From Candidatus Obscuribacteraceae bacterium (GTDB lineage Bacteria > Cyanobacteriota > Vampirovibrionia > Obscuribacterales > Obscuribacteraceae), in assembly GCA_044226015.1 (NCBI GenBank), contig JBGAHS010000006.1:192001-256000 (forward strand): a stretch of 64,000 nt of DNA. Reading direction: 5' to 3'. Positions 1 through 64,000 of the stretch are shown piece after piece. The notes beneath the pieces are model-generated. The model saw only the letters and a program-made list of their open reading frames with translations. It was not told where the DNA came from and ran no database searches. Numbering within the stretch: the first letter of the stretch is position 1; every line of letters starts with the position of its first letter. The position numbers and the translations under genes were made by a program.

Positions 1-33
1 TTTATTCATTGAACACCTCTGTCGATAGACTGC

Positions 34-1881
34 TTATTTGCTGAAAGTTTCAATTTGCCTGCTTTTATCGAAAATGCGGGTGATGTCGGGACCCTTGTTT
101 ACATGTTTCTCGAGTTCGTCCAGCAAAGCCTCACACTCTTTAAGTTCAATGCTGCTATGAGTCCTTTTGCATGCGTCAATTGCAGAGGCGAATTCGCCAC
201 GAAGCTGTTTTAGATCACATCTATTGATCAGGGTTTTCATCTCTTGTAGGTACTTCTGCGCAACTTGGTGATTCCTATTCAAAATGTTGAGTCTTAGCAT
301 TTGAATCTCAGCATAAACGACATTGTTTGGCATATCAGCAAGTGTACTAGCATTTTTTAGCTCATCGAGGTATTTTTCAGCCTCTGTGCATTTGTCCAAG
401 CGAGAAAAAGTCACGGCACATCGTCTTAAAGCTGTGAGGTATTCTTCAGATGATGGCTCTGTAAAAGCAGATGCAGCTGTGAAGTGCTTCACTGCATCGA
501 CACAATTTTCCTCATCGAGGTACGCATTACCGAGTTCCAGCTCCACTCGATAATGCAATTGCTGTGAATTAATAGAATTTCTCTCCATGAACGAAAGTAG
601 CTCGCTCAATTTCTTGATGCGTTGCTCTTTACCCTTAGGATCACGCGCAACCTCACACCAGAGGAGTGCGGCTGTTACGTATTTTTCCAGGTCCTTTTCA
701 GCAAGGGATGCTTCCATGGCTTTCTGGCAATAGTGTTTGGCCTCGGCAATTTGCTCAGGGTTAGTTCTATGACCAGTAATTCTCTGAGAGTCATAAGCAG
801 ATCTAAGCCAGTCGTCAGCGGCGCGGGTTTCTTCAATCTGCTTGGAGAGAACAGCGAATGTAGTTTTTCTAGCTGGGCGTGAGATGCTAAGCCTTTCCTT
901 TCTTGATGATTGGTAGACAAAGACGGCAACAAAAAGAAGAACTATCGCAAGGACAGCAGCCAGGATTTTTACTACATTTCTAAATGGAATTGGCTGAGCG
1001 GCTACTTCTAAATTTGAGTCAGAAAGAATACTCAACGCAGAATGCATCTCTTCTGCCGATTGGTAACGCTCATTACTTATCTTCGCCATTGCTTTCAAGA
1101 CTATTTTTTTGATGGATTGAGGCAGCTGAGGACTTGAAGGAAAAACCGGTTTTGAGTGCAAGTGTTCGTTCATCACTAGCAGGTCAGTAGCTGCGTTGAA
1201 TGGTGGCAGTCCGGTCAGCGACTCGAACATTACAGCACCTAGCGAGTACAAATCAGATGCCGGTGTAAGAGATTCCGCCCTGCATTGTTCTGGACTCATA
1301 TAGTTCGGAGTGCCGGTGACGGTTCCAGCCTGTGTGAGGGAGGTGTTATTCTCCGGGTCATCGAATAATTTGGCTAATCCAAAATCGATCAACTTAGCAC
1401 TTTCAGAGCTGAGCATTATATTTGCAGGTTTGATATCTCTGTGAATGACGCCGTTTTGGTGGGCGTAATCTAACGCCTTCAACAAATCGGAGAAAACCTG
1501 GATGAAGTGACTCACGCTAAGGAATTTTTTCTCTTCCAAAAATTCTGCCAGTGGCTTACCTTCAGCAAAATCCATAACCAAGTATGGTTGCTCTTTCCAA
1601 ACCCCGCAAGCTTTCACTGCAACTAGATTCGGATGATTCAATTGGCTAGCAATTTGCGCCTCTCTTTTGAATCTAGCTAGTCTGACTTCATCGCTTATCA
1701 GCTCTTTTCTGACGAACTTCAAGGCAACAGTTTGATCGAGAATAAGATGTGTTGCGCGGTAAACCAGCCCGCTTGCTCCACCTCCCAGAAGTTCTTCCAG
1801 GCGATATTTGTCGTCGACAACAACTCCTATGCCGATAGGGTCAGACGAATTTCCTAGTAAAGCAGGCTCGATGTTTGACAT
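34..1881 (-). CDS. Hanks-type Ser/Thr protein kinase with one TM helix and C-terminal helical (TPR-like) domain
   Basis: GGGASGLVY Gly-loop, VALK, HRDIKPANIML, DFGLAK, GTPNYMSPEQ; hydrophobic ILAAVLAIVLLFVAVFVY segment after the kinase domain. Confidence 0.95.
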   Translation of the reverse strand: MSNIEPALLGNSSDPIGIGVVVDDKYRLEELLGGGASGLVYRATHLILDQTVALKFVRKELISDEVRLARFKREAQIASQLNHPNLVAVKACGVWKEQPYLVMDFAEGKPLAEFLEEKKFLSVSHFIQVFSDLLKALDYAHQNGVIHRDIKPANIMLSSESAKLIDFGLAKLFDDPENNTSLTQAGTVTGTPNYMSPEQCRAESLTPASDLYSLGAVMFESLTGLPPFNAATDLLVMNEHLHSKPVFPSSPQLPQSIKKIVLKAMAKISNERYQSAEEMHSALSILSDSNLEVAAQPIPFRNVVKILAAVLAIVLLFVAVFVYQSSRKERLSISRPARKTTFAVLSKQIEETRAADDWLRSAYDSQRITGHRTNPEQIAEAKHYCQKAMEASLAEKDLEKYVTAALLWCEVARDPKGKEQRIKKLSELLSFMERNSINSQQLHYRVELELGNAYLDEENCVDAVKHFTAASAFTEPSSEEYLTALRRCAVTFSRLDKCTEAEKYLDELKNASTLADMPNNVVYAEIQMLRLNILNRNHQVAQKYLQEMKTLINRCDLKQLRGEFASAIDACKRTHSSIELKECEALLDELEKHVNKGPDITRIFDKSRQIETFSK

Positions 1882-1903
1882 CGCTTCTCCGAAAAATCAC
1901 TTG

Positions 1904-3496
1904 TTAGTCCAATGGAGTTCTTATCAAACAAGCGTTCATTAGCTGTTGGACCAGAAGCTTTTCCTTCTCAGCTTCACGCTCATTTATTTGTACTTCTACC
2001 CGCTGAGCCAGATCTTCAACTTTTCGAGGAGCAAAACTGAACGTGTCGCTGATAGTTTTTAAGATCACGAGAGTCAATTTTGCGGCACATAGCTTCGGGC
2101 GGTTAATCGCCAGCTTGCCCCAATAAGCCATTCGATAGGAGAGCGAATGTTTGTAAATCAAGTCGCAGAGGTTGAGGTGATAGGCATACATCAGGGAAAC
2201 AAAGTCTGTCAACACCTTTTCGGGGTCGCGCCTGTATAGCGGATTCGCGCACCTTTCATTGTGCTTCTTTATTGTTAGCTCGTAACTGGCTACAGCTTTG
2301 CTTACTATAAGAGCTCTGTCAAAGTGCTCAAGGGACCTTTTTCGAGCTGCCTCACCCATTCTTTTGCGAAGGTTTTCGTCTTGCGCGAGTTTGATAATGG
2401 CTTCGGCAAGTGCACTAGCATTTCGAGGTGGTACTACAAAACCTGTTTCATTGTGCGCAATGTATTCCTTCGACCCGCCTGCAGAAGTTCCAACGACTGG
2501 CTTGCCGCTAGCCTGAGCCTCTAGTACCGTATATGGTGCGTTCTCGTACAAAGAAGGCACAACACAGATATCACCTGACCTATAGTGTGCTGGCATTTGA
2601 TCAAGTGGCACATGACTGATGAATTGAACGGCAGATTCGCAGCCGAAATCTTTCAGTTTTTTCTTAAGAGCTGCCAGCACAGAGCTTTTACCCGGACCTG
2701 TGCTAGTGTCGGCACCCACAATGATAAATCTCGCACCAGGTACCTGCTTAAGAACCTGAGGAACAGCCTCTACAAGGTAATGAACACCTTTTCGTTCTTC
2801 GAGCCGTCCAGCAAAAAAGATACTTATTCGGCCGTCTGCTGCGATTGCCTTTTCCCCTTCCGGAGTAAATCTCTTGCAGTCAACAGGATTGTGGACAATT
2901 ACGATATCATCAAGTTTAACAGCCGTGTCAGATGCAACGTACTCGGCAAGATCTTTGCTCGGTGATGATAGGACATCTGCCTCCAGCATCGCAGCTCGCT
3001 CTAGAATTGCAACTAATTCCTGGTCGAACGATGCGCTCAGATTATGATATTTCTCGACGATGAATTTTGAATGAGGTGTATGAAGACGCACTAACAAGGG
3101 ACAAATTCTTGTAAGAGAAGGAAACAATGCCTCCGCAAGATGCTCTGGGGCTTCAACGATATCAAACGGCTTTACACTGTGCCTTTCGAGGAATTTACGC
3201 CAGACAGCCAGGCACGATTTCAAAACAAAATGGCTGTACGGAACAGAAATCCATACTGTGCTAAGTTCTTGCAAAAGTGATCCCCAGGCAGCTCTATACA
3301 CAGGAACTGCAGAGGGATCAGTCTCCATACCAACGGGACCTGTCGGTTCTTCGGTAACTTCTTTCTTGCACAATGATATGACTTCTACATCGTGTCCAGC
3401 TTCTTTCAAAGCCTTCGCGTGCTGAAACGCATATGCGCCGATTCCGCCCCAGCCAGTGTCTGGTGGATATTCTCTGGAAATAATGCAAATGCGCAA
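1904..3496 (-). CDS. Glycosyltransferase family 4 (GT-B) with C-terminal extension
   Basis: ISREYPP-GGIG N-terminus, FAGRLEERKG, PSLYENAPYTVLEAQASGKPVV (E-x7-E motif). Confidence 0.93.
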   Translation of the reverse strand: MRICIISREYPPDTGWGGIGAYAFQHAKALKEAGHDVEVISLCKKEVTEEPTGPVGMETDPSAVPVYRAAWGSLLQELSTVWISVPYSHFVLKSCLAVWRKFLERHSVKPFDIVEAPEHLAEALFPSLTRICPLLVRLHTPHSKFIVEKYHNLSASFDQELVAILERAAMLEADVLSSPSKDLAEYVASDTAVKLDDIVIVHNPVDCKRFTPEGEKAIAADGRISIFFAGRLEERKGVHYLVEAVPQVLKQVPGARFIIVGADTSTGPGKSSVLAALKKKLKDFGCESAVQFISHVPLDQMPAHYRSGDICVVPSLYENAPYTVLEAQASGKPVVGTSAGGSKEYIAHNETGFVVPPRNASALAEAIIKLAQDENLRKRMGEAARKRSLEHFDRALIVSKAVASYELTIKKHNERCANPLYRRDPEKVLTDFVSLMYAYHLNLCDLIYKHSLSYRMAYWGKLAINRPKLCAAKLTLVILKTISDTFSFAPRKVEDLAQRVEVQINEREAEKEKLLVQQLMNACLIRTPLD

Positions 3497-3562
3497 AACA
3501 AGGTTCCTTCAAACAATCGCTTGAAGATTACCCTATTTAGTGCTGATTAACATTGACCCGCC

Positions 3563-4642
3563 CTAATGGAGAGAGCCAACTTTGCCCTGTACATAACGCT
3601 GAAAACGTTGTTTATCAGTGGCTTTCATGTATACGTCTTCAGGGTCAGCTTTGCGGTCTTGCAAGAGTTTTTCCAGCGACGCGTCCATCAATATCATTCC
3701 TTGTGAACCACCAGATTGAATATGCGTTTTGATCATATTCATGTTGCCTTCACGTATAGCATTACCAAGTCCAGGGCTCGAAATAAGGATTTCATTTGCG
3801 CAAAAACGACTCTTTCCATCAGCCCCGCGCACAAGCAATTGAGAACATATAGCGACTAGTGAACCGGCGAGCATTGTGCGGACCGCAGGTTGCTGAGAAG
3901 CGGGAAAGACGTCCACAATTCTATCGATTGTTTTTGATGCAGAGTTTGTATGAAGAGTCCCAAAAACGAGAAATCCCATTTCTGCGGCAGTCAGCGCGAG
4001 CCTGATAGTTTCGAGGTCACGCATTTCACCGACCAGAATAACATCGGGATCTTCCCTGGTTGCAGCTCTCAAAGCTGAGTCAAAAGTCTGGCAGTGAGCT
4101 CCAACCTCGCGGTGTGTAATCATAGCCTTCTTCGGTGTGTGGACAAACTCAAGGGGGTCTTCAATTGTGACTATATGCTTTGCATATTTTTCATTTATCT
4201 CATTGATGATGCCTGCGAGTGTCGTTGATTTACCACTTCCAGTTGGACCAGTCACGAGAATCAATCCGCGTGAATAATCAGCGAACGTAGAAACAACTGG
4301 TGGCAAATTCAATTGTGAAAGTGGTTTGATCTTTTCCGGAATTATACGGAAGCAGGCTGCAGGTCCCTCGTTTTGCCAGAAATAATTACAACGAAACCTT
4401 GCAATGCCTTCGAGTGCGTGCGCGAAATCGAGGTCTTTATCTTTCAAGTAAAGTGCCTGTTGCTCTTCATCGAGAATCTCCAACAGCAATACTTTCACCA
4501 TATCTAGTGTCATATTGGGAGCGTTCTCTACATTCACGATGGTTCCATGTACTCTCATCTTAGGCGGCTCTCCAACCACCATAAACAAGTCAGACCCATC
4601 TTTATCTCTCAAATGTTTAAACAACGCATCAATTTTTGCCAT
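3563..4642 (-). CDS. pilT: Type IV pilus retraction ATPase PilT/PilU family
   Basis: Walker A GPTGSGKSTT, TIEDPLEF, REDPDVILVGEMRD, GTLHTNSA. Confidence 0.93.
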   Translation of the reverse strand: MAKIDALFKHLRDKDGSDLFMVVGEPPKMRVHGTIVNVENAPNMTLDMVKVLLLEILDEEQQALYLKDKDLDFAHALEGIARFRCNYFWQNEGPAACFRIIPEKIKPLSQLNLPPVVSTFADYSRGLILVTGPTGSGKSTTLAGIINEINEKYAKHIVTIEDPLEFVHTPKKAMITHREVGAHCQTFDSALRAATREDPDVILVGEMRDLETIRLALTAAEMGFLVFGTLHTNSASKTIDRIVDVFPASQQPAVRTMLAGSLVAICSQLLVRGADGKSRFCANEILISSPGLGNAIREGNMNMIKTHIQSGGSQGMILMDASLEKLLQDRKADPEDVYMKATDKQRFQRYVQGKVGSLH

Positions 4643-4660
4643 TTTGCATTCCCCTTAATT

Positions 4661-5716
4661 TTAGAGATAGGACTCGTCTGCGTACTTTTTCGCAACATCG
4701 CGAGAGACCTTGCCGGACCTGACGAGATCTCCCACACTTTGGGAAAGGCTCATCATGCCCTGGGCTCGCCCAGTCTGCAAAATTGATGGAATCTGGAATG
4801 TTTTCTTCTCTCTGATCATATTTCCCACAGCAGCGTTTATGAAGAGCAACTCGTAAGCCAACGCTCTCGATTTTCCATCAGTACAGGGCAACAAGAGCTG
4901 GCTGAATACTGCTTGAAGTGACTCTGCAAGCATAGTTCGGATTTGCGGCTGTTTATCAGGGTGAAAGCTGTCAACGATGCGAGAAATCGACTTTATTGAA
5001 TCCGTAGTGTGCATGGAAGCCATGACGAGGTGACCAGTTTCTGCAGCCGTCAGTGCCAGGCTGATCGTTTCAGCATCACGCATTTCACCAATGACAATAA
5101 CATCGGGACTTTCACGCAGGGCGGCACGCATCGCTCGCTCGTAACTGGATGTGTGAGACACTACCTGCCTCTGGTTCACGAGGCATTTTTTGTGTGGATG
5201 GACAATTTCGATAGGATCTTCGAGGGTCAAGACATGCCGACCTTGATACTTTTCATTCAGCAAATTCACCAGAGCTGACAGTGTAGTGCTCTTGCCGCAG
5301 CCTGCTGGTCCTGTAATGAGAACCAGCCCATGATGGTACTCGACAAACTTCTCCACCTGTGGTGGCACTCCGAGTTCGGCGAGAGTGAGAGGTGCCGGAG
5401 GCAAGACGCGAAAACTTGCATTAATTCCAAGGTGTCCCTGAAAAACACTTCCGCGCAAACGGGCCAGCTGAGGAATCTCGATGACAAAGTCAGCATCCAT
5501 TTTCTCAGCGAAAGTGTTTCGTTCGTGCTCAGACAAGTAGCCGAGCAACTGAGGACGTAACTCTACATCAGTCAGAGGCTGGTCACTCATGGGTACTATG
5601 CTGCCTGCCAGGCGCATAGTTGCGGGGTATCCGGTGTGCAAGTGGATGTCACTTGCTTTCAAACTTATGGCTTTCTCGACGATTTCACGCAATGAATCTG
5701 CTACTGCTACGCTCAC
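4661..5716 (-). CDS. pilT: Second PilT/PilU-family ATPase
   Basis: SDIHL, GPAGCGKSTT, TLEDPIE, RESPDVIVIGEMRD, AAETGHLV, AVGNMIRE (AIRNLIRE-like). Confidence 0.9.
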   Translation of the reverse strand: MSVAVADSLREIVEKAISLKASDIHLHTGYPATMRLAGSIVPMSDQPLTDVELRPQLLGYLSEHERNTFAEKMDADFVIEIPQLARLRGSVFQGHLGINASFRVLPPAPLTLAELGVPPQVEKFVEYHHGLVLITGPAGCGKSTTLSALVNLLNEKYQGRHVLTLEDPIEIVHPHKKCLVNQRQVVSHTSSYERAMRAALRESPDVIVIGEMRDAETISLALTAAETGHLVMASMHTTDSIKSISRIVDSFHPDKQPQIRTMLAESLQAVFSQLLLPCTDGKSRALAYELLFINAAVGNMIREKKTFQIPSILQTGRAQGMMSLSQSVGDLVRSGKVSRDVAKKYADESYL

Positions 5717-5874
5717 TCGCTGTCTCTCCCTGCTTGCCCAATCCGGTTTCGTCTACTTCAGTTATGCCCACTCCACTATGATGTCAACTCTTTCGCTCCG
5801 CTTGTCAAGGGGATATAAAGGTTACAAATCTGCATTGGCGGGGAATATTCTCGATCGAGATTTCCGGGAGACGA

Positions 5875-6564
5875 ATGAACATGGCAACAGAACAAAACAA
5901 AAATGCTCCAACAAACGAAGAGAATTTGGCTCAAGACCTGTCACCCGAAGAAGTTCTGCAGTCGCGGGTTGACAAAGACGAGGTTGTTGGTTTCATCGAA
6001 GGAATGGTTCATGCAATGGGTTCGGCAGCGGCCGGACAGATGCTTCCAATGAACCCGCTTCATCAAAAGTCTGCCTATCATGCTAGCGAACCTCCCAGCA
6101 AGAAATACCATTCAAAATCTGTTGCGCAAATTATGGGCAAACTTGAGCGCCTACAAAAATATCCAGACCGTGCAAATGACGTCTTGAATGACAGCAACAT
6201 TCATGAGTGGGTAAACCATCATGGTTGTAAGGCTAAAGAGTACTATGAAGAACTCGAATGTGCACAAGAACTCACGAGTCTTTTCGGTGGATATCGCCGC
6301 TTCGATTTAGCTATTCAAGCCGCGACTAAAGCGCGTGCAATCACCATTCTTCATCGTCGCGACGATAACGACACACTGACAGAGCTTAATTGGGTACTAG
6401 CTGACCTTAATGCTGCAGCAGACAAAATGGATGTGGCCGTCGAATGGCTCCAGAAGACACTTGACCTTGCAGAGCCAGGTGCTGGTCCAGATCATCCAAC
6501 TTACAAAGAGTTGCTTGGTGAGCTGCAGGAAACTAATGAGCGCTGCAAACTAGTTTCAGTCTAA
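5875..6564 (+). CDS. Hypothetical helical protein with TPR-like C-terminus (start may be 5881)
   Basis: Long ORF divergent from pilT, followed by a terminator; LADLNAAA...AVEWLQKTLDL...GPDHP resembles TPR repeats. Confidence 0.75.
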   Translation: MNMATEQNKNAPTNEENLAQDLSPEEVLQSRVDKDEVVGFIEGMVHAMGSAAAGQMLPMNPLHQKSAYHASEPPSKKYHSKSVAQIMGKLERLQKYPDRANDVLNDSNIHEWVNHHGCKAKEYYEELECAQELTSLFGGYRRFDLAIQAATKARAITILHRRDDNDTLTELNWVLADLNAAADKMDVAVEWLQKTLDLAEPGAGPDHPTYKELLGELQETNERCKLVSV

Positions 6565-6585
6565 AAGACAGTTCTCAATATCTTT

Positions 6586-6621
6586 AAGAGCAGGGATACA
6601 CTCCCTGCTCTTTTCTTTTTC
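6586..6621 (+). terminator. Intrinsic terminator
   Basis: AAGAGCAGGGA/TCCCTGCTCTT perfect inverted repeat followed by a T-tract. Confidence 0.85.
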
Positions 6622-6726
6622 AATGATATGACTTTTGTAAGCTTCTTCAAGGCGGAATGGAGCCAAAGGAATTTCTAATGCCAGAAAGCTGAAACTGACG
6701 AAGCGGCTAAGATTAGAGGGATTCTC

Positions 6727-7893
6727 TTGACACCTCCAGGCGGCTCAGACTATCCTGTTCAAGCTCGAACGCTAGGACCCGCCCATTCGCGCAGGCACGG
6801 ACTTATGCCCTGGATTTCTCCATATGGACTTCTCGAGATATTTGCAGGATTCGTCCTGGTAACCCTGCTTCTTTTTGATATTTTCCAAGCCGTACTGGTA
6901 CCCCGTTTCACGCCAGCTTCGATGCGGCTGACTCCAAATCTAATTGGTCGATTTGCCTGGCCTATCTTTCGCAAATTTTCAGCACACGTGCACAATGAAA
7001 TGTTACTCGACCATATGCTTGGAGTGTTCGCTCCATTTGTATTTGTTTTGATTTTTTCGCTTGCGATGGCGTCTTTGATCTTAGGATTCGGAATGATAGT
7101 GTTGGGTTTGGGTCCGCATTTTACGCCTCAAATCGATGACTATGGCACTGCCTGTTATACGGCTGCTACCGCAGTTCTCACACTGGGGTTCGGCGATTTT
7201 GTTGCAACGGGACCTTTAGCGCGCATCATTCTTATTATTGCCGCTTCAACCGGCATCTCGGTGGCTGCTATCGCTGTCTCTTTCATTTTCTCGATGCAAA
7301 CGAACGTTCATCTCAGAGAGCAAATGGTGCACGCTATGCAAATGCGCATAAAACCTGAGAACTCTGCGCTTGCAGTTCTTCTGAATTATGCTGATCTCGG
7401 CATAACAAATCAGCTCATCTCAGACATTCAAAGCTGGGAGATGTGGATGGCACAAGTTCTAACGAGTCATCGCTCATTTCCACTGTTGTGCTATTTTCGT
7501 TCGGGGCATGGCAGTGTTCCATGGGTGACCGTTATTGGTATCATGCTTGACGTTGCTAATTTACTGAGCACTACAGTCAACGAAAAACGCTACGCACACA
7601 GTGCTTTTTTGCTTCACATAGGAACCAAAATTCTAGTTGATTTCCGAAACTATTTTGACCTGGCGCCAGTTGAAGTCAGCATCCAGAGAGAGGAATTTTG
7701 CCAGGCGTATGCACAGTTGAAAGCGCGAGGCTATGTGATGCACGATGAAGAAGTCGCCTGGGAGCGGTTTCATCTGAATCGCAGCCAATATGCGCCATCA
7801 CTGAATGCTCTATGCTACCAATTTCTCAGTCCACTGCCGAATTTTGCAGCTTCTCTGCGATCTGAAGAGAAAACTGGGGCAAACATAGTTTGA
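6727..7893 (+). CDS. Two-TM potassium-channel-family (Ion_trans_2-like) membrane protein
   Basis: Pore-loop TAVLTLGFGD between hydrophobic helices; SHRSFPLLCYFRS C-terminal motif; GAGGG RBS before TTG. Confidence 0.85.
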   Translation: MTPPGGSDYPVQARTLGPAHSRRHGLMPWISPYGLLEIFAGFVLVTLLLFDIFQAVLVPRFTPASMRLTPNLIGRFAWPIFRKFSAHVHNEMLLDHMLGVFAPFVFVLIFSLAMASLILGFGMIVLGLGPHFTPQIDDYGTACYTAATAVLTLGFGDFVATGPLARIILIIAASTGISVAAIAVSFIFSMQTNVHLREQMVHAMQMRIKPENSALAVLLNYADLGITNQLISDIQSWEMWMAQVLTSHRSFPLLCYFRSGHGSVPWVTVIGIMLDVANLLSTTVNEKRYAHSAFLLHIGTKILVDFRNYFDLAPVEVSIQREEFCQAYAQLKARGYVMHDEEVAWERFHLNRSQYAPSLNALCYQFLSPLPNFAASLRSEEKTGANIV

Positions 7894-7968
7894 ATTCAGG
7901 CTTCCAAAATTTAAACCTTGAAAGTTCCAAAGCTAAAGGCTAAGCTCAAAGGGTAAGCTCCATCATGC

Positions 7969-8457
7969 TTGAGCAATATGCACCGCAGAGTAAGCCGACG
8001 TCGCTCGGAACCAAACCCTGAAAAAGATGCGTCAAAAGAGGCATTGAAACTTGCTTTCCGGCACGAAGTGCGCCCGGAGGACTATTTACTGCGTGTTTGG
8101 GGAACGTCAATTCTGGCTGGCTTTTACTACACCTTTTTGGCATGTACTAGAAATGGGTCTTTTGAACTAGGACTTCTGGTTCCTCTCAACGCGAAATGGA
8201 ACGGACATGATCCCTATGGAAATCTGTATCTTGAAACTTGGTCAACGATCTTTGTCGACTCGCTTCAGGTCGGTTTTATCATTTGGGGAACAGTCTTGCT
8301 ACTGACCGGAATATATCGAGCTTTCAAAAGAGACAAGTATATTTTTGCTTGCTTCTACCTTGGTATTGCATTCGTAGGATTTTTTCTCTTTCTTCCCGGC
8401 TGGACTCAGAGCCTGCTTAACATGCTAATTGAGAAGTGTCCTGTTCTAGTTCAATAG
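7969..8457 (+). CDS. Hypothetical membrane protein (about 3 TM)
   Basis: Three hydrophobic segments; fills the gap between flanking genes. Confidence 0.7.
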   Translation: MSNMHRRVSRRRSEPNPEKDASKEALKLAFRHEVRPEDYLLRVWGTSILAGFYYTFLACTRNGSFELGLLVPLNAKWNGHDPYGNLYLETWSTIFVDSLQVGFIIWGTVLLLTGIYRAFKRDKYIFACFYLGIAFVGFFLFLPGWTQSLLNMLIEKCPVLVQ

Positions 8458-11172
8458 CGGTTTCTCCTGCGCCTTTTGTGTGCTGTAGCCGACGCCAACA
8501 TTGAGTCCCTCGATAGCAGCAGAAAACGCCATCGACGGGAGGGAATATCGTCCAAGTAATATAGGTGCCTGCCATGCTTTCGGCGTAGTATCTCTCACCG
8601 CATCTGACATGAATTTTGTGGGAGATAGCGCGTTCTGCTTTTTCATGTAAGACAGAAGTAGGTCAACCTGAGAGAGTTTAATTGGTTCAGCATTCACTGC
8701 AGCTCGTGCTTCAGCAGAGAGAAGTCGTTGGCCAAAGACCCAATTCTCAGCAGTATGATAGACAGGCTCTGTGTTGTAGGTGCTAATCATGCCGACCTTG
8801 CCCCATTTATCTACCGGGTGAAATAGCGTAAGGACGTCATAAGTTTTCTCGGGGTCAGCAGGCGTCCATGTTTTGCTCGCTTGATCAAAAACTTCAACCG
8901 ACGTAACTCGCTGTGCGGGTGGCAAGGTACGATTGTATGAATATCGAACTCCTTCTCCGGCAAGGAAGTTGCCCGAGTAATCGTGCAGATCAAGATTCTG
9001 TGGCTCGACAAATAACGCTTTAACCTTGTCTCTAAATTGCGAGAATGTTGATGAATTTGCACTGGTCGCTTCCGCTGGAGCCAAATCAGAAACTCCAAAT
9101 TCCAGGGCACGGCGCAATTGTTTGCCAGTTAGTTGAATCGCGGCAAGCTCTCTCGTTTCGCGTGCTTCAGAGCCAGTGTTCAGGAAGACATTTGATGCCT
9201 TGAGGCGATTTAGAATTCCCTTTGGCACCTCTTCTCTTATGTCACCAGTATGTTTGAGCATAATGCTCAGAGGTGAAATTGAATTCAATCCCTGCGCAGC
9301 ACGCTCTGCATTTAATTGTGGAAGCCTGGAATTAACTTCTTCAAGTAGTCCTCTACTTATGAGAGTTGCAAGAGGAGTTTGAACCCCGTGATCGCCTCTG
9401 ATGCCATCTTGAGAAAATGCCTGTAAAACATTTATATCGTTGTGCACCTGATTATGCAGGTCGGTTATTTTGTATGTTCCTTCCGTTTTCGAAGCTATTG
9501 CACTAGTTTGAGTTTCGATGTAGCTCTTAATTTCTGGATCTGGTTTTATGTCTGGTCCTATTTCATGAAGAGTGCCTCTGCTGCGGAATTTGTCAGCACT
9601 TCCGTCAGGTTTAATCGCAAGCTTGAGTTCACCTAACCAGCCTCCTTTGCTGCCCGCCTGCACGATGGGAATCTCATTTCCATTAGCTGAATTTCGCACC
9701 CACACGGGCACTGGTTCGATATCGTGAGAATGAGCACCAACTATTGCGGCGACCTTTCCTTTGAGTGATTTTGCAAGAGCGACGTCTTCTGAACGTCCCA
9801 TGTGTGACAGAACGACGATTTTATTGACGCCGTTTCCATTAAGCTCTCTAATCGTTTTGTCCGCCATCTCAGTTGAAGGCAGGTACTTAACTGCTCCGTC
9901 TGAACCTGTTTCGAGCTCTCTTGTGACCAATCCGATGAGACCAATTTTCTCGCCATTAGCTGCTTCAATAACTCTGTACGGTTTGTAGGAACCCTGGGCG
10001 CCGATGAAACCAGGTGCCGATGGCACTTCGATGTTGGTGGCAATCGCGGGAATTTCTCTACCAAGTTCTTTCTGAATACTGGTGATATTCTTGACCCAAG
10101 CTGCGACATCAGTTTGTCCAAAGCCGATGTCAGCAACGTGATTACCTGGAATGAAACCATCAACGTTCATTCTCTGAATAGCGGAGGTTTCAACATGTCC
10201 AACATTGGTTGAGCCGGCAATTACGTTTCCAGAATAGTTGTCACCCAAATCAAAAAGAAAAGCCTTTTCGCCTCGCTGGGCTGCAGCTGCTCGTAGTTCA
10301 GTGGCTTTGCTTGCAATCTGAGGCAAGCTTGCTCTGTCACCTATGAGGGAGCTGTGAAGATCATTAAAATGCAAAATGTTGACTCTGGTGGTGCCGATGT
10401 CACCCATCAAAGAGGCTTGTGCATAGCGGAAAATGTCTTTAGCGTTAACGAGGGTCGAAAGGGAGGTAGATAGCAGTCCCCCAAAAGAAGCTCCAACCAG
10501 GGTAGAGCTTCCTACTTCCTTACCGATGTTTTCCCAACCAGTAATATTATTGAGCTGTCCACTGTTAACCATGATTGCATGAGGAAGGCTAACAACGAAA
10601 CTACCTGCGGCTCCTGCCGCGACTCCCCGAATAGCATTCTGTTTTATGCGTTCGGAAATCGAGCCTGCTAGGACCTTTTCTCCAACCTGCAAGGCGTTCT
10701 CCGCTGTAATTGTTTCGCTGGCAAATCTTCGCCCAAGGCTAATAGTGAGCTTACGCGAAACTGCCTGTTCCATTGCGCTGGCAGCAACTCCAGCAAGTCC
10801 ATCAATTGCACCCCAGCCAAAATCTTGTGGAGAAAGAGTACGTTTATCTTCCGGTAGCAAGGCAAGTTCCAGACCACCTTTAATTTCTACTCGACTGATA
10901 CCACCTACTGTGGCCGCGGCTGCCAGGCGAACGGGGAGCTTGATGCGCTCAGGTAGCATCGAAAATGCACAAGTACCCAGAATTCCCGAACCTAATGTAC
11001 CGGCAAATTCTGAGAAAGCTTGCCTGCGATCGAGGCTGTCCTTGCTGTATGCTTCCTGGTGAAGCAAATTGCTTGAAGTTAGCTTGAGTGAATCACCATG
11101 GTGGTGCTGCTCGTTTTCACTAGCAGATAAGATTGGCTCTGGAGCTGAGCTGGAAAGCTCAAAGTCTGGCAT
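8446..11172 (-). CDS. 5'-nucleotidase/metallophosphoesterase (UshA/CpdB-like) with long Gly/Ala-rich hydrophobic N-terminal extension
   Basis: ILHFNDLHS, DLGDNYSG, PGNH, LSHMG, GAHSH motifs plus C-terminal 5'-nucleotidase-like domain; ATG at 11172 preferred (AGGA upstream) over ORF-track start 11286. Confidence 0.88.
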   Translation of the reverse strand: MPDFELSSSAPEPILSASENEQHHHGDSLKLTSSNLLHQEAYSKDSLDRRQAFSEFAGTLGSGILGTCAFSMLPERIKLPVRLAAAATVGGISRVEIKGGLELALLPEDKRTLSPQDFGWGAIDGLAGVAASAMEQAVSRKLTISLGRRFASETITAENALQVGEKVLAGSISERIKQNAIRGVAAGAAGSFVVSLPHAIMVNSGQLNNITGWENIGKEVGSSTLVGASFGGLLSTSLSTLVNAKDIFRYAQASLMGDIGTTRVNILHFNDLHSSLIGDRASLPQIASKATELRAAAAQRGEKAFLFDLGDNYSGNVIAGSTNVGHVETSAIQRMNVDGFIPGNHVADIGFGQTDVAAWVKNITSIQKELGREIPAIATNIEVPSAPGFIGAQGSYKPYRVIEAANGEKIGLIGLVTRELETGSDGAVKYLPSTEMADKTIRELNGNGVNKIVVLSHMGRSEDVALAKSLKGKVAAIVGAHSHDIEPVPVWVRNSANGNEIPIVQAGSKGGWLGELKLAIKPDGSADKFRSRGTLHEIGPDIKPDPEIKSYIETQTSAIASKTEGTYKITDLHNQVHNDINVLQAFSQDGIRGDHGVQTPLATLISRGLLEEVNSRLPQLNAERAAQGLNSISPLSIMLKHTGDIREEVPKGILNRLKASNVFLNTGSEARETRELAAIQLTGKQLRRALEFGVSDLAPAEATSANSSTFSQFRDKVKALFVEPQNLDLHDYSGNFLAGEGVRYSYNRTLPPAQRVTSVEVFDQASKTWTPADPEKTYDVLTLFHPVDKWGKVGMISTYNTEPVYHTAENWVFGQRLLSAEARAAVNAEPIKLSQVDLLLSYMKKQNALSPTKFMSDAVRDTTPKAWQAPILLGRYSLPSMAFSAAIEGLNVGVGYSTQKAQEKPLLN

Positions 11173-11467
11173 AGTCCTACCCATAAGCATGGCAGCAGCC
11201 GTGGTCTCACAAAACCACCAGCCTGGCTCAAACTTAAGCCGTTCGCTGCTTTCAACGTTCCCAACACAAATATTAATACTGCACAATTACACATCTGTCA
11301 GTGTGTAAATTACGAAATCGGCACAGTACAACAGTTCAGTGCTCTGACAAAAAAAAGAAGCAGGAATTTTCTTCGTGAATTGGGATATCCAGGAAGGCTT
11401 TAGAATTTCTGTCCGCCAGCCAACACCTTGGAGTAACTCATGAGATTCTGAGGTCGAGAATGGTAGG

Positions 11468-11809
11468 CTATTTTTTGAAAAATTCGTTCAGTATATAAGC
11501 GGTTCCAACGACTGGAATGACAACTAGCATGGTTTTGACGTAGGTCTTTTTCCAAAACGGCATTCGGCGCCATTCCTCGTCTGCACTCTCTATTATCCTT
11601 TTCAGCCGTTCATCTTGGAACTCCGCGACATCAATGACCTGCGGCTTTCCAGCATCAATCTCCTGCGGATTTCCGGCATCAATCGTTGACTGAACTTCAG
11701 GCTGATCTATCCGCTCAAAAACAAAGCCCTCAGCAAGCGCAGGAGAAGCGCTTAACAGCAACAGAACAAAAATAGTAACTGCTGCAAACTTCAAGACAAA
11801 GCCCTCCAA
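11468..11809 (-). CDS. Small exported/membrane hypothetical protein
   Basis: Signal peptide ending SPALA|E, three IDAGxPQ-like repeats, C-terminal TM helix. Confidence 0.7.
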   Translation of the reverse strand: MEGFVLKFAAVTIFVLLLLSASPALAEGFVFERIDQPEVQSTIDAGNPQEIDAGKPQVIDVAEFQDERLKRIIESADEEWRRMPFWKKTYVKTMLVVIPVVGTAYILNEFFKK

Positions 11810-11916
11810 TAGCGTTCTTATTCAAACATCGAGACATGAAAAGTTGGAGAATTTAAGACACTTCGAGGACTGTTCTGTCAGTAATCTCGGTAAGGCTATT
11901 TCTATCCTAAAGTTTG

Positions 11917-11946
11917 TTGACACGCATACGCATGTATGGTAATAAT
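11917..11946 (+). promoter_or_regulatory. sigma70-like promoter with palindromic operator in the spacer
   Basis: TTGACA (11917-11922), 18 nt, AATAAT (11941-11946); CATAC-N4-GTATG at 11925-11938. Confidence 0.6.
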
Positions 11947-11951
11947 AGTAC

Positions 11952-12115
11952 TAGCTACATCTGCTCTTGCATAGCAGGGAGTAGTTTTTCCTGGTAAGCC
12001 AAATTGCGGATCTGGGAACGGAGGCCGATATTTCTCACTCATGGTGGGGGGTATCGGGGATGGCGGGCCCCCCTTCGTTTCAACAGGTCCGCTAGAAGCG
12101 CTGGCATTTACCCGG
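11952..12115 (+). ncRNA. Candidate structured non-coding RNA, family unassigned
   Basis: Nested stems 11993-12001/12102-12112, 12006-12014/12084-12092, 12015-12024/12072-12081, 12025-12038/12044-12057, with G-U pairs that work only on the + strand; promoter immediately upstream. Confidence 0.55.
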
Positions 12116-12291
12116 CCGGCACATTGAACTTTTTCTCTTGGACCTCAGTCAGGATGAAAGAATATCGCATCCAAACTGAACCTTTGAGACTTCAGCTGGT
12201 GCTCAGCTCCTCAGGGTTTTCCCTGTATATGGGACCTATTAAAACGAATAGAATCGAAGGTCGATATCCACCTTGACATCGGTGCCGAATA

Positions 12292-14061
12292 TTGAACTTC
12301 CTCAAAAAAAATCGGTCTGATCGCTCTGCAATCAAATATAAACCTCTTCCTACATGGTGTTCCAATATAGTGCTTGCTACCGCACTAGTATCTGGAGTTC
12401 TCGGAACTTACCTGCTAGTGCCGCTTGAGTCAGCGGTTCCACAGAAAATTGCACCCACAGAAATACAGGGGGTTAGCATAACAGAGGCGCCTCTGGGGCT
12501 GATTGATCTCCAATTGTTTGATGCAGCAACCTGGCTCAATAAGAAGTTACACCCTCTTACTGCCTATCCAGAGCTTGTTGAGCCAGATGAAATAGCCGAT
12601 TCGCAAATAATCTCAGGTTCTCAAATCAACAGCCAGGGCAGCAGGCTGGCCCAGTATCAAGACGTAAAAAGCCTACTAAGCCTTCAACAGATAGAATTCG
12701 ATAGAGAATCAAAAAGCATCGTTGTTGCAAGTTTTTTTCTGCTTGTTTCATCCATTCTTCTCGTCTTGGCTTTGAGATTGCGAGATAGTCTGCTGAGACT
12801 TACAAAGGAATCCATCATATTCCCTTCCGCTCTGATGCCAGAACTGAATTGGCGTCGCCGACGTGAATGGACTGATTTCAGTGCCATGACAGTAGAGGAA
12901 AGTGAATCTGGTGCAGATTTGATTTTGCTTTTTGCTAGTGGTGGAAAGGCTGTATTGAAGCTCAATAAACTGTCGAACAACGCCAGAGAAGAACTGTTTA
13001 TTGCACTAGATGAGAATGCAGCGCACGCAGCTAGGTCACCAGAATTGGTGGCATTTCGACACAAGTTATTCAGTAGCAGTTGCAACCCCAGTGCTAATAC
13101 CTTCACAAAGTTGTGGGAGGCTGAACTCAATTCCCACTACTCCTCAACAAACTTTGTCACATTGTCTTCAAAAAGCACTTTGCAAAATGATCAAATAAGA
13201 ATTTCAATGCACATCTCATCCGGCGGACTCTCAGCTGTTTACCTTGCAGAGAAAAATAAGCAAATGGTCGTCGTTAAAGAATCTGTCTTACCCGCAGGTT
13301 CAAGTGAAGAGAATTTGAATAAGGCTAGGGAGCTGTTTCGCCGTGAAGCACGCGTTTTGATGGCTTTAGATCATCCCCGAATTGCAAAGGTATTAGACTA
13401 CTTCCAAGAAAATGGTCGCGACTACCTGCTACTGGAATATATTCCTGGAATCACTCTTAGAGAGTATGTTCGCCGTCATGGAACTCAAAGCGAAGAGAAG
13501 GTTATAGCGTGGACAAAAGCGATAGCTGAGATACTGAAGTACCTCCATGAACAAGATCCACCGGTAATCCATCGAGATCTAACTCCAGATAATCTCATGA
13601 TTACACCGTCTGGCGAAATTGTATTGATTGACTTCGGTGCTGCAAACCAACTTATTGGCACTGCCACCGGTACCATAGTTGGGAAGCAATACTACATTTC
13701 TCCCGAGCAATTCAGAGGCAAGTCCATCCCCGCAAGTGATATTTATTCATTAGGCGGTACACTGAACTTCCTCCTCACAGGAAAAGACCCTGAAGCACTC
13801 GCATGCTCATTCCCTATGGAGAGCAATAGTTCTATAAGTGCTGCCATGAATGAGTTTGTGGCCGATTGTACAAGGACTGAACTTTCGAAGCGCATTCCGT
13901 CAATAGATCATCTCATCGACCGGCTCTCCTCACTAGAAACCTATGCCCCTCTTCCGATCTTGGAGGGAAGTTCATCACGACACAATTCAATAGATATCAT
14001 TGCTGGTGCCGCAGATGGTGAGGTGATATCACTGAAGGAAGAGGAGAAAATACTTAAGTGA
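12292..14061 (+). CDS. Ser/Thr kinase with N-terminal two-TM region and C-terminal kinase domain
   Basis: SGGLSAVY, VVVKE, HRDLTPDN, DFGAA, GKQYYISPEQ; two N-terminal hydrophobic helices. Confidence 0.9.
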   Translation: MNFLKKNRSDRSAIKYKPLPTWCSNIVLATALVSGVLGTYLLVPLESAVPQKIAPTEIQGVSITEAPLGLIDLQLFDAATWLNKKLHPLTAYPELVEPDEIADSQIISGSQINSQGSRLAQYQDVKSLLSLQQIEFDRESKSIVVASFFLLVSSILLVLALRLRDSLLRLTKESIIFPSALMPELNWRRRREWTDFSAMTVEESESGADLILLFASGGKAVLKLNKLSNNAREELFIALDENAAHAARSPELVAFRHKLFSSSCNPSANTFTKLWEAELNSHYSSTNFVTLSSKSTLQNDQIRISMHISSGGLSAVYLAEKNKQMVVVKESVLPAGSSEENLNKARELFRREARVLMALDHPRIAKVLDYFQENGRDYLLLEYIPGITLREYVRRHGTQSEEKVIAWTKAIAEILKYLHEQDPPVIHRDLTPDNLMITPSGEIVLIDFGAANQLIGTATGTIVGKQYYISPEQFRGKSIPASDIYSLGGTLNFLLTGKDPEALACSFPMESNSSISAAMNEFVADCTRTELSKRIPSIDHLIDRLSSLETYAPLPILEGSSSRHNSIDIIAGAADGEVISLKEEEKILK

Positions 14062-16307
14062 ATAGCGTTGATAAGACTGAAGTTGAAGAACTCAGAGTGG
14101 TGATTGAAAGAGCTAACACCGCCCGAGCTGAAGCTTCACCCGTTTTGGTTCCTTCTGACTCGGATACTTCTGCCTTGGATACGGCTGGCTTAGATACTTC
14201 TGACTTGAATACGTCCGACTCGGGCACTTCTGGCTTGAATACTGCTGACCTGGGTATTTCTGCATTGGATACGGCTTACTTGGATCCGTCTGAGTCGGAT
14301 ACGGCTGACTCGGAACTTGACGCATTCTCACCGCTAGAGTTTCAAAAAGCAAACATCAAGGAATTTTTGTTGAGGAACGATAAGTGGATATTCGGTACAC
14401 TTCTTGTCCTGGTCTTTGTACTCTTTTTTGTAACCAGCCCCAAGCTTCTATCAACGCTTGGTGTATGGACAATAGCCTGGTCCGGATTACTGTATTCCCA
14501 ACATCTGAACTCGAAATATGCAATCAAGGCGACAAAAGAGCACCTTCTGATCCAGAGAAAGCACCCACTTGGACAAGAAAATCTCAAATTAGACTGGAAC
14601 AAAATCTGCTCAATTAACTTTGTGAAGGACCAGAATTTACGTTTGGATTTTGCCCTTGCAGAAAAGACTCTGAGTCCCGCGCAGAAACTTGTCTTTCAAG
14701 ACATACTCAATTGCGATGACGGCATCAGTATATTCCTGCACGCTGGACCAACGATTAAGGAAAAAAGTTTCCTTCAGTCAGTGGAGAGATTCAGCGGACA
14801 AAAGTTTGAACAAGCTTTCGATGAGTTGGAAAACAGTGAAAAATGTCCTGCCACTGCCCTCAATACCGTGCAATACCTGGCTACAGGACAACTGCAACGC
14901 ACTCTAACCGGGCTTCTTGCCAAGTTTGAGAAGTATGCCTTGTTCGCTGGCATTCTTCTATCCTCATTTCTTTTACTCACAAACGGAATCTTCAGCGCTA
15001 TTGCGTCGTTTCTATTGCTGTTAGTACTGTGCATTCCGATAGCATCATTGTTGTATCACGAGAAAAGAGTAGATCTCTCTTTTGATGATGATGGAATTCG
15101 TGTTTTATGGAATACAGAAAAGAGCAAAGTACTGCCCTGGCTACGTATCCAAAGGGTAAGGCATGAGCAAAGAAGAGACACAGCAAATTCAGATATTGAT
15201 CGCATCGAGTTCTTAATAGAGAACAAGAAGCCCGACTCGGTTCACATAAATGCACTTCGACTAGTTTGTCCGCACCTTTTTAAAAGCAGGCACGGCGACA
15301 TTTTTCTAAGCCTGAATCCAGCATTTATCAGAGATGCTCAATCTCGCATTAATTTGCTTCACGCATTGAAAAAGTATTTGCCATCAGAAAAAATCGATCA
15401 GTCGATTTGGGATCTTCTGAATCCGACAGATACAGCTACCTACACTCAGCTCTGGTTAGACAGTCTCGGCTCAAGCATTAATAGAGCGGTTAGACGAAAT
15501 GACGAAGCTTTGAATCCTGGTATGCAACTTAGAAACGGGCGCTTTGAAATTATCGAATCCTTAGGCTCTGGTGGGCAAGCGACAGTTTACAGGGCAAGGA
15601 GAATAATTGAAGACAAAGAGGAAATGGTTGTTCTTAAGGAGTTTGTGTTGCCCTCTCACGCGGGCGCAGAGCTGAGTGCTCGTTCTCTCGAACAAATTCA
15701 AAGCGAATTCGATCTCATGTTCAAACTTAAGCATCCGAACATCGTCCGGTATGACGACATATTTGTGGAGGATCATCGAGCATATTTGGTTCTGGAAGAA
15801 ATCGAAGGCAAGTCTTTGCGTTCAATCATTGAAACGAGAGGAGCGTTGCCTGAAGACGAAGTTATAGCCTTATCGGTACAAATGTGCACCATGCTTAAGG
15901 CTCTCCATGGTCAGCCTACGGCTATTGTCCATCGAGATTTCACCCCAGAAAACTTGATTCTATCGCGTGACGGAACCTTGAAAGTAATTGACTTCAACGT
16001 TGCTCAGAAGCATGAAGAAAGAAGCAGTTCGGTAATAGTTGGAAAACACTCCTATCTTCCGCCTGAGCAATTCAGAGGGAAAGCTTGTCCACAAAGCGAT
16101 ATTTACGCTTTAGGAGCGACCATGTATTTCTTGCTTACTGGAGAGGAAGCTGAGCCGCTTAGCAGTTCGCATCCTAATTTAAAGGCTGAAATCTGTTCAG
16201 CCTCGCTGGATTCGATAGTCGCAAGAGCTACTGAGTTGGAACTGCAAGATCGTTTTAGCAGCGCCGAAGATATGGCTTCAGCTTTAGAAGAACTGCGTAA
16301 GATTTGA
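14058..16307 (+). CDS. Ser/Thr kinase with N-terminal multi-TM region and C-terminal kinase domain
   Basis: GSGGQATVY, VVLKE, HRDFTPEN, DFNVA, GKHSYLPPEQ; GTGA start/stop overlap with the upstream kinase. Confidence 0.9.
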   Translation: MNSVDKTEVEELRVVIERANTARAEASPVLVPSDSDTSALDTAGLDTSDLNTSDSGTSGLNTADLGISALDTAYLDPSESDTADSELDAFSPLEFQKANIKEFLLRNDKWIFGTLLVLVFVLFFVTSPKLLSTLGVWTIAWSGLLYSQHLNSKYAIKATKEHLLIQRKHPLGQENLKLDWNKICSINFVKDQNLRLDFALAEKTLSPAQKLVFQDILNCDDGISIFLHAGPTIKEKSFLQSVERFSGQKFEQAFDELENSEKCPATALNTVQYLATGQLQRTLTGLLAKFEKYALFAGILLSSFLLLTNGIFSAIASFLLLLVLCIPIASLLYHEKRVDLSFDDDGIRVLWNTEKSKVLPWLRIQRVRHEQRRDTANSDIDRIEFLIENKKPDSVHINALRLVCPHLFKSRHGDIFLSLNPAFIRDAQSRINLLHALKKYLPSEKIDQSIWDLLNPTDTATYTQLWLDSLGSSINRAVRRNDEALNPGMQLRNGRFEIIESLGSGGQATVYRARRIIEDKEEMVVLKEFVLPSHAGAELSARSLEQIQSEFDLMFKLKHPNIVRYDDIFVEDHRAYLVLEEIEGKSLRSIIETRGALPEDEVIALSVQMCTMLKALHGQPTAIVHRDFTPENLILSRDGTLKVIDFNVAQKHEERSSSVIVGKHSYLPPEQFRGKACPQSDIYALGATMYFLLTGEEAEPLSSSHPNLKAEICSASLDSIVARATELELQDRFSSAEDMASALEELRKI
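14160..14309 (+). repeat. Degenerate 15-bp tandem repeat (about 10 units) encoding [DNG]-T-[SA]-x-[LS] pentapeptides
   Basis: tcggatacttctgcc ttggatacggctggc ttagatacttctgac ttgaatacgtccgac ... Confidence 0.85.
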
Positions 16308-16346
16308 TATCATTGATTTGAAGTTCTTCCGCGGAGCACGTTAACG

Positions 16347-18278
16347 GTGCGGCATGACAACCGTGATCTGGTCGGTACGGTACTCGATCGCAAATACAAA
16401 GTAATCGAGTTCCTCGGCGAAGGCGGCATGGGAACTGTTTACAAAGTTCAGCACCTCATACTCAGACGAGAATGTGCAGTAAAAATTATACGTCGAAGGC
16501 ACGCAGCCGATCCTATTGCAATCAGGCGATTTCAATTAGAGGCAGAGGCAGCAAGTCTCCTGCAGCATCCCAATATCATTGAAGTTTACGACTATGGTAT
16601 CACGCAAGAAAACCTGCCATACATGGTTATGGAATATCTTGACGGAGAATCTCTTGATGATTTAATAACCCGCAATAGACAAATAAAATATGCTGTTGCT
16701 CTTCCAATCTTTTTGCAGGTCTGCGAGGCTCTGGCTCACGCACATGACAGAAAGGTTTTGCACCGTGATTTGAAGCCTGAAAACATAATGCTATGTAAGT
16801 CGGACTCAAATAAGTTGGTGGTGAAGCTTCTAGACTTTGGTGTTGCGAAATTACTTCCAGGAACTGGCAGAGCAGTCGAAAAACTCTCAATCACTGGTGA
16901 AATTTGTGGAAGTCCTCTTTATATGAGCCCAGAGCAATGCATGGGTCAATCACTGGACTTCCGTTCAGACATTTACTCTCTTGGATGTGTGTTTTATGAG
17001 GCTTTGACTGGGCAGGTTCCATGCAGTGGAGATTCCCTCTTCCAGATCGTAATGAAGCAAGTGAATGAAATGCCACCGCCGTTTGAAATAGTAGCACCAA
17101 ACATCACAATTCCTATCGAACTTGAGCGCATCGTTATACAGTGCCTGGCAAAAGAGAGAGCGCTGAGATTCTCTTCAGTTGAAGATGTAAGGTCTGCCCT
17201 ATCACAAATAAATATATTGTCTCCCGATGGCACGCCGCACTCGGAAAACTTCGTTGTGCGTGCTCCTGATATTTCCATTGATGGCAATACAGTGACGTTC
17301 ACCCGCGAACAAATGATGATGTCGACCAGGCAAGCTGTTGAGGAAGCCCTCTGGAAAGAGATCCGCATGCTCGAAGAGAAGTATGGAAATGGCTGTCGCT
17401 ATCTAATCGGACCTCTAGCTGATCTCTACCGATTGTATAAGGAAGGGCAACAATACAACTTCGCCCTTGAAGTGAAGAATCGTCAAATGCAATTGATTGA
17501 ATCTGAATACGGCGAAAACAGCCTCGATGCAGCTTATTGCTTCGAGGAGCTTGGGCAGTTGCATCTGAATCTTGGTGCAATGTTTATGTCCGAGTACGCG
17601 ATAAAAGAATCACTGCGTATGAAGGCGATGCTCATCGGAGAAGATGACCCTGACACTTGTCGAACTAGAATACAGTTAGCAAATGTCCTGGTTAAACACG
17701 ATCGTTTTAGCGAAGCAGAGTCCTACTGCGAAGATGCAATTCTAGGCGTCTACAGATCCACCGGCACTTTGAGTCTAGATGCAGCGAATATTGAGCTTTT
17801 GGCTGGAAATTTCTATTACGAAGCAGATAGCCTGCATAAGGCATATGACCACTTCGAAGCAGCATCTCTGATAGTTAGAGATGTCCTTGGTGACTTACAC
17901 ATAAAGTTGAGCGATTGCTATATGGATATGGCACGCTGCAAACACTTTCTCGGTGATTACTTATCTGCTGTTGAGCTTTGCAGAAAAGTGATTGCAATAA
18001 ATGACCGCAACCCTGAGCACAAAGATATTCTGTTTGATCATCCCTGGCAGCAGCTTGTATGGAGCTTCAAAGCCATGCGAAATTATCCAGAGGCAGAGTC
18101 TGCTTGTTTCAAAAGAATAGAGATTTTGAATTCATTTGATGAGCCAATGCCCGCACGTCTTCTGCAAATCTATGAGAACCTGGTTCAAATTTATAAAGAC
18201 TCACGCCAACTCGAAAAAGCAGGTGCCTGGCGACAGAAAGCGAGAGAGCTTGAGGCTGCGGCGAAGCAGGTGAATTAA
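16347..18278 (+). CDS. Soluble Ser/Thr kinase with C-terminal TPR repeats
   Basis: GEGGMGTVY, HRDLKPEN, DFGVAK, GSPLYMSPEQ; repeated helical pairs at the C-terminus. Confidence 0.95.
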   Translation: MRHDNRDLVGTVLDRKYKVIEFLGEGGMGTVYKVQHLILRRECAVKIIRRRHAADPIAIRRFQLEAEAASLLQHPNIIEVYDYGITQENLPYMVMEYLDGESLDDLITRNRQIKYAVALPIFLQVCEALAHAHDRKVLHRDLKPENIMLCKSDSNKLVVKLLDFGVAKLLPGTGRAVEKLSITGEICGSPLYMSPEQCMGQSLDFRSDIYSLGCVFYEALTGQVPCSGDSLFQIVMKQVNEMPPPFEIVAPNITIPIELERIVIQCLAKERALRFSSVEDVRSALSQINILSPDGTPHSENFVVRAPDISIDGNTVTFTREQMMMSTRQAVEEALWKEIRMLEEKYGNGCRYLIGPLADLYRLYKEGQQYNFALEVKNRQMQLIESEYGENSLDAAYCFEELGQLHLNLGAMFMSEYAIKESLRMKAMLIGEDDPDTCRTRIQLANVLVKHDRFSEAESYCEDAILGVYRSTGTLSLDAANIELLAGNFYYEADSLHKAYDHFEAASLIVRDVLGDLHIKLSDCYMDMARCKHFLGDYLSAVELCRKVIAINDRNPEHKDILFDHPWQQLVWSFKAMRNYPEAESACFKRIEILNSFDEPMPARLLQIYENLVQIYKDSRQLEKAGAWRQKARELEAAAKQVN

Positions 18279-18345
18279 GATGAATGGTTGATCGAATCTC
18301 AAGCATGAGATTGAAGCCATTACTCACCGTTCTGAATCTGCAAAA

Positions 18346-18837
18346 TCAGATTGAAGTGTAACCCCAAGAAACAAGCTTGCCATCGAGAAATGGTGCTATA
18401 CCGTGAAAGGTTTCCTCAGTCTCTTCGAAAACTTTGTCCATCCACAAGCGGTCACTTTCCCACAAGGACAGTTTGTCAAGGCCTGCTATTTTAACCCACT
18501 CAAGGTCTCCTTCATGATTTCCTTTAATGGGACTGCCTGTGAATTTGTCGACTCTAAATATGAATCCGAACCAGTCTTCTCCACCTTTGCCAAAACCAGG
18601 CCAGCTGATGGTGCCGCGAAGTACAATTCTCTCGCAGTGAATTCCCGCCTCTTCTAGAACCTCGCGCTTCACCGCATCAATGATGTTTTCGCTTTTTTCA
18701 ATCTTTCCACCCAGTCCGTTGTATTTGCCGAAATGTACATCATCAGTCCGTTTGTTGCGGTGAATCATCAAGACACTCTGGCGATCTTCTGACATGATGT
18801 AAGCCAGGGTAGCGATAATTGGGCAATAAGCTGGCAT
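18346..18837 (-). CDS. NUDIX hydrolase, 8-oxo-dGTP diphosphatase (MutT/MutX-like)
   Basis: GKYNGLGGKIE...AVKREVLEEAG Nudix box; EGDLEWV. Confidence 0.9.
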   Translation of the reverse strand: MPAYCPIIATLAYIMSEDRQSVLMIHRNKRTDDVHFGKYNGLGGKIEKSENIIDAVKREVLEEAGIHCERIVLRGTISWPGFGKGGEDWFGFIFRVDKFTGSPIKGNHEGDLEWVKIAGLDKLSLWESDRLWMDKVFEETEETFHGIAPFLDGKLVSWGYTSI

Positions 18838-20519
18838 TATTTCTCTTCCTTCTTTTCCTCAACCCTGACAATACGCTTACAAAGATCGGTGTCATTGTCA
18901 TCATTGAATTTCCCCAGGTGATGTGACCAGCTCATGAATCGAGCAAGCCCACTTCCCTTGCCGGGTTTCGATGCAACCAACGCAAGTCCTTTTCCTGGCT
19001 CATCGTTTTTAACCATATTTGCAAGCGTATCAAATGGAATGCTATGACCTCTGAGTCCTTCGTCAATTGCAGTGAAATCAATTCTCTCGACGAGACCGCG
19101 CTTATGATGAGGCAAATGATTACCTGAGCTGACTGCTATATCGTCATCACTTTTGGAATCAATTCGCGGGTCATCATTCTTGTCTGACTTGTCGTCATCT
19201 TTCTTCTTTCCCAGACCGCCGAAAACTTCGCCAACGCCTTCTCCAAGCCTATAATAGCCTCCATACATCATCTGAGAGAGCGGCAACATTTTGTCTTTAG
19301 TGGAAGTGTAGAGCCTCAACACAGCTCCCTGATTTTCCATTCCCATCACGTAATGCTTGAAAGTTTCCGCATCAATGTCTGGGGACACCAACTCAACATC
19401 TTTAACTAGTTGAGTTCTCTCCAAATGTACAGCGGCACGAATAACAAGTCGATTACCCATACTATGCGAAACAATTATCAGATGAAGTTTGTGGTTCTTC
19501 TTAAATTCAATCAGGTCTTTGACAAAGGTATTGAAGTGCCCTTGAGACCACTCATTGTTGCCACCATCAACAACATAGCTTATCGTTTTAGGAACGGACG
19601 GCCATGAGTACAAGATGAGAGGACATTGCATCGAATAAGCCATTGCAGCCGCATCCAATGCAGCATCGTCAAAGCTTTCATCAGCACCATGAACGAACAG
19701 ACAGACATCGTCTGTGCCGGACAGCTCCATTAATTTCTGCAGGCGATTGAAGAATTCAACTTTGCCACCATCAGCATCGGTGCAGCTAATTTTGTCGCAG
19801 CTCAGTTCATCGATAGCACGTTTTCCGGCAAGCTTCCAATCGAGCTTCTGAAACAATTCAGGGTCATGCTTGCGCTCAGTGTTGCGCACCACAACATTCG
19901 CCGTGCCGTAATACATATCATGCTTGCAGTCGACGATGTATTTCCGCCTGCTACCATAAGTTTTCTTCTCATCATCGTCCCTGTCAGTTAAATAAAGAAC
20001 AGGAACTATTACTCCCTCGCGGTCTTCCGCAAGCTTCTTATCGCGCTTCTTCTTTGGCTCTTTCGGCTCTAGAGTCTTAGAGCTCGATGAGTCTTTGTTT
20101 TTTTTGCTTTTTCTGTCTTTTTTGGAATCATCAGAAGGAGCTTTGTCTACGCCATCCTCATCCAAAACTTTTGGATTGTCATTTTGCAAAGAATCACCAT
20201 CGCTCTTTGCTCCACCTTCAGCTGTTGAGTCTTTTCCTTTTTTTGTTTTCTTCTTCGGCTCATTTGCTTTTGCAGGCGAATTAGTTTTTTCGCTAGAAGC
20301 TTTTACAGAAGTCTTTTTTTCCCTCTCATTCTTCTGAGTCTTTTTTTCTTTGATGGTGCTTATCTTTTCAGTATCATTCGATGGTGACTCTGACGACACT
20401 GCTGAATCAGCAGACTCTGCCTGGGTGGGCGACGCAACGAAGGTTGAACAGAACATTAGACAGAGTAGAACAGGGAAATATCGCAGCGCAAGTGCTGTTT
20501 GTGCTTTCAGTCTTTTCAT
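18837..20519 (-). CDS. Exported alpha/beta hydrolase (DUF900-like) with Lys/Asp-rich N-terminal linker
   Basis: YLTDR, LFVHG, YSWPS, SHSMGNR nucleophile elbow, SPDID; signal peptide from ATG 20519; TAATG overlap with the Nudix gene. Confidence 0.85.
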   Translation of the reverse strand: MKRLKAQTALALRYFPVLLCLMFCSTFVASPTQAESADSAVSSESPSNDTEKISTIKEKKTQKNEREKKTSVKASSEKTNSPAKANEPKKKTKKGKDSTAEGGAKSDGDSLQNDNPKVLDEDGVDKAPSDDSKKDRKSKKNKDSSSSKTLEPKEPKKKRDKKLAEDREGVIVPVLYLTDRDDDEKKTYGSRRKYIVDCKHDMYYGTANVVVRNTERKHDPELFQKLDWKLAGKRAIDELSCDKISCTDADGGKVEFFNRLQKLMELSGTDDVCLFVHGADESFDDAALDAAAMAYSMQCPLILYSWPSVPKTISYVVDGGNNEWSQGHFNTFVKDLIEFKKNHKLHLIIVSHSMGNRLVIRAAVHLERTQLVKDVELVSPDIDAETFKHYVMGMENQGAVLRLYTSTKDKMLPLSQMMYGGYYRLGEGVGEVFGGLGKKKDDDKSDKNDDPRIDSKSDDDIAVSSGNHLPHHKRGLVERIDFTAIDEGLRGHSIPFDTLANMVKNDEPGKGLALVASKPGKGSGLARFMSWSHHLGKFNDDNDTDLCKRIVRVEEKKEEK

Positions 20520-20751
20520 TATTACTAACTCACAGAACGCGTAGGTGTTGATCATAGACCCTAAAAGCCTTGTGCTTGTTAATTCCATCAGTTTCTAAAC
20601 AATCAAGCTTTACGCAGTCCTCAAAATGCAAGTTCGAGCCTGCTTTAAATGCCGGAATCTCCTGCTGACAAAGCAACTGGAGATGATTAAACAGCCTATC
20701 TTTTAATATCACAGCTCTTTGTGCGATCATTTGACAACCAGAGGTTGAAGT

Positions 20752-21912
20752 TTGCCAAACTTACAAGCAGAGCAATTAGAAGGCGTTAAGGAAGCACAAT
20801 CAGCTTCCGCAGAGCCGGTCTCACACTCGGAGTATAGTCTCGGCTATATTCCTGCGGTGGATGGACTGCGTGCGATTTCTATTTTGCTTGTTCTTGCATT
20901 CCATGACATTGGACCTCGCACTTCAGTAATTGGACATGCTCTTAACGGCTGGATTGGTGTCGATGTATTCTTTGTCATCAGCGGCTATCTGATAACATCC
21001 ATTTTGCTAAAAGAAGCGCGTGAGCATGGCGGCGACTTCAACCTGAAGAAGTTTTACATTCGCAGGTGGCTGCGAATTGCGCCTGTATATTATGTCTTCC
21101 TTAGTGTCGTGTTGGCATGGAAGTTCTGGGGAGGAGACCATCATCTCAAACCATTTGTTTATGCCGCGCTTTATATCACAAACTTGGACCTCGCCTTCGG
21201 CTGGAATCTGACAGCTTTCAAAGTTGGCATGCCGCACATCTGGTCACTTGCTCTGGAAGAGCAATTCTATTTGGTCTTTCCCGCTACCCTGAAATTCTTC
21301 AAGAAGCATGCTCTCGCACTCACCGCTAGTCTCATTGCGGCCGTGTATGCATGGAGGCTTTATCTTGTCGCAAATGGTGCTGAATGGTGGCGCATCGTTC
21401 ATGGTTTTGATACCAAACTTGATACCATAATGTTTGGTGTTCTTACGGCGATACTTCTCACCCATACCAATTTCCGCATGGCTGCTGCCAAATTGCTGGG
21501 AAATTGGGTGGCTCAAATTCTTCTCAGTATAGGACTACTGTACTCATTCCAGACGCTCGGGCATCCAATGAATGGTGGCATACCAGAGCATATGTTCTTC
21601 TGGGGAGTAAAAATGCCGATTACTTCGGTGCTCATTTCGAGTTTACTCATATCTGTAATAACGAATCCTAAAGCCATAGTTGCAGTTGCTCTTGCAAATC
21701 CGGTGGCAGTATTTATCGGAAAGCTCTCCTATAGCATTTACTTGTGGCATCCACTCATTCATTCAATCTACTGTGCGTTCTATTGGGACTATTTCTGTAA
21801 GCATGGTCCTACTGCAGAACTCTACCAGTACATAATCATTTTTGCCTTCTCTTGTTTTTCGTACTATGTTATCGAAAAACCATTCTTAAAATTGAAAGGC
21901 CATTTTGCATAG
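20752..21912 (+). CDS. Acyltransferase family 3 (OafA/YrhL-like)
   Basis: DGLRAISILLV, GVDVFFVISGYLIT, FYIRRWLRI, HIWSLALEEQFY, GKLSYSIYLWH. Confidence 0.95.
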   Translation: MPNLQAEQLEGVKEAQSASAEPVSHSEYSLGYIPAVDGLRAISILLVLAFHDIGPRTSVIGHALNGWIGVDVFFVISGYLITSILLKEAREHGGDFNLKKFYIRRWLRIAPVYYVFLSVVLAWKFWGGDHHLKPFVYAALYITNLDLAFGWNLTAFKVGMPHIWSLALEEQFYLVFPATLKFFKKHALALTASLIAAVYAWRLYLVANGAEWWRIVHGFDTKLDTIMFGVLTAILLTHTNFRMAAAKLLGNWVAQILLSIGLLYSFQTLGHPMNGGIPEHMFFWGVKMPITSVLISSLLISVITNPKAIVAVALANPVAVFIGKLSYSIYLWHPLIHSIYCAFYWDYFCKHGPTAELYQYIIIFAFSCFSYYVIEKPFLKLKGHFA

Positions 21913-21915
21913 TTC

Positions 21916-24039
21916 ATGAGTCAAGGTTATTTCCTAAATCCGCCACTGATTCGAGAGATTCTGCTCTGGTACACGAGTTCTAGAGAGAATATGGTCGTAT
22001 TCGAGCCCCTGGCAAAAGCATGTCTCATGACTGGAAAAATTCTCGCCTCACATTCACCAGAAAAGGGTGATGAGGCCAGGAGAATTCTTGAGGACTGGTG
22101 CTCAGGCGATGAATTTTTCACTATGATAAATGAGGCTGCTAAGTCAAACAGCAGCATCAGCATCGAACTTGCACGCGAGAGTCTAGCGCTGGTATCACAG
22201 TCTGACAGCTTTGTTGCAGGGCTGCCTGTGAATGATGTTCTCTCTGTTTTCAGTGCCCTAATAAGAGCTGATTTACGCTCCAGAGAATCTCGCAGCAGCG
22301 CACATATTGATGAGCTTAACCTCTATCAGTCTCAGCTAAGAAGCTTCGGATTGCACGATGTCTGCTTGCTCTTTCTGGCAAGATGCGCTGCCAAAAATCC
22401 CACACAGTTGTTTGATCTGCTGATACACATCAAAGATGATCGCACAGCGCTAAAACAAATTCCATTGGAGTTACTTGCGGACGGAGCGACATCGCAGTTT
22501 GCTTCCGGTCTGAGAATGTTTGCCATAGGTAATCTCGAAGACTCTTCTAACGCGTTCACCCTTGCTGCAGAGAAAGAGACTTCTTCAGTAAATTCGGACA
22601 TTGCTCAAGCGCTCATTGCAATCATAAATTCTGATAAAGATCGCGTGGAGTTAATGCTGCAGCGTGTTTCTGCGAACCTGTCGGATGGGATGGCTGAATC
22701 GATACGCAACTTCAGCAATATGATGCTCACCCGAAATGATATAACGCTCTCTGCGGATGAAACTGAATCAATCGCGGCGCTACTTTTCTTTCTTATAAAG
22801 TCAAACCAGCATAATGAAGCTTCTAGTGTTGCTGAACGACATATCGAGGCGTTCCCGAAAGACCTGGTAATCAAGCTTCTCTGGGCAGAGTCATTGATTA
22901 CACCGATTCGAAAAGAATGGACAGAAGACCCTCCACTAGCAGGGTGTGCAGATGCAAGTAAAATACGGCAGCTCAGGAAAGCAAAAGACCTGCTTGTAAT
23001 AAGCAGACAAGAAGCTGACTCTGCAAATCTTCCCTACTTAAAGACAATTGCTGACTCAAATCTCACTGTCGTATGTATGATGCTGAGAGATTTCATTACT
23101 GCAGAAGAGTGTGGCTTAGAGGCAGTTGCTGCATTCCCTCAGAGTGGACTTGCAAGAATAAATCTTGCAAGCGCTTTGTTGGCAATTGGAGATCTGCCAA
23201 AACTAATGGACACCATTAGTGATGTGCAAGTTGAATTTAAGAAGTCAGCCAAGCGACTCAGAGCTGAGGCTTTGTACCACAATTGTTCATTTAAGGAAGC
23301 AATTGAAATTTGGAACGACTTATATGAACAAGAAGATGAGCGATTATGGCGTCTTCGCATTTTGTGTCGAAAACTTGAATGCTTCCGTTTAATTCGCGAT
23401 GAGGAAAACGCCCAGAAAGCTGTTGACCTGTTGATGAGTGCATTCAAAAATGAACCTGAGACTTTGTTTGCGATCGCTTATGAACTCTGGCAGATGGGAC
23501 GAAACGATGATGCGATTCATGCACTCAAAGTCGCGAAGGAAATTGCTGCTCCAAATCTGAAGAAATGGATAGCATGGGAACTGGGCAGAATACTTTTCGA
23601 CGTCGGGCAGGCATTATCAGCAACTGACGAATATGTGTCTGTTGCAGATCCTTCAATTGACACTGTTCAAGGACGAGAGTTTGCAGTTGCATTGTACAAA
23701 TCTGGGCTACTGCCTGCGGCGGGTCAACGCGCACGTTCCATACGCGAGATAAAGGGTGAAGTGGTTCCAGGTATTACCGAAATTGAGACTGATTTACTCG
23801 TTCGCGAAGGCAAACTCGCAGAAGCGAAAGAATTACTTATCAAATTGTCCATCGCAAGACCGTTTTCGGTTCTCAACCGTCTTGCAATAGTGCGCATTTG
23901 TATAGGTTTGAACCAAATTGATGAGGCCAGGGTTCAGTTGCAAGAGCTATGCAAATTGAATTTGAGTCCTGAGATGCATGATGAAGTTCAAACCTTTGCT
24001 AATGATCTCAAAATGGATGTCTTCAAAGATCAGGCATAA
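21916..24039 (+). CDS. TPR-repeat protein
   Basis: 707-aa helical ORF with TPR-like periodicity, 3 nt after the acyltransferase stop. Confidence 0.8.
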   Translation: MSQGYFLNPPLIREILLWYTSSRENMVVFEPLAKACLMTGKILASHSPEKGDEARRILEDWCSGDEFFTMINEAAKSNSSISIELARESLALVSQSDSFVAGLPVNDVLSVFSALIRADLRSRESRSSAHIDELNLYQSQLRSFGLHDVCLLFLARCAAKNPTQLFDLLIHIKDDRTALKQIPLELLADGATSQFASGLRMFAIGNLEDSSNAFTLAAEKETSSVNSDIAQALIAIINSDKDRVELMLQRVSANLSDGMAESIRNFSNMMLTRNDITLSADETESIAALLFFLIKSNQHNEASSVAERHIEAFPKDLVIKLLWAESLITPIRKEWTEDPPLAGCADASKIRQLRKAKDLLVISRQEADSANLPYLKTIADSNLTVVCMMLRDFITAEECGLEAVAAFPQSGLARINLASALLAIGDLPKLMDTISDVQVEFKKSAKRLRAEALYHNCSFKEAIEIWNDLYEQEDERLWRLRILCRKLECFRLIRDEENAQKAVDLLMSAFKNEPETLFAIAYELWQMGRNDDAIHALKVAKEIAAPNLKKWIAWELGRILFDVGQALSATDEYVSVADPSIDTVQGREFAVALYKSGLLPAAGQRARSIREIKGEVVPGITEIETDLLVREGKLAEAKELLIKLSIARPFSVLNRLAIVRICIGLNQIDEARVQLQELCKLNLSPEMHDEVQTFANDLKMDVFKDQA

Positions 24040-24061
24040 ATTGCCAGATGCAAAAAGAAGA

Positions 24062-24086
24062 AAAGGTCCGCAATGCGGACCCTTTC
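24062..24086. terminator. Probable bidirectional terminator
   Basis: GGTCCGC/GCGGACC hairpin with A-rich and T-rich flanks between convergent genes. Confidence 0.65.
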
Positions 24087-24122
24087 TGATTGCTAAATTG
24101 AGATTGCTTCAATATTAACAGC

Positions 24123-25628
24123 TTAATGCGTTCCTTGTGCACGAAGTATTGGATAAACTTTCTTGCGCACCATTTCCAATTCGGAAGCGGCAACGACGCT
24201 CTTTCCATACTTATTCGGCGTTTCGAGTGAATCGAGATTCGCGAGATAGCGTTGAATACGATCTTTATCAGCCGCAGCCGATGATTGATCGCTCTTCAGT
24301 TGGCTAATCAGGCTCGAAATGTTCGACATACGAGCAGATGTATCTGCTGGTTGCATCGAGAAGTCCGATACCATCATATCCAGTTGCTCTTCCAACGCCA
24401 TGATTTTCTTAGCTAGTTCAACATCGTTGGTTGCTGTTCTAATTGCATCATCAACTCCAGCGAGAATTGTGGTGACATCAGCTTCAACAATTCGGTGAGA
24501 GAACATAGCCAAATCAAGGCGTCGAACCAGTCTCAGCATCTGCTCACGACCAACTTCCGTGTCGCCATCTTTACGAAGCACACGGCCCAACCAGTCTTGC
24601 ATCATTCTGAGGTCGAGAGACATGAAACGCACTTCTTCTTTGCGCAACTCACGTTCAACGAGGTCAACACCCGGGGTTGGTCCTGGATAAGACTTCTTGA
24701 TCATCTTAACCAGATTCAACTCATGCTGAATACGAACACCATCGCTAGCGCTTAAGTTGCCGTTTCTGGCACCGCTGTCAAGCAAACGTTGAACTTCTGC
24801 AATTGCATTGTCCACATCTTTTTCACTTGGCAGAACGTTGCTGCAACCCTGGTATTGGCAAGCAAGCAATCTCTTGTAGAGCTGCTGCTTAACTTCAGGA
24901 GTTGCAAGACGGCTATGAGCCTTGTCTTTCAACACAGTGAACATTTCCTGACGAACTTGTTGCAAGTGATCAGGCTCAATCTCAAAGCTCTTATAAGTGG
25001 TGAGTCCGCGAGCACAAACCTGATTTCGCGCGATGTAATTATCTGTTCGCAGAATCAATTCATTCAATTTTTCAACTGTGATGTTGTTTTGAACCAGTGC
25101 GCGCTCAAGCTTGTCATTCAAGCTTGACAGGTCAATCGCAAGAACAATGTACTCCCAGAAATCATAGAAATGATCATTGTTGAAGAACTGCTTCTTAATG
25201 CGATAGATGGCCTTCAAGCGCTCTTTATAAGGCTCGGAGGCGGTAGGCATAATCGTTTTATTATTCGAGAGCTGATCGAGGTGTCTCGACCATGTTGTGA
25301 CCAGATGATCGATACTAGGATGCTTTGCTTTAGCAACTTGAGCCTTTGATATCAACTCAGCCCAGGTATCTTCGACATCAGAAAGAGAAGACGCACTATC
25401 TAATTTAGAACCGAGTGTATCAGCATCCTCTTTACTAATTCTTCCGGCAGCTTTCGCGTTGGCAAGGTCTTCATTTGCCTCAGCCTTAACATCATCTACC
25501 GATATCGGGACATAATTTGTACTGCCTGGAGCTGGCGAGTACGCACTAGCACGAACGAACCCAGAGACAGCTATGCTGAGCGCAATTAGTCCAATTACGG
25601 AACCCTTTTGGCGTTTTCCAGCAAACAT
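24123..25628 (-). CDS. Exported all-helical hypothetical protein
   Basis: Signal-like N-terminus (RASA|Y), AGGAG RBS. Confidence 0.8.
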   Translation of the reverse strand: MFAGKRQKGSVIGLIALSIAVSGFVRASAYSPAPGSTNYVPISVDDVKAEANEDLANAKAAGRISKEDADTLGSKLDSASSLSDVEDTWAELISKAQVAKAKHPSIDHLVTTWSRHLDQLSNNKTIMPTASEPYKERLKAIYRIKKQFFNNDHFYDFWEYIVLAIDLSSLNDKLERALVQNNITVEKLNELILRTDNYIARNQVCARGLTTYKSFEIEPDHLQQVRQEMFTVLKDKAHSRLATPEVKQQLYKRLLACQYQGCSNVLPSEKDVDNAIAEVQRLLDSGARNGNLSASDGVRIQHELNLVKMIKKSYPGPTPGVDLVERELRKEEVRFMSLDLRMMQDWLGRVLRKDGDTEVGREQMLRLVRRLDLAMFSHRIVEADVTTILAGVDDAIRTATNDVELAKKIMALEEQLDMMVSDFSMQPADTSARMSNISSLISQLKSDQSSAAADKDRIQRYLANLDSLETPNKYGKSVVAASELEMVRKKVYPILRAQGTH

Positions 25629-25981
25629 TAGTTACTCCTTTTGACAATTTGGAAGCAAGAACGGACAATCCCCTTAACAAGCCAAGCCACGCAAGGCATT
25701 TGAAAGTTTCAAGCTAAATCTTGAGCAATATATCAAGGATGGTCTTCAGTGACAATATATTGAATGCTGATATAGCTTGCTTCCTCAGAAAATTTTGCGC
25801 AGTGTTTCAATTTTGGCGGACAGAATCAAGCCCAAGCGAGCGAGCCATAAATGATCCTTTGCCCTATCTACCCAGAAATACACAAAGTAGAAACGCTTCT
25901 ATTGCCATAAAGTGATTGTTTACAACCATTGGAAGCAAAACGACAAATCGTTCAAAATAGAGACAGTGAAAGTTCGACCAC

Positions 25982-27004
25982 TTGTCATTTGAGGATTCCG
26001 TTTTGCCTAAGCCGATTCTAGCCCGTATTGCAGGCGTCGCAGCAGCCATACCGCCCAAAATTCTCAGCAATGACGACCTTTCAAAGATGGTCGATACAAA
26101 TGACCAATGGATTGTTGAGAGAACTGGCATCAAGCGCAGACGAATTGTCGAGAAAGGTATCACATCCTCTGACCTGGCGACTGAGGCTGCGGCAAAGGTT
26201 ATCAAAGAGGCTGGACTCAAGCCAACCGATATCGACCTCATACTGGTTTCGACAATCACACCAGATATGCAATTGCCCGCGACCGCTTGTCTGGTTCAAC
26301 ACAGATTAGGCGCAACTGGTGCCTGGGGATATGATATATCAGCCGCTTGCTCGGGTTTCTTGTATGCCATGCAAACAGGAGTGCAATTTGTTGGCAGCGG
26401 TGCTCATAAAAATGTTTTGGTAATCGGAGTTGATGTGATGTCATCCATCATCGATTACACAGATAGAAAGACCTGCATCATATTTGGTGACGGCGGAGGA
26501 GCAATACTTCTTCAGCCTTCCACAGCAGAGTCAGAAGGATGCTACATCGACTTCATTCACGAAGTGGACGGTTCCGGCGGTGAAGCGCTTTGCTTGCCTG
26601 GTGGTGGAAGCAAAAATCCAGCGAGCCATGAAACAGTGGACCAGAAATTGCACTACGTTCATCAGGATGGAGCAGCAGTTTTCAAATTCGCTACAAGAAA
26701 AATGGCAGAACTCTGCGTAAAATTACTTGAGCGCAACGGGCTCACAGGAAACGATATCGACCTGTTTATTCCTCACCAGGCGAATTTACGCATCATTCAA
26801 GCAGCTGTCGAAAGAATGGGCGCACCGATGGAAAAGGTAATCATCAATCTCGATGAGTACGGCAACACAACAGACGGAACGCTTCCACTAGCGCTTTATA
26901 CAGCACTTGAGCAAGGCCGCCTTAAGAAGGGCGACCTGGTATTATTCGCATCTATGGGAGCAGGTTACACTGCTGGTGCCGCATTGATGCGCTGGGGATA
27001 CTAA
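25982..27004 (+). CDS. fabH: Beta-ketoacyl-ACP synthase III
   Basis: WIVERTGI, SAACSGF (catalytic Cys), FGDGGGA, PHQAN, YGNT. Confidence 0.95.
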   Translation: MSFEDSVLPKPILARIAGVAAAIPPKILSNDDLSKMVDTNDQWIVERTGIKRRRIVEKGITSSDLATEAAAKVIKEAGLKPTDIDLILVSTITPDMQLPATACLVQHRLGATGAWGYDISAACSGFLYAMQTGVQFVGSGAHKNVLVIGVDVMSSIIDYTDRKTCIIFGDGGGAILLQPSTAESEGCYIDFIHEVDGSGGEALCLPGGGSKNPASHETVDQKLHYVHQDGAAVFKFATRKMAELCVKLLERNGLTGNDIDLFIPHQANLRIIQAAVERMGAPMEKVIINLDEYGNTTDGTLPLALYTALEQGRLKKGDLVLFASMGAGYTAGAALMRWGY

Positions 27005-27063
27005 AAAGTTCTGAATCCTTTCTGAATTCAAGCGCCGCTGAAATTTTGTCACCACCGATGGTG

Positions 27064-27987
27064 CTAATCAGTCAATTTAATCCCTTTTAGCATTTCGTCA
27101 ACCATCTTCTTATTAATTGGTGTTGCCATTGCATTTCGCATATGGTCACTGTCCCCAGCGTCGACGAGAGCACCAACTTGACTTTTCGAATTAAAAATCG
27201 CCGAACCAGAATTACCACCTTCTACTCGAGCATCGAGCAGAATAATTTCACGATTAGCATCTTCACCATGAAGCATCTTTAGTTCATTTCCGTCACCATC
27301 TCGATAATTTGAACGTGCAGTAATGCCTTGAACTTCGCCATTCGAGACGTAAAGAGATTTACTATGTGCGGGATAACCCACAGCCGTCAAAGTGTCGTCT
27401 TTCTTCCCGAAATCCTCCACCCTCTCTGAATCCGTGACGGATGCTGGTTTGCAAACGCTGGACGTATCGCCCCCAGTGCTTACCTCTACCAGCGCAAGGT
27501 CATTCTCCAATTTTCGCTTCAGCACTTTTGCATCGTGAAGAACTCCATCCGACATTTTGACTTGAAAGTCGTTGTCAGAATCTGCCACTACATGATTGTC
27601 TGTTAAGATGAGGCAAGAATCTTCAGTCTTAGCTACGGCAAAACCTGAGCCAATCGCGCCTGCAGAAGTCCATTCGCCGGAGCGAGAATAGAAATGTGCA
27701 GCACTCTTTTTGCCAGCCTCATAGTTTGCACGTGTGCTCGAGTTTTCATCAAAATTTTGATAAACGCACCCTGAGGAGAATTTACCTGCCTCAAGAACTG
27801 GGAGTTCATCTGCCCTGGGTTGGCGCTTGCATACGGTACCGAACAATGACGTGGTCTCAGTAACAAGTTCCTTGCGCAAGGCTTCAGATGATTCAGCCTG
27901 TTCTTCTTTCGCGAAAGGAAAAGTCGACACGCGCTCTTGCGCCACATAATTCAATTCCGATTCCATCGGTGCATCCTCTAAGCTCAA
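27064..27987 (-). CDS. Trypsin-like serine protease without signal peptide
   Basis: GSGFAV, LTDNHVV (His), NDLALV (Asp), GGNSGS (Ser); AGGAG RBS. Confidence 0.9.
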   Translation of the reverse strand: MSLEDAPMESELNYVAQERVSTFPFAKEEQAESSEALRKELVTETTSLFGTVCKRQPRADELPVLEAGKFSSGCVYQNFDENSSTRANYEAGKKSAAHFYSRSGEWTSAGAIGSGFAVAKTEDSCLILTDNHVVADSDNDFQVKMSDGVLHDAKVLKRKLENDLALVEVSTGGDTSSVCKPASVTDSERVEDFGKKDDTLTAVGYPAHSKSLYVSNGEVQGITARSNYRDGDGNELKMLHGEDANREIILLDARVEGGNSGSAIFNSKSQVGALVDAGDSDHMRNAMATPINKKMVDEMLKGIKLTD

Positions 27988-28144
27988 CCACTCCTTAGAG
28001 TCTTAGAACTGTCAGCCTTTGACCATGTGGAATCCACGCAGTGACTACTACAACAAATTTTGGCCCGAGTCGTCCGTGATGTTTACAAGAATTGGATAAA
28101 GAGCGTCTGGATGACTAAAAAGGCTAAGCAGGTCAAAAATAGCG

Positions 28145-28169
28145 GGGCACCGCAGTATGTGCGATGCCC
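28145..28169 (-). terminator. Probable terminator of the ABC operon
   Basis: GC-rich hairpin downstream of the permease stop, followed by a T-run on the minus strand. Confidence 0.55.
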
Positions 28170-28190
28170 TATGCTAATGTCAGAGTATTG

Positions 28191-28982
28191 CTATGAACCG
28201 TATTTAGCAAGCAATCCCTTCATTCTCGCTTCTTCAAAGAAGCGATTGAAAACGACGGCAGCAATGGCCATGTAGACCACATTCAATCCAAAGGAAATAA
28301 ACAAGGTTCCTGAGTCGTAAGGTTGATGACTCAGAATTTGCCTCATACCTTCAAATACGTAGCTCGATGGACAGATTTTTGCAAGTATCTGCATGAAAGG
28401 TGGCAACACGCTTACAGGATAGAACACCGCAGAGATAGGTTGAATCAAGAATGGAACTGCCCATGCAAGAGCCTCCGCGGGTGGACCAAAGCGTACTATA
28501 ACACCTGTGGTGATCAGTCCCAGTGCCCATCCCATCAACAATAGGTTCACAAAAAACGCTCCAAAAATAAGTCCTATCTGGAACACGTTGAATGAGTAGA
28601 ACAATGCCGCCGCAACAGACAAAATTACGAGTACAACAATGGCTTGAAGGAAGCCCATCACGTAGGTCGCTGTAATGTATTCGCTCAACCTTACCGGGCC
28701 CGCAAAAATATTGAGCAAATTGCGGTTCCAGACATCATCGAGAAATGACACACTAATTACTTGCTGAGCTCGGTACAGTATGTTCCACATGATCACAGCC
28801 CCGATAAGGAACGTAACCATTGACGGCACGCTGTTTCCTACCTTCAACAAATACATGGTGAGAAAGCCCCACACAAGCAAATCCATCAAAGGCCAGAAGA
28901 ACACATCCATCGCACGAAAAGTATTTCGCGAACAAATGAAAGCGTATTTGATTAAAAGTGCTTTGACAATTCTAAAATTCAT
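28191..28982 (-). CDS. ABC-2 type exporter permease
   Basis: Six TM helices, SAVFYPVSVLP motif, ATGA overlap with the ATPase. Confidence 0.92.
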   Translation of the reverse strand: MNFRIVKALLIKYAFICSRNTFRAMDVFFWPLMDLLVWGFLTMYLLKVGNSVPSMVTFLIGAVIMWNILYRAQQVISVSFLDDVWNRNLLNIFAGPVRLSEYITATYVMGFLQAIVVLVILSVAAALFYSFNVFQIGLIFGAFFVNLLLMGWALGLITTGVIVRFGPPAEALAWAVPFLIQPISAVFYPVSVLPPFMQILAKICPSSYVFEGMRQILSHQPYDSGTLFISFGLNVVYMAIAAVVFNRFFEEARMKGLLAKYGS

Positions 28983-29734
28983 TTTCCCATAGCTCCTTCA
29001 AGGTTCGATGACCTTGCTATCGTTATGAATACTTCTTCGAGGCTTGAGCCACCAAATCGCTCCATTAGCTCTTCTGCACGCCCTTCAGCAATCACATTTC
29101 CGTGATGAACGAAAAGTATTCGTTCACACAACTCAGTGACATCTAACATATTGTGCGAAGTATTGATGACCGTAATCGCTCGTTCTTTTTGTAGCTTCTT
29201 AAGAATTTTCCGTACCTTGTCCGCGAGGTCAGGGTCAAGACTAGCCGTTGGCTCGTCTAGCAAAAGTATCTCGGGGTCGTTCAAAAACGCTTTACAGAGA
29301 TTCAATCGCGTCTGTTCTCCAGCCGACAATGTTCCAGTAATGTGATTTCTCAGATTCACAATCTCAAACAGCTCAAGAAGGTATTCGATCTTTTCTTTTC
29401 TGTTTTTGACTCCGTAAATCTCAGCGAACACGTAGAGGTTTTCCCAGACCTTCAAATTCCAGGGCAAATACACATACGCCGACGCGAAGTTGGCGCGTTG
29501 TAAGATTTCGACCCTATGCTTCTCCAGGTCTTTTCCAAACATTTTGACGTGACCTGATGTGGGCTTAGTCAAACCCAGCATCATGTGTATCGTTGTTGTT
29601 TTACCTGCACCGTTTGGACCTAGCAAACCAAAGATTTCGCCCCGGTTTACGGTAAATGAAATGTCCTTTACTGCCACATTGTCGGCAGCAAATTCTTTGC
29701 GGAGGTTCCGCACTTCAACAATTTGTTCTGACAT
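28979..29734 (-). CDS. ABC exporter ATP-binding protein
   Basis: GPNGAGKTT, LSAGE, LLLDEPT, TSH; ATG 29734 has a GGAG RBS. Confidence 0.95.
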   Translation of the reverse strand: MSEQIVEVRNLRKEFAADNVAVKDISFTVNRGEIFGLLGPNGAGKTTTIHMMLGLTKPTSGHVKMFGKDLEKHRVEILQRANFASAYVYLPWNLKVWENLYVFAEIYGVKNRKEKIEYLLELFEIVNLRNHITGTLSAGEQTRLNLCKAFLNDPEILLLDEPTASLDPDLADKVRKILKKLQKERAITVINTSHNMLDVTELCERILFVHHGNVIAEGRAEELMERFGGSSLEEVFITIARSSNLEGAMGK

Positions 29735-29859
29735 GATTAAAGTCTCCGGATCACACCAGGCTGAAAAGTCGGTGTTAACTCTCATAAGCGTTGCCCTGTG
29801 GTGCTGCAAATGCCTGCACCGGGCAAAAAGAATTTCCTTCTAACGAGCGGTGGCGCGCG

Positions 29860-29898
29860 TCAGTGGGTCAACAATGGAATGTTTCTTGGCTTATACAT
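29860..29898 (-). CDS. Putative leader peptide MYKPRNIPLLTH
   Basis: GGAGGGGG 7 nt upstream of ATG; TATACT at 29931-29936 (minus strand). Confidence 0.4.
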   Translation of the reverse strand: MYKPRNIPLLTH

Positions 29899-30009
29899 GA
29901 GAGTGCCCCCTCCAGAGGACGAATGACTTCAGTATACCTGAGAAGGGGGAAATTTGATCTACGCTGTCTTTAAATTCAGAAGCGAAAATTTACACAAGCA
30001 ACCGGACTA

Positions 30010-31866
30010 CTAAAATTTCTCAGAAAACAACGAGCGCAAATTGCTTTCGTAATCAGCCGTGGCTGGTCGTCCAGCCGACTGTGCTACGGTCAGGGTGCGT
30101 GTGCCCAGCGGCAACGCGGCAGGAACGTGCACCACTGGTGGTAGCGGGGCTGCCGATGATGTAGCTGCTTCAATCAACAATTGCGCGAGGGCTCTATAAC
30201 CTTCTTCTTCTGTTTCGACTTGCATGTTTTCTCTCTCTCTTTCTACCGCGGTGCAGCCAATCAACTCCGAAGCATCTTTGAGGGCTTCTTTAACAAAGGT
30301 GGAAACTGTATAGATGCGGGGCGCAACTTCCGGATGATACTCCGGCCAAACTGATGGCACCGAGTTGTCGTTTATTTCGCCGCTGCAATCAAAAGTTATC
30401 GGTTCTTTCTCTTCGACTAGCAGCTTCGACTCGTCATCCAAAATAGAGGCGTTCAACAAATGGAACTCATTCATCGATTCCAATGCGATAACGGAAGGAA
30501 CGAACTCTTCGAGTAACAATCCGACTTGATCGGCCGTCAAAGAATTCAAAAACGATAGACTCTCTTCCGAGATTACTTCACTTCTTTCAGAATGAACTGG
30601 TGCGTCCAAGTCAATATAGGTCTCAGCCTGTTCGTTGCCCTGAGCTTCTACTTCCGCCTCTTTCTCCTGGTCATCATGGTGCTCAGGAAGGAGATGAACA
30701 TAATCATCCATGTCAAAATCGTCATCTGAGACAAAGCTGTCGTCGGAATTTGGTTCAAGGGAATCGCCAGATTCATTCAATACTGCACCTTCTGCAATCG
30801 GAACAAAGGACGGAATTATCATCACCGATACTGCAGCACCTTCGTTTCCATGGCTCATTTCTACAGAAGTGATTTGCGCAATCGGAGCAGCTGGAGCCAC
30901 TGGTTCAAGCGCTTCAACTGATTCGACCTTTGCAGCTCTAGATTTCCTGGTGGAACGTTTTGTACAAATGAATTGCTCGTCTGAAATATCCAATACATCT
31001 TTCGAAACAGGTACACCTGCATAGGACGGCTGCCATTCCAGCGCTTCCGTTTCAACTGCCGGAGCCAGTTCGCGGGCATATGCACGACAGCGTGAAATTG
31101 ATACTGTTTCTTCTTTACCACGAATGAAGAAGAATAAGGACAAGCCACCAATGATGCTTGCGACGCCTACAGCTACAGCTATCAAGCCTCCGTTATCTAA
31201 ATCAGCAGAACTTGTAACAGCAGGAGTCATTGCTGCGACTGAAGCATCAGTGACAGCAGGCGCAATGTCGGTGTTTGGAGAATGCATTACAGCTTTGCTT
31301 GCCGTCTTTGGCTTAGCTAAAAGCGATGGAGTAACGGCGACTTTCGGCGCAGCTGCTCTGGGTTTTATCACAGCCGCAATATTGGACACTGGCAGCCGTG
31401 ATTCAGAGTTTGCACTTTTTGCATGTGTCAAGCTAGCCAGGCGGTGAGATTTGCTGACTGGTTCTTCGCTAGCTGCAGCCGTCTCGTCAGAGCGAAACGA
31501 CGGCGCTGGACCTGGCTCATCAGCTTTTGCAGCATAATCTGGCGCAACCGATGGCATGCCACCTTTTGGAGCCGGTGTGAACTCAACAGAAACTGGCGCG
31601 GCCATTACCGCACCTTCGACTTTGTCGAGTCCAAGTTTCTTGCAAATTGTTCTCAATCTATATGAGTCAGAACCATCTAGCTTGTAGCCGACCACTGAAT
31701 TTTCTAGAACCTCAAGGCGCTGGTCTAGAGACTGGTCGTAGTTTGCCTTGCCGAAAACTTTTTCTTCGGCTTTGACCATCAAGACGATTTCGTCGTAAGA
31801 ATAGGCGAGTGCTGCAACAGGCGAAAGAAAAGCAAGCAAAAGCGTAGCTAGAATAACCCGTTTCAT
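30010..31866 (-). CDS. Single-pass membrane protein with signal peptide, Pro/Ala linker and acidic cytoplasmic tail
   Basis: MKRVILATLLLAFLSPVAALA signal; GLIAVAVGVASIIGGLSLFFFI TM; D/E-rich C-terminal half. Confidence 0.8.
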   Translation of the reverse strand: MKRVILATLLLAFLSPVAALAYSYDEIVLMVKAEEKVFGKANYDQSLDQRLEVLENSVVGYKLDGSDSYRLRTICKKLGLDKVEGAVMAAPVSVEFTPAPKGGMPSVAPDYAAKADEPGPAPSFRSDETAAASEEPVSKSHRLASLTHAKSANSESRLPVSNIAAVIKPRAAAPKVAVTPSLLAKPKTASKAVMHSPNTDIAPAVTDASVAAMTPAVTSSADLDNGGLIAVAVGVASIIGGLSLFFFIRGKEETVSISRCRAYARELAPAVETEALEWQPSYAGVPVSKDVLDISDEQFICTKRSTRKSRAAKVESVEALEPVAPAAPIAQITSVEMSHGNEGAAVSVMIIPSFVPIAEGAVLNESGDSLEPNSDDSFVSDDDFDMDDYVHLLPEHHDDQEKEAEVEAQGNEQAETYIDLDAPVHSERSEVISEESLSFLNSLTADQVGLLLEEFVPSVIALESMNEFHLLNASILDDESKLLVEEKEPITFDCSGEINDNSVPSVWPEYHPEVAPRIYTVSTFVKEALKDASELIGCTAVERERENMQVETEEEGYRALAQLLIEAATSSAAPLPPVVHVPAALPLGTRTLTVAQSAGRPATADYESNLRSLFSEKF

Positions 31867-32278
31867 ATTAGTAAGAATCCCCATTAGCTGGTGGTTAAAC
31901 CACCGCAAAGACCAGCCTTCCCCGATTAGCCTTTGCTACCCAACCACGAAAAATGTGGTACATGCCAAAGATACGAAATCGTCAAGAGGAAAACAATACG
32001 CATTTCCGCTAAAAAGGACGAGATTTTATCCTGGCAAACCGTGGTTATGGCAAGAATTTGCCAATTTGGGAGCACACTAATGCAAAGAAGTGGGAACCTT
32101 TTGGGCTTCTTTACAAAATGGCCCATAAAATCGCTCCCGAACCCATTAGCCAGACTACTCGTGGATTTTTTGTGGCAGTGGTACAAGAAAGATCGTCACA
32201 CAACAGATATCGATTGAATGTCTTTCCATCATCCGAGAACTGTTGTAGAATCTTTCTGCCACCACTTACGGTACCAGC

Positions 32279-32866
32279 ATGAACGAAGCTGAAGTTAAAA
32301 AAGCGCTATATAGGTTTGAGCTTTCGAAACTAGTAGGGGAAGACCCAACTACTCGAATAGTTGAAGAATTTTGCATTCTCGGTGGCAAAGTTCGAGTTGA
32401 CATAAGTGCTATCAACGGGCAATTGCACGGATACGAGATCAAGAGTTCAGCTGATAATCTGGAACGCTTACCGCGACAGCAAAAATTTTACAACCAGGTT
32501 TTTGACAAAATTAGTATTGTGGCTGACGAGAAGCATGTGGTGAAGGCTGTAAAAATTGTCCCACCATGCTGGGGGCTTATTTCTGCAAGCAACACGCCAC
32601 ACGGTGTCTATCTAGAGCAGATCTGGCCCGCCCGGCAAAACTTCCAGGTTGAAGCAAATGCGCTTGTTCAGCTTCTCTGGAGAGAAGAAGCTCTTTCAAT
32701 TCTCAGAGTTAATGGCAAAGGCAAAGGGCTTTCTGCGAAATCTCGAAAATACCTCTGGAAAACCATCGTCTCAGAACTTGATCTAGCCACCATAAAGAGC
32801 AGTGTCCGAAACTGCCTCAAGTACAGAATGGACTGGCGTGACGACCCAGATATGCCCCTGAATTGA
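32279..32866 (+). CDS. sce7726-family PD-(D/E)XK nuclease-like protein
   Basis: EEF...RVDISAING.LHGYEIKSSADNLERLPRQ...Y..VFD signature. Confidence 0.8.
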   Translation: MNEAEVKKALYRFELSKLVGEDPTTRIVEEFCILGGKVRVDISAINGQLHGYEIKSSADNLERLPRQQKFYNQVFDKISIVADEKHVVKAVKIVPPCWGLISASNTPHGVYLEQIWPARQNFQVEANALVQLLWREEALSILRVNGKGKGLSAKSRKYLWKTIVSELDLATIKSSVRNCLKYRMDWRDDPDMPLN

Positions 32867-33001
32867 GCATAAAGAATATTTTTCAGGTGGATTTCTGTTG
32901 AATACACCTTTGTTACATAAAATCGAACATGACAAGCGAATGCCTTGCTAGTGAATGGGTTAGAATTTTCAGGCTGACCGCAACTTCAAAGGAACAACAG
33001 C

Positions 33002-35680
33002 ATGTCCGTATCGCTTGTAAAAAAGACTGATGGTTCGATGTCATTATTCATTGATGGTGATCTGCAGTTCGATAGCAGAGACGAATACATCTATCACGAG
33101 GCTCTGGTAAATCCCGCGTTGTCAGTCATCGAAACACGGCGCCCTCAGGGTAATCTTCGCGCCCTTATAATTGGAGGCGGAGATGGGCTTGTAGCGAGGG
33201 AATTGCTCCGCTCACCAAAGATAAGCAGCATAGAACTAGTCGACTACGACAACAAGATTATCGAGCTCGCGAAAAACGAGATTAGCTCCTTAAATCAAAA
33301 AAGCCTTCATGACCCCAGAGTAAAAGTTATCTGCCAGGATGCATGGGCTTACCTGGAAGCAGCATGCAGGGTTGAAGAAAAATACGACATCGTAGTGAGT
33401 GATCTCACTGTTGCGCAAAACAGTCACGAGGCTAAGTTCCATAGCACTGACTGGTATCAAATGCTAAAACAAGTGCTCTCGGCAGACGGCGTCCTCGCAT
33501 TGAATGCAGTCTCAACTCAGGCAACGCCGGAGGCATTTTGGTCAATTTTCAATTCAATAACCTATGCAGGTTTAAAAGCACGTCCATTTCACGTAACTCT
33601 CTCATCCTTCCAATCGCAAGGGTACGGGCGTGATTGGGGATTTTTGCTCGCCTCGACACGGGTGATTCAAAGCAATGAACTCAAAATCGAATCCATGGCA
33701 AAACAAGATGAGTTTCGTTTTCTAAAAAGCTCAAAACAGTGTCTTCATCTATTCGAATTCCCAGAAGAATTCGCAAATCAACAGAGCTACTCTCTTCCTT
33801 TTAGAGCTGGTAGCGATCTACTTCTTCATTATTTTTTCAATAGCACTGAACTTCATGCAAACAGCAGCGAACAATGGAGTTCTTTCAGCATAGAATACGA
33901 CAATCTTTCTGTACTAACTCCAGATGAAGCAGAGAGAATCTTACCTCCTGAATTGAGAAGAGAGCTTTCCTCCGATATAGGAGCAAGCCAGCAGGAAGAA
34001 CTCTTTGAACGCGTGGTCAGCCTGGTTCCTGCATTGCGGAAGAATCAAACTAGAGAGATGATTTCGTCCTTCGTCGAGAACCCGATGCGCTTTCTTGAAT
34101 CAATAGATTTGCTTGAGCTGGTTAGCAGATTATTAGACCGTGCCTCGGAATTGCCATCACTGGTAGTAGCAGAGCTTCGCCTCTTGAAGGACAGACTGGT
34201 TGATTGGACAGGAGACTATAGTGATCTGTTCAGACTTGGCACCAGGGTTATGACAGTTCTCACATTAGTCGTGATAATCGGCAATCTGATGCACCCTGAT
34301 GCTGCATATGGCAAAGATGCTGGCGGCGGACATGGCGGCGATCATGGAGGTGCCGGACGAGGTGGAGATCACGCTGGTGATCACGGTGGTGACCGCGGAC
34401 GGGGAGATCGGGGAGATGGTCGCGGCGACCGTGGATTCGGCAATCGCAATTTCGACCATGACAGATTCAATAACTTCAACCACTTCAATAATTATGGTCA
34501 CTGGGGCCACTACGGACACTGGGGTCATTATGGATGGGCTCGTCCATGGCACGCATGGGGATGGGGTGGCTGGGGCTACAATGGCGGCTGGGGCGGCTGG
34601 TCTGTTCCCATTTACGCTGGCAACGGCGGGTTTCTGAACGTTAACTTGGGCTCAAACAACAACACAACAAACAACAATAGGCAGGCAGTCGACGAAGAGG
34701 GCAATACTTATCCTGCAAGAAAGTACAACTATTCTAACCAGGACTACGATGACAGCCAGGTAGCAAACAGCGACAATGGTCAAAGCTCTGTAAATCAAGC
34801 CACAGCAGATTATAGACTCGGACCTGATACAGACATTTTGCCTAATGGTCAGATCAGTATTCAACTTGCAGAACAATCTTATTTGCTAATTTCTCCACAG
34901 AAAACGCTAGTGATGGATCAGAATTCTGGCAAGCCCGTGATGGCACTTCAAAATGACCCTGCTTTGATTTGGAATTTGAACAACGAGATACAACGCCAAC
35001 AAAAGGGGTTGCAGTCAGCCTCAGACAACAGACAGTCGTCGATTTCATGGGGACAAAATGCAGGACTCCAAAATCATGACGCTGATGCAGCAGAGAGCCA
35101 GAACATTCAATCTGCTGTAGGACGCCTAAATCTGGCGAGCCAAAATTTGCCTCAGGTTCCGGCTGAGCGGCCCAACTCAATGAATGAGCCAGTGCCTGGG
35201 GCAATGGAATTGTTTGCCTCAACCTATATGAGCCCTGATGGGCACTTTCTCATCATCAGAAGACCAGATGGTTCACTAGCTTTCATGGATGGCAAAAACT
35301 GGTACAGTGACGCAGGTCAAACACGAATCAATAAGCCCTATCCAGCACAGTTCAAAGCCATTGCTCAAGCTTACTTGAATAACCTTGTGAGCGATTCTTC
35401 CAAAGAAATCGCAAGCATGCAGCAAGACCAACAGGAGGCAACTGACCGACTTCAGTCTTTGCAGCAAGAGCTCAGCTCCTACAATTCCGATCCCAACGCA
35501 AACCCGAACGAAATGGTTAACTTTGGATCAACGCAAATTCCTCGAGACCATGCAATAAAACGAACTCAAATGATGATCGCAAGAACGCAAAGACGTCTCA
35601 CGATGTTGCAAAAACAAATCAATTCCATTCCACAGGAGAATACCTGTGCCAGCAAGTTATTAGCAAGCTTGCAGAGCTAA
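33002..35680 (+). CDS. Spermidine-synthase-like (aminopropyltransferase) domain fused to a TM segment, Gly/His/Trp-rich region and coiled-coil C-terminus
   Basis: LFIDGDLQF, YHEALV, LIIGGGDG, LVDYD, DPRVKVICQDA, YDIVVSD; AAGGA RBS. Confidence 0.85.
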   Translation: MSVSLVKKTDGSMSLFIDGDLQFDSRDEYIYHEALVNPALSVIETRRPQGNLRALIIGGGDGLVARELLRSPKISSIELVDYDNKIIELAKNEISSLNQKSLHDPRVKVICQDAWAYLEAACRVEEKYDIVVSDLTVAQNSHEAKFHSTDWYQMLKQVLSADGVLALNAVSTQATPEAFWSIFNSITYAGLKARPFHVTLSSFQSQGYGRDWGFLLASTRVIQSNELKIESMAKQDEFRFLKSSKQCLHLFEFPEEFANQQSYSLPFRAGSDLLLHYFFNSTELHANSSEQWSSFSIEYDNLSVLTPDEAERILPPELRRELSSDIGASQQEELFERVVSLVPALRKNQTREMISSFVENPMRFLESIDLLELVSRLLDRASELPSLVVAELRLLKDRLVDWTGDYSDLFRLGTRVMTVLTLVVIIGNLMHPDAAYGKDAGGGHGGDHGGAGRGGDHAGDHGGDRGRGDRGDGRGDRGFGNRNFDHDRFNNFNHFNNYGHWGHYGHWGHYGWARPWHAWGWGGWGYNGGWGGWSVPIYAGNGGFLNVNLGSNNNTTNNNRQAVDEEGNTYPARKYNYSNQDYDDSQVANSDNGQSSVNQATADYRLGPDTDILPNGQISIQLAEQSYLLISPQKTLVMDQNSGKPVMALQNDPALIWNLNNEIQRQQKGLQSASDNRQSSISWGQNAGLQNHDADAAESQNIQSAVGRLNLASQNLPQVPAERPNSMNEPVPGAMELFASTYMSPDGHFLIIRRPDGSLAFMDGKNWYSDAGQTRINKPYPAQFKAIAQAYLNNLVSDSSKEIASMQQDQQEATDRLQSLQQELSSYNSDPNANPNEMVNFGSTQIPRDHAIKRTQMMIARTQRRLTMLQKQINSIPQENTCASKLLASLQS

Positions 35681-35685
35681 GGACA

Positions 35686-36735
35686 TTGATAGTGACGACA
35701 GAAATTCTCACTGTGGAGGAATCAGGGCTGCAGAGCCCTGATTCTCCATTTGGAAAAGAATGGGAGAACTTACTGGACTCGTGTGCAGAGACTGGCTTTA
35801 TGCAAAGCCTTCATTGGGCACAATTCAAAGCAGCTTGCGAACAAAGAGTAATTCACATTACGATTAGAGCTAGCGATAAGCTGATAGCTGGAACACTGCT
35901 CTACACAAGCAAAGATGAGAAGCGACCCACAGTTTTAATTTCGCCTTACGGACCTGTATTGCCCTGGCATAATGAAGCACTGGCGAAAGAGTGCTTGAAA
36001 CAAATTATTTTCAAAGCGCAAGAAATCGCAGAAGCACTGAATGCGGTGACTCTGCGTATTGAACCAAGGGTGCCACATCCGCAGCCACCTCTGCTCAGAG
36101 AATTTTCTCAAGCCCCTGTAAATCTAATTCCTGCAGATACCATGATTCTCGACTTGAATAGAAGCAAGAGCTTAATTCTTCAGGAAATGAAGCCAAAATG
36201 CAGGTACAACATAGGGCTTTCACAAAAGAGCGGCGTCGTTGTGGAAGAAGTTCAAGCCTCTGAAAATAGTGCAGAAATTGCTTTTAGCATGCTGCAGGAA
36301 GCCTCAATTCGTGACAAGTTCTTTCTTGAACCATTTGAGTTCTTCGAGAAATTGCTGAGCACTCTGACACCATCAAAGTTTTTGCGCATTCTAATCGCAA
36401 AGCATGATGAAGAAGTCTTAGGAGTTCTTTTGTTGATTTGTTGCGGAAAGCAGGCAACCTATTTGTATGGTGGCATCAGCAACCAAAAACGTAATCTAAT
36501 GGTTGGTTATGCATTGCAGTGGAAAGCAATTGAGATTGCTAGAGCAGCTGGCTGTACTAGCTATGACTTTTACGGTTACGACAAGTTTCAAAATCCGAAC
36601 CATAGCTACGCCAAATTTTCACGATTCAAGAGTGGCTTCGGTGGCGAAGCTAAACGCTTCATTGGTGCCCAAGATTACATGTTTATAGATAAGCTAGTAG
36701 ATAACGTAATTGGCTTTTTCCGAGACATAAAATAA
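35686..36735 (+). CDS. FemAB/FemX-family aminoacyl-tRNA-dependent transferase
   Basis: FMQSLHWAQFK, YGPVL, LRIEP, MKPKCRYNI, ATYLYGG, YDFYG, RFKSGFGG. Confidence 0.9.
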   Translation: MIVTTEILTVEESGLQSPDSPFGKEWENLLDSCAETGFMQSLHWAQFKAACEQRVIHITIRASDKLIAGTLLYTSKDEKRPTVLISPYGPVLPWHNEALAKECLKQIIFKAQEIAEALNAVTLRIEPRVPHPQPPLLREFSQAPVNLIPADTMILDLNRSKSLILQEMKPKCRYNIGLSQKSGVVVEEVQASENSAEIAFSMLQEASIRDKFFLEPFEFFEKLLSTLTPSKFLRILIAKHDEEVLGVLLLICCGKQATYLYGGISNQKRNLMVGYALQWKAIEIARAAGCTSYDFYGYDKFQNPNHSYAKFSRFKSGFGGEAKRFIGAQDYMFIDKLVDNVIGFFRDIK

Positions 36736-36914
36736 GCAGTTCGTGCATCACAACAATTGATATGCGGCGCTGGCTAACTGGTTTCTTTCGCCCCATAATA
36801 GCCACCTTCTGCTTCTCACATTGCCGCCGTGCAGACTTTTGCCTGCACGGGACTTGGACACAAAGTGTCCATCTCTTTGCTATGATGTCAGCCGTTCCAA
36901 CCAGAGCTTCCATC

Positions 36915-38180
36915 ATGAAATCAATTCTTCAAAGCGTTTGTTTGTCCCTTTTGATTCCCAGTGCCCTCTTGTGCACTTTCGATTCTGCACAGGCACAGTA
37001 TTCAAAATACAAGCCGGGAGATCGTGTTGAAGTCATGTTCTCCGGAAGATGGCAGCCTGGCACAGTAAAGCCTCTGGCTAAGAACGATCTCAATAGAACC
37101 GGAAGCAAGTATCGCGTACAAATTGACAGTATGCCTGATTATCTTCAACCTGAAGGCACCGAGATTATGGTTGATGATATTCGTCCTGGTGGAGCTCCTG
37201 CAGCAGGAAATGACGGAGCCACACCTGTGGCTCCCGCCGCCCAGGGAGCTGCCGGAGCTGGAGCAACATTTCGACCGGGACAACGAGTGGAAGCCATGTT
37301 TGGAGGTAGATGGCAGTCTGGCACTGTTATGCCACTACTAAAGAATGACCTCAATCAGACGGGGAGCAAGTTGCGAATAAAACTTGACAGCATGGCCGAT
37401 TATCTTCAACCTGACGGCACAGAAATAATGGCCGTCGATGTACGAGCTGGAGGAGCGCAGCCTCCTGCGCAGGGCGCTCCAATGGCAAACAATGTAGGTA
37501 ACCCTGCTGGAGTGTCGCAAAATGCACAGCTTCATCCAGGAACTGGCTTTAGACCAGGCGATCGGGTTGAAGCGACCTGGAATGGAAGGCAAGTCACAGG
37601 GACAGTCATCCCGCTTCTGCCTAATGATCTTAATAAGACTGGAAGCAAGATACGAGTAAGAATTGACGGCTTAGCTGACTATCTGCAACCTGAAGGCACA
37701 GAGATAATGGCTGTCGACGCTAAGCACACAAACGCTGGTATAAACCATGACAAATTTGAGAATGGGCTACCCGCGGCGTGGAATCCAGGCAAAGCGCCAA
37801 TTCCGCCGGGCGGAGCGGCACCAGCAAAGCCACCAGGCGGTGCTCAGGCAGGTGAATATGTTGGCAAGTCAAACGCTGGAAGTCCGAAGATGATTGGCAA
37901 TGTTCCCGACATGAATGGAACGGCCTGGAAGATGCTTTTTGACCGAGCCGTGCATGTTGTGCCAGTACTTTATTTCAGACGCACTGGACGATATGAAACC
38001 GTCCAGCTCGCCGCCGGTATGCAAGGCAATTATCAGCAAAACGGCAGCAAATTGCTATTGACTGCTAACGGAAAAACTGACGCATACAACATGACCTTTG
38101 ATCCTGCTACTAACATCTTGCGTCTTGATGCTGACGGTGACAAGCTAAAGTTGCTCTATGATGGTCCCATTCCACGCTAG
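36915..38180 (+). CDS. Exported protein with three tandem SH3/Tudor-like repeats and a C-terminal beta domain
   Basis: Signal peptide ending AQA|Q; three copies of [YF]xPGxRVE...W..GTV.PL..NDLN.TGSK.R..ID...DYLQP.GTEIM. Confidence 0.85.
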   Translation: MKSILQSVCLSLLIPSALLCTFDSAQAQYSKYKPGDRVEVMFSGRWQPGTVKPLAKNDLNRTGSKYRVQIDSMPDYLQPEGTEIMVDDIRPGGAPAAGNDGATPVAPAAQGAAGAGATFRPGQRVEAMFGGRWQSGTVMPLLKNDLNQTGSKLRIKLDSMADYLQPDGTEIMAVDVRAGGAQPPAQGAPMANNVGNPAGVSQNAQLHPGTGFRPGDRVEATWNGRQVTGTVIPLLPNDLNKTGSKIRVRIDGLADYLQPEGTEIMAVDAKHTNAGINHDKFENGLPAAWNPGKAPIPPGGAAPAKPPGGAQAGEYVGKSNAGSPKMIGNVPDMNGTAWKMLFDRAVHVVPVLYFRRTGRYETVQLAAGMQGNYQQNGSKLLLTANGKTDAYNMTFDPATNILRLDADGDKLKLLYDGPIPR

Positions 38181-38412
38181 CAATTACCCAAGCAGTCTGG
38201 TCGCCACTTACTTAAGTCTTGAATCTTTGTCGCTGTAAGATCTCTCAGCTGTCTTTCTTGCGCCAATTCCAGGGATACAATTCGATCAATAGCAAGTGAC
38301 TGCCCGACAGCCATGGGTTCCATCATTCTTGATCACTTCCAGTCTTTTAAACTTCTTAGAAGCTAGTTCTTTCTATGAATTGATGAGAAAAGCGCAGGAC
38401 TGCTCTTCAATA

Positions 38413-40584
38413 CTAATGCAATTGATTGACGAAGCTCAATTCCTTGCTACGCGACGGGTCAAGAAGATTTGGCCAGGTCAAAAGAGCCATGCTTCGTCCA
38501 ACAAGATTGAATACTTCTCTATTTGCCAGACAAGAGGGCGCAACGATCGAACTGTCTGTGTAAAGCAGCAGCTCAAGTTGATCCTCCTTACTGGCAGCTA
38601 CAGGAAGGCGGAAATCAATATCATCATGATGAGCATTGAGAAGCAGCAAGAAATTGTTATCCATGATGCGCTCACCCTGCTCGTTCATTTCATCAATTTG
38701 TCCATTGAGAACAACACCGAGGCAGCGTACAAAACCGGCATTCCAGTCTTTGTCTTGCATGACATTGCCGTTAGGGTTTAGCCAATAAATGTCTTTGAAC
38801 TCTGTCCCTCTAATTTCTTTTCCATGGAAGAAACGGCGGCGATGGAGAACAGGGTGCGATTGCCGCAGCTTTATCACCGAGCATACAAAGCGGAAGAATT
38901 CCAATTTCTCTTCATTGAATTCCCAATTCAACCAGCTGATGGGATTGTCCTGACAGTAAGCATTGTTATTACCATCCTGCGAATTGCCAAATTCATCGCC
39001 AGAATAGAGCATTGGTACACCCTGCGAGAGCAAAAGTGTGGCAATGAAATTTCGTCTCTGTCGTGCTCTAACTGCGAGAATCCTTTTCTCATCGGTATCA
39101 CCTTCAACACCACAGTTCCAGCTGTAGTTGTCGTTAGCGCCGTCTCGATTGTTTTCGCCATTTGCTTCATTGTGTTTATAGTTGTATGCAACCAGGTCAC
39201 TCAATGTAAATCCGTCATGGCAGGTCACGAAATTGACGCTTGCGTAAGGACGTCTTCCGCTATGCTCATAGAGATCGCTGGAGCCAGTAAGCCTGGTGGC
39301 AAATTCGCTTACCGTTCCACCATCACCTTTCCAGAACGAACGAACATTGTCTCGATATTTTCCGTTCCACTCGGCCCAACCGACAGGAAATTGACCTACC
39401 TGGTAACCGCCGGGTCCCACATCCCAAGGCTCAGCTATGAGTTTCACTTGAGAGAGAATTGGGTCCTGGTGAATAATATCGAAAAATGCCGATAGCTGAT
39501 CGACGTCGTGTAGTTCACGGGCAAGTGCTGAAGCCAGGTCAAATCTGAATCCATCAACATGCATTTCCGTGACCCAGTAACGCAAACTGTCCATAATCAG
39601 CTGAAGCACGCGAGGATGCTGCATATTGAGAGTGTTTCCACACCCGGTGAAGTCAGCATAATAGCGTCGATCTTTTTCTTGGAGGCGGTAATAAGACCTA
39701 TTGTCGATGCCCTTAAGGGAGATCGTAGGACCTAGCTCATTTCCTTCAGCGGTATGGTTGTAAACCACATCTAGTATCACTTCAAGTCCATTTGCGTGCA
39801 AGGTGCGGACCATAGACTTGAATTCTTGAATTGCAAAATAAGGCAACGAATTCGAACTATAGCGCAGCTCAGGAGCGAAATAGGCGATGGTGTTGTAGCC
39901 CCAGAAATTATTGAGTCCTCGCTTGACCAGATTATGTTCATCCAAATGATGGTGAACTGGCATAAGCTCTACTGCAGTAACACCTAGCTTGTGCAGATGA
40001 CTAATTGCAGCTTCGCTTGCAAGACCCGCATAGGTACCGCGTAAATGCTCTGGAACGCCAGGCATCAGCTTGGTGAAGCCTCTAACATGCATCTCGTAAA
40101 TCACAGATTTATGAAACGGTATTTTCAAAAGCTGGTCATTGCCCCAGGTGAAGGCAGTGTCAATTACCTGTGCTCGAGGCGCATAAGGAGCACTGTCACG
40201 GTCATCGAAAGAGAGATCTAACTTGCTGTCCTTGATTTTGTAGCCGTACACAGAATCATGCCATTCCAGATCTTTCCCTATCGCTTTGGCGTAAGGATCG
40301 AGCAAGACTTTATTTGGGTTAAAGCGCAAGCCAGTTTTGGGTTCGTATGGACCATAAATTCTGTACCCATAGAGCTGCCCCGGTTTGATATCAGGAAAAT
40401 ATCCATGCCATACACGGTCAGTTTGCTCGGGCAATGGAATTCGCAATGACTCATAGGGCTCTGTGGGAGAGTCGAAAAGGCAGAGTTCAACTCTGTCTGC
40501 ATTCTCGGAGAATATGGAGAAATTAACTCCACGACCGTCCCAAGTAGCACCTAAAGGATAAGGAAGTCCTGGCCAAACGCGCAT
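38413..40584 (-). CDS. glgX: Glycogen debranching enzyme
   Basis: PYPLGAT, WGYNT, DVVYNHTAEG, DGFRFDLA, IAEPWD, FVTCHDGFTL, NNNAYCQDN. Confidence 0.97.
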   Translation of the reverse strand: MRVWPGLPYPLGATWDGRGVNFSIFSENADRVELCLFDSPTEPYESLRIPLPEQTDRVWHGYFPDIKPGQLYGYRIYGPYEPKTGLRFNPNKVLLDPYAKAIGKDLEWHDSVYGYKIKDSKLDLSFDDRDSAPYAPRAQVIDTAFTWGNDQLLKIPFHKSVIYEMHVRGFTKLMPGVPEHLRGTYAGLASEAAISHLHKLGVTAVELMPVHHHLDEHNLVKRGLNNFWGYNTIAYFAPELRYSSNSLPYFAIQEFKSMVRTLHANGLEVILDVVYNHTAEGNELGPTISLKGIDNRSYYRLQEKDRRYYADFTGCGNTLNMQHPRVLQLIMDSLRYWVTEMHVDGFRFDLASALARELHDVDQLSAFFDIIHQDPILSQVKLIAEPWDVGPGGYQVGQFPVGWAEWNGKYRDNVRSFWKGDGGTVSEFATRLTGSSDLYEHSGRRPYASVNFVTCHDGFTLSDLVAYNYKHNEANGENNRDGANDNYSWNCGVEGDTDEKRILAVRARQRRNFIATLLLSQGVPMLYSGDEFGNSQDGNNNAYCQDNPISWLNWEFNEEKLEFFRFVCSVIKLRQSHPVLHRRRFFHGKEIRGTEFKDIYWLNPNGNVMQDKDWNAGFVRCLGVVLNGQIDEMNEQGERIMDNNFLLLLNAHHDDIDFRLPVAASKEDQLELLLYTDSSIVAPSCLANREVFNLVGRSMALLTWPNLLDPSRSKELSFVNQLH

Positions 40585-40731
40585 AAACAGCTCAATACCT
40601 GGTAAATCAAGTATGGATCATAACACAGCTTCTTGTTGCGATGAATAGATACTTGCGCCCATGCAGAGGCTTTGTGTTATAAGTGATGTTTTGTCTATGC
40701 CAGCAAACTACACTTTGAGTATTTCTATCGA

Positions 40732-41649
40732 ATGTTCATTATCGAGCTATTGATACTACTTCTGTTCCTCCTTTTGGTTGCTGGAACATTTGCAGAAGCA
40801 TTTGCAATACTAGGTCGCCTATATCGAAGTAATTGGAAGCTAAGAACCCTCAGGCGAATAGACTATCTATTGATGATGCTTTCAGGTCTGGGAATCGCAT
40901 GCATAACATATGGCTTTTTCGAGCCATATGAATTAGAACAAACCAGCCTTCACTTGAGTTCAAAGAAACTCTCCAGAGGTAGCAACATACGCATAGCTCT
41001 GATTTCAGATCTTCACTGCGATGGACAATTGCGAACCGAAGAGAAACTCATCAAGGCAATTTCTGAATCGCACCCTGATCTAATTTTCTTCACGGGAGAT
41101 GCCACCAACGGAAGAAAGGGTCTGGAACTTTTTCGAAAGACTATGACCTCGTTAGCAAAGATAGCTCCTGTTTTTGCCTGTGACGGAAATCATGACACCT
41201 ATAGCGACATGTCATCGAATGAGAGATACGAAAACACTGGAGTAAAGTTCTTGAACTGTTCAGCAGCCGTTCTCGCGATAAGAAAGAACCTTATCTGGGT
41301 TGGTGGTGTTTCGGTCGATAATCTCAGCTGCATTGACCGCACACTTGAAACGTCTCCTCCCGATTCATTTCGCGCGTTTCTGTTTCACTACCCAGAAGGT
41401 ATTGAAGTTGCAGCCAAATATGGTGTTGACCTCTGTTGTGCAGGACACACCCATGGAGGTCAAGTCCGACTTCCGTTTTATGGGGCACTGATTACCATGG
41501 CACAGTCAGGCAAGAAGTACGAATGGGGACATTATGTCCTTGAGAAAACAGATGCTTATGTCAACAGAGGCATAGGCATGACGGCGCTTCCGATCAGGTT
41601 TCTGGCGCCACCCGAACTAACGATTATTGATGTAGCGGGTTCAGGCTAA
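40732..41649 (+). CDS. Membrane-anchored metallophosphoesterase (YkuE-like)
   Basis: ISDLH, FTGD, GNHD, GHTHGGQ, YVNRGIG, RFLAPPE. Confidence 0.92.
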   Translation: MFIIELLILLLFLLLVAGTFAEAFAILGRLYRSNWKLRTLRRIDYLLMMLSGLGIACITYGFFEPYELEQTSLHLSSKKLSRGSNIRIALISDLHCDGQLRTEEKLIKAISESHPDLIFFTGDATNGRKGLELFRKTMTSLAKIAPVFACDGNHDTYSDMSSNERYENTGVKFLNCSAAVLAIRKNLIWVGGVSVDNLSCIDRTLETSPPDSFRAFLFHYPEGIEVAAKYGVDLCCAGHTHGGQVRLPFYGALITMAQSGKKYEWGHYVLEKTDAYVNRGIGMTALPIRFLAPPELTIIDVAGSG

Positions 41650-41754
41650 GCCATATCTCATGTTACGTTAGCGCCATAAGGCGTAATTCTCCCATTGTTG
41701 CCGAATTCTGTCATTCTTAAGATCCTATTGGAAGTGGCTAAGAAGGTTGTGCAA

Positions 41755-42168
41755 ATGGCAGAAATTATTCTCACACCAAAAGAACGCGAAGCTGTGTCAA
41801 AGGCGACAAATTTCGCCGAAATGGGAAATGGAAGCCGCTTGCGCGACATGGTCGAAGACGAACCAAGCTTCGACAAGCACACGAAGATCATCAACGAAAT
41901 GTTGAGCCTTAACCAACAACATATCAAGTTGGTTGAACTTCAAATCAAGGAAGGCAAGGACCCTAAACCTGAACCCGTGCCAAAGTTGAAACTAGATGTG
42001 GTCAAACGCGATGAAAACGGTCAGGTAGTGATCGAACGCTCACTCTCCTCTGGCAAAGACAAAGTTTTTCGCGAAGTTTACAACGATACCACTAAGCAGT
42101 ATCTTGACCCAGGCAGTTGCCCACGACCAACTGGCATAATTCCGCACTTCATTCCGCACAACAACTAA
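41755..42168 (+). CDS. Hypothetical protein
   Basis: AAGG RBS-like sequence before ATG 41755; converges on the kinase stop. Confidence 0.7.
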   Translation: MAEIILTPKEREAVSKATNFAEMGNGSRLRDMVEDEPSFDKHTKIINEMLSLNQQHIKLVELQIKEGKDPKPEPVPKLKLDVVKRDENGQVVIERSLSSGKDKVFREVYNDTTKQYLDPGSCPRPTGIIPHFIPHNN

Positions 42169-42170
42169 GC

Positions 42171-44180
42171 CTACGACTTCATTCTTGCCAACTCCGAGTT
42201 GATCAAATCCGCATCAGCTTGTTTGCCTACTTCAGTAAGTGCAACAGCGAGTTTCGAAAGTTCTTCTTTTAACTGGTAATTGTAATCGCTGCCTTTACTA
42301 ATGCTGCGTCTTATGGATGCAATGATCTGCTTCCTCAACGTGATTTCGTCTTCTACTTTTCCAGTTCTGCGTGTGATCTCAATCAACTGCGTGAACGCGG
42401 CGGGAAAGGGCTCGGAACTAGCCTCTTGTTGTAAATGCAACACTGCTGTGAACAATTTGGTAGCTTCTGCAATGTTTCCTTTAGATAACATGATTTCAGC
42501 CAGACGAGTTGTTTTGTATTCATCTACTTGTGCGTCAACATTTCTTTCTTTGAGATAAGCGAGTTCTTCATCTACAAGTCCCAGTTTGTTCGCTAAGATA
42601 AAGAGCTTATCTTTGATTCGTCGCTGGCTGGAAGGTTCTTTTGTTAGGGCTAATGCCTTTTCGAGATAGGGCTTGGCTAGTCCGGCACGGTACTCCTCAT
42701 TGCCATTTTGATTTTCTCTAGCACCAAGAGGCGTCCAAGCCAAATTTCCCACTGACATATTGCAATAAGCGCTGTGGGTTTTGGTAATTTCGTCCGCGGC
42801 ACGCTCATTCAAAAATGCAAGAAAAGCGGTGCTCTCATGTTTCTTTTGAGCAAGCGCAATCGCCTCTTCCCAATCATGCGAGACTTGATCGTAGTTATCA
42901 TGAATTGCTGCTAGTGTTGCATGATCAATATACTCTTGTACGGTATGCTGGGTAAGCGCCTGGAAACCGAGATACATGCCAGTTGCAAGAATCGAAACTG
43001 CGGTTGTAGCACGATACCATCGCTGGTGCTTCTTGTAACCTTTTTTGAAATACCTGGCGGCGGAATTTTTAAACCGAATCGGAGCTTGTCGAATTTTGCT
43101 TAGCAATGTGCTCGTCTTCCTTGCACTTCCAATTTTCCTCAACTCAGCCGATAGTGCTTTGAATGACTGCGGACGAAGGCTGGGGTCTTTTTCCAGACAA
43201 GAAAAGATAAGCGCTTCAAGCTCGGGTGGAATGTTGAAGTCAGGGCGAACTCTTCGCATACTTGGAGCCTGCTCTTGCAAGTGCCCCATCAAGATTTCGA
43301 CAGAATTCAACCCAGTAAACGGAAGTGTTCCTGATAGCGCTTCATACATAATGACGCCAAGTGAGTAAATATCCGAACGTTCATCAAGGCGTTGACTCAA
43401 GCATTGTTCAGGACTCATATAAATAGGACTGCCAATGATTTCGCCCAACTGGGTCATGCGTGTAGTAGCGTCACGGCTTGCACGCTGGAAGACTCGCGCA
43501 ATACCGAAATCAACAACCTTCACCAGTTCAGTCTCACCCGAAGAGGAAAGAATGATATTGCTCGGCTTCAAATCCCTGTGAACTACACGCTTCTCATGCG
43601 CATGCTCAAGAGCATCACATACTTGTGCTGTAATTTCTAGTAAGCGATCTACATCAATGAAACCAACATCCATGAGTAATTCTTCGAGGGTCATTCCGTC
43701 GAGAAACTCCATAACGAAGAACGGACGTTTGTCCTCAGTCAGTCCGGAATCATAAATGGGAACAATGTTTGGATGCGTCAAAAGGCTTGTCGTTTTCAAC
43801 TCTTGTTGAAAGCGCTTCACACTCACCGGGTCGCCCGATAGTTCTTTGCGAAGTACTTTCATTGCGTAAAACTGGTCGCCAGCAACGCGCCTTACCTTAT
43901 AAACAATACCCATGCCCCCCTCTCCAAGGGTTTCTATAACCTCATATGATTCTGCCCTTACACAAACTTGCTGATTCTGTTCGTCATGCGTTGATGCCTT
44001 TGCGCTTTTCTCATCGATTTGCTGAGAAAGATGCTCAGAGCTTGTTTTCAAAACAGTTTTGGTTTCCAAATCAACTGACGAAATCAGCTTGTTTTGTGTC
44101 GGTGCTTCTCCAGTTTCTCTGGCATCACTGAGTCGAGGCTCGGCAACTTTGGTGGAAATCTTGCTAGGCATCGTGCGCAT
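42171..44180 (-). CDS. Ser/Thr kinase with TM helix and TPR-like C-terminus
   Basis: GEGGMGIVY, HRDLKPSN, DFGIA, GSPIYMSPEQ; AVSILATGMYLGF TM. Confidence 0.95.
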   Translation of the reverse strand: MRTMPSKISTKVAEPRLSDARETGEAPTQNKLISSVDLETKTVLKTSSEHLSQQIDEKSAKASTHDEQNQQVCVRAESYEVIETLGEGGMGIVYKVRRVAGDQFYAMKVLRKELSGDPVSVKRFQQELKTTSLLTHPNIVPIYDSGLTEDKRPFFVMEFLDGMTLEELLMDVGFIDVDRLLEITAQVCDALEHAHEKRVVHRDLKPSNIILSSSGETELVKVVDFGIARVFQRASRDATTRMTQLGEIIGSPIYMSPEQCLSQRLDERSDIYSLGVIMYEALSGTLPFTGLNSVEILMGHLQEQAPSMRRVRPDFNIPPELEALIFSCLEKDPSLRPQSFKALSAELRKIGSARKTSTLLSKIRQAPIRFKNSAARYFKKGYKKHQRWYRATTAVSILATGMYLGFQALTQHTVQEYIDHATLAAIHDNYDQVSHDWEEAIALAQKKHESTAFLAFLNERAADEITKTHSAYCNMSVGNLAWTPLGARENQNGNEEYRAGLAKPYLEKALALTKEPSSQRRIKDKLFILANKLGLVDEELAYLKERNVDAQVDEYKTTRLAEIMLSKGNIAEATKLFTAVLHLQQEASSEPFPAAFTQLIEITRRTGKVEDEITLRKQIIASIRRSISKGSDYNYQLKEELSKLAVALTEVGKQADADLINSELARMKS

Positions 44181-44594
44181 CTCCCTCTGGCTATGGGCCG
44201 ATCTTAATGCGCGATAGAAAATACGACATCAAACAAAGGTCATTTTGTATGAATGACATTCCGCACAGATCAGTTATCTCTTCTACTTAGTATCATTCTT
44301 CTCCGCCTCCGCGCAAATTCGCCGACAAAGAGTGATTCCTTTGCTGCCGGCATGTGGGGAGATTCGTGTCTAGGAGTTTTGTCTATCTGTGGCTATTAAC
44401 CCAACATCGGATTCTCACTGAGTAGGGAAGATCTCACCGAGTCCAGAGCTGGAAAGCAGATCGCTGGACGAATGCTTCCGCCCAAGCGCTATCAATTGGA
44501 ACTAACAGCAGCTGATGGAGCGGTTCTGGGTGGATTGATTGCTGTATCCTTCAAAACCAATCAAATAGATTAGCAGCATCTAACAATGGAAGGC

Positions 44595-44650
44595 TTGACG
44601 AAGTAGACCGACCGGTCTATTATTGTCCATCAATAGACGACTGGTCTACT
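44595..44650 (+). promoter_or_regulatory. sigma70 promoter with two NemR/TetR-type operators
   Basis: TTGACG (44595-44600), 17 nt, TATTAT (44618-44623); TAGACCGACCGGTCTA at 44604-44619 and TAGACGACTGGTCTA at 44634-44648. Confidence 0.85.
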
Positions 44651-44663
44651 GGAGGTCAAGCAA

Positions 44664-44930
44664 ATGAATTGTTTTCCAATCGCTGTGCAATATGGTCAAT
44701 CAGCAAGCGGCATGCAGGACGATATCGATTTCGCAGTTGAAGCCTTCGGCTCAATCTTTGATTCAGCAAGACAGGTTCTTGCAGCAATAACTGGAGGTTC
44801 TCCAAAAACTGAAGCAACCGCTGAATTATCGATACTGGCAGTAACGCAAAATCACTACATAAATCAGCCCAGCCACCGGCTCACTAAATATAATTCCGGT
44901 AATCAAGTGAAGATCAGAGCAATACACTAA
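44664..44930 (+). CDS. Small hypothetical protein, first gene of the operator-controlled unit
   Basis: GGAGG RBS at 44651-44655; stop 15 nt before the next start. Confidence 0.6.
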   Translation: MNCFPIAVQYGQSASGMQDDIDFAVEAFGSIFDSARQVLAAITGGSPKTEATAELSILAVTQNHYINQPSHRLTKYNSGNQVKIRAIH

Positions 44931-44945
44931 AAAGAGGACAGAAAA

Positions 44946-45938
44946 ATGAAAGCATTGGTTGCTACCAAATTGGGAGATACAGATGTACTTGCTTTGCAGG
45001 ACGTCGACAAACCTACCGTTAAAGCGAACGATATCCTCATAGAGGTTGTCGCTACAGCGATGAATCCTGTTGATACCAAAGCCAGGAAGCATGGACTGGG
45101 TGGTATGTTACTGCCACCATTTGTTCTGGGTTTCGATGTAAGTGGTATCGTCAAGGAAGTTGGCGAGAATGCAAAAGGAAAGTTCTCTGTTGGTGAAGAA
45201 GTTTTTGGATTCTTAAACCTATTCCAAAATGGAGCAAACGCAGAGTTCGTCTCAGCAGACTATAGAACAATTGCGAAGAAACCAAAGTCGATTGAACATG
45301 TTCAAGCAGCAGCATTTCCAATTGCGGTGCTAACAGCTTGGGATGGCATCAACGACCGTCTGAATGTTCAGGCTGGTGAAACCGTTCTTATTCACGCAGG
45401 TGGTGGCGGTGTCGGACACTTCGCAATACAGTTAGCCAAATTGCGCGGTGCGCGGGTCATAACTACGGCAAGCTCAGCAGCCTCAATTGAACTAGTGAAG
45501 TCCCTTGGTGCAGACATTGTTATTAACCACAAAGAGAAAGACTTCGTAGCCGAAATCGAATCAATTACTGGTGGCACTGGTGTGCCAGCAATATTTGATT
45601 GCGTCGGCGGAGAAGTCTTCTACCAGTCATTGAAGGCACTTGAAAGTTGTGGAAGAATTGCCACCATTGTTGAAGGTGGTGAGAAGAATCCCAGCGCAGA
45701 CCTGTTCTTCAAAAACGCAACAGTGCACTATGTCTTCATCGGTGCTCCACTCTTGAATAACAAGAATCCAGAAGCGCAAGGAAAGGTCCTCACTGAGGCT
45801 GCAAAATTAGCCGAGCAAGGCAAACTTAAAGCACATGTCAGCCATGTTCTACCGCTGGAAGAGATTGCTGAAGCTCACAAACTTCAGGAATCAGGGAAAG
45901 TAACTGGAAAAATCGGAATCACAGTCAAACAGAAGTAA
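44946..45938 (+). CDS. NADPH:quinone oxidoreductase-like MDR-family enzyme
   Basis: MNPVDTK, VLGFDVSG, VLIHAGGGGVGHFAIQLAK, AEAHKLQESG. Confidence 0.93.
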   Translation: MKALVATKLGDTDVLALQDVDKPTVKANDILIEVVATAMNPVDTKARKHGLGGMLLPPFVLGFDVSGIVKEVGENAKGKFSVGEEVFGFLNLFQNGANAEFVSADYRTIAKKPKSIEHVQAAAFPIAVLTAWDGINDRLNVQAGETVLIHAGGGGVGHFAIQLAKLRGARVITTASSAASIELVKSLGADIVINHKEKDFVAEIESITGGTGVPAIFDCVGGEVFYQSLKALESCGRIATIVEGGEKNPSADLFFKNATVHYVFIGAPLLNNKNPEAQGKVLTEAAKLAEQGKLKAHVSHVLPLEEIAEAHKLQESGKVTGKIGITVKQK

Positions 45939-45962
45939 AACAGCGTAGTACCAAAATCTAGA

Positions 45963-45994
45963 AGAGGCTTGTACCTGTAAAAGTGCAAGCCTCT
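45963..45994 (+). terminator. Hairpin, possible terminator
   Basis: AGAGGCTTGTAC/GTGCAAGCCTCT; weak T-tract. Confidence 0.55.
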
Positions 45995-46389
45995 GTCCTA
46001 TCTAGAAATAGATTCAAGTTCTCTAGCTAAAGCAAATCTGCATCAATGATGGTGCTCATTTGGAAAACGCCAAAGCCGTTTAATCTGCACCGATATTTTG
46101 GTAAATGCTACCTATTTTGTTTGGACGAAATCGCTTATACCCATTGTCTTTTGGTCGTGCCAAGAATTTTGCACGCTTCTTGCACCTTATCTTTGTTAAC
46201 TTAATTTCAGCCGAAAGAACCGTAATCGACGGAATTCTACCGGAGAATTCAAAAATATTGAGTTACTAATTACCTCCCAAATCAGGATTTCAAAAGAGAC
46301 AACCAGGGGTTGTACCTTTGAGCATTCATCGTGGTGGCACCTAAGGTGGTGCCGCTGCTGCACAGTGTTTTTTAGCGGAGTAGAACGAA

Positions 46390-47862
46390 ATGGCAGACGT
46401 TGCTGATGATAAGAAGAAAGTTGATGCGGCTCCAGAAAAGGAATCTTCCCCTGAGTGCCAGGCTTCTGAACGTGCATCCCGTGAGGCGACTGACGAACGG
46501 TCGAACCCGGCTACAAATTGTCAGCAAAATGTTGAGAACTCTAAAAGCCTAGAGACTCAAGGTGCGTTGCCAAAACTATCCTTGCTCCTTGGTGGCAAAG
46601 ACAGTGCTGACAACAAAGATGCTTCTGGAAAAGACAGGTCTGCACAGGACAAATCATCTGATACCACTGCTGTCGGCGACAGTAAAAAAGTAGATAACAA
46701 AGACAAAGGCGACGCTCAAAAGACAGACAAGCCTGGCTCAGAGAAAAGCGGAGATAAGGCAAGCCTGAAGCCAGAGGAACTCAAACCACTCAGCGCAGAG
46801 AAAAAAGCTGAGTTCGATAAATCCTACGCTGATCTCAATGCGAAGATCAAATCTGGTGAACTCAAGGCCAATCCAAAAGGCGTTGAACAGATTTACAAAA
46901 ACGGTGGAGAAGTATATGACGAAGCAAAACTTCAGTGGGCAATAAACCGCCCAGCTGAGGCCGCAGCGCCGAAAGTTTCACCATCCGAAATGCCATTCAC
47001 AGGACCATCTACAGTAAGTGCAGAAGGCTTCAATTCAGTATTGAAAGAACGCGGCTCAAGCTATGCCAACCAACGACAGGATGTAAACGTTCGCAGAGAA
47101 GACGGTTCCATATCGAAAGTGTCGTTGGACATGGGACAACTTGCCAAACTCTACGAGGTTAAGTGGAGAGAGCAGGGTAACATGCAGTTAAACGCGGGTG
47201 CACTTCTTGCACAAAGCGAACACGAGATCAATCTAGCCAATTTGGATAAGCTTGGTTCATTGCCACAAGGACAAGCAGCAAAGGAAAGAACAGAGCAAAC
47301 AAACCAATGGGCTGGAATTAAAACTGGCAAAGGCACCTTCAAGTGCGAAGCTGCTGACCTGAATTGGGGACAAGTAGCCGACAATAAATGGTCGAAGGTG
47401 CTGAGTTCGTCACAATGGGCGGACAAGAAAGAAACACGAGTTTGGGGGAACGCTGGAAACTCCATGTGCGGCTGGTTTGAGCACATCGGCGAAAAATATG
47501 TAGCAAACGGAAAAGATACTGCAGGTAAGATCATTCCACAATATGTAGGTGCAGCTGGAGGCTCACATTACATTCAGGGATTTGCAGACAAGGTGACTAA
47601 ATTCGCTGATTCTTCACGTCCTTCGTTGAAGCTCGTCAGCGATAACAGTGGTGAAAGCAAAGGTGGAAAGCAAGAACAGAAGCAAGAACAAAAACAGGAG
47701 CCAAAGTCAGAACAGAAACCGGAATTGAAGCAAGGGCAAAAGCCAGTACAGAAACAGGAGCAGAAACAGGAAGACAAGGCAGAACAGAAAATTGAACAGC
47801 CAGCGAAAGCACCCCAGAAGCTGTCTGAACAATCCATCAAGGACCCATACGATTTCCATTGA
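46390..47862 (+). CDS. Leaderless protein with GH73/glucosaminidase-like (lysozyme-fold) domain
   Basis: GPSTVSAEGFNSVL..RGS, ALLAQSEHE, NQWAGIK, GWFEHI..KY...GKDT..KIIPQY pattern; QEQK repeats at the C-terminus. Confidence 0.65.
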   Translation: MADVADDKKKVDAAPEKESSPECQASERASREATDERSNPATNCQQNVENSKSLETQGALPKLSLLLGGKDSADNKDASGKDRSAQDKSSDTTAVGDSKKVDNKDKGDAQKTDKPGSEKSGDKASLKPEELKPLSAEKKAEFDKSYADLNAKIKSGELKANPKGVEQIYKNGGEVYDEAKLQWAINRPAEAAAPKVSPSEMPFTGPSTVSAEGFNSVLKERGSSYANQRQDVNVRREDGSISKVSLDMGQLAKLYEVKWREQGNMQLNAGALLAQSEHEINLANLDKLGSLPQGQAAKERTEQTNQWAGIKTGKGTFKCEAADLNWGQVADNKWSKVLSSSQWADKKETRVWGNAGNSMCGWFEHIGEKYVANGKDTAGKIIPQYVGAAGGSHYIQGFADKVTKFADSSRPSLKLVSDNSGESKGGKQEQKQEQKQEPKSEQKPELKQGQKPVQKQEQKQEDKAEQKIEQPAKAPQKLSEQSIKDPYDFH

Positions 47863-47895
47863 GTTAACAAAACCCCAATCAAAGTAGCTGAAACA

Positions 47896-50800
47896 GTGAC
47901 TGAAAAGACCAAAGAAGGTACAACTCCCGCAGGGACCCAAAAAGAGGAATTGGCAAAGCCTGCAGAACAAAACAAAACAACTGAAGTGACTAAGCCAGCA
48001 GAATTGCCAAGACAAACAGAGGCAAAGGATGCTAGCAAGGAACCGTTTACCGAAGTCAAACCAAGTGACGTAGCAAAATTCCTGAACAACGAAAAAGGAA
48101 AAGACCTGCCGCCAATTGCTGAAATTTATGAAAAACAAGCTCTCGCTGAGCTTGGTCCCGACAAAACCCCCACAATCTTTGTCAGCAAAGACGGCAAAGA
48201 CGTTCCCGAAGGGGCGAAGGTCTACAAGTCTATCAATGAAGCTATGAACAAAGCCACTGCGGGTGATGTCATTCAAGTAATGCCGGGAACCTACTCAGAA
48301 CAGGTTCGATTCGATAAAGAGAAATCAAACATAACTCTCCAAACCAGCAGAGAAAATCCCGCAGTTATCAATGGTGGCAGCATAAAAGTCGGAAGCGGCA
48401 CTCATGATATCGCGATCAAGAACTTCGAAGTGAAGAACTTCTCCGGTCAAGGAGCCGGAATAAGAGTAGATGGAAGCGACATCAAGAACATAACTATCGC
48501 GGGCAATAACGTCCACAGCGCCAGCAACGCTGAGGGTATCGCAGTCTACGGTCGCCCAGGAGTGCCTGTAACTAACGTTAATGTGATAGGAAATCGCGTT
48601 CATGATCTAAAGCTGTCTCAGTTGGAAGCACTTCCAATCAATGGCAACGTTGATGGCTTCAAAGTCAAAGGAAATTCAGGCTACAAACTAGATAATCTAT
48701 TCATTGACGTCATCGGTGGTGAAGGAAATGGCGGAAACAAAGACCAGGCTAAAAATGGTGAAATCGCATACAACTTTGCTGACGGCGTAAGTTCAAAGAA
48801 AAATGGATCTTACGGTGATTACTCTGCCGGCGGAATCTACTCTGATGGTGGAGCTAACCTCAAGATCTATGGAAACTACATCCGCAATTCAGACTATGGT
48901 ATTGAAGTAGCGAGTGAACATCGTGGACTCAATTCCACTGGAATTGAAGTCCATGGAAACATCTTCGAGAACAGCAACCTGAGTTGGTTGAAACTTGGCT
49001 ACAAAGGTGGTGTAGAAAATTCAAAAGTAGAAAACAACCTTGTTTTGAAAAACAATCCAAAGAGTGTTGAGGTAGAAGGTCCGGTTAGGAAGCCATCAGA
49101 GATTATTGGAAATAACATCGGTTCAAAAGATCGTGACTCCATTAATTCAATTCCATCGCTGATATTGAACAAGCTACAAGGTGGCGACACAAAGAGCCTG
49201 CCAACACAGCAAAAATCAACAGAAGCACAGGTCGCCCCGATAAAGAAGGCAAGCGAACAAGCAGCGCCCCCCAAGAGCGACATCGCTGCACCTGCTGTAG
49301 AAAAAGAAGCTAAACCGACAAAGCCAGAAACAGAGAAGACAAGCTCAGGCAGCTTCAGCATGCCAGAGAAGCTCGAAAAGATGGCACACCCGACACATGG
49401 TCAAGGCTATTACCAGCCGATGAAGTCCGCTGCCTCCGAAATTCTCGGCAGAAAAATCAGCGAAGGTGAAAACCGCGCACTGATCGCTGCAGCTAGGGCA
49501 ATGCGAAAAGAAGAAGGTAAGTCAATCAATACGCTCGACAAAAATGACTCAGTTCTTCCAACCAATGAAAAGGAACTGCAAACATTTGCAGAGAACATCG
49601 GCAACAAGCGCTTCGGCAAACAAGAACTATCAAATTCACAAATTGAGAAACTCAAGTCTGAATTCAGTCAGAAGCTGAGCGCTTTCCAGTCTGAGAAAAA
49701 AGAAGCACCAGAAGCGGTGCCAGCTCCGACCAAGAAAGAAGAGGGAGCAAAACCAGAAGCAGTTCCAGCACCAATAAAGAAGGAGGAAACCAAGCCAGAA
49801 GCAGTTCCAGCACCAGTAAAGAAGGAAGAAGAGAGAGCAAAGCCTGAAGCTCCAGTAAAGAAGGAGGAAGTAAAACCAGAAGCGGCTCCAGTTCCAGTTC
49901 AAAAGGAGGAAAACAAGCCAGAGCAATTGCCTAAGCCAATACAGCCGGCAGACGACACAACAAAACTGAAAGATAAGCAACCGGTTCTTTCCGAAGAACA
50001 CGGAGAAAAGCTAGAGGTAGGAACGCAATCACAGAACGTAAACATCCTCAAATTAGCCAAGACCGACAACGATTCCGTAAAGGTGCTGACCGACAGAAAA
50101 GTGTTGCAATCCACCACACTTACAGAACCCAGAGGTCTAGCAAAAGATATGCCAGTTGCTGTTGTTCCAGGAATGAAACCAGGAACTGTTGGTATGCTCT
50201 CCATGCGTGATATCGCTGGAAATGAACATCAGGTAGCTTTCGTGGCTGGTGCACTCAAAAACGGAAAGGGCACCAAAGATGATGTCGTCCTCAACCCGAC
50301 CGCAGCCGCAGAACTGGGTATCAAACCAGGTACTCAAGCCAAAATTGATGTTATGTCTATAAAAGATGCTGGTATCGCACTTCCACAAGATAAAGCTGCA
50401 TTGCAGAACATCGTTAATGAAAGACTCAAAGATATTGCATCAAACCCTGAAGTTCTCAAAGCAGCAGAAAAAGCTCTCGAAGGTACTGAGGTAAAAGACA
50501 AGGCTTACTTCCCACAACGCCCGGAAGACCCTAAGTATGGTTACAGAAGAACAGATCGCTCGGCTGATGAATTGGCATCAATTCGCCAGAAGTTCCAGAA
50601 AGACGGAGACACCGCGAGAGCAACAGCAGATGCTCTAAAACCAGAAAGCACCCAAGCTAAAGAAGTGATTCAGAAGATCATACATACGACGGAAACAGAG
50701 AAATCAATTCTCCAACACGATCGCCACCGTATGCTAGAGCTGCACAAAGAGCTCGCAAAAGGTACCGCAGTCAAAGATCTACCAAAGGAACTCTTGACGA

Positions 50801-51900
50801 ATCTGCCACCCGACCTGAAAAATCAGTTAGACAAGGCTGAATACAATCGCAAAGCGGCAGAAGAGAATAAGAAGCTTGCTGATAGAGTTGTCCCAATTTT
50901 TGATTTGTTCGGAACAGAACGCGAGAAGTTCAACAAGGCTGCTGACCTTGCTACCACTTACGCTAAAAGGCAGGAGAAGACCGCCCTTGCGATGGCGGAG
51001 AAATATGCCACCATCGATCAGGACAAAATCGCACTGAAAGATAGAATTCTTGCGGACGCACATCATGAAAAAGCGCAAGAGTTATTGCGCCACCGATATA
51101 GCATGAAGGCATACGCCGCAGACGTTATCGCAGCGAACCCAGACCTGGCTCCTGGAAAAGGTGAAGCAGGAGCATTGCAAGGAAAGCGCGTAGTTCTGAA
51201 TGGTGGACACGACCCGTTCCACGGCAGTCCGTTCACCGGATTTGGTTCCTACCCCTGGAGCAAAACACCGCAGAATCCTAACGGAATGTCCGAATACGAC
51301 TTCAATAAGCAAAGCACGGCAATTGCTGGTGAAATCACACAAATGATGGGCGGAGTGCCAATATACGTTCATCAAGATGAGCTATACAAGACGAAACCAG
51401 CTACACAAAATATGTCTGGTCTAGCGGCTGCCCTTCAAGCACCGAAAGGAGACATAATAATTTCGAACCACATGGACGACGCCACCAACATCAGACCAGG
51501 TACTTTGACCCTCGTGAATGGCAGCAGTGGAAGGCTGGGCTCGCTCATAGACAATGGCAAGGTTATGTTCGGAAATGTTGAGTCCAAGGGTGTAAGACAG
51601 CAAGCCAGGGGAATTCAACACTACCTCAACGGTCCAGCAGTGCTCAATGAATTGCTCAGCACTGCAGCTGGTGACCGTGCGAAAGCGCTCGACCCACACG
51701 AAGTAGCCAAGCTTCAACTTGGTATGATGATCGGAGTCTCGCGCTTCCTCAACCCACCGAGCGCTTCAAGAGTCAAAGCTGAAATGGCTGCCGATAGAAA
51801 AGCGAAAACAAGCTGGGATTCTTTCTGGGGAAACAATGCTCCAAGGAGTTCAGACAAACCATACAGCCTTGCTTATCCTAGACTCTACGGAAAGAACTAA
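47896..51900 (+). CDS. Giant multidomain protein: right-handed beta-helix, LysM-like segment, Pro/Lys/Glu linker, DPBB-like segment, C-terminal Amidase_3
   Basis: SINEAMNKATAGDVIQVMPGTY and GGIYSDGG/GIEVASE beta-helix; KRVVLNGGH, SEY, IISNHMD, PAVLNE amidase motifs. Confidence 0.8.
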   Translation: MTEKTKEGTTPAGTQKEELAKPAEQNKTTEVTKPAELPRQTEAKDASKEPFTEVKPSDVAKFLNNEKGKDLPPIAEIYEKQALAELGPDKTPTIFVSKDGKDVPEGAKVYKSINEAMNKATAGDVIQVMPGTYSEQVRFDKEKSNITLQTSRENPAVINGGSIKVGSGTHDIAIKNFEVKNFSGQGAGIRVDGSDIKNITIAGNNVHSASNAEGIAVYGRPGVPVTNVNVIGNRVHDLKLSQLEALPINGNVDGFKVKGNSGYKLDNLFIDVIGGEGNGGNKDQAKNGEIAYNFADGVSSKKNGSYGDYSAGGIYSDGGANLKIYGNYIRNSDYGIEVASEHRGLNSTGIEVHGNIFENSNLSWLKLGYKGGVENSKVENNLVLKNNPKSVEVEGPVRKPSEIIGNNIGSKDRDSINSIPSLILNKLQGGDTKSLPTQQKSTEAQVAPIKKASEQAAPPKSDIAAPAVEKEAKPTKPETEKTSSGSFSMPEKLEKMAHPTHGQGYYQPMKSAASEILGRKISEGENRALIAAARAMRKEEGKSINTLDKNDSVLPTNEKELQTFAENIGNKRFGKQELSNSQIEKLKSEFSQKLSAFQSEKKEAPEAVPAPTKKEEGAKPEAVPAPIKKEETKPEAVPAPVKKEEERAKPEAPVKKEEVKPEAAPVPVQKEENKPEQLPKPIQPADDTTKLKDKQPVLSEEHGEKLEVGTQSQNVNILKLAKTDNDSVKVLTDRKVLQSTTLTEPRGLAKDMPVAVVPGMKPGTVGMLSMRDIAGNEHQVAFVAGALKNGKGTKDDVVLNPTAAAELGIKPGTQAKIDVMSIKDAGIALPQDKAALQNIVNERLKDIASNPEVLKAAEKALEGTEVKDKAYFPQRPEDPKYGYRRTDRSADELASIRQKFQKDGDTARATADALKPESTQAKEVIQKIIHTTETEKSILQHDRHRMLELHKELAKGTAVKDLPKELLTNLPPDLKNQLDKAEYNRKAAEENKKLADRVVPIFDLFGTEREKFNKAADLATTYAKRQEKTALAMAEKYATIDQDKIALKDRILADAHHEKAQELLRHRYSMKAYAADVIAANPDLAPGKGEAGALQGKRVVLNGGHDPFHGSPFTGFGSYPWSKTPQNPNGMSEYDFNKQSTAIAGEITQMMGGVPIYVHQDELYKTKPATQNMSGLAAALQAPKGDIIISNHMDDATNIRPGTLTLVNGSSGRLGSLIDNGKVMFGNVESKGVRQQARGIQHYLNGPAVLNELLSTAAGDRAKALDPHEVAKLQLGMMIGVSRFLNPPSASRVKAEMAADRKAKTSWDSFWGNNAPRSSDKPYSLAYPRLYGKN
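49700..49935 (+). repeat. Intragenic tandem repeats encoding PEAVPAPxKKEE
   Basis: About 5-6 imperfect copies of ccagaagc(a/g)gttccagc...aagaagga. Confidence 0.8.
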
Positions 51901-51925
51901 TTTAAAAAACTAAGTCCCACTAAAG

Positions 51926-52447
51926 CTAAGAATCTGAATACCTGCGGTCAATTGAGCATATTTCCTGCCGGTAATTCAAGACCGCAGAGTAGCATGCTTC
52001 GCAAGCACAAGGGGATTCGGCACGATGGTTGATCTGTTTGAGCTTTGCAATACTTTCAAGATAGGATCTCGAAATTCGATGGACCCGACAATCATCACAA
52101 AGGCACATTCCATTTTGCTTAACCATCTCAGCGTGATTTTGCCGCTTCTTAAGTATGTCCTCAACCTCGGCAGGAGAAATCTCATTAACCTCCATCGGAC
52201 CAGCACAGATCTCTTTCCACGGTGCCCCAGCGGCAGCTTGTCTGACAATCACCTCAAGGACCTGTGCCCTTATTCTTGAACTATAGCTTGCCGCCCCCGA
52301 AGCACTTGCGACGCCAACTGCTACCGTGGCACTAGCAAGAGCAGGCGCGACAACAGGCGTTTTAACAGCAGCGAGGCTCCTGTTAAAACCATAACCCACG
52401 GCGGCAGCAAGTCTTCCGAGGAATTTTCGTCGATTTAATTCGTCCAT
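51926..52447 (-). CDS. Tat-exported small protein with two CxCxxC motifs
   Basis: LNRRKFL twin-arginine motif; CLCDDC and CACEAC; GGAG RBS. Confidence 0.7.
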   Translation of the reverse strand: MDELNRRKFLGRLAAAVGYGFNRSLAAVKTPVVAPALASATVAVGVASASGAASYSSRIRAQVLEVIVRQAAAGAPWKEICAGPMEVNEISPAEVEDILKKRQNHAEMVKQNGMCLCDDCRVHRISRSYLESIAKLKQINHRAESPCACEACYSAVLNYRQEICSIDRRYSDS

Positions 52448-52695
52448 TAGGATTCTCCGAATAACGATAATCAGCTACCAACCCTCTGAATTACATTGAA
52501 TCACAAAACAGGGAAACATATAGTCGCAGAATTGAGCAGAGACGGGTAGGATGCTCAAGCCTTGGTCAAGACATAAACGACGGTGAGATTAAACGCTTGT
52601 CCAACGTAATTATGAAACAGCTTATTTAAACGGGAAAGGACGATGCTAATTCAGCATCGCCCCCGGGATCGAGTCTTTGTTTTTCGCAAAAGCAG

Positions 52696-53457
52696 CTAAT
52701 AGTTTTTGCGAATGCGGAGCATCAAATTTGCCCCTGCTATATCTTTGTACCCAACAATTTCCAGTTCGGCCTTAACTCCTTTTGATTTTAAGTATTCCCA
52801 TACTGCAGAGAGAAGCGGATTTTCTTTTGAGTTGGGTCCTTTAAGCGGATAAATCCTCACCTCATTTTTAGAAACTCGGAGCATTTCGTTGATTGCTTCA
52901 AGGTGAAAGCTCAATGGGAATTTCTCTTCGTCAAGCATTCCGCCACTAGCTTTTGAAGCATAAGTGAATAGAAAATGACCACTGAGCACCAGATCAAAGG
53001 TTTCATTTGCAAACGGCAGATGCGGAAGCGAACCCACCACGTAGCGTCCATCAGCTTTCCCCCGAGAATAGTCACGAGAGAAGGTGAAGAGTGCACGCTG
53101 TTTTTCAGCTACCCAGCGGGTTTGCTTGTCGCTATCTGCAGAATAGGCATCAAACAGTTCCTTCTGCATTCCAGATTTGATTGAACATAATCTCAAATCT
53201 TGTTCAGCCTTGGGTAGTAGTTCCGGCAGGTTGAACATATAGAGTGGATCGCATGAGACGGCATGAATGCCCATTTCGTTGGCTTCTGCATTAAAAGAAG
53301 CCGGTCCTGAAGCACAGTCAAGCACACGATATCCGATCCATTCATCAGGGCGAAAATTGAACATATCCACGTACTCGTCCAATGTTCTTCCGAGAAAGGC
53401 AACACCGTCAAGCAGAAACTGCTTATCGTCATTTACTTTCCTAACTGATGCGACCAT
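52696..53457 (-). CDS. Class I SAM-dependent methyltransferase
   Basis: GRTLDEY..MF, VLDCASGPASF, LPHLPF..ETFDLVLSGHFLF, EMLRVS.EVRIYPL. Confidence 0.88.
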   Translation of the reverse strand: MVASVRKVNDDKQFLLDGVAFLGRTLDEYVDMFNFRPDEWIGYRVLDCASGPASFNAEANEMGIHAVSCDPLYMFNLPELLPKAEQDLRLCSIKSGMQKELFDAYSADSDKQTRWVAEKQRALFTFSRDYSRGKADGRYVVGSLPHLPFANETFDLVLSGHFLFTYASKASGGMLDEEKFPLSFHLEAINEMLRVSKNEVRIYPLKGPNSKENPLLSAVWEYLKSKGVKAELEIVGYKDIAGANLMLRIRKNY

Positions 53458-53543
53458 GATTTCGTGTCCCTCACTGCCATGGTCACTACTTTAGCGATCA
53501 AATATGAGGAACTTGTGTGGATTATGTAAAAAGGTAGCTTTAC

Positions 53544-54569
53544 TTAGTTGGATTTGTAAAGCGAGGAAAGTTTATTGAAATCATTGGCAGTTGGATTAGC
53601 CGCAGCTGTCAAAGTGAAATACATTACGTCATTTGGACGAGGGCTGTGTTCCATCACGCCCAGCGCATGTCCAATTTCATGCAAGCACAGTGCCTTCACT
53701 TCCCGCTCTGATAGGACGGCATTGTTGACCACGCGCTTGGTTAGAAGCGTGATTTTTGCATGCGTAACAACAGGTCCTATGTGTTTCAAAACAGCTTCGC
53801 CGCCTTCACCTATCGATGAAAGTTTGCTTACGTCGTCAGTCCATACGCATTCGATATCAGCTTGTGACAAATCATCGACAAACTGAAAGGACAATGCACC
53901 AGAACCGCTCCACGAGAGGAAGGCATCGCGCAATGAGTCATTGAAAGAAGTCTTGAAGCCACCTACTCCGTCGGCTCCGTGTACATAGACCTTCAGAAGA
54001 CTTTTGTCCCAGCGATAGTTTGAAGTCTTAGACGAGCTAGCCATCTTGTTAGATTCCATTTGCAAATGGCTGACGATATCAGCAATAACAGCGCGGTCTG
54101 GCGCTGAAGGAAATTGCATCATGTATTGGTTATACAATTCGGCAGCGCGATTCAAATTTCCGCTAAGTTGATATGAAGCAGCAAGAGTGACAAGCGGTGC
54201 TGGCTCATTTGGTTGCATCTGATGAGCATATTCTAGATGTGAGATTGCTTCCTGTGCGCGCCCAGTTTTGTTCAAAAGCAAACCGAGATTACAATGAGCA
54301 CTGGCCAGACCAGGCTCAAGGCTCAGCGCTGTCCGTAACTTGGATTCAGCCTCTTCGTACTGAGCCGAATTTAGAAGTGCACATGCTTCGTTAGAAAGTG
54401 ATCGAGAACGACGCATGTCAGCGAAACTCACAGGGGGCAAACCGGCGTTGTAAGCCATCGTGGCCGCAGAGCTGTGGGTTTCGCTAACATATCGTTCAGC
54501 GCAACTTGCCGTCACATTCATTTGTGACAGCAAGCACGACAAAGCCAAGGCTAATACAGAAGCCTTCAT
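53544..54569 (-). CDS. Exported TPR plus matrixin-family (M10) zinc metalloprotease
   Basis: Signal peptide, TPR repeats, HEIGHALGVMEHS..DVM metzincin motif. Confidence 0.92.
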   Translation of the reverse strand: MKASVLALALSCLLSQMNVTASCAERYVSETHSSAATMAYNAGLPPVSFADMRRSRSLSNEACALLNSAQYEEAESKLRTALSLEPGLASAHCNLGLLLNKTGRAQEAISHLEYAHQMQPNEPAPLVTLAASYQLSGNLNRAAELYNQYMMQFPSAPDRAVIADIVSHLQMESNKMASSSKTSNYRWDKSLLKVYVHGADGVGGFKTSFNDSLRDAFLSWSGSGALSFQFVDDLSQADIECVWTDDVSKLSSIGEGGEAVLKHIGPVVTHAKITLLTKRVVNNAVLSEREVKALCLHEIGHALGVMEHSPRPNDVMYFTLTAAANPTANDFNKLSSLYKSN

Positions 54570-55009
54570 TAACGCTAACCAGAGAGATGAGTGATGAAAA
54601 AATGCCCGCCGAACGAATAATCGTTCGAGCCTGACAACTACTTTATGCCCTTACAACCGCCGCTTTACACCTGTTTTTAAAAGGTCAAGTTAAAACTGCT
54701 ATTTTTCTAGATTAAATCCAAAATAAGCTGGTTAACGGTGCCTCAAAACCAAAACCTGGCGTGGCTTCCAGTCTTCAAACATTAAATCTAGAATCGCTCA
54801 ATTTGGCTTAGCGGCTTTGTGTTTTGTTCAGTTCTGACCATCGTCCAGTCCAAATCAATGCCTATGGAGGACTAAAGACAGTCTTTATACGTTAAATTCA
54901 CGCCCGAACGCCTAGGATTTGAGAGCGTTGCACCTCTACCTACCTGTGTCAGCTCTTTTCGACAGCATAAGTAGCAAGGCACACTCAAGCGAGTGAAACT
55001 GGATATCAA

Positions 55010-56839
55010 ATGGAGACCCCTGATAGCAAATCTGAGAATCTCGACCCAAATCTAGCAAGGGGGTCCCATTTCGACTTGCCCAAGGGAACGCTAATAGACG
55101 GTCGTTTTCAAATAGATGAATTAATCGCTGAGCGCAGTACAACGGGCAGCATTTATTCTGGAAAACACCTGTTGCTGGATAGAAAAATCGCTCTGAAATT
55201 TCTCCACTCAAACAGTAAGGAGTCACATGCAAGGTTTCACCGTGAAGCACAAGCACTAGCTCAGCTTGAACACACGCATATAGCGAAAGTTTTCGGGTTT
55301 GGCTGCTTCGAGACAATGCCCTATGTATCTGTCGAATTTGTGCAAGGTCAGACACTTGCTGAATTGCTAAAACAAAAAACACGATTCACTGCGGCTGAAG
55401 CGTTTCCACTTTTCCATCAACTGCTAGACGCGTTAGAACATGCCCATGAGAATGGAGTGATACATCGTAAGCTCTGTCCGTCAAACATTCTCATAGAATC
55501 ACAAACTGGTTCGGTGAAACTTATTGATTTTGGACTTGGAAAACTGTGTTCCAAGCGAAGTGAGCAAATGAATTCCCAAACAGATGAGTTGGGCGAAGAT
55601 CTGCGCTATTCAAGTCCAGAACAAACGAAGGGACTACCCGCTGATGCGAGTTCAGATCTTTATGCAGCGGCATGTTTGATGTTTCAGGTTTTAGATGGCA
55701 GAATTTACAGTGAAGTTCAAAAAATAAATCAGTCAAATAAGTCGATGAGTAATTCGAGACTGATCAGTCCTTATCTTGATACGGAAAAAGGAGCTGTTAT
55801 TCTTTCTGCACTCAGCCCCTCGCCTGATCAACGCCCACGCTCTGCGCTTGAATTTAGCGAAGCATTGTTGAATCCGCAATGGCATTCATTGAACAAAGAT
55901 TGTTATGCAGATAAAAAATGGAAGCGTCTACTGCTTGCCGTTTGCTCAATCATTCTTCTAGCCGCAATCGCTTTAACACAGAGAGTGACGGGTACTGTTG
56001 CGACCAAACCTGCATCCGACACAAACAACTCTGTGACGGCAACTAAGATCCTTTCATCGAAGACTAATCCAGCACCCATAAATGCTACGATTTCATTGAG
56101 AGAAAGGGTACATCGAAGAGCTCTCACAACTGTCGACCAACTAAAACTAGCCCGTGCACAGTATCATATCGGACTAACACAAGAAAACTACAAAAACGCT
56201 CTTCCTCACTACAAGGCAGCAATAGAGTACTACCAGGATGCACTAAAAGGAACGTATGCAGAAAACAAACCCACGCTGGCAACTTTGCGAGTAAGATCTG
56301 CGATCTCGGAAACAGCAATGGCTTACTTTGGAACCCAAAAGCAGCACTTAGTTGAGCCCGATCCGAAAATTTCTCAACTGGTAAGATCCTCTGCTGAAAT
56401 AGTTTGCTCAATGGACCCAGAACAACTTCCTTTCCTGCCAGACGGTTTGGTGATTCCCGAAGGCTCACTCAACAGCACTATCGACTGCATCTCGGTTTCA
56501 CACACAATCCTCGCATCTCTCTACCTGACTGACCCTACTATCAGTGGACTCGCTGATGATGCTGCGGCATTAGAGCATTGCAACAAGGCTATCGAGATAT
56601 CAGAAAATGGCAATCTGCTTGAACTCGCTTACGCGGAGAGAGCAAAAGCATTTTTGTTAGCAAAACAAGGCAAAATATCCGAAGCAGAGCAGGAAATCCG
56701 AGATGTGCAGCACCGGCTGATTCTTACAGATGCAGACAGATTCACCAGAGAGAAAATAGAAGAAATTATCCTCAGGAGCCGCGAAGAAATAGCACGCGTT
56801 GGAGTTGCTCCTGGTAATTCTCATATCAAGACAAAATAG
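55010..56839 (+). CDS. Probable pseudokinase with TM helix and TPR-like C-terminus
   Basis: IALK and DFG retained, but the catalytic loop reads HRKLCPSN and the Gly-loop reads ERSTTGSIY. Confidence 0.85.
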   Translation: METPDSKSENLDPNLARGSHFDLPKGTLIDGRFQIDELIAERSTTGSIYSGKHLLLDRKIALKFLHSNSKESHARFHREAQALAQLEHTHIAKVFGFGCFETMPYVSVEFVQGQTLAELLKQKTRFTAAEAFPLFHQLLDALEHAHENGVIHRKLCPSNILIESQTGSVKLIDFGLGKLCSKRSEQMNSQTDELGEDLRYSSPEQTKGLPADASSDLYAAACLMFQVLDGRIYSEVQKINQSNKSMSNSRLISPYLDTEKGAVILSALSPSPDQRPRSALEFSEALLNPQWHSLNKDCYADKKWKRLLLAVCSIILLAAIALTQRVTGTVATKPASDTNNSVTATKILSSKTNPAPINATISLRERVHRRALTTVDQLKLARAQYHIGLTQENYKNALPHYKAAIEYYQDALKGTYAENKPTLATLRVRSAISETAMAYFGTQKQHLVEPDPKISQLVRSSAEIVCSMDPEQLPFLPDGLVIPEGSLNSTIDCISVSHTILASLYLTDPTISGLADDAAALEHCNKAIEISENGNLLELAYAERAKAFLLAKQGKISEAEQEIRDVQHRLILTDADRFTREKIEEIILRSREEIARVGVAPGNSHIKTK

Positions 56840-57050
56840 CTGCGCTGGAGATGAGAGGAATGAAAAAGGTCATAGTCCAGCATGAAATACGCTGGCATTA
56901 TTAATGACCCTAGCAGTGACTATGGTTAATTCCACTTCTACTCTAAACAAATTATATTTAGAGACGAAATTATTAATCAAAAGCTCTTTCATCAGGCTGC
57001 GCTTCCGCGTTGCTGTGGATCTGCTTATCTTTAAGTGCTGGAGAATCAAA

Positions 57051-59801
57051 ATGATCGAAATGGAATCATCCACCGACCCTCGCGAACACAAGTGGAAAAG
57101 TTATTGCGAGAAAGCCTCCGAAGGAGAACACGTAAATCAAGAGTCAGAGACCTCCAGTCCTTTTCAGATTGGGGCAGCGTCTGCGTTAATTGTTTGCGGA
57201 GTAATTCTCCCCGTCTTTGCTATCACCTTTGGTGCCATCTATTCCTTCGAGGGCATCTGGCGACTTACTATTTTGCATCCCCTTGAAACACTATTAGAAT
57301 CGGCATTGATTTGCTCCGTGCCATTTTCCAATTTTATGGCATGGCATGCCTACTGCAAGAATGACCTCCGCCGCCCAATCAGAACAGGAATTCTCAATGG
57401 AATAGCAATTGCAGTGCCAGCGTTGACGCTGTCTATTTCAGTAGCAGCACTTGCTCTAAACTATCCCCTAATTGACACCGTAAATCAAACTCGTCACGAT
57501 CTGAGCATTGGTTTGATGGGATTGGTTTCGCTATGTTCAATGCTTAGCGCGATGTACATCACGCATAAATTGCGACAGGCAAAACAAACACGCGATGCAA
57601 AATGGAGAACAATTCTGTATTCCATGTTGGGAATTGGGCTTACCTTAGTTTCATTCCTGGGAGCCGAAGCCCGATCGACCTACATAAGAGTCGCTCAAAA
57701 CCTAGCTCTTTCCGATGACAACACAGAAAGAGAACATGGACTCAAGATGCTTCGAGAATCAGGGCCAGAGAAAGAGCTTAAAATCATTTGTGCAGATCCG
57801 CATGCTGCCGGGCTAGCTGGAATGTTCCTACCTCTCAACACAGATGCGCAAAGAAGGCTGTTTTTCGCTGGAACAGGCAAGCCGTATAGGGACGAAAAAA
57901 GCACGGACATCAGTCTCATGTCGAATGACTATTTGAGAAACCATGTTGTCGGCACAGCTGTTGAAGGACTTTCACTACATCGCTCAGCAATCTTTGGTGT
58001 TGTTCACCCTGAAACGCTAACGTCCTCACTGACATGGACTTTTGTGTTCAAGAATAAAACGTACGTGAATCAGGAAGCACGTGCCGAAATCTCCATTCCC
58101 GAAGGTGCCGTACTTTCAGGACTGACGCTGTGGATAAATGGAAAACCCAGACCGGCAGTTTTTAGCTCAACCGACGCGACAGTCATGAGTTCTGTCAATT
58201 TCGTGAGTCAGCAAGACAAGACACCGGCACTTGTAACCGACCTGGGACGCGGACGCTATTTACTCTCCGCATCGCCTATTCCTGGTCAGCAAGAACTTAA
58301 GGTACAAGTAAAGCTTACGCAGCCTCTCAAGCTTGACGGCGCTAACCATGCTGCTCTCGGCATGCCTCGGTTCATCGATGAAAACTTCGCTTTGCAAGGA
58401 CAGCATAGTCTGACCTTACGCTCAACTGCAAAACTTACAAGCGAATTACAATCGATAAAAACTACACAAACCGCTGATGGTGCGCAAATACTATCGGGCA
58501 CACTTTCTCAAGAAGACATAAGCAAAACAGCTTTTTCAGTAAAACTAGACAAACCAATCACCTTCGCAAATGTTGCAATGCTCGATCCATATAATCGCAA
58601 TATGCGATTTCTTGTCGAACAATTAAAAACACGTTCAGTCAAAGCACCAAAGCATCTCACAGTTGTTGTTGATTCATCAGCAGCAATGGAAAATCGGAAG
58701 AACGAAGTAGTTGAAGCACTCAGTAAGATGCCAGCCCAAATTGATGCAAGATTGATGATTGCTGGTGATAAGGAAAACGAATCCACATACACACTGGATG
58801 AGGGCATCAAGAAACTCAAGTCGAACAATTTTACGGGTGGACAAGACAATCTTTTCGCTCTGGTCAAAGCAGCCGAGAAAGCTGGTGAAAGTAGTGGCGG
58901 AGCGATACTCTGGATTCACGGACCTCAGCCAGGTTTCAACAACGAAATGTATACAATGTCACCATATGCGAGCGCTCCGGCGTTTTTCGAAATAGCACTG
59001 GATGATTGTTTAACGAATACGAATGAATTCTTCAAGAATCACTCAGAGATTGGTCCCTTCGAAGCAGTCTCAAGAAGCGGATCTCTCAAAGATGACCTCA
59101 AATCATTCCTGTCGAAATGGGAGCCAGGCGCAGCCGAAACCTACATTGACGTGGTCGCTGAGTCAACTCCGCCATCGCAAATCAACGTATTAACAGACGC
59201 TGCGATTGCATCGGAAGTAGCAACACTAAACGCCGCAAAGAGAATCAAATCTCTTCTGGCACAAAATAAGAATATGGAAGCAGCTGAGCAAGCAATTCGC
59301 TACCAGATTGTGAGTCCAATTAGTGCGGCAATGGTTTTGAACAACGCCGCCGATTACGGAAGGATTGGTCTAGCACTTAACGGACAAGACAGTCCGAAAG
59401 CTAAACCAACACAAACGCAGACAGACGAAGTCGCTAGCACTGACGCATTCCAAAATGCCGCACCATCGCTCCAAGGAGCAACAAGCGGAACTGTTCTAAA
59501 CAACGACAACACTGTAATTATCTCAGGAGTTAACACAGCCGGAACAGTCAGAGTAAACAATCTTGCAAATCTCGAAGCACTTCTGAACATAGGCTCAAAC
59601 TTGACTGAAATATTCGGTCTGGCTCTGGGCACGGTCAATGTGGTCTTCGGATTCATGAATCGCGCTGTAGTGTTCCCGTTCCGAATGTCGCCTCGCCTGC
59701 GCATCGCATTTGGTATCGCTATAGGTGTTGCAGCAGTCACAGTTCCGGGATGCATGAACTGGCTAGTGTCTTCTGCAAGAGATGCGAATCTGTTTAGCTA
59801 G
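57051..59801 (+). CDS. Polytopic membrane protein with VIT domain, vWA-like region and C-terminal pilin-like hairpin
   Basis: N-terminal TM helices; WTFVFKN..QEARAEISIPEGAVLSGLTLWINGKPRPA (VIT); VVVDSSAAM (vWA-like); GGAG RBS before 57051. Confidence 0.82.
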   Translation: MIEMESSTDPREHKWKSYCEKASEGEHVNQESETSSPFQIGAASALIVCGVILPVFAITFGAIYSFEGIWRLTILHPLETLLESALICSVPFSNFMAWHAYCKNDLRRPIRTGILNGIAIAVPALTLSISVAALALNYPLIDTVNQTRHDLSIGLMGLVSLCSMLSAMYITHKLRQAKQTRDAKWRTILYSMLGIGLTLVSFLGAEARSTYIRVAQNLALSDDNTEREHGLKMLRESGPEKELKIICADPHAAGLAGMFLPLNTDAQRRLFFAGTGKPYRDEKSTDISLMSNDYLRNHVVGTAVEGLSLHRSAIFGVVHPETLTSSLTWTFVFKNKTYVNQEARAEISIPEGAVLSGLTLWINGKPRPAVFSSTDATVMSSVNFVSQQDKTPALVTDLGRGRYLLSASPIPGQQELKVQVKLTQPLKLDGANHAALGMPRFIDENFALQGQHSLTLRSTAKLTSELQSIKTTQTADGAQILSGTLSQEDISKTAFSVKLDKPITFANVAMLDPYNRNMRFLVEQLKTRSVKAPKHLTVVVDSSAAMENRKNEVVEALSKMPAQIDARLMIAGDKENESTYTLDEGIKKLKSNNFTGGQDNLFALVKAAEKAGESSGGAILWIHGPQPGFNNEMYTMSPYASAPAFFEIALDDCLTNTNEFFKNHSEIGPFEAVSRSGSLKDDLKSFLSKWEPGAAETYIDVVAESTPPSQINVLTDAAIASEVATLNAAKRIKSLLAQNKNMEAAEQAIRYQIVSPISAAMVLNNAADYGRIGLALNGQDSPKAKPTQTQTDEVASTDAFQNAAPSLQGATSGTVLNNDNTVIISGVNTAGTVRVNNLANLEALLNIGSNLTEIFGLALGTVNVVFGFMNRAVVFPFRMSPRLRIAFGIAIGVAAVTVPGCMNWLVSSARDANLFS

Positions 59802-59823
59802 TTCATTCAATCGCCCTTTAAAC

Positions 59824-59862
59824 AAAAGAGAGCCTGAGATTTTCGGGCTCTCTTTTCTTTTG
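59824..59862. terminator. Bidirectional intrinsic terminator
   Basis: AAAAGAGAGCCTGA/TCGGGCTCTCTTTT followed by a T-tract, between convergent genes. Confidence 0.85.
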
Positions 59863-59988
59863 AAACAAGTATCGCAAAGTTCTTAGTCCTTCAAATTATA
59901 GAAAAGTTCTCCTTCTTTTGTTGACAAACTAAGCGCGAAACCGCCTTGAACAGCAGTTTTATCACGCATAATTTATGGATAATCAAAG

Positions 59989-61272
59989 CTAGGTATCGGT
60001 ACAAAAACTCTCGAACGAATCTAGCCAGTAGGGAGCAGCTGGGTCCAATTGAAATTCGCTTTTTACACCTTCAGCACACAATTGCTCAATAAACGAACTC
60101 AAAAATTCAGGCGAGCATTTCTCACGCACGTATTCGATCGCATTTCTTCCGATGCTAGCAAGCGTTTCTCGATCAGCTAAAAGTCTCAGGATCTCCGTAG
60201 CGAGGACTTCGCTATCCTCGGGAGCAACTAGCCAGCTATTTTCGCGGTGAGTTAAGAACTCGCCTAAACTGCCAATGTTCGATGTGATCACTGTTCCACC
60301 AGCAGCCATTGACTCCAGCACATGATACATACACCCACAATAGCGAAAGGGGTAGACGACGAGATCCGCCTGCCTTGCAAGACGGACACGCGAGCCCTCA
60401 TCGAGTGGCTTTAGTATTTCAACTCTAGACCGAGCATCGTTGTCTAGTTCATTCAACACAGATTCACAGTAAGGATGTTTCTCGCCAAACGAGGGTGGCG
60501 TCTCGCCGGCAAAAACGAAGCGAACTTGCGAATTCTTTTGTAATATCGCAGGAATTGCTCGCATCAAGATGTCGAAACCTTTGTACCTCTCAAGCGTACC
60601 TATGTAGGCAACAATTGGTGAGCCTTCAAGATGCAGGTGATCAAATTGCGATACGGCATGCGTCACATTCTTTTCCACAGACTTCAAATCGATCGGATGC
60701 GGATAAACGGACATTTCCGATTCAATTATTTTTGCGGTTTGTGAAATAGCATTTCTAACATCAGCGCTAGGGCAGCTGATCTTAGCCATAGAGCGCAAGG
60801 CACTGACCTCCATTGCAGTAACCATCGCAACATCGGCAGGACTGAATTGCTGATCGAAATTCAGTCGCATAATCTCAAAATGAGGTGTCACGCTCAGAAG
60901 CACGACAGGTGCCGCGCCTTCCTTTACCCAAACAAGTCCATCGAGAGCCTTCACGCAGATGATAGCATCAGGAGAAAAGGTAGTAATGTCATCTGCAAAC
61001 TGACGCTTTAGTTCTACTGACCTTGAAAGAAGCCATGCTGAGACTGGAAAGGAATTGAGCTGATAAAAGCGTTCATACCGATGGAGCCCATCTGTTCCAG
61101 CACAATGCAGATCATCATCAGATGCGATATCAGCTTCGGTCGCCACCAAAGTGAATACTTTAACAAAATGACCTCTTTGGCGAAGACCTTTAACAATCAG
61201 CTTGAAGAATGAGCTGGTGACTACATCGAGTTCATCACCAGAATAGTAGTTTGTTATAAACGCAAGTTTCAA
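59989..61272 (-). CDS. Glycosyltransferase family 4
   Basis: YIGTLERYKG, VLESMAAGGTVITSNIG; TTGA overlap with the GT2 gene. Confidence 0.88.
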   Translation of the reverse strand: MKLAFITNYYSGDELDVVTSSFFKLIVKGLRQRGHFVKVFTLVATEADIASDDDLHCAGTDGLHRYERFYQLNSFPVSAWLLSRSVELKRQFADDITTFSPDAIICVKALDGLVWVKEGAAPVVLLSVTPHFEIMRLNFDQQFSPADVAMVTAMEVSALRSMAKISCPSADVRNAISQTAKIIESEMSVYPHPIDLKSVEKNVTHAVSQFDHLHLEGSPIVAYIGTLERYKGFDILMRAIPAILQKNSQVRFVFAGETPPSFGEKHPYCESVLNELDNDARSRVEILKPLDEGSRVRLARQADLVVYPFRYCGCMYHVLESMAAGGTVITSNIGSLGEFLTHRENSWLVAPEDSEVLATEILRLLADRETLASIGRNAIEYVREKCSPEFLSSFIEQLCAEGVKSEFQLDPAAPYWLDSFESFCTDT

Positions 61273-62168
61273 AACCAGGCTCTCTTCTTTCCGGAGGCAT
61301 TCATCTTGGCTTTCATTTCCTCGTGCACTTTCGTGAGTTCCTCATGGTCGGCGAGCAGCTGGACATAACGGTCTTCAATTTCGTGGTAAGCAGAATAAAT
61401 CTCCTGGTAGAGATCTTGAAGTTGGAAGTATTTGCCCTGCATCGTCTCCAAGATAACTGGCAGATTTTTCGAGTAAGATTCCGCATGATAGCGGGCAAAG
61501 CTTGCTAGTGATTTCTCTCGGTTAGACTTTGATTTGCCTCGCGCATGCTTTCGATATTTGTACATAGGCTTCTCTATGCGCCGAAACCGCACCCCTTGTT
61601 CTAGCAGAGAAAGCCACAACTCATCATCGTCATGGTAAACATCTTCTTTATAGCCACCGACTTTTTGGTGGAGTTCTCGTTTGTACAAGAATGTAGTCGG
61701 TGAGAAAACACCAGACAGAATATTCACGATTGTACAGTCAGGCGTAAACACAAAGCTGTGTTCCCCAAAAACCTGAGTAAGGGTGTAGACGCCTCCCAAA
61801 TCTGGTGCACGCTGCAATTCCTGCAAAGTTTCACTGACATATTCTTTATCGATCAAATCATCGGAGTCGAGCGGAACGATTAATGAACCGTTAGCAATCG
61901 CAATTCCCGCGTTCTTAGCGGCGGCAGAACCGAGATTGCGCTCTTGCTTGACCAGTTTAACCTTTCCTAGCAGCTGACAATCGTTCAAAATCTCAGTGGC
62001 AGGGCGGGGACCAGCGTCGTCAACAACTATAACTTCGCATTTAGGATACGTTTGCTCAAGTGCCGATTTTACAGCCTCCGGCAAGAACTGAGCATGATCA
62101 TAAAACGGTATAACTATCGAAACGACTGGGTCTTCTAGCATTTCGAGTCCTCTAACGTACTTTCGCAC
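61269..62168 (-). CDS. Glycosyltransferase family 2
   Basis: VSIVIPFYD, EVIVVDD, AKNAG, PLDSDD. Confidence 0.93.
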   Translation of the reverse strand: MRKYVRGLEMLEDPVVSIVIPFYDHAQFLPEAVKSALEQTYPKCEVIVVDDAGPRPATEILNDCQLLGKVKLVKQERNLGSAAAKNAGIAIANGSLIVPLDSDDLIDKEYVSETLQELQRAPDLGGVYTLTQVFGEHSFVFTPDCTIVNILSGVFSPTTFLYKRELHQKVGGYKEDVYHDDDELWLSLLEQGVRFRRIEKPMYKYRKHARGKSKSNREKSLASFARYHAESYSKNLPVILETMQGKYFQLQDLYQEIYSAYHEIEDRYVQLLADHEELTKVHEEMKAKMNASGKKRAWF

Positions 62169-62243
62169 TTTATCAAAGCGAATTCACATGGACATTAGCC
62201 GCTTGTTATTCAATCAAATGATGCAATCTAAGATAATTAGACT

Positions 62244-63710
62244 ATGAAAATCGGCATCATTAGCACAGTTTATCCCCCAGAGGGAACAAGTGGTGGAAAC
62301 GCCGCCTTCTTCTATGAACTTGCCAATGCACTTGTCCAGCAGGGTCACGAGGTTTTGGTGGCGACGCTTACAAGTGGGGAGTCAAGAATTGAGGAAATCA
62401 GGGGAGTTCGCGTTGAGCGAGTCAAATTTGATTCATCTGATTATTTCAATTTCAGCCTCATGCCGTGGCTAGCTGGACTAGCATGGAATCTGCCTCGAGC
62501 TGTTGAACTATACCGCAAGCTAAAAGCTGCGGTAGATGCTTTTGCACCGGATGTCATAGAGTGCGTAGACAATGGCTTTGAGGGACTGTTCTGGTCGATT
62601 GACTCTAGCTACCCACTCGTACTCAGAAGTGTCTGCCCACAGTTTCACACCATAAACCTTGGGTTTCATCAACAAGACCTCGTCGACAAAGAATTGGTTT
62701 GCGCACTGGAAGTCATGGCTTTGCGATGTGCAACGTCAATCACCACGCCGAGTCGCAGTATGGCAAATATCATTGCTACGGAATCTGGCATCGAAATCGA
62801 TTCTATAAAAATCATTCGCAATCCACTATCACTCAACGACATGATTTCGGAAGAGCGTGCCGACTCGGATAACCGCTTAGCTGGCGAACTCAAACTGCTA
62901 TACATTGGCAGGATTGAGAAACTTAAGGGTTGTGACATTCTGGTAGAAGCACTACCCGCAGTACTAAAAGCATTCCCCCTTACAAAGGTTCAATTTGTCG
63001 GTTCTCCAAGTCCGATTCCAGGCACAGACGTGACGTTTGCGGACATTTTGAAGGTTCGCCTGACCGAACTAGGAGTGCTCGACCACTGTTCTTTCACTGG
63101 AGCAGTTCCACGAGAACAACTTGGTCAATTCACTAGAGAAGCCGATATCTGCGTGTTTCCTTCGAGATATGACAGCTCACCATACGCATGCCTGGAAGCA
63201 ATGTCTAGAGGAGCTGCCGTGGTCGCGTCAAACGCGGGCGGTATACCTGAGTACATCGAGGACGGTTTATCGGGTATCTTATTCCAGTCGGAAGACTCGG
63301 AAGATCTCGCAATAAAAATCATTGAGTTGGGAAATAACCAGGCTCAGCTTAAGCGAATTCGCTCATCAGCCTCTGAACATGTTAGAAAATTGTGCGCACC
63401 AGAAGTGGTGGCAAAGCAAAGCGTTGAGCTTTATGAGCAGACAATCAAACGGCATAAAGAAAGGTCGCCACAAAACAAGAATCATACAGACAGTCAGGAC
63501 TTCGTCCTGTCGCATTTGTTCAAAGCATTCGATGACTGGAGAACAGAGCCTTACCTTCGTAAGCTTATAGATGAGAAAATCTCCTATACCTGGCAAGAAG
63601 GCTACAAACAGGGGTTCAATGACGCGCGCAAGCAACTATCGATTCGCAATCGTCTGGTAAATAAGCTCAAACGCACTATCGGGATTAACCAGTCCAAATT
63701 GGACAAGTGA
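62244..63710 (+). CDS. Glycosyltransferase family 4
   Basis: ISTVYPP..SGG, YIGRIEKLKG, FPSRYDSSPYACLEAMSRG. Confidence 0.92.
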   Translation: MKIGIISTVYPPEGTSGGNAAFFYELANALVQQGHEVLVATLTSGESRIEEIRGVRVERVKFDSSDYFNFSLMPWLAGLAWNLPRAVELYRKLKAAVDAFAPDVIECVDNGFEGLFWSIDSSYPLVLRSVCPQFHTINLGFHQQDLVDKELVCALEVMALRCATSITTPSRSMANIIATESGIEIDSIKIIRNPLSLNDMISEERADSDNRLAGELKLLYIGRIEKLKGCDILVEALPAVLKAFPLTKVQFVGSPSPIPGTDVTFADILKVRLTELGVLDHCSFTGAVPREQLGQFTREADICVFPSRYDSSPYACLEAMSRGAAVVASNAGGIPEYIEDGLSGILFQSEDSEDLAIKIIELGNNQAQLKRIRSSASEHVRKLCAPEVVAKQSVELYEQTIKRHKERSPQNKNHTDSQDFVLSHLFKAFDDWRTEPYLRKLIDEKISYTWQEGYKQGFNDARKQLSIRNRLVNKLKRTIGINQSKLDK

Positions 63711-64000
63711 TATATTGCCCGGTTGTCGCATGCCATTGGAAATATTCTGTGAAACCAAAAACACTAACATACGCACTCAAGAGCTGCTAAAGTATTCAGT
63801 CGAAGCTAGCGCAGCGTAGGCGCAGTGCCTGGACAAAATTGGGGAACTGTTGTGTCGAAATTTCTAGTCATCTGGTCACTTAAGTCTAAGTATGCATCTA
63901 AAGAAGGTGTGTCAAGTATTCTGTCCATGCCAGATTATGCAAAGCGACTCATGCAAACTGGAAAACTTGATCAGCGCTATCATATTCCCGGAAGCCATGG

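Follow-up and report, generated by a model that had tools for sequence, protein, structure and literature searches.

A SpeE-like enzyme with an exported C-terminal half and its adjacent FemAB-family partner: a candidate membrane-associated modification system

Why would a gene for a spermidine-synthase-like enzyme continue into an exported protein, and why would it be followed directly by a gene of the FemAB family? This question is raised by a window of 64,000 nucleotides from a Candidatus Obscuribacteraceae bacterium (assembly GCA_044226015.1, contig JBGAHS010000006.1, positions 192,001 to 256,000), for which an earlier note had proposed that a membrane-tethered enzyme aminopropylates an acceptor other than putrescine, with the Fem enzyme aminoacylating the new amine. 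The features of the locus, with positions in the window, are as follows.

33002..35680, +: 892-aa ORF (ATG start; full-length relatives known)
33002..33931, +: aminopropyltransferase-fold catalytic domain, residues 1-310 (Pfam, NCBIfam, PDB sequence match, AF2, Foldseek)
33401..33415, +: gatekeeper loop D134-L-T-V-A138 (alignments and family statistics)
33947..34237, +: conserved helical linker, residues 316-412, cytoplasmic (AF2 and conserved columns)
34241..34291, +: single hydrophobic helix, residues 414-430, a signal-anchor or the h-region of an internal signal peptide (hydropathy, AF2, homology)
34283..34318, +: signature N428-x3-P-D-x2-Y-G-K438-G/D where the helix ends on the outer side (conservation, regex statistics)
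34316..34636, +: low-complexity tract of residues 439-545, first Gly/His/Asp/Arg and then Gly/Trp/Tyr, containing a GWARP motif (sequence)
34679..35677, +: folded domain on the exported side, residues 560-892, comprising two beta modules plus two antiparallel coiled-coil hairpins (AF2)
35686..36735, +: FemAB-family aminoacyl-tRNA transferase gene, 349 aa from TTG (Pfam); 347 aa if GTG at 35692 is the start

The two proteins and their catalytic residues

Both open reading frames lie where the earlier note had placed them (33002..35680, 892 aa, and 35686..36735, FemAB family, both on the plus strand), and as an in-frame TGA is present at 32975-32977, 27 nt upstream of the first, no upstream extension of the 892-aa ORF is possible. 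The encoded protein consists, in this order, of a cytoplasmic SpeE-like enzyme, a helical linker, a hydrophobic helix, a low-complexity tract, and an exported beta/coiled-coil domain. The spermidine-synthase motifs noticed earlier were all recovered in the translation (GDLQF 19-23, YHEAL 31-35, GGGDG 58-62, DPRV 103-106, and YDIVVSD 128-134), the last being directly followed by LTVA. Pfam Spermine_synth (PF01564) covers residues 29-208 with an E-value of 3.9e-26 (92.2 bits, cut-off 22.9). The top NCBIfam model was PRK03612 (2.7e-63), whose alignment begins at model position 263 of 522 and protein residue 9; its score of 214.2 bits did not reach the equivalog cut-off of 472, and the same held for other equivalogs (150 vs 537, 115.4 vs 260, and 96.4 vs 249.55). 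T. thermophilus SpeE was the PDB sequence match of the catalytic domain (E 1.3e-27), AF2 reached pLDDT values above 90 up to about residue 310, and Foldseek matched the domain model to 1uir_B (E 1.1e-18, TMt 0.72, 283 columns). The first N-terminal strands of classical SpeE are missing.

The donor site of SpeE enzymes comprises an acidic residue that follows strand 2, an adenine contact formed by D-A/G, and the Asp of GGGDG, through which dcSAM is preferred to SAM. Among 108 family sequences, L21, Q22, D27, E28, Y31, H32, G58, G59, D61, G62, and D134 are invariant and G60, D81, D113, and A114 are conserved in at least 90%; D134, Y31, and Q22 align to T. thermophilus SpeE. As the dcSAM-binding and catalytic residues are all kept, the domain is predicted to be active. 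A domain that is inactive and only serves to tether or regulate Fem at the membrane, as a scaffold or sensor, would agree with the missing N-terminal strands and with the missing distal-amine Asp described below, but this is very improbable in view of the invariance of all donor-site and catalytic residues in the 108 sequences and of the AdoMetDC genes that were recruited to the cluster in 21/79 loci.

The second ORF matches FemAB (PF02388) with an E-value of 8.6e-28 (97.7 bits, cut-off 24) and Acetyltransf_6 with 1.3e-14, and it did not reach the FemX equivalog cut-off of NCBIfam (63.9 vs 500 bits). A Fem start 5 nt past the stop codon, as described earlier, holds for TTG at 35686, whereas the distance is 11 nt if GTG at 35692 is the start; the latter fits a 100%-identical database protein of 347 aa (P0123, 99% coverage). 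The F-K of W. viridescens FemX (1ne9), a conserved Phe-Lys in the catalytic center of that enzyme, aligns with F314 and K315, which do not vary among 43 sequences. The C-terminal GNAT half aligns with 6snr (E 7.6e-13), and the acceptor-binding half is barely alignable and too diverged to indicate the substrate. No other FemAB-family gene was found in this genome.

Conservation of the pair and the altered acceptor gate

The earlier note had made its proposal dependent on a recurrence of the fusion and of its femAB neighbor in other genomes, and both recur. The fusion is not unique to this assembly, as it has relatives among Obscuribacterales, Sericytochromatia, Chloroflexia (cultured Herpetosiphon), Armatimonadota, Geomonas, and others. 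Of the 79 genome loci, 67 have a Fem gene downstream on the same strand; the contigs of the remaining 12 run out after at most 508 nt of further DNA, and all 67/67 assessable loci thus contain Fem. The fusion is no read-through or assembly artifact, and because its architecture and the Fem adjacency recur in dozens of independent assemblies, the pairing goes beyond chance. Among 41 related genomes, Fem is present in 16, and these are the same 16 that contain family-type matches to the 892-aa protein. In 15 of them the match includes the N-terminal enzyme part; the match in G005 (70% complete) is confined to the C-terminal half and lies beside Fem. G019 contains two enzyme-Fem pairs, and the remaining 25 of the 41 genomes have neither Fem nor a family-type match.

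The metagenome loci of more distant Fem proteins (L100-L131) have a SpeE-like gene upstream wherever upstream DNA exists, often with an 8-TM DUF350 gene next, and none of the 48 loci from even more remote Fem clades has a SpeE-like neighbor. A FastTree tree built from 115 Fem rows needs one change only to account for the labels linked (85) and unlinked (18): the linked Fem proteins are a dedicated clade on one side of a single branch.

An AdoMet_dc gene is present in 21 and DUF350 in 10 of the 79 related loci. Neither is found near the pair within this window, and the cluster showed neither DUF4178 nor an amine oxidase. The two AdoMet_dc genes of this genome lie on other contigs, and its single DUF350 match, on contig 11, has an internal stop. 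With Herpetosiphon aurantiacus and Geomonas sp., the only AdoMet_dc match of the whole genome sits in this cluster. The frequent occurrence of AdoMetDC in the cluster fits a dcSAM-dependent transfer to a non-putrescine acceptor.

In SpeE enzymes, the acceptor is a diamine or polyamine whose distal amine is bound by the second Asp of the DxxDP gatekeeper. In the 892-aa protein, the catalytic Asp (D134) is retained and the distal-amine Asp is exchanged for Val, and the absence that the earlier note had read from DLTVA extends to the family: no second Asp was present in the 102 family sequences read, nor in 17 five-residue gates read from metagenome ORFs. In the alignment, the gate is D[LF]T[VF][PA] in the fusion family and D[LF]PDP in the 7TM-type paralogues; the Asp is kept in these and in the AdoMetDC-fused paralogues. 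The acceptor is therefore likely an amine other than a free diamine, although the loss of Asp fits equally well an acceptor whose far amine had been acylated by Fem beforehand.

Such prior acylation could be part of a soluble route, which we consider rather unlikely. Fem would acylate a free diamine or polyamine and the SpeE-like enzyme would aminopropylate the remaining amine, or the two would act in reverse order, yielding a small aminoacylated polyamine that DUF350 may export. A neutral acylated far end would explain the exchange of Asp for Val, Phe, or Tyr, AdoMetDC lies within the cluster, and the available part of PMC11237479 describes, in other DUF350 clusters, an amide-forming ATP-grasp ligase related to glutathionylspermidine synthetase to which Fem would be analogous. 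However, the enzyme is always membrane-anchored, which is unneeded for a soluble pathway, and our literature search found no published link of FemAB with spermidine synthase. We also know of no characterized Fem enzyme that acts on a free polyamine.

Two ordinary co-transcribed enzymes, namely a tethered synthase of spermidine or another polyamine and a peptidoglycan-branching Fem, would be the reading of automatic annotations such as 'spermidine synthase' and 'peptidoglycan bridge formation glycyltransferase FemA/FemB family' among the relatives. In Herpetosiphon and Geomonas, the family enzyme is the sole strong Spermine_synth match and lies beside the sole AdoMetDC, and there it could simply be the polyamine synthase. 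In this genome, by contrast, two more SpeE paralogues, one of them a 7TM-type enzyme and the other fused as AdoMetDC-APT, retain the Asp, and because of these the 892-aa enzyme is dispensable for ordinary polyamine synthesis. For enzymes of unrelated pathways, the 67/67 adjacency across phyla, the co-occurrence in the same 16/41 genomes, and the dedicated Fem clade would be unexpected, the putrescine-binding Asp is missing in all members read, and the scores are far under the equivalog cut-offs of NCBIfam (214 vs 472 for the enzyme and 63.9 vs 500 for FemX). We consider this explanation improbable.

The hydrophobic helix and the exported half

The linker behind the catalytic domain was modeled as helices (AF2, residues 316-411, pLDDT 51-82) and has conserved columns at P343, D369, L384, P385, E391, L392, and L395. 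It leads into the sole hydrophobic segment of the protein, at about residues 409-430 in the hydropathy scan and with an AF2 helix at 414-430, which is conserved in all family members and shares homology with the signal peptides at the N-termini of standalone relatives. The earlier note had described this segment as ending like a signal-peptidase site, and this proved correct (HPDAAYG437/K438, 34313-34315; the slash marks the putative site). Basic R413, the h-region V414-M430, the helix breaker P432, and small residues at -3 (A435) and -1 (G437) resemble a signal peptide, which here is internal (residues 414-437) and not at the N-terminus of the precursor. The signature satisfies the -3/-1 rule of signal peptidase I, with G/A/S at -1 and V/A/I/T at -3 in all family proteins matched by the pattern (106/109), and it is present from N428 to K438 in 18/18 metagenome ORFs. 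K438 (+1) is invariant in 108 family sequences. The strict invariance of K438, D433, and P432 goes beyond the requirements of a signal-peptidase site, and even short family members with just 47-120 residues past the signature keep these three residues.

Standalone secreted relatives of the exported module occur in genomes in which neither the SpeE-like enzyme nor Fem was found. They begin with ordinary signal peptides ending A-x-A/R-G-G-G; P0251, for example, reads VPDAAFA/RGGGG where the 892-aa protein has HPDAAYG/KDAGGG. Because these signal peptides stand at the matching place, the hydrophobic helix likely acts as a signal peptide inside the protein. A search with the exported module on its own found only 120 relatives among 1.84 billion representatives. 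The module is fused to the enzyme as a long tail in 69/106 pattern-matched family proteins, and 15 family members have almost no exported part. The 'envelope protein' half of the earlier note is thus indeed exported, but it is a separable module that also occurs standalone; since this is so, the fusion probably resembles a polyprotein with a signal peptide in its interior rather than one machine across the membrane.

The low-complexity tract claimed earlier is present at residues 439-545, with tandem repeats of 9-12 nt, and a similar tract follows the signal peptide in standalone relatives. Its length is lineage-specific among relatives, and it is not a core feature. Likewise, the coiled-coil C-terminus was borne out by predicted antiparallel hairpins, to which AF2 added beta modules (pLDDT 94.7, pTM 0.86). 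Foldseek with this domain found nothing at E<=0.001, and the top VIA match was prefoldin beta (Z 10.0), which covers 103 residues of the last hairpin only.

As K438 is invariant to the same degree as the catalytic residues, the pair might modify the region of this Lys or the exported half of its own polypeptide, and the fusion in 69/106 proteins would then serve to keep the enzyme together with its substrate. We regard such a protein target as quite improbable: everything from K438 onward lies beyond the helix on the exported side, while dcSAM and aminoacyl-tRNA are cytoplasmic; moreover, the module stands alone in genomes where neither enzyme was found, and 15 family members have almost no exported part.

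Proposed mechanism and comparison with known systems

Judged from sequence and predicted structure, there is a nearly even chance that the two enzymes together produce not ordinary spermidine but a so far undescribed modification at the cell membrane, made of an aminopropyl group and an amino acid. We infer that both enzymes are active, and it is fairly probable that they share one substrate; that this substrate is membrane-bound and aminopropylated first is a more tentative assumption, with somewhat less than an even chance. The N-terminal domain would be a membrane-tethered, dcSAM-dependent aminopropyltransferase facing the cytoplasm, whose acceptor would most likely be a membrane-bound amine, for example in a lipid head group or in an envelope precursor linked to a lipid. 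Fem would next take an amino acid from aminoacyl-tRNA and attach it to an amine of that molecule, and DUF350, where present, would handle the product in the membrane. The C-terminal half would be exported via the single hydrophobic helix, and signal peptidase would likely cut between G437 and K438, so that the enzyme would remain tail-anchored and a Gly/aromatic-rich coiled-coil protein would be set free in the periplasm.

MprF-type aminoacyl-phosphatidylglycerol synthases carry out tRNA-dependent lipid aminoacylation with a GNAT/Fem-like fold at the cytoplasmic face and a coupled membrane flippase. They served as a working analogy for the proposed mechanism, drawn from their description; to our knowledge, MprF systems have no aminopropyl step.

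Li, Kurihara, Kim, Liang, and Michael reportedly described in 2019 (Biochem J 476:2579) clusters of AdoMetDC, a membrane-fused (MFS/7TM) SpdSyn-like protein, and DUF350. The function of such membrane SpdSyn-like/AdoMetDC/DUF350 clusters is left unexplained in the available part of PMC11237479. The system is undescribed insofar as our literature searches found no paper on the SpeE-fusion/Fem pairing and none with both 'FemAB' and 'spermidine synthase', but the clusters discussed in that part of PMC11237479 are a precedent, and the enzyme-Fem pair is a new Fem-coupled variant of them. Shared features are the PRK03612-type domain (34-37% identity to 7TM-type proteins), a membrane anchor, AdoMetDC and DUF350 as recurrent neighbors in related loci, and the proposed non-putrescine acceptor. 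In contrast to these clusters, the 892-aa protein lacks an N-terminal multi-TM (MFS-like/7TM) domain and has one helix behind the enzyme, its family gate is DxT(V/F)P instead of the DxPDP of 7TM-type systems, and the family has an obligatory Fem partner and a C-terminal exported module. A classical 7TM cassette is also present elsewhere in this genome.

E. coli-type yjf clusters, according to the available part of PMC11237479, combine DUF350 (YjfL) with a ligase of the ATP-grasp type that is related to glutathionylspermidine synthetase. They resemble the present system in bringing together DUF350, a polyamine-type enzyme, and an amide-bond former, with Fem in the role of the ligase by analogy only; compared with the clusters as that part presents them, the chemistry here is that of aminoacyl-tRNA and not ATP-grasp, and there is no PspA or CesT dyad.

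Among individual enzymes, T. thermophilus SpeE, a triamine/agmatine aminopropyltransferase (1uir, 3anx), was the best sequence and fold match and shares GGGDG, the catalytic Asp, and the YHE motif. It differs by its DLTDP gate (DLTVA in the 892-aa protein) and is a soluble protein of 314 aa with a full N-terminal beta domain. The peptidoglycan-branching Fem enzymes (S. aureus FemX 6snr and FemA 1lrz, W. viridescens FemX 1ne9) have in common with our Fem protein the Pfam FemAB match, the GNAT half, and F-K, whereas the present protein belongs to a separate clade always beside a SpeE-like gene, stays at 63.9 vs 500 bits for the FemX equivalog, and is barely alignable in the acceptor half. In size, it corresponds to W. 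viridescens FemX.

The SpeE-like/Fem gene pair and its linkage

Two neighboring genes were read from the ORFs of the window, the second of which belongs to the FemAB family (Pfam, E 8.6e-28) and is called Fem here.

33002-35680, + strand: 892-aa ORF, SpeE-like (ORF reading)
35686-36735, + strand: 349-aa ORF, FemAB family (ORF reading)

The motifs that an earlier note had quoted from the 892-aa ORF are all in place in the translation. Pfam Spermine_synth covers residues 29-208 (E 3.9e-26), and a Pfam scan of the whole protein matched this enzyme domain and no other. The top NCBIfam model, PRK03612, was matched at model positions 263-498 of 522 with 214 bits against a cut-off of 472 bits; of the membrane-fused type, just the catalytic portion is covered, with a score far under the cut-off. 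An in-frame TGA 27 nt 5' of the ORF excludes a missing N-terminal membrane domain. A database protein that is 100% identical to the window Fem has 347 aa, which fits a Fem start at GTG 35692, so that the intergenic gap is 5 or 11 nt. No second FemAB-family gene was found in the genome of the window. Longer, fused Fem forms were not found either, which is weak evidence. The window contained no tRNA genes, and a promoter/terminator scan gave counts not above those of shuffled sequence.

A whole-genome search of 41 relatives detected full-length or N-terminal relatives of the 892-aa protein in the genus of the window and in eight more genera belonging to its family. The protein collection held about 108 family members (P0003-P0110), annotated only as "hypothetical" or "spermidine synthase", and a scan of the genome collection yielded 215 relatives at 79 loci, which include Obscuribacterales, "Melainabacteria", Sericytochromatia, Chthonomonadaceae and Fimbriimonadaceae. 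Cultured carriers are Herpetosiphon aurantiacus DSM 785, H. giganteus, H. llansteffanensis and Geomonas sp. Red32. The earlier note had asked whether the fusion was unique to this assembly; as the same fusion recurs in many independent assemblies, including the complete genome of a cultured species, misassembly or read-through is ruled out. The adjacency of femAB, which the same note had wanted to see elsewhere, recurred as well: 67 of the 79 loci have a Fem homologue 3' of the SpeE-like gene and in the same orientation, and at the other 12 no more than 508 nt of DNA remain beyond the last match. Fem was found in 16 of the 41 relatives, the identical 16 that gave family-type matches with the 892-aa protein. 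The N-terminal enzyme part is present in 15 of these 16; in the 70% complete genome G005 the C-terminal half alone was matched, adjoining Fem, and genome G019 has two SpeE-like/Fem pairs.

With more distant Fem proteins, 80 metagenome loci were retrieved. At loci L100-L131, a family-type SpeE-like gene lies immediately 5' of Fem wherever upstream DNA exists, and an 8-TM DUF350 gene often lies immediately 3'. The 48 loci with still more distant Fem clades (L132-L179), about 25 of which have at least 3 kb of upstream DNA, gave no SpeE-like, DUF350 or AdoMetDC match. In a FastTree tree of 115 Fem rows, from which matches shorter than 270 residues were excluded and in which the unlinked rows include long branches, linked (85) and unlinked (18) rows are separated by one change, with the 12 rows that have no upstream DNA left out of the count. 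The Fem proteins linked to SpeE-like genes are a dedicated clade, and the distant Fem loci are a natural control.

Active site and possible reaction

An AlphaFold model of residues 1-445, built with 108 family sequences, has a pLDDT above 90 up to about residue 310 and matches aminopropyltransferases, with Thermus thermophilus SpeE as the best hit (Foldseek E 1.1e-18, TMt 0.72; sequence match E 1.3e-27). According to the model and to hydropathy, helices 316-411 form a conserved linker, and residues 414-430 are the sole hydrophobic helix. The residues invariant in the 108 sequences include L21, Q22, D27, E28, Y31, H32, G58, G59, D61, G62 and D134, which make up the donor site and the catalytic Asp of aminopropyltransferases.

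The gatekeeper loop of the family reads D[LF]T[VF][PA], as against D[LF]PDP in the 7TM-type paralogues and DVLDS in the AdoMetDC-fused paralogue. The earlier note was right that the second Asp of the gatekeeper, which binds the distal amine, is missing from the window protein (DLTVA), and this holds for the whole family: no Asp occurs at the position among 102 family sequences and 17 five-residue gates from metagenome ORFs. The window's own genome (G000) has two further SpeE paralogues, both of which retain the distal-amine Asp.

L093, 607-1917, G000 contig 1, - strand: AdoMetDC-aminopropyltransferase fusion, 436 aa, second Asp kept (IIDVLDS)
L095, G000:C1:995500-1000500: classical 7TM plus SpdSyn-like enzyme, 500 aa, gate DFPDP

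The 436-aa fusion is probably the real polyamine synthase of the cell; such fusions make spermidine and spermine in Pelagibacter (PMC11107197). On either side of the 7TM-type enzyme, L095 encodes a zinc-ribbon/DUF4178-like protein (445 aa) and a flavin amine-oxidase-like protein with a Tat signal (546 aa).

Both the SpeE-like enzyme and Fem are predicted to face the cytoplasm at the membrane and to use cytoplasmic substrates, namely dcSAM and aminoacyl-tRNA. We consider it rather probable that they act on one common substrate, and the most economical reading is that one amine-bearing molecule, not a free diamine, is modified in turn by both enzymes. Our preferred but more tentative version has a membrane-bound acceptor that would be aminopropylated first and aminoacylated second, as the earlier note had suggested. 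A membrane amine, on the head group of a lipid or on a wall precursor linked to a lipid, would then gain an aminopropyl arm from dcSAM and subsequently an amino acid from aminoacyl-tRNA via Fem; the resulting head group, a cationic pseudo-peptide/polyamine, would be flipped to the outside. One competing explanation to be taken seriously is a soluble pathway, with Fem acylating one end of a diamine before aminopropylation. This pathway would account equally well for the loss of the distal-amine Asp, and an amide-forming partner would have a parallel, by analogy, in the DUF350 clusters with a glutathionylspermidine-synthetase-like ligase (PMC11237479).

The exported half and the hydrophobic helix

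Residues 560-892 were modeled with a pLDDT of 94.7 and a pTM of 0.86 as two beta modules and two antiparallel coiled-coil hairpins. Foldseek found nothing at E<=0.001 in the PDB with this model, and an ESM Atlas search with the C-terminal part gave no usable match. The VIA-wide comparison of the exported domain returned generic coiled-coil hairpins only, such as prefoldin beta (Z 10.0, rmsd 1.2, 103 residues), whose alignment spans residues 228-333 of the exported-domain model, in the last hairpin. Just 120 relatives of the C-terminal domain were found at E<=0.001 among 1.84 billion representatives; some are standalone proteins of 410-550 aa, and the rest form the ends of 760-970-aa fusions. 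The standalone relatives open with ordinary signal peptides ending A-x-A|R-G-G-G, which are followed by a Gly/Arg/His and then a Gly/Trp/Tyr tract and by the same folded domain. On these sequence grounds, the exported half is a separable module. Two related genomes, G009 and G012, each encode a standalone C-terminal-half protein, with no Fem or enzyme found in either.

L098, 4727-6103, + strand: standalone exported relative of the C-terminal half, in a genome in which neither Fem nor the enzyme was found
L099, 4488-5789, - strand: standalone exported relative of the C-terminal half, in a genome in which neither Fem nor the enzyme was found

These two loci share a neighborhood of a 310-338-aa helical membrane protein, a secreted protein that is amidotransferase-like by our own sequence reading, and a 433-439-aa hydrolase-like protein.

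As the signal peptides of the standalone relatives lie at the matching place (VPDAAFA|RGGGG of P0251 aligns to HPDAAYG|KDAGGG of the window protein), the hydrophobic helix of the window protein is homologous to a signal peptide. A sequence pattern for the helix end matched 106 of 109 family proteins, and all 106 have G/A/S at -1, V/A/I/T at -3 and Lys at +1; the remaining three carry similar sequences (YGKG, YSKG). The helix is thus likely an internal signal peptide that is cut by signal peptidase, which would leave the enzyme in the cytoplasm, anchored by its tail, and set the exported half free in the periplasm. The 892-aa protein may exemplify an internal signal peptide that divides a bacterial protein into cytoplasmic and exported products. 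Within the motif, P432, D433 and K438 are conserved as strictly as catalytic residues (108 sequences), and the motif is also retained by the 15 short family members, in which it is followed by less than 120 residues; this strict invariance is not accounted for by an internal signal peptide. The low-complexity tract was considered as a core functional element and rejected, as most members outside the closest lineage have no such tract.

Neighboring genes and known systems

Clustering of all ORFs at the loci showed that only the SpeE-like gene and Fem are universal. The next commonest neighbor is a small S-adenosylmethionine decarboxylase (PF02675; 21/79 loci), followed by an unnamed domain, roughly 120 residues long, that occurs by itself or joined to 4-5 TM helices (12/79), and DUF350 (10/79). 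The unnamed domain has the consensus FGRIP...LRDW.ENENTSGL...DVADL...NWNA.GDPG.PGP; its neighbors are Fem and DUF350 in Herpetosiphon and in other carriers, one of them a Sericytochromatia MAG, and two Herpetosiphon copies that were scanned had no Pfam match.

L063, 11529-11903 and 12151-13020: copies of the unnamed domain
L054, 9267-9737 and 9743-10624: copies of the unnamed domain

In H. aurantiacus (G041) and Geomonas sp. (G042), the sole AdoMet_dc match of the genome sits in the cluster of the pair, and in H. aurantiacus the family protein is the only strong Spermine_synth match. The decarboxylase of these two clusters may serve no ordinary polyamine pathway. The AdoMet_dc genes of the window's genome are located on other contigs.

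The nearest described systems are clusters of AdoMetDC, a membrane-fused SpdSyn-like enzyme and DUF350, for which a non-putrescine acceptor has been proposed (PMC11237479). Spermidine-synthase-like enzymes that are membrane-bound and have an AdoMetDC of their own are widespread, and according to PMC11237479 they still lack a known acceptor. The family differs from these clusters in being anchored by a single helix that follows the enzyme, with no multi-TM domain before it, in its gate motif, in the fused exported module and, as the main difference, in its obligatory Fem partner. Li and colleagues reportedly proposed, in 2019, a non-putrescine acceptor for membrane-fused SpdSyn-like clusters, and are said to have left the membrane-bound spermidine-synthase-like enzymes without a known acceptor. 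Literature searches, which did not extend to the full text of Li et al. 2019, found no pairing of FemAB with spermidine synthase; nothing was found that joins Herpetosiphon with spermidine synthase, and no aminopropyltransferase was among the matches listed for aminoacyl-tRNA/FemX. The SpeE-like/Fem family is the Fem-coupled form of the already known, unexplained membrane SpdSyn-like systems.

The strict coupling to Fem is a chemical clue, as the product should bear an aminopropyl group together with an amino acid that comes from tRNA and would therefore be easy to seek by mass spectrometry; the presence of the module in cultured bacteria makes the question directly testable. The complete proposal, which we regard as rather doubtful as a whole, is that the pair makes a new envelope molecule, an outward-flipped aminopropyl-aminoacyl membrane head group, and that the 892-aa protein is a bacterial polyprotein, which signal peptidase divides at the internal signal peptide into the tail-anchored enzyme and a secreted coiled-coil part with the invariant Lys as its first residue. 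If true, the membrane "spermidine-synthase-like" enzymes would at last have a named acceptor class, and this would be the first tRNA-dependent Fem reaction with an aminopropylated substrate, extending the reach of Fem past peptidoglycan branching and natural-product synthesis.

Two genes next to the pair were considered as members of the system and rejected, as neither is a conserved neighbor.

32279-32866, + strand: sce7726-family protein (NF033832, E 2.4e-47), directly upstream of the 892-aa ORF
36762-38180, + strand: predicted secreted protein of 472 aa, in which a unit of about 95-100 aa occurs three times in tandem, downstream of Fem

The ORF cluster of the sce7726 family is present in only 5 of the loci compared, and this gene is probably unrelated to the pair. 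The repeat of the 472-aa protein reads GDRVE..W..GTV.PL..NDLN.TGSK.R...D...DYLQPEGTEIM, and its Pfam matches, to chromo/Tudor-like models, are all sub-threshold. Also in the window, an ORF of 632 aa without a Pfam match (30010-31908, - strand) is acidic and of low complexity, with an N-terminal hydrophobic stretch.
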